Source: Sumerlaeia bacterium
GTDB taxonomy: Bacteria > Sumerlaeota > Sumerlaeia > SLMS01 > JAHLLQ01
DNA: 43,441 bases
Assembly (NCBI GenBank): GCA_040219255.1
Contig: JAVJSW010000053.1
Span: forward strand, 1 to 43,441
Direction: 5' to 3'
This document shows positions 1-43,441 of this stretch, piece after piece (within the stretch, counting starts at the first letter, position 1; each line of letters opens with the position of its first letter). The notes under the pieces are model-generated. The model made no database searches. It was not told where the DNA came from and saw only the letters and a list, made by a program, of their open reading frames with translations. The position numbers and the translations under genes are program-made.

Positions 1-7
1 ACGGCAT
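1..7 (-). CDS. IS481-family transposase, first codons only (partial)
   Basis: ATG CCG T(GG?) follows AGGAGG inside the IS end; the rest lies outside the window. Confidence 0.55.
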
Positions 8-44
8 GACCAGGTGTCCTCCTGGCGAGCCATCCTGAAGATGC

Positions 45-109
45 TGTCACCCCTGTCTCCGGAAAGTGTTACCGATGTTGCCGGATCGATCTGTTACCGA
101 TGTCTCCGG
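45..109. repeat. Three subterminal direct repeats TGTYACCSMTGTYKCCGG (putative transposase-binding sites)
   Basis: tgtcacccctgtctccgg 45-62; tgttaccgatgttgccgg 67-84; tgttaccgatgtctccgg 92-109. Confidence 0.85.
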
Positions 110-143
110 TTCGTACAGAGGGGGACCTCACTCCTCCTGCCCC

Positions 144-1676
144 TTACAGGCCCCACTTGCGAATCCCACCTTCGCCGGGGTCGCTGCTGAACCATCGCTC
201 GGTCACCACTTTGGTTTCCGTGTAGAACTGGATCGCGTCGGGTCCGTGGGCGTGGAGGCTGCCGAAGAAGCTGTCTTTCCAGCCGCAGAAGCTGAAGTTC
301 GCCATGGGTACGGGGATCGGGACGTTGATGCCGACCATGCCGACGGTGCATTCGCGCATGTAGCGCCGGGCCGCTCCGCCCGAATTCGTGAAGATCGCCG
401 TGCCGTTGCCAAAGGCGTTGCCGTTTACGATTTCAAGCGCCTCGTCGAGCGACTTCGCCCGCAGCACCACCAGCACCGGGCCGAAGATTTCGTCGCGGTA
501 GATCGACATTTCGGTCGTTACGCGGTCGAAAAGGCTCGGGGCGATAAAGTGTCCGCCTGCTGTGTTGTCGCCCTGGGGGCCGCGCTGACGTCCATCGACG
601 ACGAGGGTGGCGCCTTCGTCCACGCCTTTGCCCAGATAACCCCGGACGCGATCGCGGGCATCGGCGGTGATCAGGGGGCCCATCTCGCTCTCGGCCCGGC
701 ATCCGGCGCCGAGCCGCAGGTTCGCCGCCTCCTTGGCGAGACCCTCGACGAGCGGATCGCCAATGTCTCCCACGGCGACGACGGCGCTGATGGCCATGCA
801 GCGCTGACCCGCGGAGCCATAGGCGGCGGCCGTCAAGGCCTGAACGGTTTTCTCGAGGTCCGCGTCCGGTAACACCACAGCGTGATTCTTCGCCCCGCCC
901 AGCGCCTGGACGCGCTTGCCATGGGCCGACGCCTTGGCGTGGACGGCCTTGGCCACCGGGGTTGAACCGACGAAGGAAACGGCCTTCACATCCGGCAGGG
1001 TGCAGAGCGCCTCGCCCAGTTCCTTCCCGCCGGTCACCATGTTCAGCACGCCGGGGGGCAGGCCGATTTCGTCCAGCATCCGGGCGATCATCATGATGGT
1101 CAGCGGGTCTTTTTCACTCGGTTTCAAAACGAACGTGTTCCCCAGCGCGATCGCCAGCGGCAGCATCCACATCGGCACCATCATCGGAAAATTGAAGGGC
1201 GTGATGCCCGCCACCACGCCCAGCGGCATGCGATGGGACACGCAATCGATGCCCGAGGAAATATCAAGCAGCGACTCGCCCTTCATGTGGGCAAAGGTCC
1301 CGGCGGCGAACTCCACCATGTCGATGGCGCGGCGGACTTCGCCGGCGGCGTCGGGCACGGTCTTGCCGTGTTCGCGCGAGAGGCTGGCGGCCAGCTCGTC
1401 CTGGGCGGCGACCATGCGCTGGCGCAATTCGAAGAGGATGTGGCAGCGCTTCTGCACCGGAGTGTCGCGCCAGGCGGGAAAGGCTTTGGCCGCGGCGGCC
1501 ACGGCGCGCTCGGCGTCCGAGCGTCCGCCCAAAGGGCAGCGAGCGATGACTTCGCCGGTGGCGGAATCGGTGACGTCCTCATAGGCCTGGGCGTCGGATT
1601 CGACCCATTGGCCGCCGATGTAGGCTTTCAGGGGGGCGAGATCGGTTCCGGACTGGGGGGCTTCGCTGACGGTCAT
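144..1676 (-). CDS. mmsA: CoA-acylating methylmalonate-semialdehyde dehydrogenase
   Basis: ALDH motifs ITPFNFP, LKPSEKDP, SFVGSTP, RVQALGGAKNH, catalytic GQRCMA, EIFGP, GINVPIPVP. An AGGAG SD precedes the ATG at 1676. Confidence 0.95.
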   Translation of the reverse strand: MTVSEAPQSGTDLAPLKAYIGGQWVESDAQAYEDVTDSATGEVIARCPLGGRSDAERAVAAAAKAFPAWRDTPVQKRCHILFELRQRMVAAQDELAASLSREHGKTVPDAAGEVRRAIDMVEFAAGTFAHMKGESLLDISSGIDCVSHRMPLGVVAGITPFNFPMMVPMWMLPLAIALGNTFVLKPSEKDPLTIMMIARMLDEIGLPPGVLNMVTGGKELGEALCTLPDVKAVSFVGSTPVAKAVHAKASAHGKRVQALGGAKNHAVVLPDADLEKTVQALTAAAYGSAGQRCMAISAVVAVGDIGDPLVEGLAKEAANLRLGAGCRAESEMGPLITADARDRVRGYLGKGVDEGATLVVDGRQRGPQGDNTAGGHFIAPSLFDRVTTEMSIYRDEIFGPVLVVLRAKSLDEALEIVNGNAFGNGTAIFTNSGGAARRYMRECTVGMVGINVPIPVPMANFSFCGWKDSFFGSLHAHGPDAIQFYTETKVVTERWFSSDPGEGGIRKWGL

Positions 1677-1868
1677 TGGGTGGGGCTCCTTGAAGGGTGA
1701 TGACGAGGGGGCCAGAAGGATTGGTTTTCTGGAAATCAACTGGGAACTGTGCCTAGACTGGTGGGCTCGCGCAATTCCTTTTCGAGCAGTTCTGGCTTGA
1801 GCCGTTCCAATTCCTTCGCCGAAAACCTGTTTGCTTCACGCTCGATCTTATTGTCGAAAGCCACCGCC

Positions 1869-3491
1869 ATGTCTGACATGATGCCCCCTCCCATTCCTGT
1901 ACAGGCACCTCCACCAATGGCTCCGGCAGGTTTCGCGCCGTTCCACGGACGCCCCCGCTATCGCCCCGAAGGCTCCTCCGGGCGTGGGTTCGCCAAGGGC
2001 ATGATGCTCATCATCGGAGCCATGATTCTCGCTGGCCTGGCGGCGCGATGGTTCACCGGCGTCGCGGCGGAGAACAGTTCGAGCCCAATGATCGCCGTCT
2101 GGCGCGTCATGGCCCCGCTCCTCGGACCGATCCTGGGCTACGTCCTGCTCTTGCGCATGCAGCCGAAAATGATCGTCTGCCGCGTGTGGCTGCTGTTGCT
2201 GGTTTCGACGCTGCTGTGTGTGTCTTACGGTGTCGCCTACGAGACCTTCGGCAAGGGGGCCTTGATCCCGCGATTGGCCTCCGAAGGCCTGACGGTCGCC
2301 ACTGGCCTTGGCCTCGCCTGGTGGCTTCTGCGCACCGGCCTGCTGGTCGCCGTGGGATTCCTGGTGGTGGGCTCCGATGCGTTCCGGGTCACCTATGGGC
2401 GGGGGCCCGACCTGCGCTGGGCGCGGGTTCGCGAAGCCTACTTCCACCCCTATGGATTGCAGCCGGTGATGGCGGCCCTCCAGGCGGCAGACGCCCCCAC
2501 CATCGCGCGCTTTCGCATGCCGCCGCCGGTCTCGCGAGCTGATGGCAACAACGCCTATGTCGTGATCCAGATTTCGACGGACCCGCGGGACGAAGCCGGT
2601 TCTCCCGCTTACCTCTTCCTGAAAGACGTCAGCGCCGGAGGCGGCCCGGCCATGGCGCGCTCGGTGCATCTCTCGCCCGGTTCGGCCAAAATCAAGCACG
2701 CGCGCCTCCACCCCGGCGAGCGCGAACGCCTCCTGGCGCTTCTGCCAGACATGATCGACGCCACGGAATTGGCCCGGAAAGCGGAAATCCGCCGCGACGA
2801 CCGCACGCCGCTCGGCCTCCTGCCCGGCACGCCGCCCCGCGTCGAAAACCCGCAGACGGGCTCGCTGATCGAACTGCTGCCGCCTGGCGAGCGCCGCAAC
2901 TTCGTTCTGCGGGGCAACGCTGGAATCATAACCTTTCTCGCCTGCTTCGTCGTCGGTTTCCTGCTCCTGTTCGTGGCCGAGCCATTGGCGCAGAAAATCG
3001 CGCCGGAAAACAAACTGGTCGAGGCGGGCCTCGGCGCGGTGGCGGGCTTGGGAATGCTGGGCGGCATGCTGTTCTGGCTCGTGCAGAGCCTGCTCGCGGG
3101 CAAGCTCGCCGCCCGCCAGCTGCGCCGCCGACCGGGGCGCCTCTTCGAACCCGATGAAGGCTGCCTCCACCTCAAGATCGAAGAGTCCCACACCTACAAT
3201 CGGATGAAAGCCTTCGAAGACGATCAGGGGATGCTGTGCCTGCGCCCTGGCTGGTTCTTGCTGGAAACCGGCTCGACACGCATTCGCCTCGCCGCCGCGG
3301 ATGTCCGGATGGAGGTTCAGCACACGGCCCAGACGGCATCGTTGCGCATCTTCAGCACCGTCGGCGGACACGAATGGGGCATCGTCGCGCGCGAGACCCG
3401 GGGCCGCTTTGGCGGGTTCCTCTCCAGCCACAAAGGTCGCGCGGAAGGGCTCTGGCGTCATATTTACGAGGAACTGACGCGACCTCACTGA
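1869..3491 (+). CDS. Multi-pass membrane protein of unknown function
   Basis: Long ORF with host-like codon use, a Pro-rich N-terminus, ~4 N-terminal and 2 central hydrophobic segments. Confidence 0.75.
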   Translation: MSDMMPPPIPVQAPPPMAPAGFAPFHGRPRYRPEGSSGRGFAKGMMLIIGAMILAGLAARWFTGVAAENSSSPMIAVWRVMAPLLGPILGYVLLLRMQPKMIVCRVWLLLLVSTLLCVSYGVAYETFGKGALIPRLASEGLTVATGLGLAWWLLRTGLLVAVGFLVVGSDAFRVTYGRGPDLRWARVREAYFHPYGLQPVMAALQAADAPTIARFRMPPPVSRADGNNAYVVIQISTDPRDEAGSPAYLFLKDVSAGGGPAMARSVHLSPGSAKIKHARLHPGERERLLALLPDMIDATELARKAEIRRDDRTPLGLLPGTPPRVENPQTGSLIELLPPGERRNFVLRGNAGIITFLACFVVGFLLLFVAEPLAQKIAPENKLVEAGLGAVAGLGMLGGMLFWLVQSLLAGKLAARQLRRRPGRLFEPDEGCLHLKIEESHTYNRMKAFEDDQGMLCLRPGWFLLETGSTRIRLAAADVRMEVQHTAQTASLRIFSTVGGHEWGIVARETRGRFGGFLSSHKGRAEGLWRHIYEELTRPH

Positions 3492-3523
3492 ACCGATTCA
3501 CTATCCAAAGGAACACCGAATCC

Positions 3524-4273
3524 ATGTCCACCCCTTGGCCCTTCCCCTCCCCCACCGCCGACGGCTGTCAATCCCCCCACGGCTCCTATCTCCGCCCTGT
3601 GCCAGAAGGCGAACGCATGGCGCTCGGCGACGTCGTTGCCAGCGCAAAGAAGAAAGGCGCGATCAAGGGCGTCCTGACGTTCCTGCTGGCCGTGGTGCTA
3701 CCACTGGTGCTGATCAGCTGGATAATCGGCGGGGCCGGCACAATGGGCAAGGTCCTGCTGTCGTGCGGCGGGTTGCTCGTCGTGGCGATCGGGGCGTTCT
3801 TCACCGTCGTGTTCGCGGTACAGAAAAACGTCAACGAGTTGGGTAAGGCTTGCAAAGCCGAATACGCCAAGCGCTCCGACCCGCTCTTTACCATCCCCGA
3901 CCGCGTCACGCCGGATCCCTCCGACAGCCGCGTTCTCGTCCGCGTGCAGGCCGCCGATGGAGCGCCGGCCAGCGCCGAATGCGGCTACGCCCACTTCCGG
4001 CCGGGGGTTCTGGAGATGGAATTGGAGGGCAGCAGGGCCAGCATCCAGGCCATCGACGCCATGGTGGAATTCGCTGCCGAATCGCCATCGCTCCCGATCC
4101 TCAGCGTTGATTTCGGCGACGTCCAATGGCGGGTGCGGATGAAGCTGCTGGGCCTGCCCGACCGCCCCCGCGTCCAGGAAGCGGTTACGCAAATGCTCAG
4201 CCTGTTCATGGGCGGCGGCGCCCTCGACCTTGAAGACGAAGAGGACGAGGACCTGGGCGAGGAGAATACCTGA
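3524..4273 (+). CDS. Two-TM membrane protein of unknown function, paralogous to the C-terminal half of the upstream gene
   Basis: AAGGA SD, two TM segments and an acidic tail. Shares the GS..x.P.GER, LF.P and G....RPG...E motifs with the upstream ORF. Confidence 0.75.
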   Translation: MSTPWPFPSPTADGCQSPHGSYLRPVPEGERMALGDVVASAKKKGAIKGVLTFLLAVVLPLVLISWIIGGAGTMGKVLLSCGGLLVVAIGAFFTVVFAVQKNVNELGKACKAEYAKRSDPLFTIPDRVTPDPSDSRVLVRVQAADGAPASAECGYAHFRPGVLEMELEGSRASIQAIDAMVEFAAESPSLPILSVDFGDVQWRVRMKLLGLPDRPRVQEAVTQMLSLFMGGGALDLEDEEDEDLGEENT

Positions 4274-4293
4274 GGCGGAAGGACTGACGAGGC

Positions 4294-6921
4294 CTACATT
4301 CCAGAGATCACATCGGCGACATCCACAACAAAGTCATCGTTCACGTCATCGGCGCCGGTCACCGGACGCGTTCCCAGAATTGGCTGTGTGGCTTCTTCAG
4401 GGGTAGGAGTCGCGGACGGTGTTGGGGTTGGCGTGGCAGTAGGTGTCTGTGTGGGTGTCGGCGTCTGAGTCACCGTTGGAGTAGGAGTGGCTGTCGGCGT
4501 TGCGGTTGGGGTCGCTGTCGGAGTAGGAGTCAACGTCGGTGATGGCGTGGGCGTCGGCGTCAAGGTCGGCGTCAGAGTGGGAGTCGGGGTTGGAGTCGGC
4601 GTAGGTGTGGGAGTGGGTGTCGGCGTCGCCTGGACCTCGAAAGCGCCACGGTCCACGGTGCCGTTCTTGATGCGCGGAAAGCCAGTCCCGCGCTGGTCGT
4701 TGAAGGGCGCCGCTTCGTCGGGACCCTCAAGGAAGAACTGGGTCACGAGGGCCGAATCGCCCGAATCGACCGGCGGACCGGTGTCGTTGATGAGGACTGT
4801 TTCCAGGAGCCCGCCATTGTCCGCCCGGGCTGTGCTGTCCATCCCGACGTCGATGCTGTTGGGAAAGGTGCTGACGATGTCATTGTTCTCGCCCTCGACC
4901 AGGCCGCTCGTCCCTGCATCGTGAACGATGTTATGGCCGAGGGAGACCAGCGGTCCAGAAACGTCGTTTGTCATGTCGTCATCGAGAACATCGTTTCCGA
5001 AGACGATCGTGTTGCCGATACGCACGGTGGCGGAAGGGTCCATGACAAAGATGCCTCCGCCTCCATGTTGCGAGGAATTGCCCACAATCGTGCTGTTGAT
5101 CACGGTCACATCGCCACCGGCGGCGATGCCGATACCGCCGCCATAGGCGGTCAAGTCGCCCTTGCCATTGCCCTGGAGGGTCGAATTGGCAAGCACCAGT
5201 TCAGCGCCCTCGCCAACCCAGATCGCCCCGCCGTATGCCGGCGGCGGTTCTTGGGCGCCGGAGTTGTACCCATTGTCGTTGCTGTGAAAGAGGCAACTCT
5301 GGACGTGGGCGCGGGTGCCGGGACGCAGCCCGAGCGCACCGCCCAGTTCTCCATCGGCTCCGCTCAGATTGTTCTGAAACAGGCGCAATTCGCTCTGCGT
5401 GCTCTGGTGTTCAATGATGCCGCCGTATCGAGGCCGGGAACCTTCGGGCTGCAATTCCCACCCCTTGATGACGGTGGGCTCGCCTCTGGCCAAGCGGCTA
5501 ACGATAAGGCGAGGGCCCACGACGGTGTTGAGGCTGCCGCCGGGCGCGGCGACCTGGAGTGGGTTGCGCATCACGAAGGGATCGACCTCGCCGAGTGTGA
5601 TACGCCGGGCCAGGGGCAATTCGACAGTCTGGACGGAGTCTTCGGGCGAGTTCTCGAAAATCGACCGCAGGTTGTACGATTCGTTGATGAGCGGATCGAT
5701 CAGGTCGTCTTCGCGGCTCTCCAGTATCACGGTGCGGCTCTGCAATTCAAAGGCCCCGACGTCGATGCCATCGATGTTGCGATGAAAGCCGCGAGCATCC
5801 GCCGCGCCGATCCGCTGAAAAAGCTCCACATAGGCATCCACGAGTTCATCCGCGCCTATGCCGAGTTGTGGCACCAGCGCCGCGTTGATGGCCGGGCTGC
5901 CTTCGAGCAGCGCGCACGTCCTTACCAGTCCGCCGTTGTCGGCCAAAGCTCCCAATATGGCATTCAGCGGCGAGGACGTTGTCCCAACCTGATCGCTGTT
6001 CTCTCCGTCGATGAACGTTTCGAGATTGTCCTGCACACCGATCACGTTGCCACCAAGGCTGGCGAAATCGCCGTCGCCGGTGAAGTCGAAATTCTTCGCG
6101 ATGTCGGGGTGGCTCCCCCCGATGTTGCCGGCGATGATGGAGTTTCCGATGCTGAGAGTCTCCGCGTAAGAGACCACGGCGGCTCCATTGGGATTTGTTG
6201 TCGTGTTGCCGGTGATGGTACAGTGCAGCAACCGCACGTTCGCCGCGGCGGAAGAAACGGCCCCGTTATCGGCCGACGTATTGCCAAAAAAGGTGCTGTT
6301 CAGGACCAGGCAGTCCTGCGGTGTCGCCGTAAACGCGACGCTGAGCCCCGGGCCGCCGTTGTTGGAAAAGAGACAACTGTCAAAGCGAAGCATGCCGCTG
6401 AAGGAGGACTCGACTCGGACTCCCGTGCTGCCGTTGCCGGTGACCTCGACCCAGGTCATGCTCACGTCGCCGCTTCCGTCGCTTTCACCCGAAATCGAAA
6501 GGCCAAGGTTCGCACTCGGTCCCAGCGTGATGCCTTCCAACTCGATAACTTCGCCCGGCCCCGGCGTAATGTAGAAAATGCGGCTGCCACCGCTTTGGAG
6601 CGTGGTCGTGAAAATAGTCTGACCCACCCCGTTGCCAAGGATCTCCAACGTCTTGTTCACACGGAGGAAACGGTCGAGAACGATGGCTTGGCCATTGAGG
6701 TTCGCATCGAACAGAATCGTATCGCCCGGTTCGGCGGCTTCGACCGCCTCGCGAAAGGAAACCTCCGGCAGGTCGCCGTGGTTCATCTCGTCCTGAATCG
6801 TGGTGACGACGATTTCCTTGGCAGCGGCCAAGCCCGGAGCAATCAGTCCAGCCAGCACAAGGATCGATGCCAAGGCCAGTCTTGTGGGGCGCGGGTGTTG
6901 GGACAAACAATCAAGAGACAT
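4294..6921 (-). CDS. Secreted CSLREA-like parallel beta-helix (choice-of-anchor Q-like) protein with Thr-Pro linker and C-terminal dockerin-like tail
   Basis: Signal peptide (..LAAAKE); VTTIQDE..SFREAV; GGAI/N repeats; two LADNGG..T.....SPAIN/D...D.RG..R....D.GAFE modules; (TP)n linker; tail [13 protein letters not shown]. The start could also be 6954. Confidence 0.85.
4400..4626 (-). repeat. Thr-Pro coding tandem repeat (linker)
   Basis: Degenerate 6-bp periodic repeat encoding TPTPTP... Confidence 0.9.
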
Positions 6922-7214
6922 CGTATCGGCTCTTCCTAGAATTCCAGAAACCAAGGGCGCGACGGATCAAGCGCACTGGGACGGACCCTGATTTGGTCAG
7001 GTGACTCTATGGATGAAGCCGTCTCGCGATGAGTATGGCAACCACCAAAACCCTTCGGGTTGCAGTTGCATGAGTCCCAGGGGCTCTGACTGCTGCCCAC
7101 GGCGAGACCCCCTCCGGTTTCGCTTGCCGTGCCCCCGCCAAACGGTACGTTTCTTGAACGCTCTCAGGCGGGACCTTCGTCCCCGGAGCTTACCATTCAC
7201 CGAACGGAGCGGGC

Positions 7215-9122
7215 ATGGGTACGGAATCGAACGGGACGGCTGAGATCGACGCGGCGTCTGACAACGGCGCGGCATCTCAGCCACCCCAAAGCAACCTGGA
7301 CCGAGGGATGAACAAGATCTGGAAAGCCTTCACTTCATTGAAGATGGGTCTCTTCCTGCTCTCCGTCATCGCCGCCGTTTGCGTCTATGGGACGATGCAC
7401 TACGCCGCCAGTTCGGACTGGGGCGATAATGCGATTCCACTAGCCAAAGCCCGCGTATTCAACGCCTGGTGGTTCTTCTGGTTGTTGGGTATCTTCTTTC
7501 TCCAGTTCGTCATCTCGACTTGGCCAGTGACCAAAATGAGTGCACGCATCTGGTGGAAACGCGACTTCCAGCGCGACCCGCGCTTCTATCGCCTGCCTCG
7601 CGGCCGCGCGAGCCTCAAGGTTCCCAGCGGCCTGGAGCACATCCGCGCCGTCCTGCGCCAAGATTTCACCCGCACCCACGAGGACGGGAACGCTTTCTTC
7701 GCTCACAAGGGCCTCCTGCAACGCATCGGGCCCACCGTCATTCACACCGGCATCGTGGTGATTTTGATCGCCGGCCTCGTTCGCATCGTGATGGAACGCA
7801 ACGGCCTCATTCTCAGTGAAGGCCGCTTCTTCGCCCAGGAAGGCCAAACGCTTAGCAACATTTACGCGCCCCGCTTCATGGACCAAGCCGTCAGCGCGAC
7901 AAATTTGCGCGAACTGTCCGTGCCTTTCGACATCAAAGTGCTCGACTTCGATGAGGTCCTCCACCCCAACAGCAACCAGCCCGAGTATTTCTCCACGCTC
8001 CTGCAAGTCCGCGACAAAGCCACCGGAAACGTCCGAGTGGCCAAGCTGGACATGAACCACAGCCTGCGCATCGGCAACCTGGAGTACCACCAGGCCGGCT
8101 ACTTCAAGATCGACGATCCGGGCTTCTATCGCGTCAATTTCGACGTGCGCGACGCCGTCACCGGCGAGCGCATCGCCGTCACCGACGCGGGCCCCGGTAC
8201 ACGTGTCCAGGTTGGCGACGAGGACCTGTTCCTCGAAGTGGATGGCGAGAATCCGGGCGATTCCTGGCGCCTTTACAGCAGCGCCACTCCCCTGCAACCG
8301 TTCGCCGAAGGCCGGCTCATCGCCACGCCGCGCGACGCCACGGTCACCTATCACGTCCACAAATTCTATCCCGACTTCCGCGTCCGCGAAGCCGCCACCA
8401 ATGAGAACGACAGCGGACTCGAACCCTTCTCCGCATCCAACGTTCCCAAGAATCCCGCGGTCCTCATCTCCTGGAACGCGGACGGCATTCCCGGCGAGGC
8501 CTGGGTTTTCCTCGACAAGCAACTGGCCGCCGCCATGCCCGAGCATGACGAGACTATCCAGTTCGTTCTCGAAGACATCCAGATCCCCGCCGACGCCGAT
8601 TTCGAAACCCTCGACTGGAACGAACCGGGCGCGGCCCGCTTTGTCCTCTCAGTCACGAATCGCTCGACCGGCGAAACCATCGAGCGCGACATCCTGGACA
8701 TCGAGGAAGACGGCGAGGCGGACTACACCATCGTCCCGCAAACCCAGGTCGATACCGGCGATGCCCCCTACATCGTGGCCGCCGTCGAACGAGTTCCGCT
8801 TTACGGCACAAACCTCAGCGTCGTCCGCGAACCGGTCGTTCCCTTCTACATCCTCGGCGTGGCCATCATCGCCATCGGCGCCACCATGACCTTCATGACG
8901 CGCTACCGGGCGCTCCACGGACTTTGGGAGGAGGAGACGCGGACGCTTCATGTGGCCTACGTGCCGCGCTTCGGCAAGGAACCGGACCCGGCCGATTTCC
9001 AGCGCCTCATCCGGAAACTGGAGGACGCCTCCAATCCCCCGCCAGAGACTCGCGCCAGTTCAACGGGCGACGCCGAAACAGAATCCGCCGAAACGGAACG
9101 GGAAACCGCCGGAGTGGCTTGA
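7215..9122 (+). CDS. resB: Cytochrome c biogenesis protein ResB/Ccs1 (system II)
   Basis: FTSLKMGLFLL..IA...YGT, F.AWWF, GPTVIHTG (conserved His), MNHSL..G....Q.GY, and V.EP before the C-terminal TM. Lies directly upstream of ccsA. Confidence 0.9.
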   Translation: MGTESNGTAEIDAASDNGAASQPPQSNLDRGMNKIWKAFTSLKMGLFLLSVIAAVCVYGTMHYAASSDWGDNAIPLAKARVFNAWWFFWLLGIFFLQFVISTWPVTKMSARIWWKRDFQRDPRFYRLPRGRASLKVPSGLEHIRAVLRQDFTRTHEDGNAFFAHKGLLQRIGPTVIHTGIVVILIAGLVRIVMERNGLILSEGRFFAQEGQTLSNIYAPRFMDQAVSATNLRELSVPFDIKVLDFDEVLHPNSNQPEYFSTLLQVRDKATGNVRVAKLDMNHSLRIGNLEYHQAGYFKIDDPGFYRVNFDVRDAVTGERIAVTDAGPGTRVQVGDEDLFLEVDGENPGDSWRLYSSATPLQPFAEGRLIATPRDATVTYHVHKFYPDFRVREAATNENDSGLEPFSASNVPKNPAVLISWNADGIPGEAWVFLDKQLAAAMPEHDETIQFVLEDIQIPADADFETLDWNEPGAARFVLSVTNRSTGETIERDILDIEEDGEADYTIVPQTQVDTGDAPYIVAAVERVPLYGTNLSVVREPVVPFYILGVAIIAIGATMTFMTRYRALHGLWEEETRTLHVAYVPRFGKEPDPADFQRLIRKLEDASNPPPETRASSTGDAETESAETERETAGVA

Positions 9123-9126
9123 ACTT

Positions 9127-11073
9127 ATGAAAACTCAATCTTCGATGACCCTCACTTTTGGTGCCGACATGAAGACATCGATCCTTCTCACCACCCTCAT
9201 CTCCGCCGTCCTGCTCTTCGCAGCGCCGGCAGCATCGCGAGCCGCCACGGGAGGCGCCCTCAGTGACGACGATTCGAGCCGCCTGTCCACCATTCCCCAC
9301 TCGCCCGAATTCGAAGAAGCCCTGCGCGAAGCCGGAGCCCATCGCCTCGCCGTGCGCCACGAAGGATGGAACGAAACCTTGCCATCCTGGGCCCGCCTCA
9401 AAATCTACGAACTGACCGGCCGGACCGAAATCAAAGGCCAGGACCCGATTTTCACCGTCCTGTCCATCATCTACGAACCCTCGCGATGGTCGCGGGCAAA
9501 ATTCCTCCCCATCGAGCATCCCCGAATCGCCGAAATCATGGGCCTGGAAGGCAAATGGGTCAGTCCCCTGGACATCGTCGAAAACCCCAAGTTCATGGAC
9601 CTGCAGGCCGAATATGACGCGGCCAAACTCGACGCGGAAGAATACGCCGACCTCATCGATCTGCTCCGCGCCGTCATGCAGGCCAAGAAACTCGGCGTGG
9701 AGCGCGATGGCGTCTTCGAATCCGTCTCCACCCGCCAAGGCAAACCGGCCCTCGACCCCTCCACGATCAGTCGCGCCGCCCGCTACGACAACGACCTGGC
9801 CGGCCTACAGGCACGAGAGAAACTCCTCGGCGCCAAGGTCAAGGAATCGAAGCCGTTCCGCAAAGCCACCGAAATGCTCTTTCACCGGGTCGGGCTGATC
9901 CTCGACCTCCCCGAGCAATTCACCATCATTCCCGATCCCGGCGCCACCGATGGCTCCTGGATCGCCGCCCCCCGAGAGCTGGGGTCTCGCTTCCGCGACC
10001 AGGCCAGCGCCAGCCCCGCCGCGGCCACGATCGAGAACGTCGCCCTCAAGAGCGGATTCGCCGGCCCCACACCCCTCGAACTCGCCGCCGCCGACCTCGA
10101 CGAAGCCTTCGCCCTCGCTTTCCTCGACGACGATCCCTCCGGCCTCGACAACGCCATCGACGAGTTCCTCACTTTCGCCGCGAAATCCCGCGCCTACCCT
10201 TCCGATACCTATCGCAATCTCCTGAACTTCTACGTTTTCAGCCATCCCTACAAGATCGCGGCCCTGCTCTACGGCATCGCGGCCGCCCTCTTCGGCCTCT
10301 TCGCTTTCTTCAAAGCCGCCCCCTGGCGCATCGCCGGCACCACGGTGCTCATCGTCGGCTTCCTCGTCCAGACCGCCGCCATGGGCCTACGCTTCTACCT
10401 GAGCGGCCACGTCCCCGTTTCTAACATGTTCGAGTCCATCACCTTCACCGCCTGGGCCGCCCTCGGCGTCGGACTCGTCATCGAACTCGTCAAGCGCCAA
10501 GGCATTTTCGGCCTCGCCACCGCTTGCGCGGGCATGCTGGCGCTCATCGGCGCCAACATGATGCCGCTCCACGACACCCGGCTCCATCCCCTGCGCGCCG
10601 TGCTCAACAGCATCTGGCTGAACATCCACGTCACCATGATGCTGATCAGCTACGGCGTCTTCATGATCTCGGCCGTCTTCGCGGCGATCTACCTCATCAA
10701 GAAACTCGCCGGGCGCGAAGCCCTCTTCGGCGGCAAACCGCTCATGACGCTCGACCAGACCGAGGAATTCGCCTACCGGCTGGTCCAACTCGGCTGGCCG
10801 CTGCTGACCGTCGGCATCATGCTCGGAGCCGTCTGGGCCGACACCGCCTGGGGCCGCTACTGGGGCTGGGACCCAAAGGAAACCTGGGCGCTCATCACCT
10901 GGATCGTGTACACCATCTACCTGCACAGCCGCATGGTCATGGGCTGGAAGGGCTGGGTCAGCGCCCTGGCCTGCCTGATCGGGTTCCTGATGGTGATGGT
11001 CACGTGGCTCGGGGTCAGCTACCTGCCCTGGTTCGCCGGGGGTTTGCACACCTACGCTTCGCCGACGGTGTAG
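9127..11073 (+). CDS. ccsA: Cytochrome c biogenesis protein CcsA/ResC with a large N-terminal periplasmic domain
   Basis: GHVPVSNMFES, WLNIHV, WWD motif WADTAWGRYWGWDPKETW, YLH, GLHTYA. Alternative start at 9169. Confidence 0.93.
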   Translation: MKTQSSMTLTFGADMKTSILLTTLISAVLLFAAPAASRAATGGALSDDDSSRLSTIPHSPEFEEALREAGAHRLAVRHEGWNETLPSWARLKIYELTGRTEIKGQDPIFTVLSIIYEPSRWSRAKFLPIEHPRIAEIMGLEGKWVSPLDIVENPKFMDLQAEYDAAKLDAEEYADLIDLLRAVMQAKKLGVERDGVFESVSTRQGKPALDPSTISRAARYDNDLAGLQAREKLLGAKVKESKPFRKATEMLFHRVGLILDLPEQFTIIPDPGATDGSWIAAPRELGSRFRDQASASPAAATIENVALKSGFAGPTPLELAAADLDEAFALAFLDDDPSGLDNAIDEFLTFAAKSRAYPSDTYRNLLNFYVFSHPYKIAALLYGIAAALFGLFAFFKAAPWRIAGTTVLIVGFLVQTAAMGLRFYLSGHVPVSNMFESITFTAWAALGVGLVIELVKRQGIFGLATACAGMLALIGANMMPLHDTRLHPLRAVLNSIWLNIHVTMMLISYGVFMISAVFAAIYLIKKLAGREALFGGKPLMTLDQTEEFAYRLVQLGWPLLTVGIMLGAVWADTAWGRYWGWDPKETWALITWIVYTIYLHSRMVMGWKGWVSALACLIGFLMVMVTWLGVSYLPWFAGGLHTYASPTV

Positions 11074-11078
11074 GCGCC

Positions 11079-11107
11079 GTTCGTAGTCCCGCCTTCAGGC
11101 GGAAGAG
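11079..11107 (+). repeat. GTAG-type REP-like palindrome (left copy)
   Basis: gttcGTAGtcccgccttcaggcggaagag: a GTAG tetranucleotide followed by a CCGCC/GGCGG hairpin. 28/29 identical to the reverse complement of 11978-12006. Confidence 0.8.
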
Positions 11108-11192
11108 TTTGATGCAAGACCTGTCTTCCCAGGCCTACAACCGAACAAATCCGCCTCGCCACTCAAAGTACCGATGGTATCCTCAAACGAAC

Positions 11193-11567
11193 CTACACAT
11201 GGTCCGTCGATGACCGCCTTCTGGGCGTACACTTATCGTCCAGCGGACCGAAAATGTCTGCGGTCAGGAAAAGAAAGGCGGACGAAACGGCGTTTCCGGG
11301 CAACGCAGCGAAAGTCATCAAGAGCGGGAAAAGCGCAATAGCTGCCCCGAATAGCCAGCCGATGAAGAAGGCTACGCCGGGGGATGAGAGAGGTTTGCGG
11401 GATGGCAGAATTGAAGCGCGGTGGGCTCCAGCATTTGGACAAGGACTCCTGTTGGCAAGTGGTACAGCAAAGCCGTAGACTGCTTTAATGGCACAGCTTA
11501 TGAGGGTACCTACGAGGGATAGAACCTCCAGACGGAAGTCGCTATTTGCTGGTGGCAATAGCAACAA
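11193..11567 (-). pseudogene. Possible degenerate paralog of the adjacent small membrane protein
   Basis: PGVAFFIGWLFG resembles PWKAFGYGWLAG of 11542-11949. The ORF start is uncertain and the region has lower GC. Confidence 0.3.
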
Positions 11568-11949
11568 TCGTCAATAACGCAATCCAAGCAGCGATCCCAT
11601 GCCAAAAACTGGCACACGCAAATCCACACCAGAATAGGGATCGTTTGTCTCTTCTCTTGTCGACAAAGATCGCAATTCCAACAAGCCCGAGACACAAAGC
11701 CAAGAATATCATCGGCCACAAATAGGAGGAGGCATCTACCATTGTTTCCTCCCGGAGAAGCTCAATGAGGCCTGCCGTCAAGAAAACGGTGATATTGTAT
11801 ACGAATTGGAGTGCACTTGAGTCAGAAATACGAAAAGAGGCACTCGGTTTGCAAAACAAAAAGAGTAGTGACGGAAGCACTGATCCCGCCAACCAACCGT
11901 ACCCAAAGGCTTTCCAAGGATAGGTGGAGGGTTCGGTAGCTTCAGGCAT
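11542..11949 (-). CDS. Small four-TM membrane protein, low GC (likely acquired)
   Basis: 135-aa ORF with ~4 hydrophobic segments, a GAGG upstream and visibly AT-richer codons than the flanks. Confidence 0.65.
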   Translation of the reverse strand: MPEATEPSTYPWKAFGYGWLAGSVLPSLLFLFCKPSASFRISDSSALQFVYNITVFLTAGLIELLREETMVDASSYLWPMIFLALCLGLVGIAIFVDKRRDKRSLFWCGFACASFWHGIAAWIALLTIVAIATSK

Positions 11950-11977
11950 GCAGACGAACCCTCAGACAGTTGAGTCG

Positions 11978-12006
11978 CTCTTCCGCCTAAAGGCGGGACT
12001 ACGAAC
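11978..12006 (-). repeat. GTAG-type REP-like palindrome (right copy, inverted)
   Basis: ctcttccgcctaaaggcgggactacgaac. Confidence 0.8.
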
Positions 12007-12009
12007 AGA

Positions 12010-13026
12010 TTAAATCGTCCGCCCCACCGCCTCCGCGATAGGACGCAGAATCTTCAGCAGTCCCGGCACCTGATCGAGCGCGATCGTCTGGGCGCCGTCG
12101 GAGAGGGCTTTCGCCGGTTCCGGGTGGCTTTCGATGATGAGGCCGTCGCAGCCGATGGCGACCGCCGCTTTGCTGATCGGTTCGACCCATTTGCGGGCGC
12201 CGCCGGCGTGGCTCGGGTCCACGACGACCGGCAGGTGCGTCTGATCTTTGGCGACGGATACCGCCACGGCGTCGAACAGGTTGCGCGTCGTCTGATCGTA
12301 GGAGCGGATGCCGCGCTCGCACAGCATGACGCGGCGGTTGCCCTGGCTCATGACGTACTCGGCGGCCATGAACCACTCTTTGTAGGTCGAGGAGAGGCCG
12401 CGCTTGAGCAACACCGGCTTGTCCGCCAGACCCACTTCTTTCAGCAGCGTGAAGTTCTGCATATTGCGGGCGCCGATCTGCATAATGTCCACGTAGCGGC
12501 AGACGAGTTCGACGTCGCGCGGGTCCATGACTTCGGTCACGAGCGCCAAACCGGTTTCGTCGCGCGCTTCCGCCATCAGCTTCAGGCCGTCCTCGCCCAT
12601 GCCCTGGAAATCGTAGGGCGACGTGCGGGGTTTGAAGGCGCCGCCGCGCAGCACCTGCACGCCGCATTGCTTCAGCGCCTTGGCGACTTCCATCATGATG
12701 CCGCCGGGCTCGACGCTGCACGGGCCGCTCATGGTGACGATGTGTTTGCCGCCGATGGGGATGCCCGGCGCCAGGTCAAACACGCTCGGCTCCGGATGCA
12801 GTTCCTTGCCCGCCAACTGATAAGGCTTCTGAATCGGCGTCACGGTCTCGACGCCGTTCATCGCTTCAAAGGGGATGCTGCGCACGGCGGCTTCATTGCC
12901 CACCGCGCCGATGACGGTCTGGGTTTCACCCTTGGACAGGTGAACCTTCAGGCCGGCGTCTTCGATGGCTTTGGTCACGGTGCCGATCTGCGCGTCGTCG
13001 GCGCCGCGTTTCATCACAATAATCAT
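12010..13026 (-). CDS. aroF: DAHP synthase type I-beta with N-terminal regulatory (ACT-like) domain
   Basis: MIIVMK N-terminal domain, GPCSVE, RGGAFKPRTSPYDFQG, QIGARNMQNF, LKRG, CERGIR, DPSH, IESHP, SDG.Q. Confidence 0.95.
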   Translation of the reverse strand: MIIVMKRGADDAQIGTVTKAIEDAGLKVHLSKGETQTVIGAVGNEAAVRSIPFEAMNGVETVTPIQKPYQLAGKELHPEPSVFDLAPGIPIGGKHIVTMSGPCSVEPGGIMMEVAKALKQCGVQVLRGGAFKPRTSPYDFQGMGEDGLKLMAEARDETGLALVTEVMDPRDVELVCRYVDIMQIGARNMQNFTLLKEVGLADKPVLLKRGLSSTYKEWFMAAEYVMSQGNRRVMLCERGIRSYDQTTRNLFDAVAVSVAKDQTHLPVVVDPSHAGGARKWVEPISKAAVAIGCDGLIIESHPEPAKALSDGAQTIALDQVPGLLKILRPIAEAVGRTI

Positions 13027-13098
13027 GGTTCGTCGTTCGTCCTCGTCCGGATCCGGGAGATTGGGTGGCGGGATCGTGGCGAGGTCGAACCGGCGGGA

Positions 13099-14508
13099 TC
13101 AAGGGGAGAGGGGCTCTGTCGCGGTGGTTTTGTCGTCTTCGCCCGTCAGCAGGTCTTCCACGATTTCCTCCGCCGCGTCCGGTTCGGCCAAGGTTTGCAC
13201 CACGGCCGAGGGCCGTTCCGTGTTCATCGGCGTCAAAATCGCCGCCACGCACCCGGTGCTGTTACAGGCCAGGGTCCCGGCGATCATGGCCAGAAAACCC
13301 AGCCGTGCGAGGTCGGCCCGGCGTTCGGGGGCCATGATCATCAGCCCGCCGATCTGAATTCCGATGGAACCGATGTTGGCAAAGCCCGCGAGGGCGTAGG
13401 TGAGGATGATGGCGGTACGGGACGAAACGGCTTCACCGGGTACCTTCTGCGCGTCGGCGAATTGAGCAAAGGCCACGAACTCGTTCGTGATCGTCTTCAG
13501 GCCCATGTACTGCCCCGCGGTGGGCGCTTCGTCCCACGGAATCCCCATCAGCCAAGCCAGTGGCGCCAGAATATCCCCCAGGATCCCCTGGATCGTCACC
13601 GATTTGTCGAGTTCGAAGCCTCCCTCCGTGAAGACGGAGGGCACGCCCACAATGGCCTGCAGGATCAGATTCACCAAAGCCAGCAGCGCCAGGAACGCGA
13701 TAATCATCCCGCCAACGTTCAGCGCCAGTTTCACGCCCTCCGCCGCGCCGCCCGCCGCCGCGTCCATCGTGTTCTCGTAGGCCTTGGGCATCTCCACGTT
13801 CAGATTGCCGTAGGTCTCGGGCGTACCGGTTTCAGGCACGATCAGCTTGCCGAAGAGCAGCGCCGCCGGGGCGGACATGACGCTCGCCGCCAGCAGGTGC
13901 CCCGCGATGTTTGGCACTGAGTCCTGCAGAAAGAAGATGTAAGCCGCCATCACACTGCCGGCCACCGTGGCGAACCCGCCGGTCATCACCGTCATCAACT
14001 CGCTGTCGGTCATCTTGCCGATGAACGGCCGCACCATCAGGGGCGCCTCGGTCTGGCCAACGAAAATATTGGCCGAAGCCGACAGCGTCTCCGCTCCGCT
14101 GGTCTTCATCGTGCGCGCCATAACCCAGGCGATCCCCTTCACCACGCGCTGCAGAATGCCCACCTGATAGAGGATGGCTGTGAGAGCGCTGAAGAAAATA
14201 ATCGTCGGCAGCACAAAAAACGCGAAGTACCCCAGACCCGTCATCGGGTTGGTCAACTGATCGCCGAACACGAAGGCGGCGCCATCCTTCGTACAGTTCG
14301 CGACGGCGACGAAGACGTCGTTGAAGACCTGGAAAACCCACCTTCCCGGTTCGTTCGTCAGAATCAGGAGCGCGAAGCCGAATTGCAGCCCAAGGCCCCA
14401 CGCGATCAGGGGCCAGCGCTTCAGCGCCGCCCGCCGGTCTTTGCTGATCGCCAGACAAAGCGCGACCATCACAAGGATGCCCACGAAGGGAATTAATCGA
14501 TGAAACAC
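13099..14508 (-). CDS. nupC: Concentrative nucleoside transporter (CNT/NupC family)
   Basis: FFVLPTIIFFSAL, ANIFVGQTEAPL, GGFATVAGSV, NEFVAF, GFANIGSIGIQIGG. Confidence 0.95.
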   Translation of the reverse strand: MFHRLIPFVGILVMVALCLAISKDRRAALKRWPLIAWGLGLQFGFALLILTNEPGRWVFQVFNDVFVAVANCTKDGAAFVFGDQLTNPMTGLGYFAFFVLPTIIFFSALTAILYQVGILQRVVKGIAWVMARTMKTSGAETLSASANIFVGQTEAPLMVRPFIGKMTDSELMTVMTGGFATVAGSVMAAYIFFLQDSVPNIAGHLLAASVMSAPAALLFGKLIVPETGTPETYGNLNVEMPKAYENTMDAAAGGAAEGVKLALNVGGMIIAFLALLALVNLILQAIVGVPSVFTEGGFELDKSVTIQGILGDILAPLAWLMGIPWDEAPTAGQYMGLKTITNEFVAFAQFADAQKVPGEAVSSRTAIILTYALAGFANIGSIGIQIGGLMIMAPERRADLARLGFLAMIAGTLACNSTGCVAAILTPMNTERPSAVVQTLAEPDAAEEIVEDLLTGEDDKTTATEPLSP

Positions 14509-14768
14509 AGGCGGGACGAGCCTCCGGGCGGGTTGAATTCTTGAGGATCAACCCCCGAGCCTTTCGCGCCAAGCCGCCTAGGGCAAGGAAGAAATTCTAT
14601 GGAGCGCTTCGCCACCAAACCCACTGGAATTCGTTCCCCACGCGATCGACGCATAGGTCTCCGCCTGCCGTACGGCTCGATGGCCGCCCCGGGCTTTCCC
14701 ATTGCCCGCCGCGAGCCAATCCCTACCTTGGGCTTCCCATTCACTCCGCGGGAGGTTTCCTCGCAATT

Positions 14769-15419
14769 TTGGCTCGTACCATCCTAGAAAACCGCATCGC
14801 CCTCATCCTGGGCATCGACAGCGCCCCCGGGCGAGCGTGCGCCCAACAATTGTCGCGGCTCGGCTGCCGCGTCCTCCTCGCCAGCCGCGCCAGCGAAAAA
14901 GTCCAAACGCTCACCGATCAGCTCCAGCGCAAGGGAGGCAACCCCAGCGAAGTCCACCTGTCGCGTGACACCGCACAATGGCAGCCCCTTTTCAGAAGCG
15001 CCCGCGACAACCAGGGCCACATCCATGTCGTCGTCAACGCGCTGGCTCTCTGTTATGACGAAGACGGCCTCGGCGAAACCGCCGCGCGCGCCCTGGAGGA
15101 AGCGAAAGCCGCCGACATCATGGCGGCCGAACTTCTCGACGGTCACGGCCCTCTCAAGATGATCTCCCTTTGCCCGGAGGGCGCCATCGAAAGCTATCCG
15201 ACCATTGAAGGGGTCTGGCACGGCATCGTGGAACTGGGCCCCTATCAACGCCTCGACTCCCAAAGCGCCAAGGACCTCGACGCCACCGGAATCGAGCACC
15301 TCAAAGCCGGCGGGATCGGCGACGCCGTAACCATGCTGCTCCACCTGCCCCCGACCACTTGCCCGGCGCGCCTCCGCCTCGAGGCCGTCGCTTCGAGCGA
15401 GAAGAAGGGCAAGGGATGA
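14769..15419 (+). CDS. Degenerate short-chain dehydrogenase/reductase-like Rossmann protein
   Basis: GGAGG SD with a TTG start. RIALILGIDSAPGRA..LSRLG..V.LASR and HIHVVVNA resemble an SDR N-terminus; no YxxxK motif. Confidence 0.65.
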   Translation: MARTILENRIALILGIDSAPGRACAQQLSRLGCRVLLASRASEKVQTLTDQLQRKGGNPSEVHLSRDTAQWQPLFRSARDNQGHIHVVVNALALCYDEDGLGETAARALEEAKAADIMAAELLDGHGPLKMISLCPEGAIESYPTIEGVWHGIVELGPYQRLDSQSAKDLDATGIEHLKAGGIGDAVTMLLHLPPTTCPARLRLEAVASSEKKGKG

Positions 15420-15519
15420 GACCCTGGACGCGGAGCCCATGGAGGATGAATACCCACCCGGAAATTCGGACATGCCCCCTCCATCGCTCCACAATCAGGT
15501 CCGTCAGTAGCCCCAACGC

Positions 15520-17610
15520 GTGAAGTCCTTTCGCCCCGATCCACGAGAATCGCTCGTCACCCCTCCCTCCCAGAAGGGTGAGCGGCGCTTCGTCCGCCTC
15601 GACGACTTTCGCGGACTGCTCCGCTCCGAAGCCGTCATCATGGTCGTCCTCGCCGCCGTCGTGGGCATCGCTTCCGCATACGCGGCGGTCGGTTTCAAGT
15701 ACCTCATCGAAATCGTCAACCGGGTCTTCTTTCAGTCGGCCCACCCCGACGCCGAGTACCTCGCCACCTTCCCCTGGTGGTGGCTGGTGCTGGCGCCCGC
15801 CATCGGCGGCTTGATCTGCGCCCAGATCACCAGGCGCTTCTCGCGCGAGACTGCCGGTTCCGGCGTCACGGAAATCATCGAAGCCGTCGCCCTCAAAGGC
15901 GGCCGCATTCCCAGAGCCGTCGCCCCGGTCAAGGCCCTCGCCTCCGCCGTCACCCTCGGCAGCGGCGGCTCGGCCGGTCGCGAAGGTCCCATCGTCCAGA
16001 TCAGCGGCGCCATAGGCTCCTACCTCGGCGATGTCTTCCGCCTGTCCGCCCGCCAGCGGAAAACCCTGATCGGCTGCGGCGTGGCGGGTGGCATTTCCGC
16101 CACCTTCAACACACCTTTCGCGGGAGCCTTCGTCGCCGTCGAAGTCATCCTCGGCGACTTCGGCACCGTCCGCATGAGCCCCATCGTCATCGCCTCGGTC
16201 CTGGCGGCAGTTGTGGGGCATCATTACGTCGGCGATTTCCCCCACATCATGGTGCCGGCTTTCGAGGTGAACTCGAACCTCTATACCATCTGGCCGTACA
16301 TCTTCATCGGCATCGCCTGCGGCCTCGCCTCCCTGCTCTTCATCCACTGCATGCGGGGCGGTTGGTGGCTGTCTAACAAGGTGGCCACCCACATCCCCCA
16401 CGCCCCCTACATCATGCCGGGCATCGGCGGCCTGATCACGGGACTCATCGCCCTGGCCTTCCCCCAGGTCCTCGGCGTCGGTTACGAGGTCGTGAACCTG
16501 ATCCTCGACCGCGACATGAGCGACTGGCTCCTGCTCGGGATTTTCTTCGCCAAAATCCTCGCCACTTCCGCCACCGTCAGCACCGGGGGCTCCGGCGGCA
16601 CATTCACTCCATCACTATTTCTAGGCGCGGTCCTTGGCAAACTCCTCGGCGACATCGCCCACCATCTCTATCCGGGCATGTTCAGCCAACCCTACGGCTA
16701 CGCCCTCGTCGGCATGGGAGCCATGCTGGCGGCCACCTATCGCGCGCCCATCACCGCCATCCTCATCGTCTTCGAACTCACCCGCGTCGACTCCATCATC
16801 CTGCCCATCATGGCAGCCGTCATCCCCAGCGCCCTCATCAGCCAGATGCTCCACCCCGACTCGATTTACAGCGCCAAGCTGACCATGAAGGGCCTGAGCA
16901 TCAAACCGAAGAGCGTCAATCTTCTCAAGGGCATCCAAGTCGAAGAAGTGATGCGCAAGCGGGTCGATGTGGTCGATCCCGGCATGTCGCTCATCGACCT
17001 GATTCAGCGCTTCGTCGCCTCGCCCTTCACGACCCTCATGGTGGCCGACCGCCATGGCAAATTCCTCGGCATGGTGCACGCCAACCACCTCGAATCGGCC
17101 ACCATGGAGAAAGAATCGCTGATGAATCTGATCGCCGCCATCGACATCACCGAAACGGCCAAGCAGGTCATCCATCCGCACGACGAACTGACCGTCGCCA
17201 TGAAGCTCTTCAGCGACCCCTCGCTCGACATTCTGCCAGTTCTCGACAAGGAAGGCAAACTGGTTGGCGATCTGCTCCGATCCGATGTCCTCGACGCCTA
17301 CGAACGCGAACTCGCCCAGCGCGACGCCCTCGCCACCACCGTCGACGCCATCAGTGTCGCCGAACGCCGCGGCCGCGTCCAACTCAGCGAAGGCTATGTC
17401 CTCGTCGAGTACGAGGTTCCCCCAGCCCTCGACGGAAAAACCCTCGTCGAACTCCAAATGGGCCGGCGCTTTCAACTCCATGTCGTCCTTCTCAAACGCG
17501 GCAACCGCTCCTTCGTCCCCCACGGCGACACCGTCGTGCAAACCGACGACGTCATGGTCCTCTCCGGCCGCGAAGAGGGGTTGGAAGAAAAATTGCGCCA
17601 GATTGTCTGA
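15520..17610 (+). CDS. ClC chloride channel/antiporter with a CBS pair and C-terminal TrkA-C (RCK_C) domain
   Basis: GSGVTE, GGSAGREGP, GGTFTPSLFLG, APITA; CBS repeats; GKTL.EL.......VVLLKRG....P.GD......D. Confidence 0.92.
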   Translation: MKSFRPDPRESLVTPPSQKGERRFVRLDDFRGLLRSEAVIMVVLAAVVGIASAYAAVGFKYLIEIVNRVFFQSAHPDAEYLATFPWWWLVLAPAIGGLICAQITRRFSRETAGSGVTEIIEAVALKGGRIPRAVAPVKALASAVTLGSGGSAGREGPIVQISGAIGSYLGDVFRLSARQRKTLIGCGVAGGISATFNTPFAGAFVAVEVILGDFGTVRMSPIVIASVLAAVVGHHYVGDFPHIMVPAFEVNSNLYTIWPYIFIGIACGLASLLFIHCMRGGWWLSNKVATHIPHAPYIMPGIGGLITGLIALAFPQVLGVGYEVVNLILDRDMSDWLLLGIFFAKILATSATVSTGGSGGTFTPSLFLGAVLGKLLGDIAHHLYPGMFSQPYGYALVGMGAMLAATYRAPITAILIVFELTRVDSIILPIMAAVIPSALISQMLHPDSIYSAKLTMKGLSIKPKSVNLLKGIQVEEVMRKRVDVVDPGMSLIDLIQRFVASPFTTLMVADRHGKFLGMVHANHLESATMEKESLMNLIAAIDITETAKQVIHPHDELTVAMKLFSDPSLDILPVLDKEGKLVGDLLRSDVLDAYERELAQRDALATTVDAISVAERRGRVQLSEGYVLVEYEVPPALDGKTLVELQMGRRFQLHVVLLKRGNRSFVPHGDTVVQTDDVMVLSGREEGLEEKLRQIV

Positions 17611-17653
17611 CCCGCCCAAACCCCTTCCCGCCGACGCGACAAAGGACTCTTCC

Positions 17654-19459
17654 ATGACCGCTCTCCCCAACCACGCCAACTGGGACCTCACCCCCTACTT
17701 CCCCAGCTTCGACGGCCCGGAATTTCGCGCCCATCGCGAGCACTTGATCGCCAGCCTCAAGCAGCTCGGCGACGACGCCCGCGCCCTTGGCTCCCTCACC
17801 GTGGAGAACGCCGACGCCTGGGCCGACCTCTACCTGCGCGACGAAACCATCGGCGCCAACTACTCCCACATCGCCAGCTACATCGGCTGCCTCTGCTCCG
17901 ACGACGCCCGCAACGAGGCCTACAAGGCCGAGCAAGGCCGCCTGGCCCAGATCGGCGCCATCGCCAAAAAGGCCATGGTGCCCTTCGAAGCCGCCCTGCG
18001 CGATTGCTCCGACGAGGCCTTCCAAGCCCTCGCCTCGAATCCCAAAGTCGCCGACAGCCGCTACGCCCTCCAGCGCGACCGCACCCGCGCCCGATACAGC
18101 ATGGGGCCCGAGCTGGAAACCCTCGCGGCGGACCTTTCCGTCGATGGCTTCGGCGCCTGGGGGCGCCTCTACAACAACATCGCAGGGACCCTCGAGTTCG
18201 AAATGCGCTGGCCCGACAGCCGCGTCGAGATGGTCCCGATGGCGCAGAAGCGCTCCCTGATGGAGGACTCCGACCCCGCAGTCCGCAAGGCCGCCCTCGT
18301 CGGCAGCAACCTCGCCTGGGAAAAAGTCGAAACCCCCGTCGCCGCTTGTCTCAATGGCATCGCCGGGACGCGCCTGACTTTGAATCGCTATCGCGGCGTC
18401 GAGCACTTCCTCGATGTCGCCGCGTTCCAGAGCGCCGTGGACAAGGAAACCATCGAGACCATGTTCGCCACCATCGCGGACAACCGCCCGATGATTCACG
18501 ACTACCTGCGCAAGAAAGCCAAACTCATCGGCAAGGACAAGCTCGGCTTCCAGGACCTCAGTTGCCCCCTGCCGGCCAGCGGGGACACGCGCTATTCCTG
18601 GCCCCAGGGCACCGCCATGGTGCTCCAGGCTTTCGACTCTTTCTACCCGGCGCTCGGCCAGTTCACCCGCCAGATGCTGGACAAACGCCGCGTCGAGAGC
18701 GAAAAACGCCCCGGCAAACGCCCCGGCGCCTTCTGCACCGGATCCCTGAAAATCCGCGAAAGCCGCGTCTTCATGACCTACGGCGGCAGCCTCGGCGACA
18801 TCTCCACCCTCGCCCACGAACTCGGCCACGCCTTCCACAGCTACGTCATGCGCGACCTGCGCGTGCTCCAACGCTCCTACCCTATGACCCTCGCCGAAAC
18901 CGCCTCGACCTTCGCCGAGAGCATCCTCAACAACGCCATCATCGCCGACGAGAGTACCCCGCAACCCCTGCGGCTTCAACTCCTCAACGCCGTCCTCGAC
19001 GACGCCGCCACGTTCCTTCTCGACATCCACATGCGCTACACCTTCGAGAAGGCCCTCTACACCGAACGCGCCGAAGGCGAAGTCTCCGTCAGCCGCCTCA
19101 AAGCCATGATGATCGAAGCCCAACGCGAAGTCTTTGGCGACATCCTCGCCGAAGACGAAATGGACCCGATGTTCTGGGCGTCGAAACTCCACTTCTACAT
19201 CACCGGCGTCACCTTCTACAACTTCCCCTACACCTTCGGCTACCTCTTCAGCCGCGGCCTCTTCGCCCTCGCCAAGAAAGAAGGCCCCTCCTTCCTCCCG
19301 CGCTACGAAGAACTCCTCCGCTTGACCGGCAACGACACCGCGGAAAACGTGGCCCTGCGCAGCATCGGCGCCGACCTGAAAGGCCGCGAGTTCTGGCAAG
19401 GCGCCATCGACACCATCCGCGAAGACCTGGCGCGATTCGAGGAACTGGCAGGGAATTAG
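17654..19459 (+). CDS. pepF: M3B oligoendopeptidase F
   Basis: WDLT N-terminus, GKRPGAFC, HELGH zinc motif, LAETASTFAE, FYNFPYTFG. Confidence 0.93.
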   Translation: MTALPNHANWDLTPYFPSFDGPEFRAHREHLIASLKQLGDDARALGSLTVENADAWADLYLRDETIGANYSHIASYIGCLCSDDARNEAYKAEQGRLAQIGAIAKKAMVPFEAALRDCSDEAFQALASNPKVADSRYALQRDRTRARYSMGPELETLAADLSVDGFGAWGRLYNNIAGTLEFEMRWPDSRVEMVPMAQKRSLMEDSDPAVRKAALVGSNLAWEKVETPVAACLNGIAGTRLTLNRYRGVEHFLDVAAFQSAVDKETIETMFATIADNRPMIHDYLRKKAKLIGKDKLGFQDLSCPLPASGDTRYSWPQGTAMVLQAFDSFYPALGQFTRQMLDKRRVESEKRPGKRPGAFCTGSLKIRESRVFMTYGGSLGDISTLAHELGHAFHSYVMRDLRVLQRSYPMTLAETASTFAESILNNAIIADESTPQPLRLQLLNAVLDDAATFLLDIHMRYTFEKALYTERAEGEVSVSRLKAMMIEAQREVFGDILAEDEMDPMFWASKLHFYITGVTFYNFPYTFGYLFSRGLFALAKKEGPSFLPRYEELLRLTGNDTAENVALRSIGADLKGREFWQGAIDTIREDLARFEELAGN

Positions 19460-19463
19460 TTTT

Positions 19464-19591
19464 ACCACGGAGACACGGAGACACGGAGATTCTTTTTGAA
19501 GATGCCTTAATCGACAATGAAGATATTTTTTTATTAATGAAGCTCTCATTTATTTCAGTTCCACCTCTCCGTGCCTCAACGTCTCCGTGGT
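19464..19591. repeat. Palindromic intergenic element: ACCACGGAG(ACACGGAG)2 inverted repeats around an AT-rich core
   Basis: 19464-19489 vs the reverse complement of 19566-19591 is 22/26 identical. The core is strongly AT-rich. Confidence 0.8.
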
Positions 19592-19605
19592 GAATTAAAT
19601 ATCCC

Positions 19606-20196
19606 ATGCTCCTCCACCTCTTCGACCTCATCGGCACCTTCGCCTTCGGCCTCGCCGGAGCCTTTCGCGGCGTGCGCCTGGGTCTGGACCTTCTCGGCGT
19701 GCTGCTGCTCGCCGCAGTGACGGGTACCGGCGGGGGGATCGTGCGGGATTTGGTGATTGGCGAGAGGCCCTACGCCTTCCTCTCCTACGAACCCCTCTCC
19801 ATCTGCCTCGCCGCGGGGATGATGGCGTTTCTGGCGTACCGCTGGTTCGCCAAGGGTTGGCCGGTGATTTTCTGGGCCGACGCGGTCGGCCTCGGGGTTT
19901 TCGCGGCGACCGGAGCGGCCAAGGCCATCGAGGCCGACTTCACCGTCTTTGGCGTGATTTTCTGCGGCACCGTCACCGCCGTCGGCGGAGGCGTCATCCG
20001 CGACGTCCTCACCAACGAAGTGCCCGCCATCATGCGCACCGGCTTCTACGCCACCTCCGCCATCATCGCCTCCGGGACCATGGCGGCGACGCGCGAGCCC
20101 CTCATCGCCGCCGCCGTCGGGACCACCGTTCGCTGGCTCTCCAACCGCTATAACGTGCAACTGCCCAAACGCCAGCAGCCGGACTTACCGGAGTAG
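19606..20196 (+). CDS. TRIC / UPF0126 family membrane protein
   Basis: Two internal repeats with TGTGGGIVRD and TAVGGGVIRD; DLIGT.AF and DAVGLG.F. Confidence 0.92.
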   Translation: MLLHLFDLIGTFAFGLAGAFRGVRLGLDLLGVLLLAAVTGTGGGIVRDLVIGERPYAFLSYEPLSICLAAGMMAFLAYRWFAKGWPVIFWADAVGLGVFAATGAAKAIEADFTVFGVIFCGTVTAVGGGVIRDVLTNEVPAIMRTGFYATSAIIASGTMAATREPLIAAAVGTTVRWLSNRYNVQLPKRQQPDLPE

Positions 20197-20200
20197 GCCC

Positions 20201-21460
20201 ATGCTCGCCGCCTTCACCCTCCTCCTCACCGCCGCCGCCTGCGCCCATCTGTTCCTCCAGGGCTTCAACCGCGTCGTCATCTCGATCCCCGACGGACCCC
20301 ACAAGAAACCCGCCTGGGCCGCCTGGTTCGCGGTCAGCACCCTTCTGCCCCTCTCGCTTCTGATGGTCTTCTTCGACGCCGAGCCAGTCCAGCAAGCCCT
20401 CCACCTTTCGCCCGGCAGCGCCCCCGCCTGGGCGCTCTTCCTGCCCCTCCTGGCGCTCTGGAGCTTCGGCGCCTGGAGGCTCGCCGCCTGGCTCCGGTGG
20501 CGCCTCCGCCGCACCGAGCCCTCCCCCGCCATCGTCCGCCAGACCGCCCGCGTCGCCAATCTGCCCCGTCCCGAAAGCTGGCTCCATCGCCCGCTCCAGC
20601 GTTGGGAAACCACCTTCGACCTGGAAGTCGTCGAGCGCGAACTACTCGTCCCAGGCCTCGATCCGGTCTTCGATGGGTTCGTCCTGGCCCATGTGGCGGA
20701 TCTGCATTACGAATCCGCCGATGGCCGGACCGAGTGGTTCGCCGAAGTCACTCGTCTGGTGAACGCCATGCGCGCCGACGTCGTCGTCTTCACCGGCGAC
20801 TTTGTGAACCGGGGCTCCCTGATCGACGAGTCGGTCCGCCTTCACGCGACCATGCGGGGGCGCTTGGCGACGCTGGCGGTGATGGGAAACCACGATTACT
20901 GGACCAACCCGAGGACTGTCCGAGAGGCCTGCCGACGGGCTCGTATCCGCACCCTGCACCACCGCCGCACGACCATCGAACGCGGCCCCAGCCGCCTCAC
21001 CTTCACCGGCACCGACATGCCCTGGGGCGGACATTCGAGCCACCTGCCGGCACTCCTCCACCGCGAGCCCGGCGAGACGCTGATCCTCCTCAGCCACAGC
21101 CCCGACAACGCCCCAGTCGCCGCCCGCGCCGGCGCCAGCCTCGTCCTCTCTGGCCACAACCACGGCGGCCAGTACCGCCTGCCCCTCATCGGCCCTCTGG
21201 TGGTACCGAGCCGCACCGGGCTCCGTTTCGACGGAGGCGTCTACCAACTGAACCGCGGCGCCTGCGTCCTGCACGTCAGCCGGGGCGTCGGCGCCAGCGG
21301 CCGGGGGCGCATCCTTTGTCCCCCGGAAATCGTCCGCCTCGTACTGCGCTCGCCCCAATCCCCGGCCAGCTCGGAAAAAGACGGCAAACCGGCTTGCGCT
21401 GACGAACGGTCTGGTTCAGTGCTAACCGCCTCACCCCAAGGATTCGCCCCCATTTCGTGA
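20201..21460 (+). CDS. Membrane-anchored metallophosphoesterase (YkuE/YaeI-like)
   Basis: ADLH, TGDF, GNHD, SHSPD and GHNHGGQ motifs; three N-terminal TMs. Confidence 0.92.
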   Translation: MLAAFTLLLTAAACAHLFLQGFNRVVISIPDGPHKKPAWAAWFAVSTLLPLSLLMVFFDAEPVQQALHLSPGSAPAWALFLPLLALWSFGAWRLAAWLRWRLRRTEPSPAIVRQTARVANLPRPESWLHRPLQRWETTFDLEVVERELLVPGLDPVFDGFVLAHVADLHYESADGRTEWFAEVTRLVNAMRADVVVFTGDFVNRGSLIDESVRLHATMRGRLATLAVMGNHDYWTNPRTVREACRRARIRTLHHRRTTIERGPSRLTFTGTDMPWGGHSSHLPALLHREPGETLILLSHSPDNAPVAARAGASLVLSGHNHGGQYRLPLIGPLVVPSRTGLRFDGGVYQLNRGACVLHVSRGVGASGRGRILCPPEIVRLVLRSPQSPASSEKDGKPACADERSGSVLTASPQGFAPIS

Positions 21461-22527
21461 CGCCACCCTCTTCCCCCTCCGACAAGACCCGCGAGCGCAT
21501 CCAGGCCCGTCGCTCCAAGCGCAAAGGCAAGAAGGGCGGCTCGGACGCGCCCCCCACCGCCGCCACCACGGAACTCGGCAAGAAAAAGGACGACCACCGG
21601 CCCGAACCCTTCACCCGCGTCCTGCGGGGTTGGGCCGACGCCCTCTTCTTCGCCTTCGTCCTGGCGATGTTCATCCGGACATACGTCTTTGAATTGTTCA
21701 TGATCCCCACAGGCTCGATGACTTCCAGCCTGATCGGCGACGACGCCGGCATGGTGCGCGAACTCGACTGGGACGGCGATGGCGACGAAGACATCGTCGT
21801 CGATCAAAATGCCGTGGTGAATCAGTTCGGCAGCCGCGACCAATTCGTCGCTCCCCTGCACATATTTCTCCGCGACGAGCAAGGCCGCCTCGACGACCTG
21901 ATCCTCCTGGTCGCGGGGGATCGAAGTGCCATCACGGAAGCCTACGAAGCCACCGATCCGCCCTACAAGAGCCGCGGCCGCCGAGACATGATCCTGGTCA
22001 ACAAATTCGCCTACTGGTTCACCCCCCCCGACCGCGGCGATATCGTCGTCTTCAAGACCCCGGACCGGGCCGACCGAGGCGCCGCCTTCGCTTTCGACCC
22101 GGAAAAACCCGTCTACATCAAACGCGCCGTCGGCCTGCCGGGAGAGGAAATCACCCTCCAGCCGGTCAGCGATTACATCGCCCACTCCCCTTCGGACCCG
22201 GGGCGCGTTACCCCCCCGGAATTCGGCGGCCGCGAGCAGATCATGGTCAGCCAGCCCGTCCTCGTCGACGGCCAGCCCCTCACCGCCCCCCCCTTCGACC
22301 GCCTCACCCATTTCCCCCGCCCACCGCTCAACACCGTCCCAAACCCCGGCCAGGACCCCATGGTCTTCGACGTGGCCGAAGACGAAGTCTACCTCTTTGG
22401 TGACAATCAGCTTTCCTCCAGCGACAGCCGCTACTGGGGCGGAGTGCCCCTGAACCACATCCGCGGCAAGGCCATCTTCCGCTACAAACCCCTTCGGGTC
22501 ATCGGCTTCCTGAACGACAAGGATTGA
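21457..22527 (+). CDS. lepB: Signal peptidase I
   Basis: TM followed by F.IPTGSM (catalytic Ser), RGDIVVF, YIKR (catalytic Lys), GDN..SSDSRYWG. Confidence 0.93.
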   Translation: MTPPSSPSDKTRERIQARRSKRKGKKGGSDAPPTAATTELGKKKDDHRPEPFTRVLRGWADALFFAFVLAMFIRTYVFELFMIPTGSMTSSLIGDDAGMVRELDWDGDGDEDIVVDQNAVVNQFGSRDQFVAPLHIFLRDEQGRLDDLILLVAGDRSAITEAYEATDPPYKSRGRRDMILVNKFAYWFTPPDRGDIVVFKTPDRADRGAAFAFDPEKPVYIKRAVGLPGEEITLQPVSDYIAHSPSDPGRVTPPEFGGREQIMVSQPVLVDGQPLTAPPFDRLTHFPRPPLNTVPNPGQDPMVFDVAEDEVYLFGDNQLSSSDSRYWGGVPLNHIRGKAIFRYKPLRVIGFLNDKD

Positions 22528-22558
22528 TCGGCCAGCACTTCTTCGTCAGCCCAGCACG

Positions 22559-22586
22559 AAAAAGCCCCAGCCGAAGAGGCTGGGGC
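22559..22586 (-). terminator. Intrinsic terminator between convergent lepB and tlpA-like genes
   Basis: Stem gccccagcc/ggctggggc; the preceding A-run gives a U-tract on the minus strand. Confidence 0.7.
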
Positions 22587-22634
22587 GAACGCTTTCAGGC
22601 TTGGCCACTTTTCGTTTTCAGATCAGCCTTTGGA

Positions 22635-23291
22635 TCAAGAAGCCTCGGCCGCTTCATTCGCCTTGGCCTTTTCTTCTGAAGCTTTCGCAACGTCCTCAAG
22701 AGCCTGCTTGATCGCTTCCTTCAGTTCCTCGTGGGTCAATTGACCCAGGTGCGCCGAGAGCTTGTGGCCCTGCGCATCGAAGAGAAAGGTCGCCGGAAGG
22801 TTCCCCCTCCACGCCGCGTCGAACCACGGGATCAACTCGTTCGGGTCCATCGTGACGTCGTTCACCACAAGGTTGGCGTAAGGAATTCCCTTCTTCGCCA
22901 GAAATGGCTCCACCACGGATTCGGCGGTGTCCGCGAAGTCGAGAGACACCCCCAGGAACCGCACACCCTCGTCCTTGAATTCTTTCGAGGTCTCGGCGAA
23001 GTGCGGCAGTTCTTCCACACAGGGCCCACACCACGTCGCCCAGAAGTTCACCACCAGCACCTTGGCGCCATGGTCGAACATCAGGGCCTGCAATTCTTCC
23101 GACTCCACCACCGGAGCCTTCCCTGGCTCGGGCATCGGCGGAGCTTCGACGCCTTCCGGCGCAACGGGATGATCGGGCCGTTCCGCGAACCTCGCATGCT
23201 CTTCGCTCGGATGCGATTCGGCGTTTTGACCGAGGAGTATGCCTCCGGCGATCAGCATGGGGATCAGCAAAACAGTCAGTCTCAAGAACAT
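22635..23291 (-). CDS. TlpA/ResA-like periplasmic thiol-disulfide oxidoreductase
   Basis: Signal/anchor sequence, VVNFWATWCGPCVEELP, LPATF. Confidence 0.9.
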   Translation of the reverse strand: MFLRLTVLLIPMLIAGGILLGQNAESHPSEEHARFAERPDHPVAPEGVEAPPMPEPGKAPVVESEELQALMFDHGAKVLVVNFWATWCGPCVEELPHFAETSKEFKDEGVRFLGVSLDFADTAESVVEPFLAKKGIPYANLVVNDVTMDPNELIPWFDAAWRGNLPATFLFDAQGHKLSAHLGQLTHEELKEAIKQALEDVAKASEEKAKANEAAEAS

Positions 23292-23355
23292 ACAGGCCTT
23301 TCCTGGCGGGAATTCTGGGCGGACGAGGGGAACATGGGCGATGCCGCCCACCTCT

Positions 23356-24357
23356 TTAGGTCATCGGCTGCACGCCCTTGGCGTACTTGATCGAGCAACC
23401 GAACGCGCGCGTCTCCGCCACCATCGGCTTCTCGCCTTTGAGCACCGCCTCGACCGCATCCTGCGCGAAGGTGTCGCGCTCTTTGGTCTTCGGGTTCACA
23501 CTGCGGCCGCTGTCGAAAGCGCCATGATACAGGATTTCCATGTCGGGGCTCAGCAGGAACACTTCCGGAGTCCGCGTGGCTCCGAAACGCGAGGCGATGT
23601 CGCCCTCACGATTCACCAGCACCTCGAAGTTCTTGTCCGCCGCATGCTCCTGGATCTTCTCCACCGGCTTGTCGATCCCGGCGTCGATGGCGATCACCTT
23701 GACACCCTTCTCGCCATAAGCGGCCGCGAAGTCGTTCACCCGATCCTGGCACTCGACGACGTACGGGCAGTCCTGATTCCAGAACACCAGCAGCGTAGCC
23801 TTCTCGCCAGCCAGCGCGCTCAGCTTCTTCGTCTCGCCATCCTTCGCGGAGGGCAGCGCGAAATCGTCAACCTGATGACCGACCTTGTAAGCCTTGCCGG
23901 CTTCCGGCTTGGCCGCTTTACCTTCGGCCGCGGCCTGGATCACCTGCATCGCATCGCCACCGGCACCGCAAGCGGCCTTGCACGCTTCCGAGCACGACTT
24001 GGCTTCCACCATCTCCGCACCCATGGTGCAGACGGCCTTCTCACCACCCTCGGCGGCCGCGTCCACGCTCTTTGCGCACGGCTTGGAGCACGACGAGGCG
24101 GAGACGTTCTCCACCGTGTTGCTGGCGCTGCACGCCTTGGCTTCCGCCATCTCCGCACCCTTTGTGCAGACGGCCTTCTCACCGCCCTCGGCGGCCGCGT
24201 CCACGGTGGTGGACTTGCTGCACGCTTTGGCGCAGGAGGACTTGGCGCTGTCGTAAGAGGCGGACTCGGTGGACTTCGCGCAGTCCGATCCGGCCATGGC
24301 CACGCTGGCCATCATTGCGATCGCGGCCACAAAAGTTGTCAGGACTGAGTGCTTCAT
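23356..24357 (-). CDS. Secreted AhpC/TSA-like thioredoxin-fold protein with a Cys-rich duplicated N-terminal region
   Basis: Signal peptide; FWNQDCPYV, GATRTPEVF, YHGAFD, AFGCSIK; AGGAG SD. Confidence 0.88.
   Translation of the reverse strand: MKHSVLTTFVAAIAMMASVAMAGSDCAKSTESASYDSAKSSCAKACSKSTTVDAAAEGGEKAVCTKGAEMAEAKACSASNTVENVSASSCSKPCAKSVDAAAEGGEKAVCTMGAEMVEAKSCSEACKAACGAGGDAMQVIQAAAEGKAAKPEAGKAYKVGHQVDDFALPSAKDGETKKLSALAGEKATLLVFWNQDCPYVVECQDRVNDFAAAYGEKGVKVIAIDAGIDKPVEKIQEHAADKNFEVLVNREGDIASRFGATRTPEVFLLSPDMEILYHGAFDSGRSVNPKTKERDTFAQDAVEAVLKGEKPMVAETRAFGCSIKYAKGVQPMT
23992..24204 (-). repeat. 75-bp intragenic direct repeat (23992-24066 and 24130-24204)
   Basis: 70/75 identical; each copy encodes VDAAAEGGEKAVCTxGAEMxEAKxC. 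Confidence 0.9.
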
Positions 24358-24402
24358 GGGTATGGGCTCCTGTGTGAACGAAGCGTTCAAAAAGTTTGGA
24401 CA

Positions 24403-24432
24403 TTGAGACACATCACGGCGCCTCTCGGTTCC
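24403..24432 (-). promoter_or_regulatory. Possible ECF-sigma promoter for the thioredoxin-fold operon
   Basis: Minus strand reads GGAACC-N17-GTCTCAA about 45 bp upstream of the ATG. Confidence 0.3.
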
Positions 24433-24487
24433 ATCGGCAATACGGATAAGCAAGTCCCGGCCCCATAGAAAGGGAATTTCTCACAAC

Positions 24488-25375
24488 TTGCGCAGTTTGC
24501 CCGAAGCGCCCCGCAAATCCGGATCAGAGCGGTCTTTCGTTGCGATCATCGACCCGGCGAGGGAAACTCGCTCGTCGATTTCCTACATCGCGGTGGGACA
24601 AACCGTCGCGCCCCCTGAGCCTTCTTTTCCCAATCCAACCCCGGAGCCGCCACCCGTGCCCCCACTCCCCGCCGAGCCCCTCCCACTCCTCGCCCAAGCC
24701 GCCGCCCCCGACATCGCCGGCCTCGTCACCCTCGCCATCAACATCGCCTTCTTCCTCGTCATCGTCGGCCTGGGCGTCTTCATCGCGATTCGCCTCAAGC
24801 GCGGGATCGAAGAGCAACGCGAAAAGGAGGCGATCGAGGAACGGGCCTTCGAGAAAACGCTCCTTCAGGAATTCAGCAACTCGCGCCCATCGCCCTACGC
24901 CCAGCCCACCCTGGAGCAAGACCTCGCCGGCGTCCCGCTCGCGCAAGCCCCTCCAATGGAGCAACCGGAGGCGCCCCGCCCCGCCCCCATGACCGCCGTT
25001 TCCATCGGTCAGCCCCCCCCTCCCTCGCCCGCCACCGCCTCCACTCCGCTGCCTCCACCCCCCAGCGGCGTCCTCCGTCCCATCGACGCCCCGCCCGCCA
25101 ACCTCGACGAACTCGTCGAGCGCCTCCGAAACCTCGGCGTCATCACCAGCCCCGAAGGCCGCGTCGCCATGCCCATCCCCCCCGACGCCCCCATCTTTCG
25201 CCTCAAGGCCGGAGGTCTGTGCCTCCTGCTGCCACGCCTCGAAAGCGAAGCCTTCCTCGCCCACCAGGCCAAACGCTTCGACCTGGTCTTCGTTCTCACC
25301 GCCAACGGCACCGTCCTCACCCTGGCCCGCATGCAGCGGGAACTCGAACGCCTCGTGCAACTTCCCACGAAATAG
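24488..25375 (+). CDS. Single-pass Pro-rich membrane protein of unknown function (start uncertain)
   Basis: One strong TM, a Pro-rich linker and a small C-terminal globular domain; host-like codons. Confidence 0.65.
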   Translation: MRSLPEAPRKSGSERSFVAIIDPARETRSSISYIAVGQTVAPPEPSFPNPTPEPPPVPPLPAEPLPLLAQAAAPDIAGLVTLAINIAFFLVIVGLGVFIAIRLKRGIEEQREKEAIEERAFEKTLLQEFSNSRPSPYAQPTLEQDLAGVPLAQAPPMEQPEAPRPAPMTAVSIGQPPPPSPATASTPLPPPPSGVLRPIDAPPANLDELVERLRNLGVITSPEGRVAMPIPPDAPIFRLKAGGLCLLLPRLESEAFLAHQAKRFDLVFVLTANGTVLTLARMQRELERLVQLPTK

Positions 25376-25460
25376 CGATGAGCCGCGGTTGCGCCCGGCG
25401 GGGGCGGTGCGGCTTCATCTCGAAAACAGAAATGATTCCAACGACTGAGTTCCTCTCCCC

Positions 25461-26366
25461 ATGATTCCGCGCCTTCTTTCGACTCTCCTCCTGACCCTTT
25501 TCCTCGCGGTTGCCGCCACCGCACCTTCGGCACCGACTTCAACCGCCGACGAACCCGCTTCGCGGACCCTCACCGTCATGACTTACAACATCCGCGTCGG
25601 CCTCGGCCTGGGCGGGTCATGGAGCGGCCACGATCCCAAAGAAAATCTGCTCTCCATCGCGGAGCTGATCCTCGATTCCGGCGCCGATATTGTCCTGCTG
25701 CAGGAAGTCGACACCGGCGCCCGCCGTACCAACGAAGTGGACGAACCCGCCCTCCTGGCCGAAGGCACCGGCTTCCACGCCGCCTTCTCCCCCGCCCTCC
25801 AGCGCGACGGCGGGCACTACGGCATCGCGATCCTGAGCCGCTGGCCCCTCGAAGTCCAAACCGTCCAACTCTTCAAACCCGACTACAGCGGCAAGCCCGA
25901 CCTGCCGGACTGGTACGCCGAGCAGCGCGTCGCCCAGGTCGCCACCGTCCAGGCACCCGGCGGCCCCTTGACCGTCATCAACACGCACCTGGGCGTCACC
26001 AAGGACCAACGCCTCCCGCAGTTGACGCAAATTGCCACACTGGTCGATCGGGCTCCCCACCCGGTCATCCTCGGCGGCGACCTCAACGCCGAACCGGACG
26101 CGGAGGAATTGCTCCCGCTTCGCAACCGCTTGGCCGACGCCTACCACGACATGGGCCAGGGGCGGGCCGGTCTGCCCGCCGACCTTCCCATCGCCGAACG
26201 CCTGACCTTCCCGGCGGACGACCCAAACCGCTGCATCGACTATCTCTTTTATGCCCAATCCGCGTTCCAGCCCATCAAGACCGAGGTGATCGCCGAGAAA
26301 AGCCTCTCCGACCACCGCCCCGTCCTGGCCGTATTCGAACGCACATCCCCACCCACCGCGCCTTGA
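25461..26366 (+). CDS. Secreted endonuclease/exonuclease/phosphatase (EEP) family protein
   Basis: MTYNI, LQEVD, NTHL, GGDLNA, IDY, SDHRP; signal peptide. Confidence 0.93.
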
Positions 26367-26461
26367 CGCCCCGGCCGCCCGGTCCCTACTGTTGCAACCC
26401 CCGGGAAGACCGCCACGCACGGCCTATAACTCCCAGGGAGATGCGAGGAGGAAACGCGGCG

Positions 26462-26662
26462 ATGATCCTGACTCTCAATGGTGAACAGCGCGACGATCTG
26501 GCCGCCGCCACGGTGGCGGACTTGCTCGAAGAACTCGGCCTCGGCACCCGTCCCGTGGCCGTTATGGTGAACGGCGAAGTCGTCCGCCGGGCCGAACAGG
26601 CCGGCCATCGCCTAAGTGACGGCGACTCTGTCGAGGTCATCAGCCTCATCGGTGGCGGCTAA
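26462..26662 (+). CDS. thiS: Sulfur carrier protein ThiS
   Basis: 66 aa; [15 protein letters not shown]-terminal IGGG; GAGGAG SD; upstream of thiG. Confidence 0.93.
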
Positions 26663-26717
26663 CCCCCGCGCCTCCCTTACCCCGCAACGCCAAATCCAAA
26701 GAAATCAGGTCCCCTTC

Positions 26718-27539
26718 ATGTCCACTCAAGCCCCGGAAACGCCCTCCCTCTTCCCCCACAGCTCCGCCGATTTCGGCGACGCCCCACTGCTTGTCGGCAA
26801 ACACACCTTCCACAGCCGCCTGATTGTCGGCACCGGCAAGTACCCCGATTTCCCCACCATGCGCCAGGCCCACATTGCCTCCGGCGCCGATTGCGTGACC
26901 GTCGCCCTGCGCCGTGTGGATCTGAAGAATCCCGAGAACAACATCCTCAACCACATCGACCTGGGGCGCATGACGCTTCTGCCGAACACGGCCGGGTGCT
27001 ATACCGTTGAAGAAGCCGTTCAGGTCGGCGTCATGGTGCAGGAAATGGAGCTTGGCGACCTCATCAAGGTGGAAGTCATCGGCGACCAGAAGACGTTGAT
27101 GCCCGACCCCATCGGAACCGTCGAAGCCACCCGCAAGCTCACCGCGATGGGTTTCACCTGCATGTCCTATTGCAGCGACGACATCGTGCTTTGCAAGCGC
27201 CTCGAGGAAGCGGGCGCGGCCGCCGTGATGCCTCTTGGTTCGCCAATCGGCAGCGGCCGCGGCGTCCTGAACCCCACCAACATCCGCCTGATCAAAGACG
27301 CCGCCTCGGTGCCGATCATTGTCGACGCTGGTGTTGGCTGCGCCAGCGATTGCGCCTCGGCGATGGAACTGGGCGTGGATGGCCTCCTCGTCAACACCGC
27401 CATCGCAAGCGCCAAGGACCCGGTGAAGATGGCCCATGCCATCCGCATGGCCACCGTGGCGGGCCGCCTGTCCTTCCAGGCCGGCCGCATGGACAAGCGC
27501 CTCTACGCCAGCGCTTCCACCCCACTCAAGGATTTCTGA
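26718..27539 (+). CDS. thiG: Thiazole synthase
   Basis: SRLIVGTGKY, LPNTAGC, KVEVIGD.KTL.PD, MPLGSPIGSG, DAGVG, ASTP. Confidence 0.96.
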   Translation: MSTQAPETPSLFPHSSADFGDAPLLVGKHTFHSRLIVGTGKYPDFPTMRQAHIASGADCVTVALRRVDLKNPENNILNHIDLGRMTLLPNTAGCYTVEEAVQVGVMVQEMELGDLIKVEVIGDQKTLMPDPIGTVEATRKLTAMGFTCMSYCSDDIVLCKRLEEAGAAAVMPLGSPIGSGRGVLNPTNIRLIKDAASVPIIVDAGVGCASDCASAMELGVDGLLVNTAIASAKDPVKMAHAIRMATVAGRLSFQAGRMDKRLYASASTPLKDF

Positions 27540-27641
27540 CCCGCCAGGGTTTTCCACAACTTCCCTTGCGGCCTTGGCGGCTCGCCTCTTGCATTCGACC
27601 GGCAATTGCCAATCGATTGATTTCCCTGGAGGACCGCCCTC

Positions 27642-28766
27642 GTGAACAAAACCTCATCGCTCGCCGTCACTGTCGGCATCTTCGTGATCATCGGCCTCGT
27701 CCTGGCCATCGGCATCGCGCTGGGCATCGGGGGCGGCATCGGCTCCAAAGACACCTACACCGTCACGGGCTTGTTCAATAACGTGGGCGGCGTCGAACCC
27801 GGCACGCAGGTATCCCTCCAAGGCCTCAATGTCGGCGAAGTCCAGGAAACCGGCTTCGCCGCCGATGAGGGCAAAGTCCGCCTCCAATTCTCCATCCTGG
27901 AAAACTACTCCCTGCCCCAGGACAGCACCGCCTCCATCCAGTTTTCGTCCCTCCTCGGCCAACCCAACGTCGTCATCCAGTACGGCGCTTCGGACGCGAT
28001 GCTGGCCAAGGATGGCTCCGCCCGCATCAAAACCCGTGACGTGCCCACCATCGGCGAAGCCTTCGACAAGGTGGCCGAACTCGGCTCGGAAGTGCGCGAT
28101 TTGGCCAAATCCTTCAACGAAGGCCAATCGTCTGTCCTGACGAAGATCGAAAAGGTCATCGACGACAATGAAGCCAACATCCGCGAAGCGACCGAATCGC
28201 TGGCGGAAGTGGGCCCCCAACTCAAAGAGCTTTCCAACCGCCTCAACGAACTCACAACCCAGGTTTCCAACGGCCAGGGAACACTCGGCAAGCTCTTCCA
28301 GGACGACAGCCTCTACAACGACTTGAAGACGCTCTCCGAAGATATGAGCGCCATCAGCGAAAAGATGCGCAACGGCGAGGGCACCCTCGGCCGCCTCCTA
28401 AACGATGACTCCCTCGTGACGCAGGCGCAGACGAGCCTGGACGAAGTGGCCGCCGCGGGCCGCGAGGTGCAGGAACTGCTCGGCTCGCGCCGTGAAGACC
28501 TCGACAAACTGGTGGATACCCTGGCGAACGCCGGACCGCAACTCGAGCAAGCCCTCTCCGACATCAGCGCGGTGAGCGAAGACATGCGCTCCATCTCGAG
28601 AAAAATCAACGAGGGCGAAGGAACGTTGGGCAAACTGGTCAACGACCCCGATCTCTACAAAGACGCCCAGAAGGCGGCCCAGCAGGTCGGCGAAACCCTC
28701 GAGCAAAGCGAAGAGCAGGGCGTCATCCGCTCGTTCCTGGGAATCGTTTTCGGGGCCGCGATTTGA
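27642..28766 (+). CDS. MCE/MlaD family protein with a long helical region
   Basis: N-terminal TM; F.NVGG...G..V...G..VG.V, SLLG; three G.GTLG.L..D..L repeats. Confidence 0.9.
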   Translation: MNKTSSLAVTVGIFVIIGLVLAIGIALGIGGGIGSKDTYTVTGLFNNVGGVEPGTQVSLQGLNVGEVQETGFAADEGKVRLQFSILENYSLPQDSTASIQFSSLLGQPNVVIQYGASDAMLAKDGSARIKTRDVPTIGEAFDKVAELGSEVRDLAKSFNEGQSSVLTKIEKVIDDNEANIREATESLAEVGPQLKELSNRLNELTTQVSNGQGTLGKLFQDDSLYNDLKTLSEDMSAISEKMRNGEGTLGRLLNDDSLVTQAQTSLDEVAAAGREVQELLGSRREDLDKLVDTLANAGPQLEQALSDISAVSEDMRSISRKINEGEGTLGKLVNDPDLYKDAQKAAQQVGETLEQSEEQGVIRSFLGIVFGAAI

Positions 28767-28974
28767 CAACCGCTGACCCAAACCGCGAAAGCCGGCAATT
28801 TTTTCTTTTCCCCCTTCGCCTTCCGCTTGCATCTTTTGCCAACGCTCGTCTCTATAAGGAAATGGAGACGCCAGTTGCGATCGAGGAATGGCTTGCGCCT
28901 TTCCCCGCCCGTGGATTTTCTCCGCATGGCGCGTCCCTTCGACGCCCCTGCACACGTAACGGAAGGCTTTGACG

Positions 28975-29802
28975 ATGGCGCTGTCCGCCAACGAACTCGC
29001 CAAATTGCAGGCCGATCTGCGCTCCGGGCGCAATCCCCTGGCCTATATCCCCATCTGCAATGAACTGCGCCGCTGCAAACGCAATGCGGAAGCGCTGGAA
29101 ATTTGCCAGCAGGGCCTCTCCCGCGATCCCTCTTCGCTTGCCGGACGCATCATCCTGGCGCGCTTGCTGGGCGATCTCGGCCGCTACCAGCAGGCCCTCT
29201 CCGAAGTCAAAAAAGTCGAAGCCTCCGCGCCTGACTCCAAAGGGCTTCTGATCGAAAAGGCCCGATGCCAGGTCAAGCTCAACCTCCTGGCGGAAGCGGA
29301 AGAAACGCTGACCAATCTGGAGTTCCACAACCCCGTCGACCCGGAAGTGCAAAAGATCCGCACCCAGTTCCGCAACGTTCGCCTCGCCAGCTCGCAAACG
29401 GCCGGCCCGAAAGCAGCGCGAACTCTGACTGTCACACTTTCCATGGATGAAGTGACAAGCTTGATCAAACGGCAATTGACTCCCTTGGGCAAGCTCAAGA
29501 CGGTTGCTCTGCTTGACCTCGATTCGGGACGATCCGCCATCGAAGGTGACGCCGTTTTCGCCGACGCTGGCGAAAGCCTCTATCAGGAAGCGGCGATGGC
29601 CTGCGATGAACTCGATCAGGGCCTTCTCCGCCACGTGATCGTCGAAATCAAGGGAGCGCTGATGATCGTGGCCCGAAGAGATCGTAAACTCGTTGTGGTT
29701 TGCAGCGATCCAACGGTCAATTTCGGCAAGTTGCAGCACCGCCTTCAACTCTGCCTGGATCAGCACGTGCCCGCTACCGAGCCCGCCACGGAAGTGGGCT
29801 GA
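28975..29802 (+). CDS. TPR-repeat protein with a C-terminal roadblock/LC7-like domain
   Basis: N-terminal TPR helices (EALEICQQGL..DP..LAGRIILARLL..LG...QAL). The C-terminus ELDQGLLRHVIVE..GALMIV....LVV......NFGKL is typical of roadblock. Confidence 0.75.
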   Translation: MALSANELAKLQADLRSGRNPLAYIPICNELRRCKRNAEALEICQQGLSRDPSSLAGRIILARLLGDLGRYQQALSEVKKVEASAPDSKGLLIEKARCQVKLNLLAEAEETLTNLEFHNPVDPEVQKIRTQFRNVRLASSQTAGPKAARTLTVTLSMDEVTSLIKRQLTPLGKLKTVALLDLDSGRSAIEGDAVFADAGESLYQEAAMACDELDQGLLRHVIVEIKGALMIVARRDRKLVVVCSDPTVNFGKLQHRLQLCLDQHVPATEPATEVG

Positions 29803-29844
29803 AGACTTTAGAACCCGGTCCAACGGAAAGGACTTCTCCAACAG

Positions 29845-30792
29845 ATGCTCCCCCTGTCGCGCTCCCTCGTGTTGGTTCTCCTATTCCTCCTCGGAATTGT
29901 CGCCACGGCCATGGCCTTCGCCGGAACCGTCCCCATTTTCGAAAACGTGGGCAACGTCGTTCCCCTGGTTCTCGCCGCGGAAATCGTCCTCTATTTCTTT
30001 CTGACCCTTTTCACCAACCCCCGAATCCCCCTCGTCTCGACCATCGTTCTCTCCGTCGGCATGGCCCTCTTCCGCGCCATCGCCTGCGTCCTCGGCTCGG
30101 CCGCCGCCTCCGCCTTCTCCGAAGGTCAATTGCAGCCCATCGAGGGTTGGATGGTGGCCTGGATCGGCAATCCGATCGGCGTTCTCATTCAGTTCATCCT
30201 GCTCGCTCTCGCCGCCCCCCATTTCCTGGAAATGGTCTTCCCCGACATGATCGGCCGCGAGACGCGCCAGAAACTCCTCGGCTCTTCGTCCCGCCCGGTG
30301 GAATCGAACCGGTCGGCCCAGAATCCGATGTCCGACTCCAACCCCTCCGGCGGCTTCATCCAGGTCTTCAGCTATGACGAACTGACCGCCGTCATTCGCA
30401 AGAGCCACGGCCTCGAAGGCTTCATCATCTACAACAACGAGGGCCTCATCGTCTGGCGCGACCTGCCGATCCGCCTCGAATCCGACCGTCTCGTGGCCAA
30501 ACTGATGGCCCTGCACGATCAACTCGCGGACGTCGTGGAAGCCTCTTCGCTCTCGCGCGTCCGCAAAGTCATGGTGGAATCGCGCGAGCACCTCGTGTTC
30601 ATCACACCTCTCAACCAAAACTTCGGCATGATCATGGTCTACAACCAAAGCACGACCCCCTCGGAAAGCTTTACCCGGCTGGCCGTGATCGCCAAGACGA
30701 CCCGGGAATTCCTCCAGTGGAAATACCCCGGCCTGCCGGTGACCGCGTCGATGACGCAAAGCCAAATGGCGATCGAGATGGTGAAGGTCTAA
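29845..30792 (+). CDS. Four-TM membrane protein with a C-terminal roadblock/LC7-like domain
   Basis: Four hydrophobic segments, then HGLEGFIIYNNEGLIV...VRKVMVES...VFITPL....GMIMVY. Confidence 0.78.
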   Translation: MLPLSRSLVLVLLFLLGIVATAMAFAGTVPIFENVGNVVPLVLAAEIVLYFFLTLFTNPRIPLVSTIVLSVGMALFRAIACVLGSAAASAFSEGQLQPIEGWMVAWIGNPIGVLIQFILLALAAPHFLEMVFPDMIGRETRQKLLGSSSRPVESNRSAQNPMSDSNPSGGFIQVFSYDELTAVIRKSHGLEGFIIYNNEGLIVWRDLPIRLESDRLVAKLMALHDQLADVVEASSLSRVRKVMVESREHLVFITPLNQNFGMIMVYNQSTTPSESFTRLAVIAKTTREFLQWKYPGLPVTASMTQSQMAIEMVKV

Positions 30793-30881
30793 TTTTTTCT
30801 AGCGCCCGTGCCTCAAGACCGGCGCAATGATTTCCAATCCCCCTCCTTCGAAACTGGAGCGGGCCCCGGAGTGGACGCGAT

Positions 30882-31235
30882 ATGGAACGCACCCTTGCGG
30901 AACTGAACAAAACCCCTGGCGTCATCGGCTCCTTTGTCGTTGCCGCCGACGGCATCATCGTCGCCTCCGATTTCGCGACGGAAATCAACGACGAGATGAT
31001 GGGAGCCCTGACCAGCTCGATCATCAACTCGACCGAGAAGGCGACGAAAAAAATGGAGCAGGGCGAACTCGTCTCCTTTATCATTGAAACCGACCGCAAC
31101 AAACTGTTCTTCAACTCCACGCGATCGGGATTTCTGGTCTGCGTAAGCCGGCAGGACGCGAATCTCGGACTCATCCGCGTGGAGATGCGCTCCGCTTCCG
31201 AACGCCTCAACAACGTCGGCATCGGAGTTCAATAA
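30882..31235 (+). CDS. Roadblock/LC7 domain protein (MglB/MglC-like)
   Basis: PGVIGSFVVAADGIIVAS, GEL..FIIET, ANLGLIRVEM; 117 aa; directly upstream of mglA. Confidence 0.9.
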   Translation: MERTLAELNKTPGVIGSFVVAADGIIVASDFATEINDEMMGALTSSIINSTEKATKKMEQGELVSFIIETDRNKLFFNSTRSGFLVCVSRQDANLGLIRVEMRSASERLNNVGIGVQ

Positions 31236-31328
31236 CTCCACTGGCCCCCGGGCCAGACCACTTTCTCCCCCCTTGCGGCAAGGGAATTGAAACTCAACGG
31301 GCAAAGGACGACCTCCTGAGAGACGGCC

Positions 31329-32543
31329 ATGGCAACACTCAACTACGCCTTTAAAGAGATCTCCTGCAAAATTGTGTATTACGGCTGCGGCCTCTGTGGG
31401 AAAACGACCAACCTCCAGCACGTCCACAAAACCGTGCCGGGAAAATTCCGCGGCGAACTCGTCTCCCTGGCGACCGAGCAGGATCGAACCCTCTTCTTTG
31501 ACTTCCTTCCCCTCGACCTCGGCGAAGTGAAGGGCTTCAAAACCAAATTCCAGCTCTACACCGTTCCCGGCCAGGTCTACTACAACGCCACCCGCAAGCT
31601 CGTTCTGCGCGGCGTCGACGGCCTCGTCTTCGTCGTCGACAGTCAGCGCGACCGCTTGCAGGAAAACATCGAATCCTTTGAAAACCTGAAGCAGAACCTC
31701 GCCGAATACAACTACCACCTGCAAATCGAAAAGGACGACGACGAGGGCATTCCCTGGGTCTTGCAGCTCAACAAGCGCGACATGCCCCAGATCAGCACCC
31801 GCGAAGAAATCGTCGAAGCCCTCGATTGCCCCTACACCCCCGTCATGGACGCCGTCGCGGTCACCGGCATCGGCGTGAAGGAAACCCTCAAGGGCATCAG
31901 CTCCCTCGTCATCCAAAAGCTCAACACCCGCTCAGGCCTCATCGGCGGCGGCAAGACCGACGCCAGCAAACCCGGCGCTCCCGTACCGACCGCCCCGGGC
32001 GCCGACGCGGACGATGACGATTACGGCTCCATCGACGAAAACGAACTCGAAGAAATGGAAAGCTCGGGCGGCCACACTCCGGCTCCCCCGGCCCCTCCCG
32101 CTCCGGCCGCTCCCAAAGCCACGGCTGCACCGGCGGCCGCACCCCAAGCGGCTCACCCGCCGTCTTCCAGCGCCGGCGCCCCACCCAACTTGAACGTCAC
32201 GCAATTCTGCGACGCCCGTTGGCGCGGCATGAAAACCGGCTCGGGCATGCTCTCCTTTTCCAACATTCAGGGCACAAGCGACTACCAGCTCACCGGCCAG
32301 CTCGCCTTCATCGGAGCCTTCAAACGAACGCTCAGCCTGAAGATGGCCTACCGGGGCGTGGAACTCAAAGGTCACAACGGCCAGGATGCCCGCTTTCACA
32401 AGTTTGAAACGATCGGAGGGGAAAGTCCGATCTTGACCCTCATGGTATCCGATGTGGCATCGTTGAAGGAACTGTTCGGAACCTATAACGGTTTCGGCGG
32501 AGAAATCGCCGTCTCGCCCCAGGGCAAGCCGGCCTTGAACTAA
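31329..32543 (+). CDS. mglA: MglA-family small GTPase with a long C-terminal extension
   Basis: KIVYYGCGLCGKTTNL, DRTLFFDFLP (Arg finger), LYTVPGQV.Y, NKRD, AVA.TG.GV. The first ~200 aa closely follow Myxococcus MglA as I recall it. Confidence 0.95.
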   Translation: MATLNYAFKEISCKIVYYGCGLCGKTTNLQHVHKTVPGKFRGELVSLATEQDRTLFFDFLPLDLGEVKGFKTKFQLYTVPGQVYYNATRKLVLRGVDGLVFVVDSQRDRLQENIESFENLKQNLAEYNYHLQIEKDDDEGIPWVLQLNKRDMPQISTREEIVEALDCPYTPVMDAVAVTGIGVKETLKGISSLVIQKLNTRSGLIGGGKTDASKPGAPVPTAPGADADDDDYGSIDENELEEMESSGGHTPAPPAPPAPAAPKATAAPAAAPQAAHPPSSSAGAPPNLNVTQFCDARWRGMKTGSGMLSFSNIQGTSDYQLTGQLAFIGAFKRTLSLKMAYRGVELKGHNGQDARFHKFETIGGESPILTLMVSDVASLKELFGTYNGFGGEIAVSPQGKPALN

Positions 32544-32657
32544 ATATGGACTTGTCCGGTCCGAGAGAGATGGGCTGCGGTCTGACTCGGACGTACCGGA
32601 TTTCCAGTTTCCAGCAGCGGAAATGGTCGCGCCGGATCAGAAAGGACCACTAAGTCA

Positions 32658-33140
32658 ATGGCCAAGACTCCTCTTATCCTGACCAAGACGGAGATCACCC
32701 AGATTCATCGGACGCTTTTGCAAATGCTCAAGCAGTCCGAAGCCAAGTGCGCCATCCTCGTGGATGCGGATGGCAAATGCCTGGCGAAAAAGGGGTTCAC
32801 TCAAAACATCGATACCGATGCCTTGGCGGCGCTGATTGCCGGGTCTTTCGCCTCCACTCGCGCCATGGCCTCCCTCGTCGGCGAATCGGATTTCTCCGTC
32901 CTCTTCCACCAGGGAGACAAAGATCACATCCACAACATCCTGGTGGACAACGACACCATCCTGACGATTATTTTCGACGACCGCACCACCATCGGTATGG
33001 TTCGTCTCTATTCGAAGGAATCGGCCAAGGTCATTCAACAGACCATCGGCGCCGCCCGCGAGAAGCGTATGCCTTCCAACCGGAAGATCGATATCGAGCG
33101 GGACGTCGAAGATCGCCTCGACGATCTCTTCAAGGACTGA
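32658..33140 (+). CDS. mglB: MglB GTPase-activating roadblock protein
   Basis: LVD.DG, TQNIDT..LA.L.AG, L.GE..F...FH.G.KD, IFD.RT..G.VRL and an acidic C-terminal helix LDDLF, all matching Myxococcus MglB as I recall it. Confidence 0.92.
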   Translation: MAKTPLILTKTEITQIHRTLLQMLKQSEAKCAILVDADGKCLAKKGFTQNIDTDALAALIAGSFASTRAMASLVGESDFSVLFHQGDKDHIHNILVDNDTILTIIFDDRTTIGMVRLYSKESAKVIQQTIGAAREKRMPSNRKIDIERDVEDRLDDLFKD

Positions 33141-33264
33141 TCGATCGCACTCCAACCGCTCCCCCACCGCCCTCACTCGACGCACCCCTTCCCCATGTTG
33201 GGTCGCGCCCTTCCCCAACGAATTGTGACGATACGGTCTGAAAAGAAGGGGCGAGTTTCACGCC

Positions 33265-34548
33265 ATGCAAGGTAATCTTCACGAAGTTCCCCTGCCAGAA
33301 GTTCTCCAGTTCATCTCGATGGGCAAGCCCTCGGGCATGCTTCATCTACGCCGTGACAACAACGAGATCACGCTCTACGTCAAGGGAGGGCGAATCATCA
33401 ACTCGTCCTCCATCGAGCGCAAACGCCGCCTCGGTGACCTCCTCGTTCAGCGCGGCCTGCTCAAACGCAGCGAACTCTCCCAACTTCTCCAACTGCAAAA
33501 AACCGTCGAATCGGACAAACGCCTCGGCCACATCCTGGTCGAGCGCGACGTCATCCCCGAAGAGACCATCCGCGAAGTTCTCCGCATGCAGCTCGAAGAG
33601 GAAATCTGGGCCCTCTTCGCTTGGAAAGAAGGCGAATTCCGATTCGAAACCGTCGATGAAGCCCGCCTCGGCGATGCCATCGTACACATCGACATCGAGC
33701 CCCTCATCCTCGAAGGCACCCGCCGCAACGACGAATGGGAAGCCATTCTCGATGTCATCCCCAACGACAGCCTCGTCCTCACCGTTGCCAGTCTCGACGA
33801 AGAATTCGACCGCGACAGCCTGAACCTCAAACCTCAGGAATGGAAAGTCCTCTCGGAAATCAACGGCCGATTCACCATCAAAGCCATAGTCAATCGCTCC
33901 GGCATGGGCCGCTTCGAAGTCCATCGCATCCTCAGCCAATTCATCAAGTCCGGCCTCGTCGTCATCCGAGCCGACACACCCCTGCAAAACAAGAGCAGCG
34001 CCACCACCGCCAAATCGGCGGACCGCGCCGACGCGGGCAAGAAGGGCGGCATCCTCTCCCTGATCGGCGGCACCAAAACCAAAGACAAGGGCGCCAAGGA
34101 AACCCTTTCCTTCATCTCCCCCATCGGGGTCATGGGCTACTTCGTCAACGTCTTGGCGCAACGCGTCACCGCCCTCAAGGAATACGCCCCCTCGGAAGGC
34201 GACGACTCCCTCTACGAAGCGATCTGGAGCGACATTGGCCAGACCTACACCAAGGCCGATCTGCTCTCCGTCTCGGCCAATTCGGTCAACACCCGCGACA
34301 TCGAAACCTTCTTCAGCGGTTTCGAATTCAAAGAAGCCGTGGACGATTGCTACGAGGATACCATCGAGGCGCTCACAACGCTGCTCCAGACGGCCTTCCG
34401 CGTCTTCGCGACTCGAGTCGGCGAGCGCCCCGCTTCCCGCATCGTCCGGGAATTGCTCGATGAACTCGGCGACCAAACCATCGTCAAGTACCGCGGGCCC
34501 TTCCCGCTCGTCGAACGGGTTCAGAATGTCTTGCGTTTGGCAGCCTGA
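33265..34548 (+). CDS. DUF4388 (PatA_N) protein with tandem MshEN-like c-di-GMP-binding motifs and a winged-helix-like segment
   Basis: MQGNL.EV.LPEVLQFI...K.SG.L; RLGDLLVQRGLL....L..LL..Q and RLGHILVERDVI....I..VL..Q; WKEGEFRF; LILEG.RR.DEW; EWKVLSEING. Confidence 0.88.
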   Translation: MQGNLHEVPLPEVLQFISMGKPSGMLHLRRDNNEITLYVKGGRIINSSSIERKRRLGDLLVQRGLLKRSELSQLLQLQKTVESDKRLGHILVERDVIPEETIREVLRMQLEEEIWALFAWKEGEFRFETVDEARLGDAIVHIDIEPLILEGTRRNDEWEAILDVIPNDSLVLTVASLDEEFDRDSLNLKPQEWKVLSEINGRFTIKAIVNRSGMGRFEVHRILSQFIKSGLVVIRADTPLQNKSSATTAKSADRADAGKKGGILSLIGGTKTKDKGAKETLSFISPIGVMGYFVNVLAQRVTALKEYAPSEGDDSLYEAIWSDIGQTYTKADLLSVSANSVNTRDIETFFSGFEFKEAVDDCYEDTIEALTTLLQTAFRVFATRVGERPASRIVRELLDELGDQTIVKYRGPFPLVERVQNVLRLAA

Positions 34549-34610
34549 TTTCCGAAATTTGAACTTCGATATCATAATGCGCCCTTTGTCGGCGCCTGGG
34601 AGAACCGCAC

Positions 34611-35810
34611 ATGCCTGGTGAACGGGTCCTTGTCGTTGACCGTTCTTCGACGGTTCAAGAAGCAACCAAAGCCATCCTGGAGGAACACGGGTATCGCGTC
34701 ACCATCGCGAGCAATGGCCTCGCCACCGTCACCCATCCGGAAATCGAGCGCTTCGACCTCATCATGTGCGACAGCACACTCGATGGCATCGATGGCCTGG
34801 AAACAACCCGCCAGATCAAGACGGACAAGGAGATCTACAAGATCCCCGTCCTCCTCATGATCCCCGAAGACTCCATCGACCTGCTCGAAAGCGTCCCCCT
34901 CAAGGGCGCCACCGGCTGGATGGCCAAGCCCTTCACGCCTACCCGCCTCCTCACCAAAGTCGAGGAAATCATCGACGAGCAGCGCCTTCGCGTCCGCTCG
35001 CGCAAATACCTCGATGACGCCGCCGACCGCCAGATGCAGCAACTGGCGGAAACCAAGATCCAGGCAGCGGTGGAAAAGAAAATCCAGATCATCGTCGAAC
35101 GTGCGATCCAATCCATCGTCTCGATCATCGACCAGAAAGCCCGCCGCGAAGTTGACGCCCGCGTCACCGCCCTGACCGCCGAGAAGGAGCAAGAGCTCGT
35201 CCGGATCACCGTTCAGGAAGTCGCCAAGTCCATGATCGAAAAGCAGGCCGAGCGCAAAGTCACCGAAGCCATGCAGACGATCCTGGTCGAGCAGACCGAG
35301 AAAACCGTCCGCCGCGCCGCCGACAGTATGCTTCCCTCCATGGTGAAGGACCGCATCAAAGGCTCTCTGGAAGACATCCTGCCCCGCGAAGTGGAAGCCC
35401 GCGTGGACAAAGCCGCGCAGCTGAAAGCCGAAGAAATCGGCGAAGGCATCGTCCAGATCGTTCAGCAGCAGGCCATCAAGCACGTGCCCCTGGTCGCCAA
35501 GGAAAAACTGCCCGAACTGGCCGAACGGCAACTCGTCACCCTCACCGAAACCAAGATGCCCCGCGTCATCGCCGAATCGGCTCGCGCGGCCGTCGCCAAG
35601 GAAATGGCCCAAACCGTCAAGCCCATCATCGACGAGGAAATCGGCCGCCTCAAGCGCGCCCGCCGCACAAACCTCATCATCGTCATTCTCGTCCTCCTTG
35701 TCACTCTGGTCGTCGGCATTCTGGCCCCCATCGTCGTCGACCAAACCGGAATTCTCAGCTCCCGCTCCCCCGCCCCGGTGACTCAACCGACGGCTCCGGC
35801 CGCTCAGTAA
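34611..35810 (+). CDS. RomR-like response regulator: receiver domain, long helical repeat region and C-terminal TM anchor
   Basis: VLVVD, DLIMCD..L.GIDG, KPF; amphipathic repeats ending LPELAE..IIDEEIGRL; hydrophobic tail LIIVILVLLVTLVVGILA. Confidence 0.8.
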   Translation: MPGERVLVVDRSSTVQEATKAILEEHGYRVTIASNGLATVTHPEIERFDLIMCDSTLDGIDGLETTRQIKTDKEIYKIPVLLMIPEDSIDLLESVPLKGATGWMAKPFTPTRLLTKVEEIIDEQRLRVRSRKYLDDAADRQMQQLAETKIQAAVEKKIQIIVERAIQSIVSIIDQKARREVDARVTALTAEKEQELVRITVQEVAKSMIEKQAERKVTEAMQTILVEQTEKTVRRAADSMLPSMVKDRIKGSLEDILPREVEARVDKAAQLKAEEIGEGIVQIVQQQAIKHVPLVAKEKLPELAERQLVTLTETKMPRVIAESARAAVAKEMAQTVKPIIDEEIGRLKRARRTNLIIVILVLLVTLVVGILAPIVVDQTGILSSRSPAPVTQPTAPAAQ

Positions 35811-35841
35811 ACGCGACAACTCCCGCTCGATCCCCAGCTCT

Positions 35842-35881
35842 CACCCGGGCCGGCCCCCAGCCGGCCCGGGTGTTCGTTTTT
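35842..35881 (+). terminator. Intrinsic terminator closing the mgl cluster
   Basis: Perfect 13-bp stem cacccgggccggc/gccggcccgggtg followed by ttcgttttt. Confidence 0.75.
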
Positions 35882-36089
35882 GGAGCGAACACCCCGACCC
35901 GGCGTCCGCCCGCCGTACCCTATGGTACGCTTCCCGTCCCCCGATTTTTCCGCCTTTCGCTTTGCCTCTCTGAATTCATTGGATTTGGCGAGCCGCCGCG
36001 AAACGGCACCGATTTCCCATAGAGGATTGCCGTAATCACCGAGGCCCCACACCCAAACCGCCTCGCCACTCATTCAGGAGAATGCCACT

Positions 36090-36932
36090 ATGAATCGGAC
36101 CACCTCCCTCCTCACCGCCCTCGGCGCCGCCGCCCTGCTGACCCTCTCCACCGCGACCACCCTGGAAGCCGCTCCCCGCGGCGAACGGGGCCGGATCTCT
36201 CCCAAGATTCACCAAAACGACGGCCCCTCCGCCGACGCTCCCAATCGCCCGGACCGTCCCCGCGGCCCCGAAGGCCCTCGTGGCCCTGAACGTCCCCATG
36301 GTCCGGAAGGCCCCGAGGGCCCCCGCCATCCTCACGCCCGCCTCCTTCTCCCCTTCTGGGAAAATCCTGAAATCGTCGAAGCCATCGAACTGACCGACAG
36401 CCAGATCGCCCTCCTGGAAGACAGCCTGGAAGTCACCAGCGACACCCTCGCCGTCCTCAAGGAAGAAGCCAAGGACCTCAAAGGGGACCTGCGCGAAGTC
36501 CTCGAACAAGACGCGCCCGAACTCGACGCCGTCTACGCCGCCGTGGACGCCAAAGCCGTCGTCCGCGTCGGAATCGAGAAGGCCGTTCTCGGCCACGTCG
36601 TGGTCGTCAAGAACGTCCTTTCCGCCGAGCAGGAAGAAGCCCTCAAGCAATTCCTGCGTGACCGCGAGCGCCCCGACCGCCCTGGCCGCGAAGGCCGCGA
36701 TGCCATCAACGACATTCGGGAAGAACTCCGCGGCTACCTCGAAGACGGCGTCTTGACCGAGGAAGAGTGGGCCGCCATCGATGAAATCCTCGCCCCGCTG
36801 CCCGAGGGAATGCAGGACCGCATCCGCGAAGGCATCGAGCGCCGTCTCAACCGCCGCGATGGCTCCACGCCGCCGCCCCCTCGGGCCGATGGCGACGGAA
36901 ATATCCCGCCCCTGCCGCCCCTCGCCTTCTAA
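36090..36932 (+). CDS. Spy/CpxP-like (LTxxQ) periplasmic protein with Pro/Gly/Arg repeats
   Basis: Signal peptide, (PxGP/PxRP)n, ELTDSQ and VLSAEQ motifs; AGGAG SD. Confidence 0.75.
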   Translation: MNRTTSLLTALGAAALLTLSTATTLEAAPRGERGRISPKIHQNDGPSADAPNRPDRPRGPEGPRGPERPHGPEGPEGPRHPHARLLLPFWENPEIVEAIELTDSQIALLEDSLEVTSDTLAVLKEEAKDLKGDLREVLEQDAPELDAVYAAVDAKAVVRVGIEKAVLGHVVVVKNVLSAEQEEALKQFLRDRERPDRPGREGRDAINDIREELRGYLEDGVLTEEEWAAIDEILAPLPEGMQDRIREGIERRLNRRDGSTPPPPRADGDGNIPPLPPLAF

Positions 36933-37070
36933 CGCCACCCCTCCAGAACTTCCCCAGGGACCCTGAAATGGGGGCCCCAGGTGAAGGCGTTAAACACACC
37001 GGGCGGGCGATGAGTCTTTCGACTCTTCGCCCGCCCGATCGTATTCTGGGGCTCCGGGGTCGCCACGGCC

Positions 37071-38231
37071 CTACTGGCCCCGTCGGCCTCCCCCGCCGCC
37101 GGCGGGCTGCCCGCCACCCCGCCGGCCGCCCCGCTGCTCCTGATCTTGATCCGGCAGACGCACTTCCGGAATCTCGATGTCCGGAATCTCATAGGGCATT
37201 TCCGGCTCTTCCAGTTCGTAATCTCCCAGATTGTCGAACTCGAAATCCTCTCCCCCGCTGTAGGTGAACTCGTAGCGGAAACCCTCCGCCAGCGGCTCCT
37301 CTCCGAACTGCACGTTCAGCGACACACCGTCCTGACCGACGCCCTCGAAGGCCGGAATGGCCGCCACGCGATACCTCCCCCCCGGCACGATCAAGCCGCC
37401 GGACGCCCGCAAACCAAGCGTTTCCAAAGGTTCGAGAGTGACCTCGCGAGAAATCGGGCCGCTGAACAAGAAGCGCATCCGCTCCCCCGTCGCGTTCACC
37501 AAACCGACCCGCGCGGCGTCGGCATCGATCCGTCCGATGACACGGGGCGGATCGAGGCGCAGCGCATCCGTGACCGCGATCCGGTCGACTTCCCGGTCGA
37601 TCAGGGTCTCTTGCTCGCGCACCTCGGGCATGACCCATCGGCCCTTGAATTCCACATAACCCTGGGCCAACCGGTCCGTCGCCAGAAGGCGATCGCGCTC
37701 CTGCGGCGTCACCCACTGCTCGTCGTACTGGACCAGGCCCTGATCCCGCTGTGCGTACTCAAAGGCCAAGTCTGCGGGAATCCAGCTTCCCTTGTACTCC
37801 GCCAGCTCTTTCTCGACCGGGTCGACCCACTCGCCGCCGTAGGACACGAGTCCCTTGGCCCGCTGGGCGCGGGCGAAGGTTTCCGGATCCGCGACCAGAT
37901 CGAAGGTCAGCTTTTCGTTGCGAAAGGCGTAAAGCTCGGCCACCTGCGGCAGCGGACGGTAGTAACCGTCTTTTTCGACTGTGATAAAGATCGTGTCGCC
38001 GACGAACTCGCGCCCGGCGAAGGGCGTCATCGCCGTGTCCGAAGTCGAGGCCGCCAGACCGGCGGTCAGGACCTCCAGGTCGTCCTTGCGGGCTTCGGCG
38101 ACAGGAGGCCAGTCATACCAGCCGGTGATACCGTTCTCGGACCACAGGACTCGCGCACCGGGCGGATTGGACTCCACCCGCAGGCGCGCGCAGGACCCCA
38201 GCAGCAGACCGGCGGCGAGCAAGCCCGCCAT
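37071..38231 (-). CDS. PEGA-domain lipoprotein with four GLVxYxGxW-like repeats
   Basis: Lipobox LGSC; VESNPPGARV...TP...ITVEKDGY. The start may be the GTG at 38300. Confidence 0.78.
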   Translation of the reverse strand: MAGLLAAGLLLGSCARLRVESNPPGARVLWSENGITGWYDWPPVAEARKDDLEVLTAGLAASTSDTAMTPFAGREFVGDTIFITVEKDGYYRPLPQVAELYAFRNEKLTFDLVADPETFARAQRAKGLVSYGGEWVDPVEKELAEYKGSWIPADLAFEYAQRDQGLVQYDEQWVTPQERDRLLATDRLAQGYVEFKGRWVMPEVREQETLIDREVDRIAVTDALRLDPPRVIGRIDADAARVGLVNATGERMRFLFSGPISREVTLEPLETLGLRASGGLIVPGGRYRVAAIPAFEGVGQDGVSLNVQFGEEPLAEGFRYEFTYSGGEDFEFDNLGDYELEEPEMPYEIPDIEIPEVRLPDQDQEQRGGRRGGGQPAGGGGGRRGQ

Positions 38232-38241
38232 CCGGCCAGCG

Positions 38242-38991
38242 CTATTTCGAATACGCCTCTTCGCCCTGGGCGATGGCGGCTTCGTAGTTTTCGTCCTCAC
38301 TGAGGATGCGGCTGCAATTGTCGCAAGTGGCAATTTCTTCCCCTTTGTGTACCACGACGAGCATGTTCGGCAGGATGGAGAAATGACATCCGCCGCAGCT
38401 TCCGCCCCGCACCACCACGACCGGGTCGCGGGGGTGGCGCTTGCGGATGCGCTCGTAGACTTCCAGGGCCTCGGCGGGCACCTTGGTGGCCGACTTATCG
38501 CGGGCTTTGTTCAAGGCAACAAGACGATTTTTCTTCTCCTGAACTTGTCCCCGGATGCGCTCACGCTCTTGCGAGGCGTGACGTTTCTCTTCTTCCAGGG
38601 CCGCCTGCGTTTCCTTCACCTTTGCTTCGATGGACTGCTGGCGTTCCAGAATTCCCGTCGCCCGTTCCTCCAGCGTCGTCATCTTCGCCGTCAAATTTTC
38701 GATCTGCTTGCTGATCGCATGCAGCTCTTTGCTGGTTTTCACCATCATCTGCCGAGCCTGCGAACGCTTCAGCTCTTCGGTGCATGCGCGCAATTCTTGC
38801 TCAATGCTCTTGCGGTCCTCTTGCTGCTTAGCCAGGGCCGCCTGGGCGTCGTCGTAATTCTTGGCGCGGCGCTGGACAACCGCTTTCACCTCGTCCCACA
38901 CGCGGGGATAGCGATTGAGTTGATCCTGAACCTCTAAAATCTCCTGGTCGATCATTTGCAGATCGAGGAGGTAAACAACATCGGGGTGCAT
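38242..38991 (-). CDS. Coiled-coil C4 zinc-ribbon protein (DUF164/CdsZ/HP0958 family)
   Basis: L.DLQ.ID.EI, long coiled coil, YERIR, CGGCH....P, CDNCSRIL. Confidence 0.92.
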   Translation of the reverse strand: MHPDVVYLLDLQMIDQEILEVQDQLNRYPRVWDEVKAVVQRRAKNYDDAQAALAKQQEDRKSIEQELRACTEELKRSQARQMMVKTSKELHAISKQIENLTAKMTTLEERATGILERQQSIEAKVKETQAALEEEKRHASQERERIRGQVQEKKNRLVALNKARDKSATKVPAEALEVYERIRKRHPRDPVVVVRGGSCGGCHFSILPNMLVVVHKGEEIATCDNCSRILSEDENYEAAIAQGEEAYSK

Positions 38992-39259
38992 CGGCTCGTC
39001 TAACCTTTCCGTCTGGGCTCCGGGATCGCGTTGGGGATGAGAGAACTGCGCCCGCCACCAAGGGCGTTTTCACCTCGCGCGACTCAGTCGTCCCGGACAC
39101 GCACGTCATTGGCTTTGCGAAATAGCCTGGCAGGAGAGCGAGCGCGCCGCTCTGTCATTCTGCGCGCGTTTGAAATGATACAGCCGAGGCCCCGGCCGCC
39201 TTCAAGGCTTTTATGCCACGCCCTGCGCCGATAGGTCTGACTTGAACCAAGTTAACGCT

Positions 39260-39664
39260 TCAAAGCTCGATCACCAGCGACCAATCGCCCTGGGAACGGA
39301 ACAATGCCACACGGAAAAACTCGCCTCGTGGACTGGCCACGTGCGTCTCCCCCTCCCCCATCGCCTCATAGTGGGGCCAGCGTTCCGGCTCGATCAGCAA
39401 CGACAGACACACCCGGATTTCGTCCGCCGCCACATCCGCTTCCCCATTGCCCACCGGCGCCAGACGCCCCCGTTCCCCCGCCTCCACAGTGCGAATCAAG
39501 GGCGGCGCTCCCGGCCTCAGATGCAGCTTCGAGCCCCCCGCCGCCCGGCCCCGTTCGATATAATCCCACAGCCGCGTATGCAGCGGGGCGGTATGCGGTG
39601 GGCCAACATGCGGCGGGGCGGTCTCCAGCGGGGCGCGGCGCTCCTGGTTTTCGCTCATCGTCAT
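39260..39664 (-). CDS. Stand-alone PilT-like N-terminal domain (no ATPase domain)
   Basis: GGSKLHLRPGAPPLIR...G.L.P, FRVALFRSQG..SLVI. The stop falls where the PilT linker and ATPase domain would begin. Confidence 0.75.
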   Translation of the reverse strand: MTMSENQERRAPLETAPPHVGPPHTAPLHTRLWDYIERGRAAGGSKLHLRPGAPPLIRTVEAGERGRLAPVGNGEADVAADEIRVCLSLLIEPERWPHYEAMGEGETHVASPRGEFFRVALFRSQGDWSLVIEL

Positions 39665-39673
39665 CGGCCTGGA

Positions 39674-41593
39674 TCAATCCGCCGCGGTGATGCGGTCCAA
39701 CTCTTCCACCGAAGTGTGACCGAGGACCACCTTGCGGAAGCCGTCCATGCGCAGCGACCGCATGCCGCCGCGCACCGCGATGCGTTTCAGCCGGCTCGAC
39801 GGCTCGCCGCGCATGATGAGCTGACGAATCTGCGGCGTGACGACGAAGATTTCGTGGATCGCGGTGCGGCCCTTGTAGCCCGAACTGGAGCATCGGTCGC
39901 AGCCTTGCGGCACACAGATATCCACACCGTTGGCGAGTTCTTCTTCCGTCGCACCGACGCCCTCCATACCGCTCGGGTCGAAGTGCTCCTGCCGTTTGCA
40001 ATGGGCGCACAACCGGCGAATCAGGCGCTGGGCGATCACAGCCTGCACCGAAGACGCCACCAGGAACGGCTTCACGCCCATGTCGGTCATTCGTGTCGCG
40101 GCGCTCGGCGCGTCGTTCGTATGCAGCGTTGAGAACACCAGGTGGCCGGTCAGAGCGGCGCGCACCGCGATCTCGGCGGTTTCCATATCGCGGATTTCAC
40201 CCACCAGAATCACGTCCGGCGACTGGCGCAGCATCGAGCGCAAGCCGGTCCGAAAGTTCAATCCCAGTTCCTCGTTCACCTGCACCTGGATCACCCCGTC
40301 GAGCATGTACTCGACCGGGTTTTCGATGGTGATGATTTTCGTCTCCGGGGTGTTGAGTTGCGAGAGGGCGGAGTAAAGCGTTGTCGTCTTGCCCGAACCG
40401 GTCGGTCCGGTCATCAGAATGACGCCGGTAGGCTGGCGGATCAATTCGCGGAACAGACGGATATTGTCCGGCAGGAAGCCCACGTCTTCCAGACCCAGCA
40501 TCACGCTTGACTGATCGAGAAGTCGCATGACGATCGATTCGCCATAGATCGTCGGCAGCAGGTTGACGCGGACGTCCAGGCGGCGGTCGGTCATGTTGAG
40601 CTTGATACGGCCGTCCTGCGGGATGCGCTTCTCGGCCAGGTCCATGCCCGAAAGCACCTTGAGGCGCGAGATAATGGCGTTCTGCCACTTCTTCGGCGGG
40701 CTCGGAATCTCGTGGCACACGCCGTCGATGCGGAACCGGATCACGCACTGATGCCGCGTCGGTTCGATGTGGATATCCGAAGCGCGGTCGTGCACCGCCT
40801 GCTTGAAGATCAGGTCGACGAACTTCACCACGGGCGGAAGATTCGCGTCTTCCTCGATATCCACTTCGTTGTACGATTCCTTCAGACGGGCTTCCGACTC
40901 GTGCATTTCGTCGGTGACGGCCTGATAGAACTCGGCCATCTCGTTGCCTTCGTAGAAGCGCTTGATGGCCCGGTCGATTTCGATTTCTTTGGCCACCATG
41001 CCGTAAACCTTGCGGCGGACGATTCGCTCCAGGTCGTCGATCACCTGCACGTTCATCGGATCCGCCAGAGCCACATGCAGGCTGTCCGCGTCGTAGGCCA
41101 CGGGGAACACGCGGAACTTGACGGCCGTCTCCTTATCCATCTGGGCCAGCAGGTCTTCCGTTACATTGACCTGGGAAATGTCGACCTTCTCCATGCCGAG
41201 GTTGTCGGCGATGGCGTCGAGAATGTCTTCCTCGCGAATCTGACCGCTCTTCACCAGTTCCTTGGTGATGGCGGTGGCTTCTTCGCCGCCGCGTCGGATC
41301 GCTTCTTCGATCATGTCGGAATTGACGAGACCCGCTTCTTCCAGCATGCCGGCGATCGAGGGGCGGGGCAGGCGCGATCCGCGCTCGCGTTCGATGCGCT
41401 GGAAATACTCACGCTGCTCCCTCGAAGGAACCTTCCTCTTAACGGCCGGCGCCGCCGACTCGCCCTGAGGCGTGTTCGGCACGGTCGCCAGGGGATCGGT
41501 CCAGGTTTCTTCCGACGTCTTCTTCTTCGGACTGACCGGAGCAGCCGCTTCCTGCTCGACATTTTCCTTCGACTTCTTGCTGAAAAGACCCAT
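39674..41593 (-). CDS. pilB: Type IV pilus / T2SS assembly ATPase PilB/GspE
   Basis: ASDIHIEP, RIPQDGR, Walker A GPTGSGKTT, LRQSPDVILVGEIRD, STLHTNDA, CxxC..CxxC, GYKGR; N-terminal MshEN/T2SSE_N-like domain. Confidence 0.95.
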   Translation of the reverse strand: MGLFSKKSKENVEQEAAAPVSPKKKTSEETWTDPLATVPNTPQGESAAPAVKRKVPSREQREYFQRIERERGSRLPRPSIAGMLEEAGLVNSDMIEEAIRRGGEEATAITKELVKSGQIREEDILDAIADNLGMEKVDISQVNVTEDLLAQMDKETAVKFRVFPVAYDADSLHVALADPMNVQVIDDLERIVRRKVYGMVAKEIEIDRAIKRFYEGNEMAEFYQAVTDEMHESEARLKESYNEVDIEEDANLPPVVKFVDLIFKQAVHDRASDIHIEPTRHQCVIRFRIDGVCHEIPSPPKKWQNAIISRLKVLSGMDLAEKRIPQDGRIKLNMTDRRLDVRVNLLPTIYGESIVMRLLDQSSVMLGLEDVGFLPDNIRLFRELIRQPTGVILMTGPTGSGKTTTLYSALSQLNTPETKIITIENPVEYMLDGVIQVQVNEELGLNFRTGLRSMLRQSPDVILVGEIRDMETAEIAVRAALTGHLVFSTLHTNDAPSAATRMTDMGVKPFLVASSVQAVIAQRLIRRLCAHCKRQEHFDPSGMEGVGATEEELANGVDICVPQGCDRCSSSGYKGRTAIHEIFVVTPQIRQLIMRGEPSSRLKRIAVRGGMRSLRMDGFRKVVLGHTSVEELDRITAAD

Positions 41594-41814
41594 GCGGTTA
41601 TCGATCCTTGGGGCGGTTTGGCACTCCGGCGTCTGCGTGGCAATGGGGCGCCGCCGCATCGTTCGCCGGGTTGCCAACCCATGACTTGGCCACTGCATCG
41701 TGCGCAGTCCCGGCGCGCAAGGCAACCGGAAACCGGAAGCTCACTAAAGAGGTTTTATGTCCGCCAGCCCCGGGCGGCAACGGACTTTCCACCGCCCGGA
41801 CTCCTGGCGGGCCG

Positions 41815-42117
41815 CTACAAAGGCAAGCCGAGCGAGAGGAATGCCTGGCGGAGCGCCTGCCCCGCCGACAGATCCAACAGCAGCGCCAGCCCGGCCGTCG
41901 TCAACAGCAGGAGCAGCAACCGGGACAGCAACCGGCGATTTTCCCGATGCTCCGACGCACCTCCGTCGCTGAGGTCAAGGAGCCAGTAGGCATGCAGACC
42001 TCCCCACAGCGCTGTGAGCAGAGCTCCGGCAAAATCCGCCCAAGTGGCGAAGAAAAATAGGCGGCCCAAGACGATGAAAACCGGCAACATCAACAAACTC
42101 AACCAAAGCCAGTACAT
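41815..42117 (-). CDS. Small membrane protein (about three TMs)
   Basis: AGGAGG SD upstream of the ATG at 42117; 100-aa hydrophobic ORF. Confidence 0.6.
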   Translation of the reverse strand: MYWLWLSLLMLPVFIVLGRLFFFATWADFAGALLTALWGGLHAYWLLDLSDGGASEHRENRRLLSRLLLLLLTTAGLALLLDLSAGQALRQAFLSLGLPL

Positions 42118-42322
42118 CGGCCCCTCCTGGACTCGGAGATTTTCCTCACAACGGCGAAGAAATGCCCGCGAAGGCAAGACCCTACCGCTTGGCGGCGCGA
42201 ATATTCTGAGATTTCACCAGGAGAGGACCGCGGAACCGCTCGTCTCGGGAAGGCGCGGCATATTGGAGCGGCGGATTTTTCCGGGAATTTCCTGGGCGGA
42301 GAAAATTCAGGCTATTAAACGG

Positions 42323-42366
42323 TTGACAAGTACGGTTGCCCGATGAACAACGAGGAAACGCTTTAC
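42323..42366 (+). promoter_or_regulatory. Sigma70 -35 (TTGACA) and LacI-family-like operator (GGAAACGCTTTAC)
   Basis: TTGACA at 42323-42328 and a CG-centred imperfect palindrome at 42354-42366, upstream of a starch-binding protein gene. No clear -10. Confidence 0.4.
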
Positions 42367-42434
42367 AAGTCGCTTCTGTAACCACGAACGCAACTTCAAA
42401 GCACCATTCTTCACTTCGCACCAGGAGACGCCCG

Positions 42435-43319
42435 ATGTATCCCACCCGCTCTCTCCGCACGCACTTTACCTCGGTAAGCTGCAAATCGCTTTTGACAGCC
42501 CTCTTGACCACCCGGCGAGGCCCAACGCTCGTCGGCGGCACTCTTGCCACCGCCGCCTTCGTCACGCTCTCCGCGTCGGCCTTCGCCATTCCGTCCTGGA
42601 TCGGCGTCTATGGAAGCCACCAGCGTCACGACGGAGGGAACCCGGGGACCTTCACCATCCTGATGAATCAGGATTACAGCGGGCTCCACGGCTCGGTGGG
42701 CTATCGCGTCAACGGCGGCACCTGGCAGGAAACGGACATGACCCGCACGGGCAACGTGGACGGCAATTCCCGCTGGCAGTGGGCGCCTTCCTCGGCGTTC
42801 CCCGGCGGCTCCACGGTGGAGTACTACTTCCATGGCTGGGACGATTTTGGCGGCAACATCTGGGACAGCGCGGGCGGTTCGAACTACAGCTTCACGGCGA
42901 GCGGCTCGACGCCGACGCCGACGCCGACTCCCGAACCAGGCAACATTTCCGTCTCGCCCGTCCCTGCCATCGCCGGCCAGAACGCGACCATCACCTACCC
43001 GGCGTCCGGTCGCGTTCTGGCCGGTTCCTCCAGCGTCAGTGTCCACTATGGCACCAACGGATGGAGCGGCACCCAGACAGTTCCCATGAACGCCCAGGGC
43101 GGCGATGTGTGGAGCCTGACGGTTACGGTGCCAAGCAACGCCACGGTCCTGGATTTCGTGTTCACGAACGGCTCGAGTTGGGACAACAACGGCGGCCAGG
43201 ACTGGCATGTGGCCGTTGAACCGGGCGCGACCCCGACCCCCACTCCGACGCCGACGCCAACCCCGACGGCCACACCGACTCCTACTCCCACGCCGACTCC
43301 CGGACCGGGCGACGAGTGG
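42435..43319 (+). CDS. Secreted multi-CBM (CBM21/25/53-like starch-binding) protein, 3' end lost at the fold-back junction
   Basis: AGGAG SD; signal peptide; modules ending WDSAGGSNY and LDFVF.NG.SWDNNGGQDW; Thr-Pro linkers. The ORF-track end at 43397 reads through inverted sequence. Confidence 0.8.
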
Positions 43320-43441
43320 GGGTCGGGGTCGCGCCCGGTTCAACGGCCACATGCCAGTCCTGGCCGCCGTTGTTGTCCCAACTCGAGCCGTTCGTGAACA
43401 CGAAATCCAGGACCGTGGCGTTGCTTGGCACCGTAACCGTC
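43118..43441. repeat. Perfect 128-bp inverted repeat (43118-43245 / 43314-43441) running off the window end
   Basis: 43314-43441 is the exact reverse complement of 43118-43245, with a 68-bp spacer. Confidence 0.95.

Follow-up and report, generated by a model that had tools for sequence, protein, structure and literature searches.

A nested MglA/MglB operon with additional roadblock proteins and a PATAN-receiver gene pair in Sumerlaeota

MglA and MglB are the main bacterial model of a Ras-like polarity switch, and nearly all that is known about them comes from Myxococcus, in which their partners are dispersed over the genome. Gene neighbourhoods that link MglA/MglB to PATAN were reportedly described by Makarova et al. 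in 2006. The presence of PATAN genes near MglA/MglB is already in print, according to the available part of a later article (Wuichet and Sogaard-Andersen 2014, citing Makarova 2006). The accessible sections of PMC4316618 give two marks of Group 1 MglA, namely an intrinsic arginine beside the G2 threonine and a G3 motif TVPGQ that replaces DxxGQ, and they report that members of the MglA family control other processes in other lineages. RomR, as outlined in an excerpt of PMC12719032, is composed of a receiver domain, a linker rich in proline and a C-terminal region rich in glutamate. PATAN domains of Synechocystis were found to bind PilB1 and PilC (bioRxiv 10.1101/2021.06.11.447907, partial text).

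We analyzed the window, i.e., the whole stretch of 43,441 nucleotides, whose host organism belongs to Candidatus Sumerlaeota; the original prediction that the lineage is not Myxococcota was borne out by this taxonomy check. The window contains a cluster of seven ORFs on the + strand (28969-35810) with a strong terminator at its end:

28969-29802, + strand: g1, 277 aa, TPR region and predicted C-terminal roadblock-fold domain (about residues 156-277)
29845-30792, + strand: g2, 315 aa, predicted four-helix membrane domain and C-terminal roadblock domain
30882-31235, + strand: g3, 117 aa, stand-alone roadblock protein
31329-32543, + strand: g4, 404 aa, Group 1 MglA G domain, linker and new all-beta C-terminal domain
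32658-33140, + strand: g5, 160 aa, MglB
33265-34548, + strand: g6, 427 aa, PATAN (DUF4388) with an inserted MshEN-type motif (residues 55-109) and a helical C-terminal domain
34611-35810, + strand: g7, 399 aa, receiver, DUF445-like helical stretch and C-terminal membrane helix
35842-35872, + strand: intrinsic terminator-like hairpin, 13-pair stem and T run, closing the operon

The intergenic gaps from g1 to g7 are 42, 89, 93, 114, 124 and 62 bp. The terminator, located 32 bp 3' of g7, has 12 G-C pairs among the 13 of its stem, followed by the T run, and is by far the strongest site in the window, which has 16 terminator-like sites overall, no excess over shuffled sequences (13.6, sd 3.9). The predicted layout of seven co-oriented genes before a strong terminator, together with the domains proposed for them, was reproduced by the ORF list and profile searches. 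Of 20 close loci, 14 carry the complete run g1-g7 in an identical order, as do 5 of 8 loci from distant families; all but one of the loci without the full run are interrupted by contig ends, and every related locus of sufficient length has the same order. Since this order recurs in both close and distant-family loci, the cluster is beyond chance, and the gene order is conserved in relatives as expected. The genes g1-g7 form a genuine operon that is kept over much of the uncultured phylum Sumerlaeota.

This operon is nested rather than a single indivisible unit. Among 75 genomes of the phylum, 65 have g7 (as a single copy) and 62 have g6; the counts fall to 53 for the G domain of MglA, 46 for its C-terminal domain and 36 for g2, and the roadblock set occurs in only about half of the genomes. 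Tables of gene places indicate that g6 and g7 lie side by side in 58 of 62 genomes. One family (f11) has g6 in 6 and g7 in 6 of its 7 genomes and MglA detected in none of the 7, so part of the operon does not need MglA. Intermediate forms were also observed, with contiguous g4-g6-g7 (locus L091) or g4-g5-g6-g7 (locus L092), and another family (f15) has an extended MglA alone amid housekeeping genes, distant from g6-g7. In at least nine families, the g1-g5 switch and the g6-g7 pair, where both present, are contiguous and in the same order in every locus. The proposal of one seven-gene module therefore holds in that the cluster is real, conserved and centered on MglA/MglB, but it does not hold for the unit as a whole, since g6-g7 is phylum-wide and free of MglA in one family.

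All four predicted roadblock domains were recovered: those of g3 and g5 by Pfam, that of g2 by profile comparison and that of g1 by an AlphaFold2 model. The g5 protein matches Robl_LC7 (47.0 bits) and the only NCBIfam MglB model (NF052242) at 81.4 bits, which is under the equivalog cut-off of 200. Positions 5-160 of its family profile align to residues 4-159 of M. xanthus MglB (6izw_B, E 1.9e-27), including the C-terminal helix, and its mean column identity is 87%. The g3 protein (Robl_LC7, 46.2 bits) shows 77-96% identity among 18 orthologues; the solved structure closest to it in sequence is that of the Asgard roadblock protein 7yh1 (E 6.8e-15), MglB being matched only at E 0.04, and among 25 PDB matches of its profile Asgard roadblock proteins were best and no chain was named MglC. 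For g2, Robl_LC7 scored 21.6 bits by hmmscan, against a cut-off of 23, and reached 24.1 bits in a genome search, and hhalign related it to the g3 family with a probability of 88.7% (E 2.6e-6, 84 columns). Its family comprises 42 proteins, named mostly Sumerlaeota, with PF03259 in 22 of the 42. The hydrophobic segments in residues 1-133 of g2 are read as four putative membrane helices; in this membrane part, E46, Y50 and R77 do not vary and P110 and Q116 hardly do.

The g1 protein has a TPR_19 match (57.2 bits) and no Pfam Robl_LC7 match at E <= 0.1. An HMM of its C-terminal part, searched against 10,631 ORFs, detected only roadblock domains outside its own family (E 1.1e-4 to 4e-3). The AlphaFold2 model of this domain (pLDDT 92.6, pTM 0.85) consists of H4-18, E21-28, E34-38, H40-59, E67-72, E75-82, E85-91 and H97-111, and the resulting order H-E-E-H-E-E-E-H is what we take to be the roadblock topology, alpha-beta-beta-alpha-beta-beta-beta(-alpha). 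The best PDB sequence match was again 7yh1 (E 0.041), and hhalign gave a probability of only 23.5% with the g3 family and no significant match with g2. Taken together, the predicted topology and the profile links support a roadblock fold for the C-terminal domain of g1, so that both fused domains, on TPR in g1 and on membrane segments in g2, agree with the original prediction.

In g4, small-GTPase family matches are confined to residues 1-200, and residues 1-201 align to M. xanthus MglA (5ymx) with 236.8 bits. The motifs D52-R53-T54 and T78-V79-P80-G81-Q82 are invariant in 18 of 18 orthologues, which gives g4 the arginine and the TVPGQ of Group 1 MglA, and a cognate MglB gene, g5, lies 114 bp downstream. 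At 404 aa, g4 departs from the single-domain Group 1 form of about 200 residues. A short MglA paralogue in the same genome has GVPGQ in place of TVPGQ. The G domain of g4 is followed by a Pro/Ala-rich, acidic linker (about 201-285) and a C-terminal domain (about 286-404) modeled as an all-beta fold of eight strands, for which no recurrent Pfam family and no PDB sequence match were found. We conclude that g4 is a Group 1 MglA with a new all-beta domain, which is found only as an MglA fusion. A GTPase with a C-terminal roadblock domain, as in a Ragulator-like arrangement, was considered for g4 and rejected in view of the eight-strand model and an hhalign probability of 0.3% with roadblock. Extended MglA reading frames were also seen in other phyla in a quick, unfinished G-domain tree with long branches.

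The g6 protein matches DUF4388 (PF14332) with 113.9 bits (cut-off 25) and the MshE-related c-di-GMP motif NF053729 of NCBIfam with 43.7 bits (cut-off 38), and the PDB profile matches of residues 52-110 were PilF, PilB and MshE. The MshEN consensus consists of two tandem 24-residue motifs, RLGxx(L/V/I)(L/V/I)xxG(L/V/I)(L/V/I)xxxxLxxxLxxQ, separated by a 5-residue spacer (PMC5013675). In g6, motif 1 (residues 55-78) matches this consensus at all positions and motif 2 (residues 86-109) does so except for Gly10->Asp and Leu17->Ile; the spacer has 7 residues instead of 5, and the Asp replaces the turn glycine in the second half. R55, G57, L60, G64, L71, L75, Q78, G88, L91, L106 and Q109 are unchanged across 16 of 16 orthologues. 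The predicted DUF4388-MshEN protein with a c-di-GMP input is consistent with this well-kept motif, which makes g6 a candidate c-di-GMP-binding protein. In the ESM Atlas, the sole match of the C-terminal part of g6 was a structural resemblance to the corresponding C-terminal part from a different PATAN cluster (TM 0.61).

The g7 protein starts with a receiver domain (Response_reg, 70.5 bits). In 2 of 16 orthologues the phospho-acceptor Asp54 is replaced by Glu, and the usual Thr/Ser position is not kept; phosphorylation of g7 is therefore uncertain. The stretch 126-350, which abounds in A/E/V/K/I/R, reads as helical and includes a nearly invariant segment (146-217). A DUF445 match was obtained for 6 of 16 orthologues (best E 2.4e-5); a literature search on DUF445 returned only unrelated DUF445x families, and the ESM Atlas gave no usable match for the helical region. 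All 98 relatives of this region are receiver fusions of similar length, and the lineages named are Sumerlaeota or BRC1. A hydrophobic segment at 349-384 contains a membrane helix at about 353-380; together with residues 1-133 of g2, it accounts for the two membrane tethers that had been proposed.

When compared with the MglA-MglB switch of M. xanthus and T. thermophilus, the Sumerlaeota operon is alike in the G domain, arginine, TVPGQ motif, full-length MglB and an extra roadblock paralogue (cf. MglC). It is unlike this switch in the 200-residue MglA extension of g4 that ends in the new beta domain, in the addition of three roadblock proteins, one TPR-fused and one membrane-embedded, and in the union of these genes in one operon with PATAN and receiver genes. 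As in the published MglA/MglB-PATAN neighbourhoods, the PATAN gene adjoins mglA and mglB. Among 60 out-of-family loci, we found 12 trios (in Coatesbacteria, Zixibacteria and others) in the order mglB-mglA-PATAN, whereas the order in Sumerlaeota is roadblock-mglA-mglB-PATAN. Clusters of TPR-roadblock, roadblock, MglA, MglB and PATAN genes also occur in Armatimonadota and UBP2. Two Armatimonadota loci (L039 and L065) share the core order g3-g4-g5-g6 and a TPR-roadblock gene matching the g1 profile, but they have a short MglA, lack the membrane roadblock, g7 and the MshEN-type insert, and run into pilMNO. The PATAN proteins of these two loci and of the 12 trios lack profile positions about 47-110, which correspond to the MshEN-type insert, and none of these loci has a membrane roadblock, the MglA C-terminal domain or g7. 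The claim of a distinct and undescribed architecture stands for a new variant within a known type of system; the MglA/MglB-PATAN link itself had already been published, and Armatimonadota and UBP2 harbor related clusters.

Two further systems are similar in part. The cyanobacterial PatA-type proteins PixG and PixE, as portrayed in the accessible literature, also combine PATAN bearing a helical insert with a receiver and act at the inner-membrane pilus motor; there both domains lie in one soluble protein, whereas in Sumerlaeota they are encoded by the separate adjacent genes g6 and g7, with a membrane anchor on g7 and a GTPase switch joined to the pair. By analogy only, Ragulator-Rag resembles the operon in its multiple roadblock domains, its membrane anchor and its small GTPase carrying an extra C-terminal domain. 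Unlike in Ragulator-Rag, the C-terminal domain of g4 is all-beta without roadblock profile similarity (0.3%).

As regards the neighbourhood, the two Armatimonadota loci continue from roadblock-MglA-MglB-PATAN through one 186-aa gene of no known family into pilM, pilN and pilO, and these were the only collected loci in which PilB, PilM, PilN or PilO was found. No pilus gene adjoins the cluster in the Sumerlaeota loci examined. The genome of the window has 18 T2SSE-family matches and several PilM matches, and one survey reports pilus genes in all of its Sumerlaeota genomes (PMC8092238, available part). A PilB-like gene lies in the window 4 kb downstream, on the opposite strand; the flanks of relatives showed no such gene. 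In half of the close loci (10 of 20) an MlaD-domain gene precedes g1, immediately so in 7; elsewhere it is missing or displaced.

On balance, we favor a reading in which the operon joins two modules, the MglA switch and g6-g7, with type IV pili or a related envelope machine as the most likely output. In the first module, g5 should stimulate GTP hydrolysis by the Group 1 MglA g4, and g1, g2 and g3 most likely dimerize into platforms, like other roadblock proteins; these platforms would keep MglA/MglB at the inner membrane or regulate them there. In the second, phylum-wide module, the MshEN-type motif of the PATAN adaptor g6 should bind cyclic di-GMP, and g7, a tail-anchored receiver, should take a phosphoryl signal. 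The all-beta domain of g4, on its flexible linker, may serve as a docking or membrane-targeting device. The output would be spatial and temporal control of the activity of type IV pili or a related envelope machine, PATAN contacting the pilus motor; the function is probably type IV pilus control.

It is also conceivable, if rather unlikely, that a genuine MglA switch acts here on a target other than pili; this could be a type II secretion-like system, lipid transport in the envelope, cell division or some unknown gliding machine. The lack of a conserved pilus neighbour in Sumerlaeota, the 18 T2SSE-family ATPase matches with no assigned role and the other processes run by MglA relatives elsewhere (PMC4316618, in part) are compatible with such a target. 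So is the MlaD-domain gene that precedes g1 in half of the close loci, but it is missing or displaced in the remaining loci, the experimentally studied PATAN proteins named in the available text of bioRxiv 10.1101/2021.06.11.447907 all point to pili, and the nearest out-of-phylum cluster leads to pilMNO after a single 186-aa gene. That the g1-g5 switch and the g6-g7 pair are independent systems on a shared transcript, without signaling from g6-g7 to MglA, appears improbable. The adjacency of g6 and g7 in 58 of 62 genomes, their presence in f11 without MglA and the lone extended MglA of f15, far from g6-g7, would be explained in this way; on the other hand, the two parts are contiguous and in the same order wherever co-present in at least nine families, g4 stays joined to the g6-g7 run when roadblock genes are lost (L091 and L092), and MglA/MglB beside PATAN recurs in other phyla (12 trios among 60 loci) as well as in the literature, as far as accessible.

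The original prediction had called g7 RomR-like, and an extended version, in which g7 is RomR, g3 is MglC and the operon is the Myxococcus polarity module on one transcript, is highly improbable. Although g7 starts with a receiver, g3 is a small stand-alone roadblock protein like MglC and both are very strongly conserved, the receiver is the only part that g7 has in common with RomR: in place of the proline-rich linker and glutamate-rich tail it has the DUF445-like helical region and the C-terminal membrane helix, and the RomR-like label is not supported beyond the receiver. No RomR homologue beyond the receiver domain was seen in the Sumerlaeota cluster. Moreover, the receiver fusions that make up 98 of 98 helical-region relatives are named only from Sumerlaeota/BRC1, g7 is kept in 5 genomes in which a roadblock protein over the Pfam cut-off was found in none (0/5), and the solved structures closest to g3 are those of archaeal roadblock proteins, without an MglC-named chain among 25 PDB matches.

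Returning to the two-module reading, a bolder and unlikely extension is that an ancestral g6-g7 core recruits MglA through the lineage-specific, flexibly tethered beta domain and that a later, Ragulator-like scaffold of four roadblock domains, of which one is membrane-embedded and has conserved charged residues, determines at the membrane which nucleotide state MglA adopts. If true, this would be a bacterial counterpart of membrane-scaffolded small-GTPase signaling and a new coupling of c-di-GMP to a Ras-like switch.

Unlike Myxococcus with its dispersed partners, Sumerlaeota keep a fixed parts list in one operon. The families of this phylum provide a natural "deletion series", from the full set through MglA and MglB with the g6-g7 pair and MglA with the pair to the pair alone, which yields testable hypotheses on the roles of the extra roadblock proteins, the membrane recruitment of the G protein and the c-di-GMP input to the switch. 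In addition, two new protein parts, the C-terminal domain of MglA and the four-helix anchor of the membrane roadblock protein, are amenable to expression and study with no need to grow the host.

The seven-gene observation was confirmed, and the original prediction was right about both the parts and their conservation. The operon genes encode a TPR-roadblock protein (g1), a four-helix roadblock protein (g2), a solo roadblock protein (g3), MglA (g4), MglB (g5), a PATAN protein (g6), and a receiver-membrane protein (g7). The operon and its flanks contain the following features:

27642-28766, + strand: protein combining an MlaD domain with a long helical tail, 200 bp 5' of g1
28969-35810, + strand: g1-g7, seven genes with intergenic gaps of 42 to 124 bp
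35842-35872, + strand: terminator-like hairpin closing the operon, with a 13-pair stem (12 G-C) followed by a T run
36090-36932, + strand: 280-aa protein with a proline-rich N-terminal part, just 3' of the terminator
38242-38991, - strand: CT398-like coiled-coil hairpin and C4 zinc-ribbon protein, in the interval that separates the operon from the PilB-like gene
39674-41725, - strand: PilB/GspE-type ATPase of 683 aa (T2SSE, 452 bits; MshEN domain, 60.8 bits), 4 kb 3' of the operon and on the opposite strand

No sigma-70-like site was found 5' of g1. The region contains 16 terminator-like sites compared with 13.6 in shuffles, which is no excess, and it is stem length that sets the hairpin at 35842-35872 apart from the remaining ones. 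Of the 20 closest loci, 10 also carry an MlaD-domain homologue 5' of g1 (immediately adjacent in seven of these), and homologues of the 280-aa protein, which has no Pfam family, were observed 3' of g7 in four related loci (L008, L009, L010, and L017).

The domain list originally proposed for the seven proteins was borne out by Pfam and NCBIfam. Pfam detected TPR repeats in g1 and a receiver domain in g7, and Robl_LC7 exceeded its cut-off in g3 (46.2 bits) and g5 (47.0 bits), the latter having the MglB model as its best NCBIfam match. The small-GTPase domain of g4 is confined to residues 1-200, and g6 matches DUF4388/PATAN with 113.9 bits and an MshE-related c-di-GMP motif over the NCBIfam cut-off. 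Based on hydrophobicity, four membrane helices were placed in residues 1-133 of g2 and one C-terminal membrane helix in residues 349-384 of g7. In the membrane part of g2 (29845-30240), three polar residues (E46, Y50, and R77) show no variation, and P110 and Q116 show almost none; judged from sequence, this conservation suggests that the segment may have a role beyond that of a passive anchor.

Four roadblock domains had been predicted, and all four were supported, those of g3 and g5 by Pfam, that of g2 by profile, and that of g1 by a combination of HMM, PDB match, and structural model. For g2, Robl_LC7 scored 21.6 bits by hmmscan (just under the cut-off) and reached 24.1 bits when the genome was searched. 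Aligning its profile with that of the g3 family gave a probability of 88.7% (E 2.6e-6, 84 columns), and 22 of 42 relatives carry PF03259 in their precomputed annotation. No Pfam roadblock match was found in g1, and hhalign gave only 23.5%. When the g1 C-terminal HMM was searched against the 10,631 ORFs of all loci compared, its matches outside its own family were roadblock domains only (E 1.1e-4 to 4e-3), comprising g3 of the window itself together with roadblock proteins, TPR-fused or solo, from Armatimonadota and UBP2; the matched TPR proteins themselves score 40.9 to 47.4 bits against Pfam Robl_LC7. In the PDB, the best sequence match of g1 is a roadblock protein from Asgard archaea; the alignment spans the entire domain but has an E-value of only 0.041. 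The AlphaFold2 model of residues 156-277 (pLDDT 92.6, pTM 0.85) has the order helix-strand-strand-helix-strand-strand-strand-helix, which we take to be the roadblock topology. Together, the HMM links, the PDB match, and the modeled topology support a roadblock assignment for this domain.

The G domain of g4 matches Myxococcus xanthus MglA with 236.8 bits. Both marks of Group 1 MglA given in the 2014 survey, an arginine flanking the G2 threonine and the TVPGQ motif (Wuichet and Sogaard-Andersen, PMC4316618), are invariant in 18/18 g4 orthologues. The g5 family aligns over its full length with M. xanthus MglB (E 1.9e-27). Mean column identity reaches 85% in g3 and 87% in g5, and the g4 G domain is likewise extremely conserved, while g1 and g2 have diverged much more than these three. 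Two MglA matches were found in most cluster-bearing Sumerlaeota genomes. In the window's genome (5.35 Mb, 83 contigs), a second, short mglA (204 aa) with the G3 motif GVPGQ is located at C68:64304-65303 (L082:1498-2680), and its product scores 197.6 bits against M. xanthus MglA, below g4. Downstream of this gene, which is on a contig other than that of the window, comes a 180-aa roadblock gene that constitutes a second mglB-like gene.

Beyond a Pro/Ala-rich acidic linker, g4 continues into a C-terminal domain of about 120 residues (g4-C). A profile of 29 sequences matched only 32 proteins at E <= 0.001 among 1.84 billion representative proteins, always at the C-terminal end, and MglA G-domain sequence lies upstream in eight of the nine matches inspected. 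The ninth, P0073, was rejected as a spurious repeat protein. The domain has neither a Pfam family nor a PDB sequence relative, and it does not resemble roadblock profiles (0.3%). Its AlphaFold2 model (pLDDT 94.9, pTM 0.87) contains eight strands with short turns between them, and the predicted fold is read as an up-and-down beta meander, either barrel or sandwich. MglA frames of Fibrobacterota (L025, L035-L060) and Planctomycetota (L068, L071) likewise extend beyond the G domain by more than 100 residues. These extensions gave no match to the Sumerlaeota g4-C profile, and C-terminal extensions of MglA may have several independent origins.

In g6, residues 55-78 match the published 24-residue MshEN half-motif (PMC5013675) at every position, and residues 86-109 do so apart from Asp in place of Gly10 and Ile in place of Leu17; the two are separated by a spacer of 7 residues rather than the published 5. 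The key residues are invariant in 16/16 orthologues, and in the PDB the g6 family profile matches PilF, PilB, and MshE within their MshEN regions. A resemblance between the PATAN helical insert and the PilB N-terminus has previously been noted in a Synechocystis preprint (bioRxiv 10.1101/2021.06.11.447907).

The description of g7 as RomR-like did not hold beyond its receiver domain. [quoted passage not shown] Among 16 orthologues, D10 and K106 of the receiver are invariant, 14 have Asp and two have Glu at acceptor position 54, and weak DUF445 matches occur in six. Residues 146-217 of the helical region are nearly invariant. This region has 98 relatives, each fused to a receiver and comparable in length, and the lineages named for them are all Sumerlaeota or BRC1.

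As originally proposed, the lineage lies outside Myxococcota: 22 of the 24 best loci matched by g4 are named Candidatus Sumerlaeota or Sumerlaeia. Gene order and orientation of g1-g7 are identical in 14 of the 20 closest loci; in the other six, contig ends intervene and the partial series are consistent with g1-g7, and no alternative order was seen among the 20. By profile search, g2 was found in 36 of the 75 genomes of the phylum; it is present in all genomes of the order to which the window belongs and in several further families. Among eight distant places, five preserve the g1-g7 order, contig ends interrupt two, and in one only g2 is present. Thus, synteny is conserved in close and distant loci.

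The individual parts differ in their spread across the 75 Sumerlaeota genomes, with g7 in 65, g6 in 62, the MglA G domain in 53, and g4-C in 46. Of the 62 genomes having both g6 and g7, 58 have them as same-strand neighbours, judged from gene positions, and one gene lies at a contig end in the other four. In one family (f11), g6 and g7 each occur in 6/7 genomes and MglA in 0/7; in another (f16), g2, MglA, g6, and g7 are all absent. In a third (f15), the extended MglA occurs as an orphan flanked by rpoB/bshC on one side and MFS/nrdR genes on the other, with g6-g7 elsewhere. Five orphan-MglA genomes of this type have no g5 profile match and no Pfam Robl_LC7 match over the cut-off, and a single sub-cut-off match (17.8 bits) was found, apparently beside the short mglA. 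Intermediate forms also exist, with contiguous g4-g6-g7 in L091 and g4-g5-g6-g7 in L092. Based on these genome counts and family states, the distribution narrows from the g6-g7 pair, through the extended MglA, to the roadblock set. The proposal of one module therefore stands as regards conserved parts and order, but claims too much unity for a nested cluster.

Related clusters were also observed in other phyla. Twelve loci of Coatesbacteria, Zixibacteria, and further bacteria contain mglB-mglA-PATAN. Two Armatimonadota loci have a TPR-roadblock gene, two unknown genes, and then roadblock-mglA-mglB-PATAN in the window's order, followed by one 186-aa gene and pilM, pilN, and pilO. A UBP2 locus reads PATAN, TPR-roadblock, roadblock, mglB, mglA, PATAN, and receiver gene. 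Unlike g6, the PATAN proteins of the twelve trio loci and the two Armatimonadota loci are without the MshEN-type insert (profile positions about 47-110). Six further MglA loci (L031, L046, L050, L051, L055, and L057) are identical or nearly so to Fibrobacter. Their bins, from one isolate-name series, are labeled Eggerthellaceae, Senegalimassilia, Oscillospiraceae, Alistipes, Sodaliphilus, and Methanomethylophilaceae, and these loci are probably mis-binned Fibrobacter contigs.

A pilus-related reading of the cluster draws on the Armatimonadota pilMNO neighbourhood, the MglA literature, the published binding of PATAN to PilB1/PilC (bioRxiv 10.1101/2021.06.11.447907), and the many pilus-type genes in the window's genome; PMC8092238 reports pilus genes in all surveyed Sumerlaeota. 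Against it, no pilus gene lies beside the cluster among the Sumerlaeota loci compared, and no counterpart of the PilB/GspE-type ATPase was found flanking the related loci.

Among the papers searched, those bearing on the topic concern Myxococcus, Bdellovibrio, cyanobacteria, and conservons, and none joins Sumerlaeota with MglA. The architecture was likewise not found in the literature on PATAN, MglA, roadblock, and MshEN, a coverage that excludes the 2014 survey supplements and the 2006 PATAN paper. Its proposed status as undescribed is consistent with this, but uniqueness is too strong a claim given the related clusters in other phyla. Two protein parts of the operon are new: the C-terminal domain of MglA and the four-helix roadblock anchor of g2.
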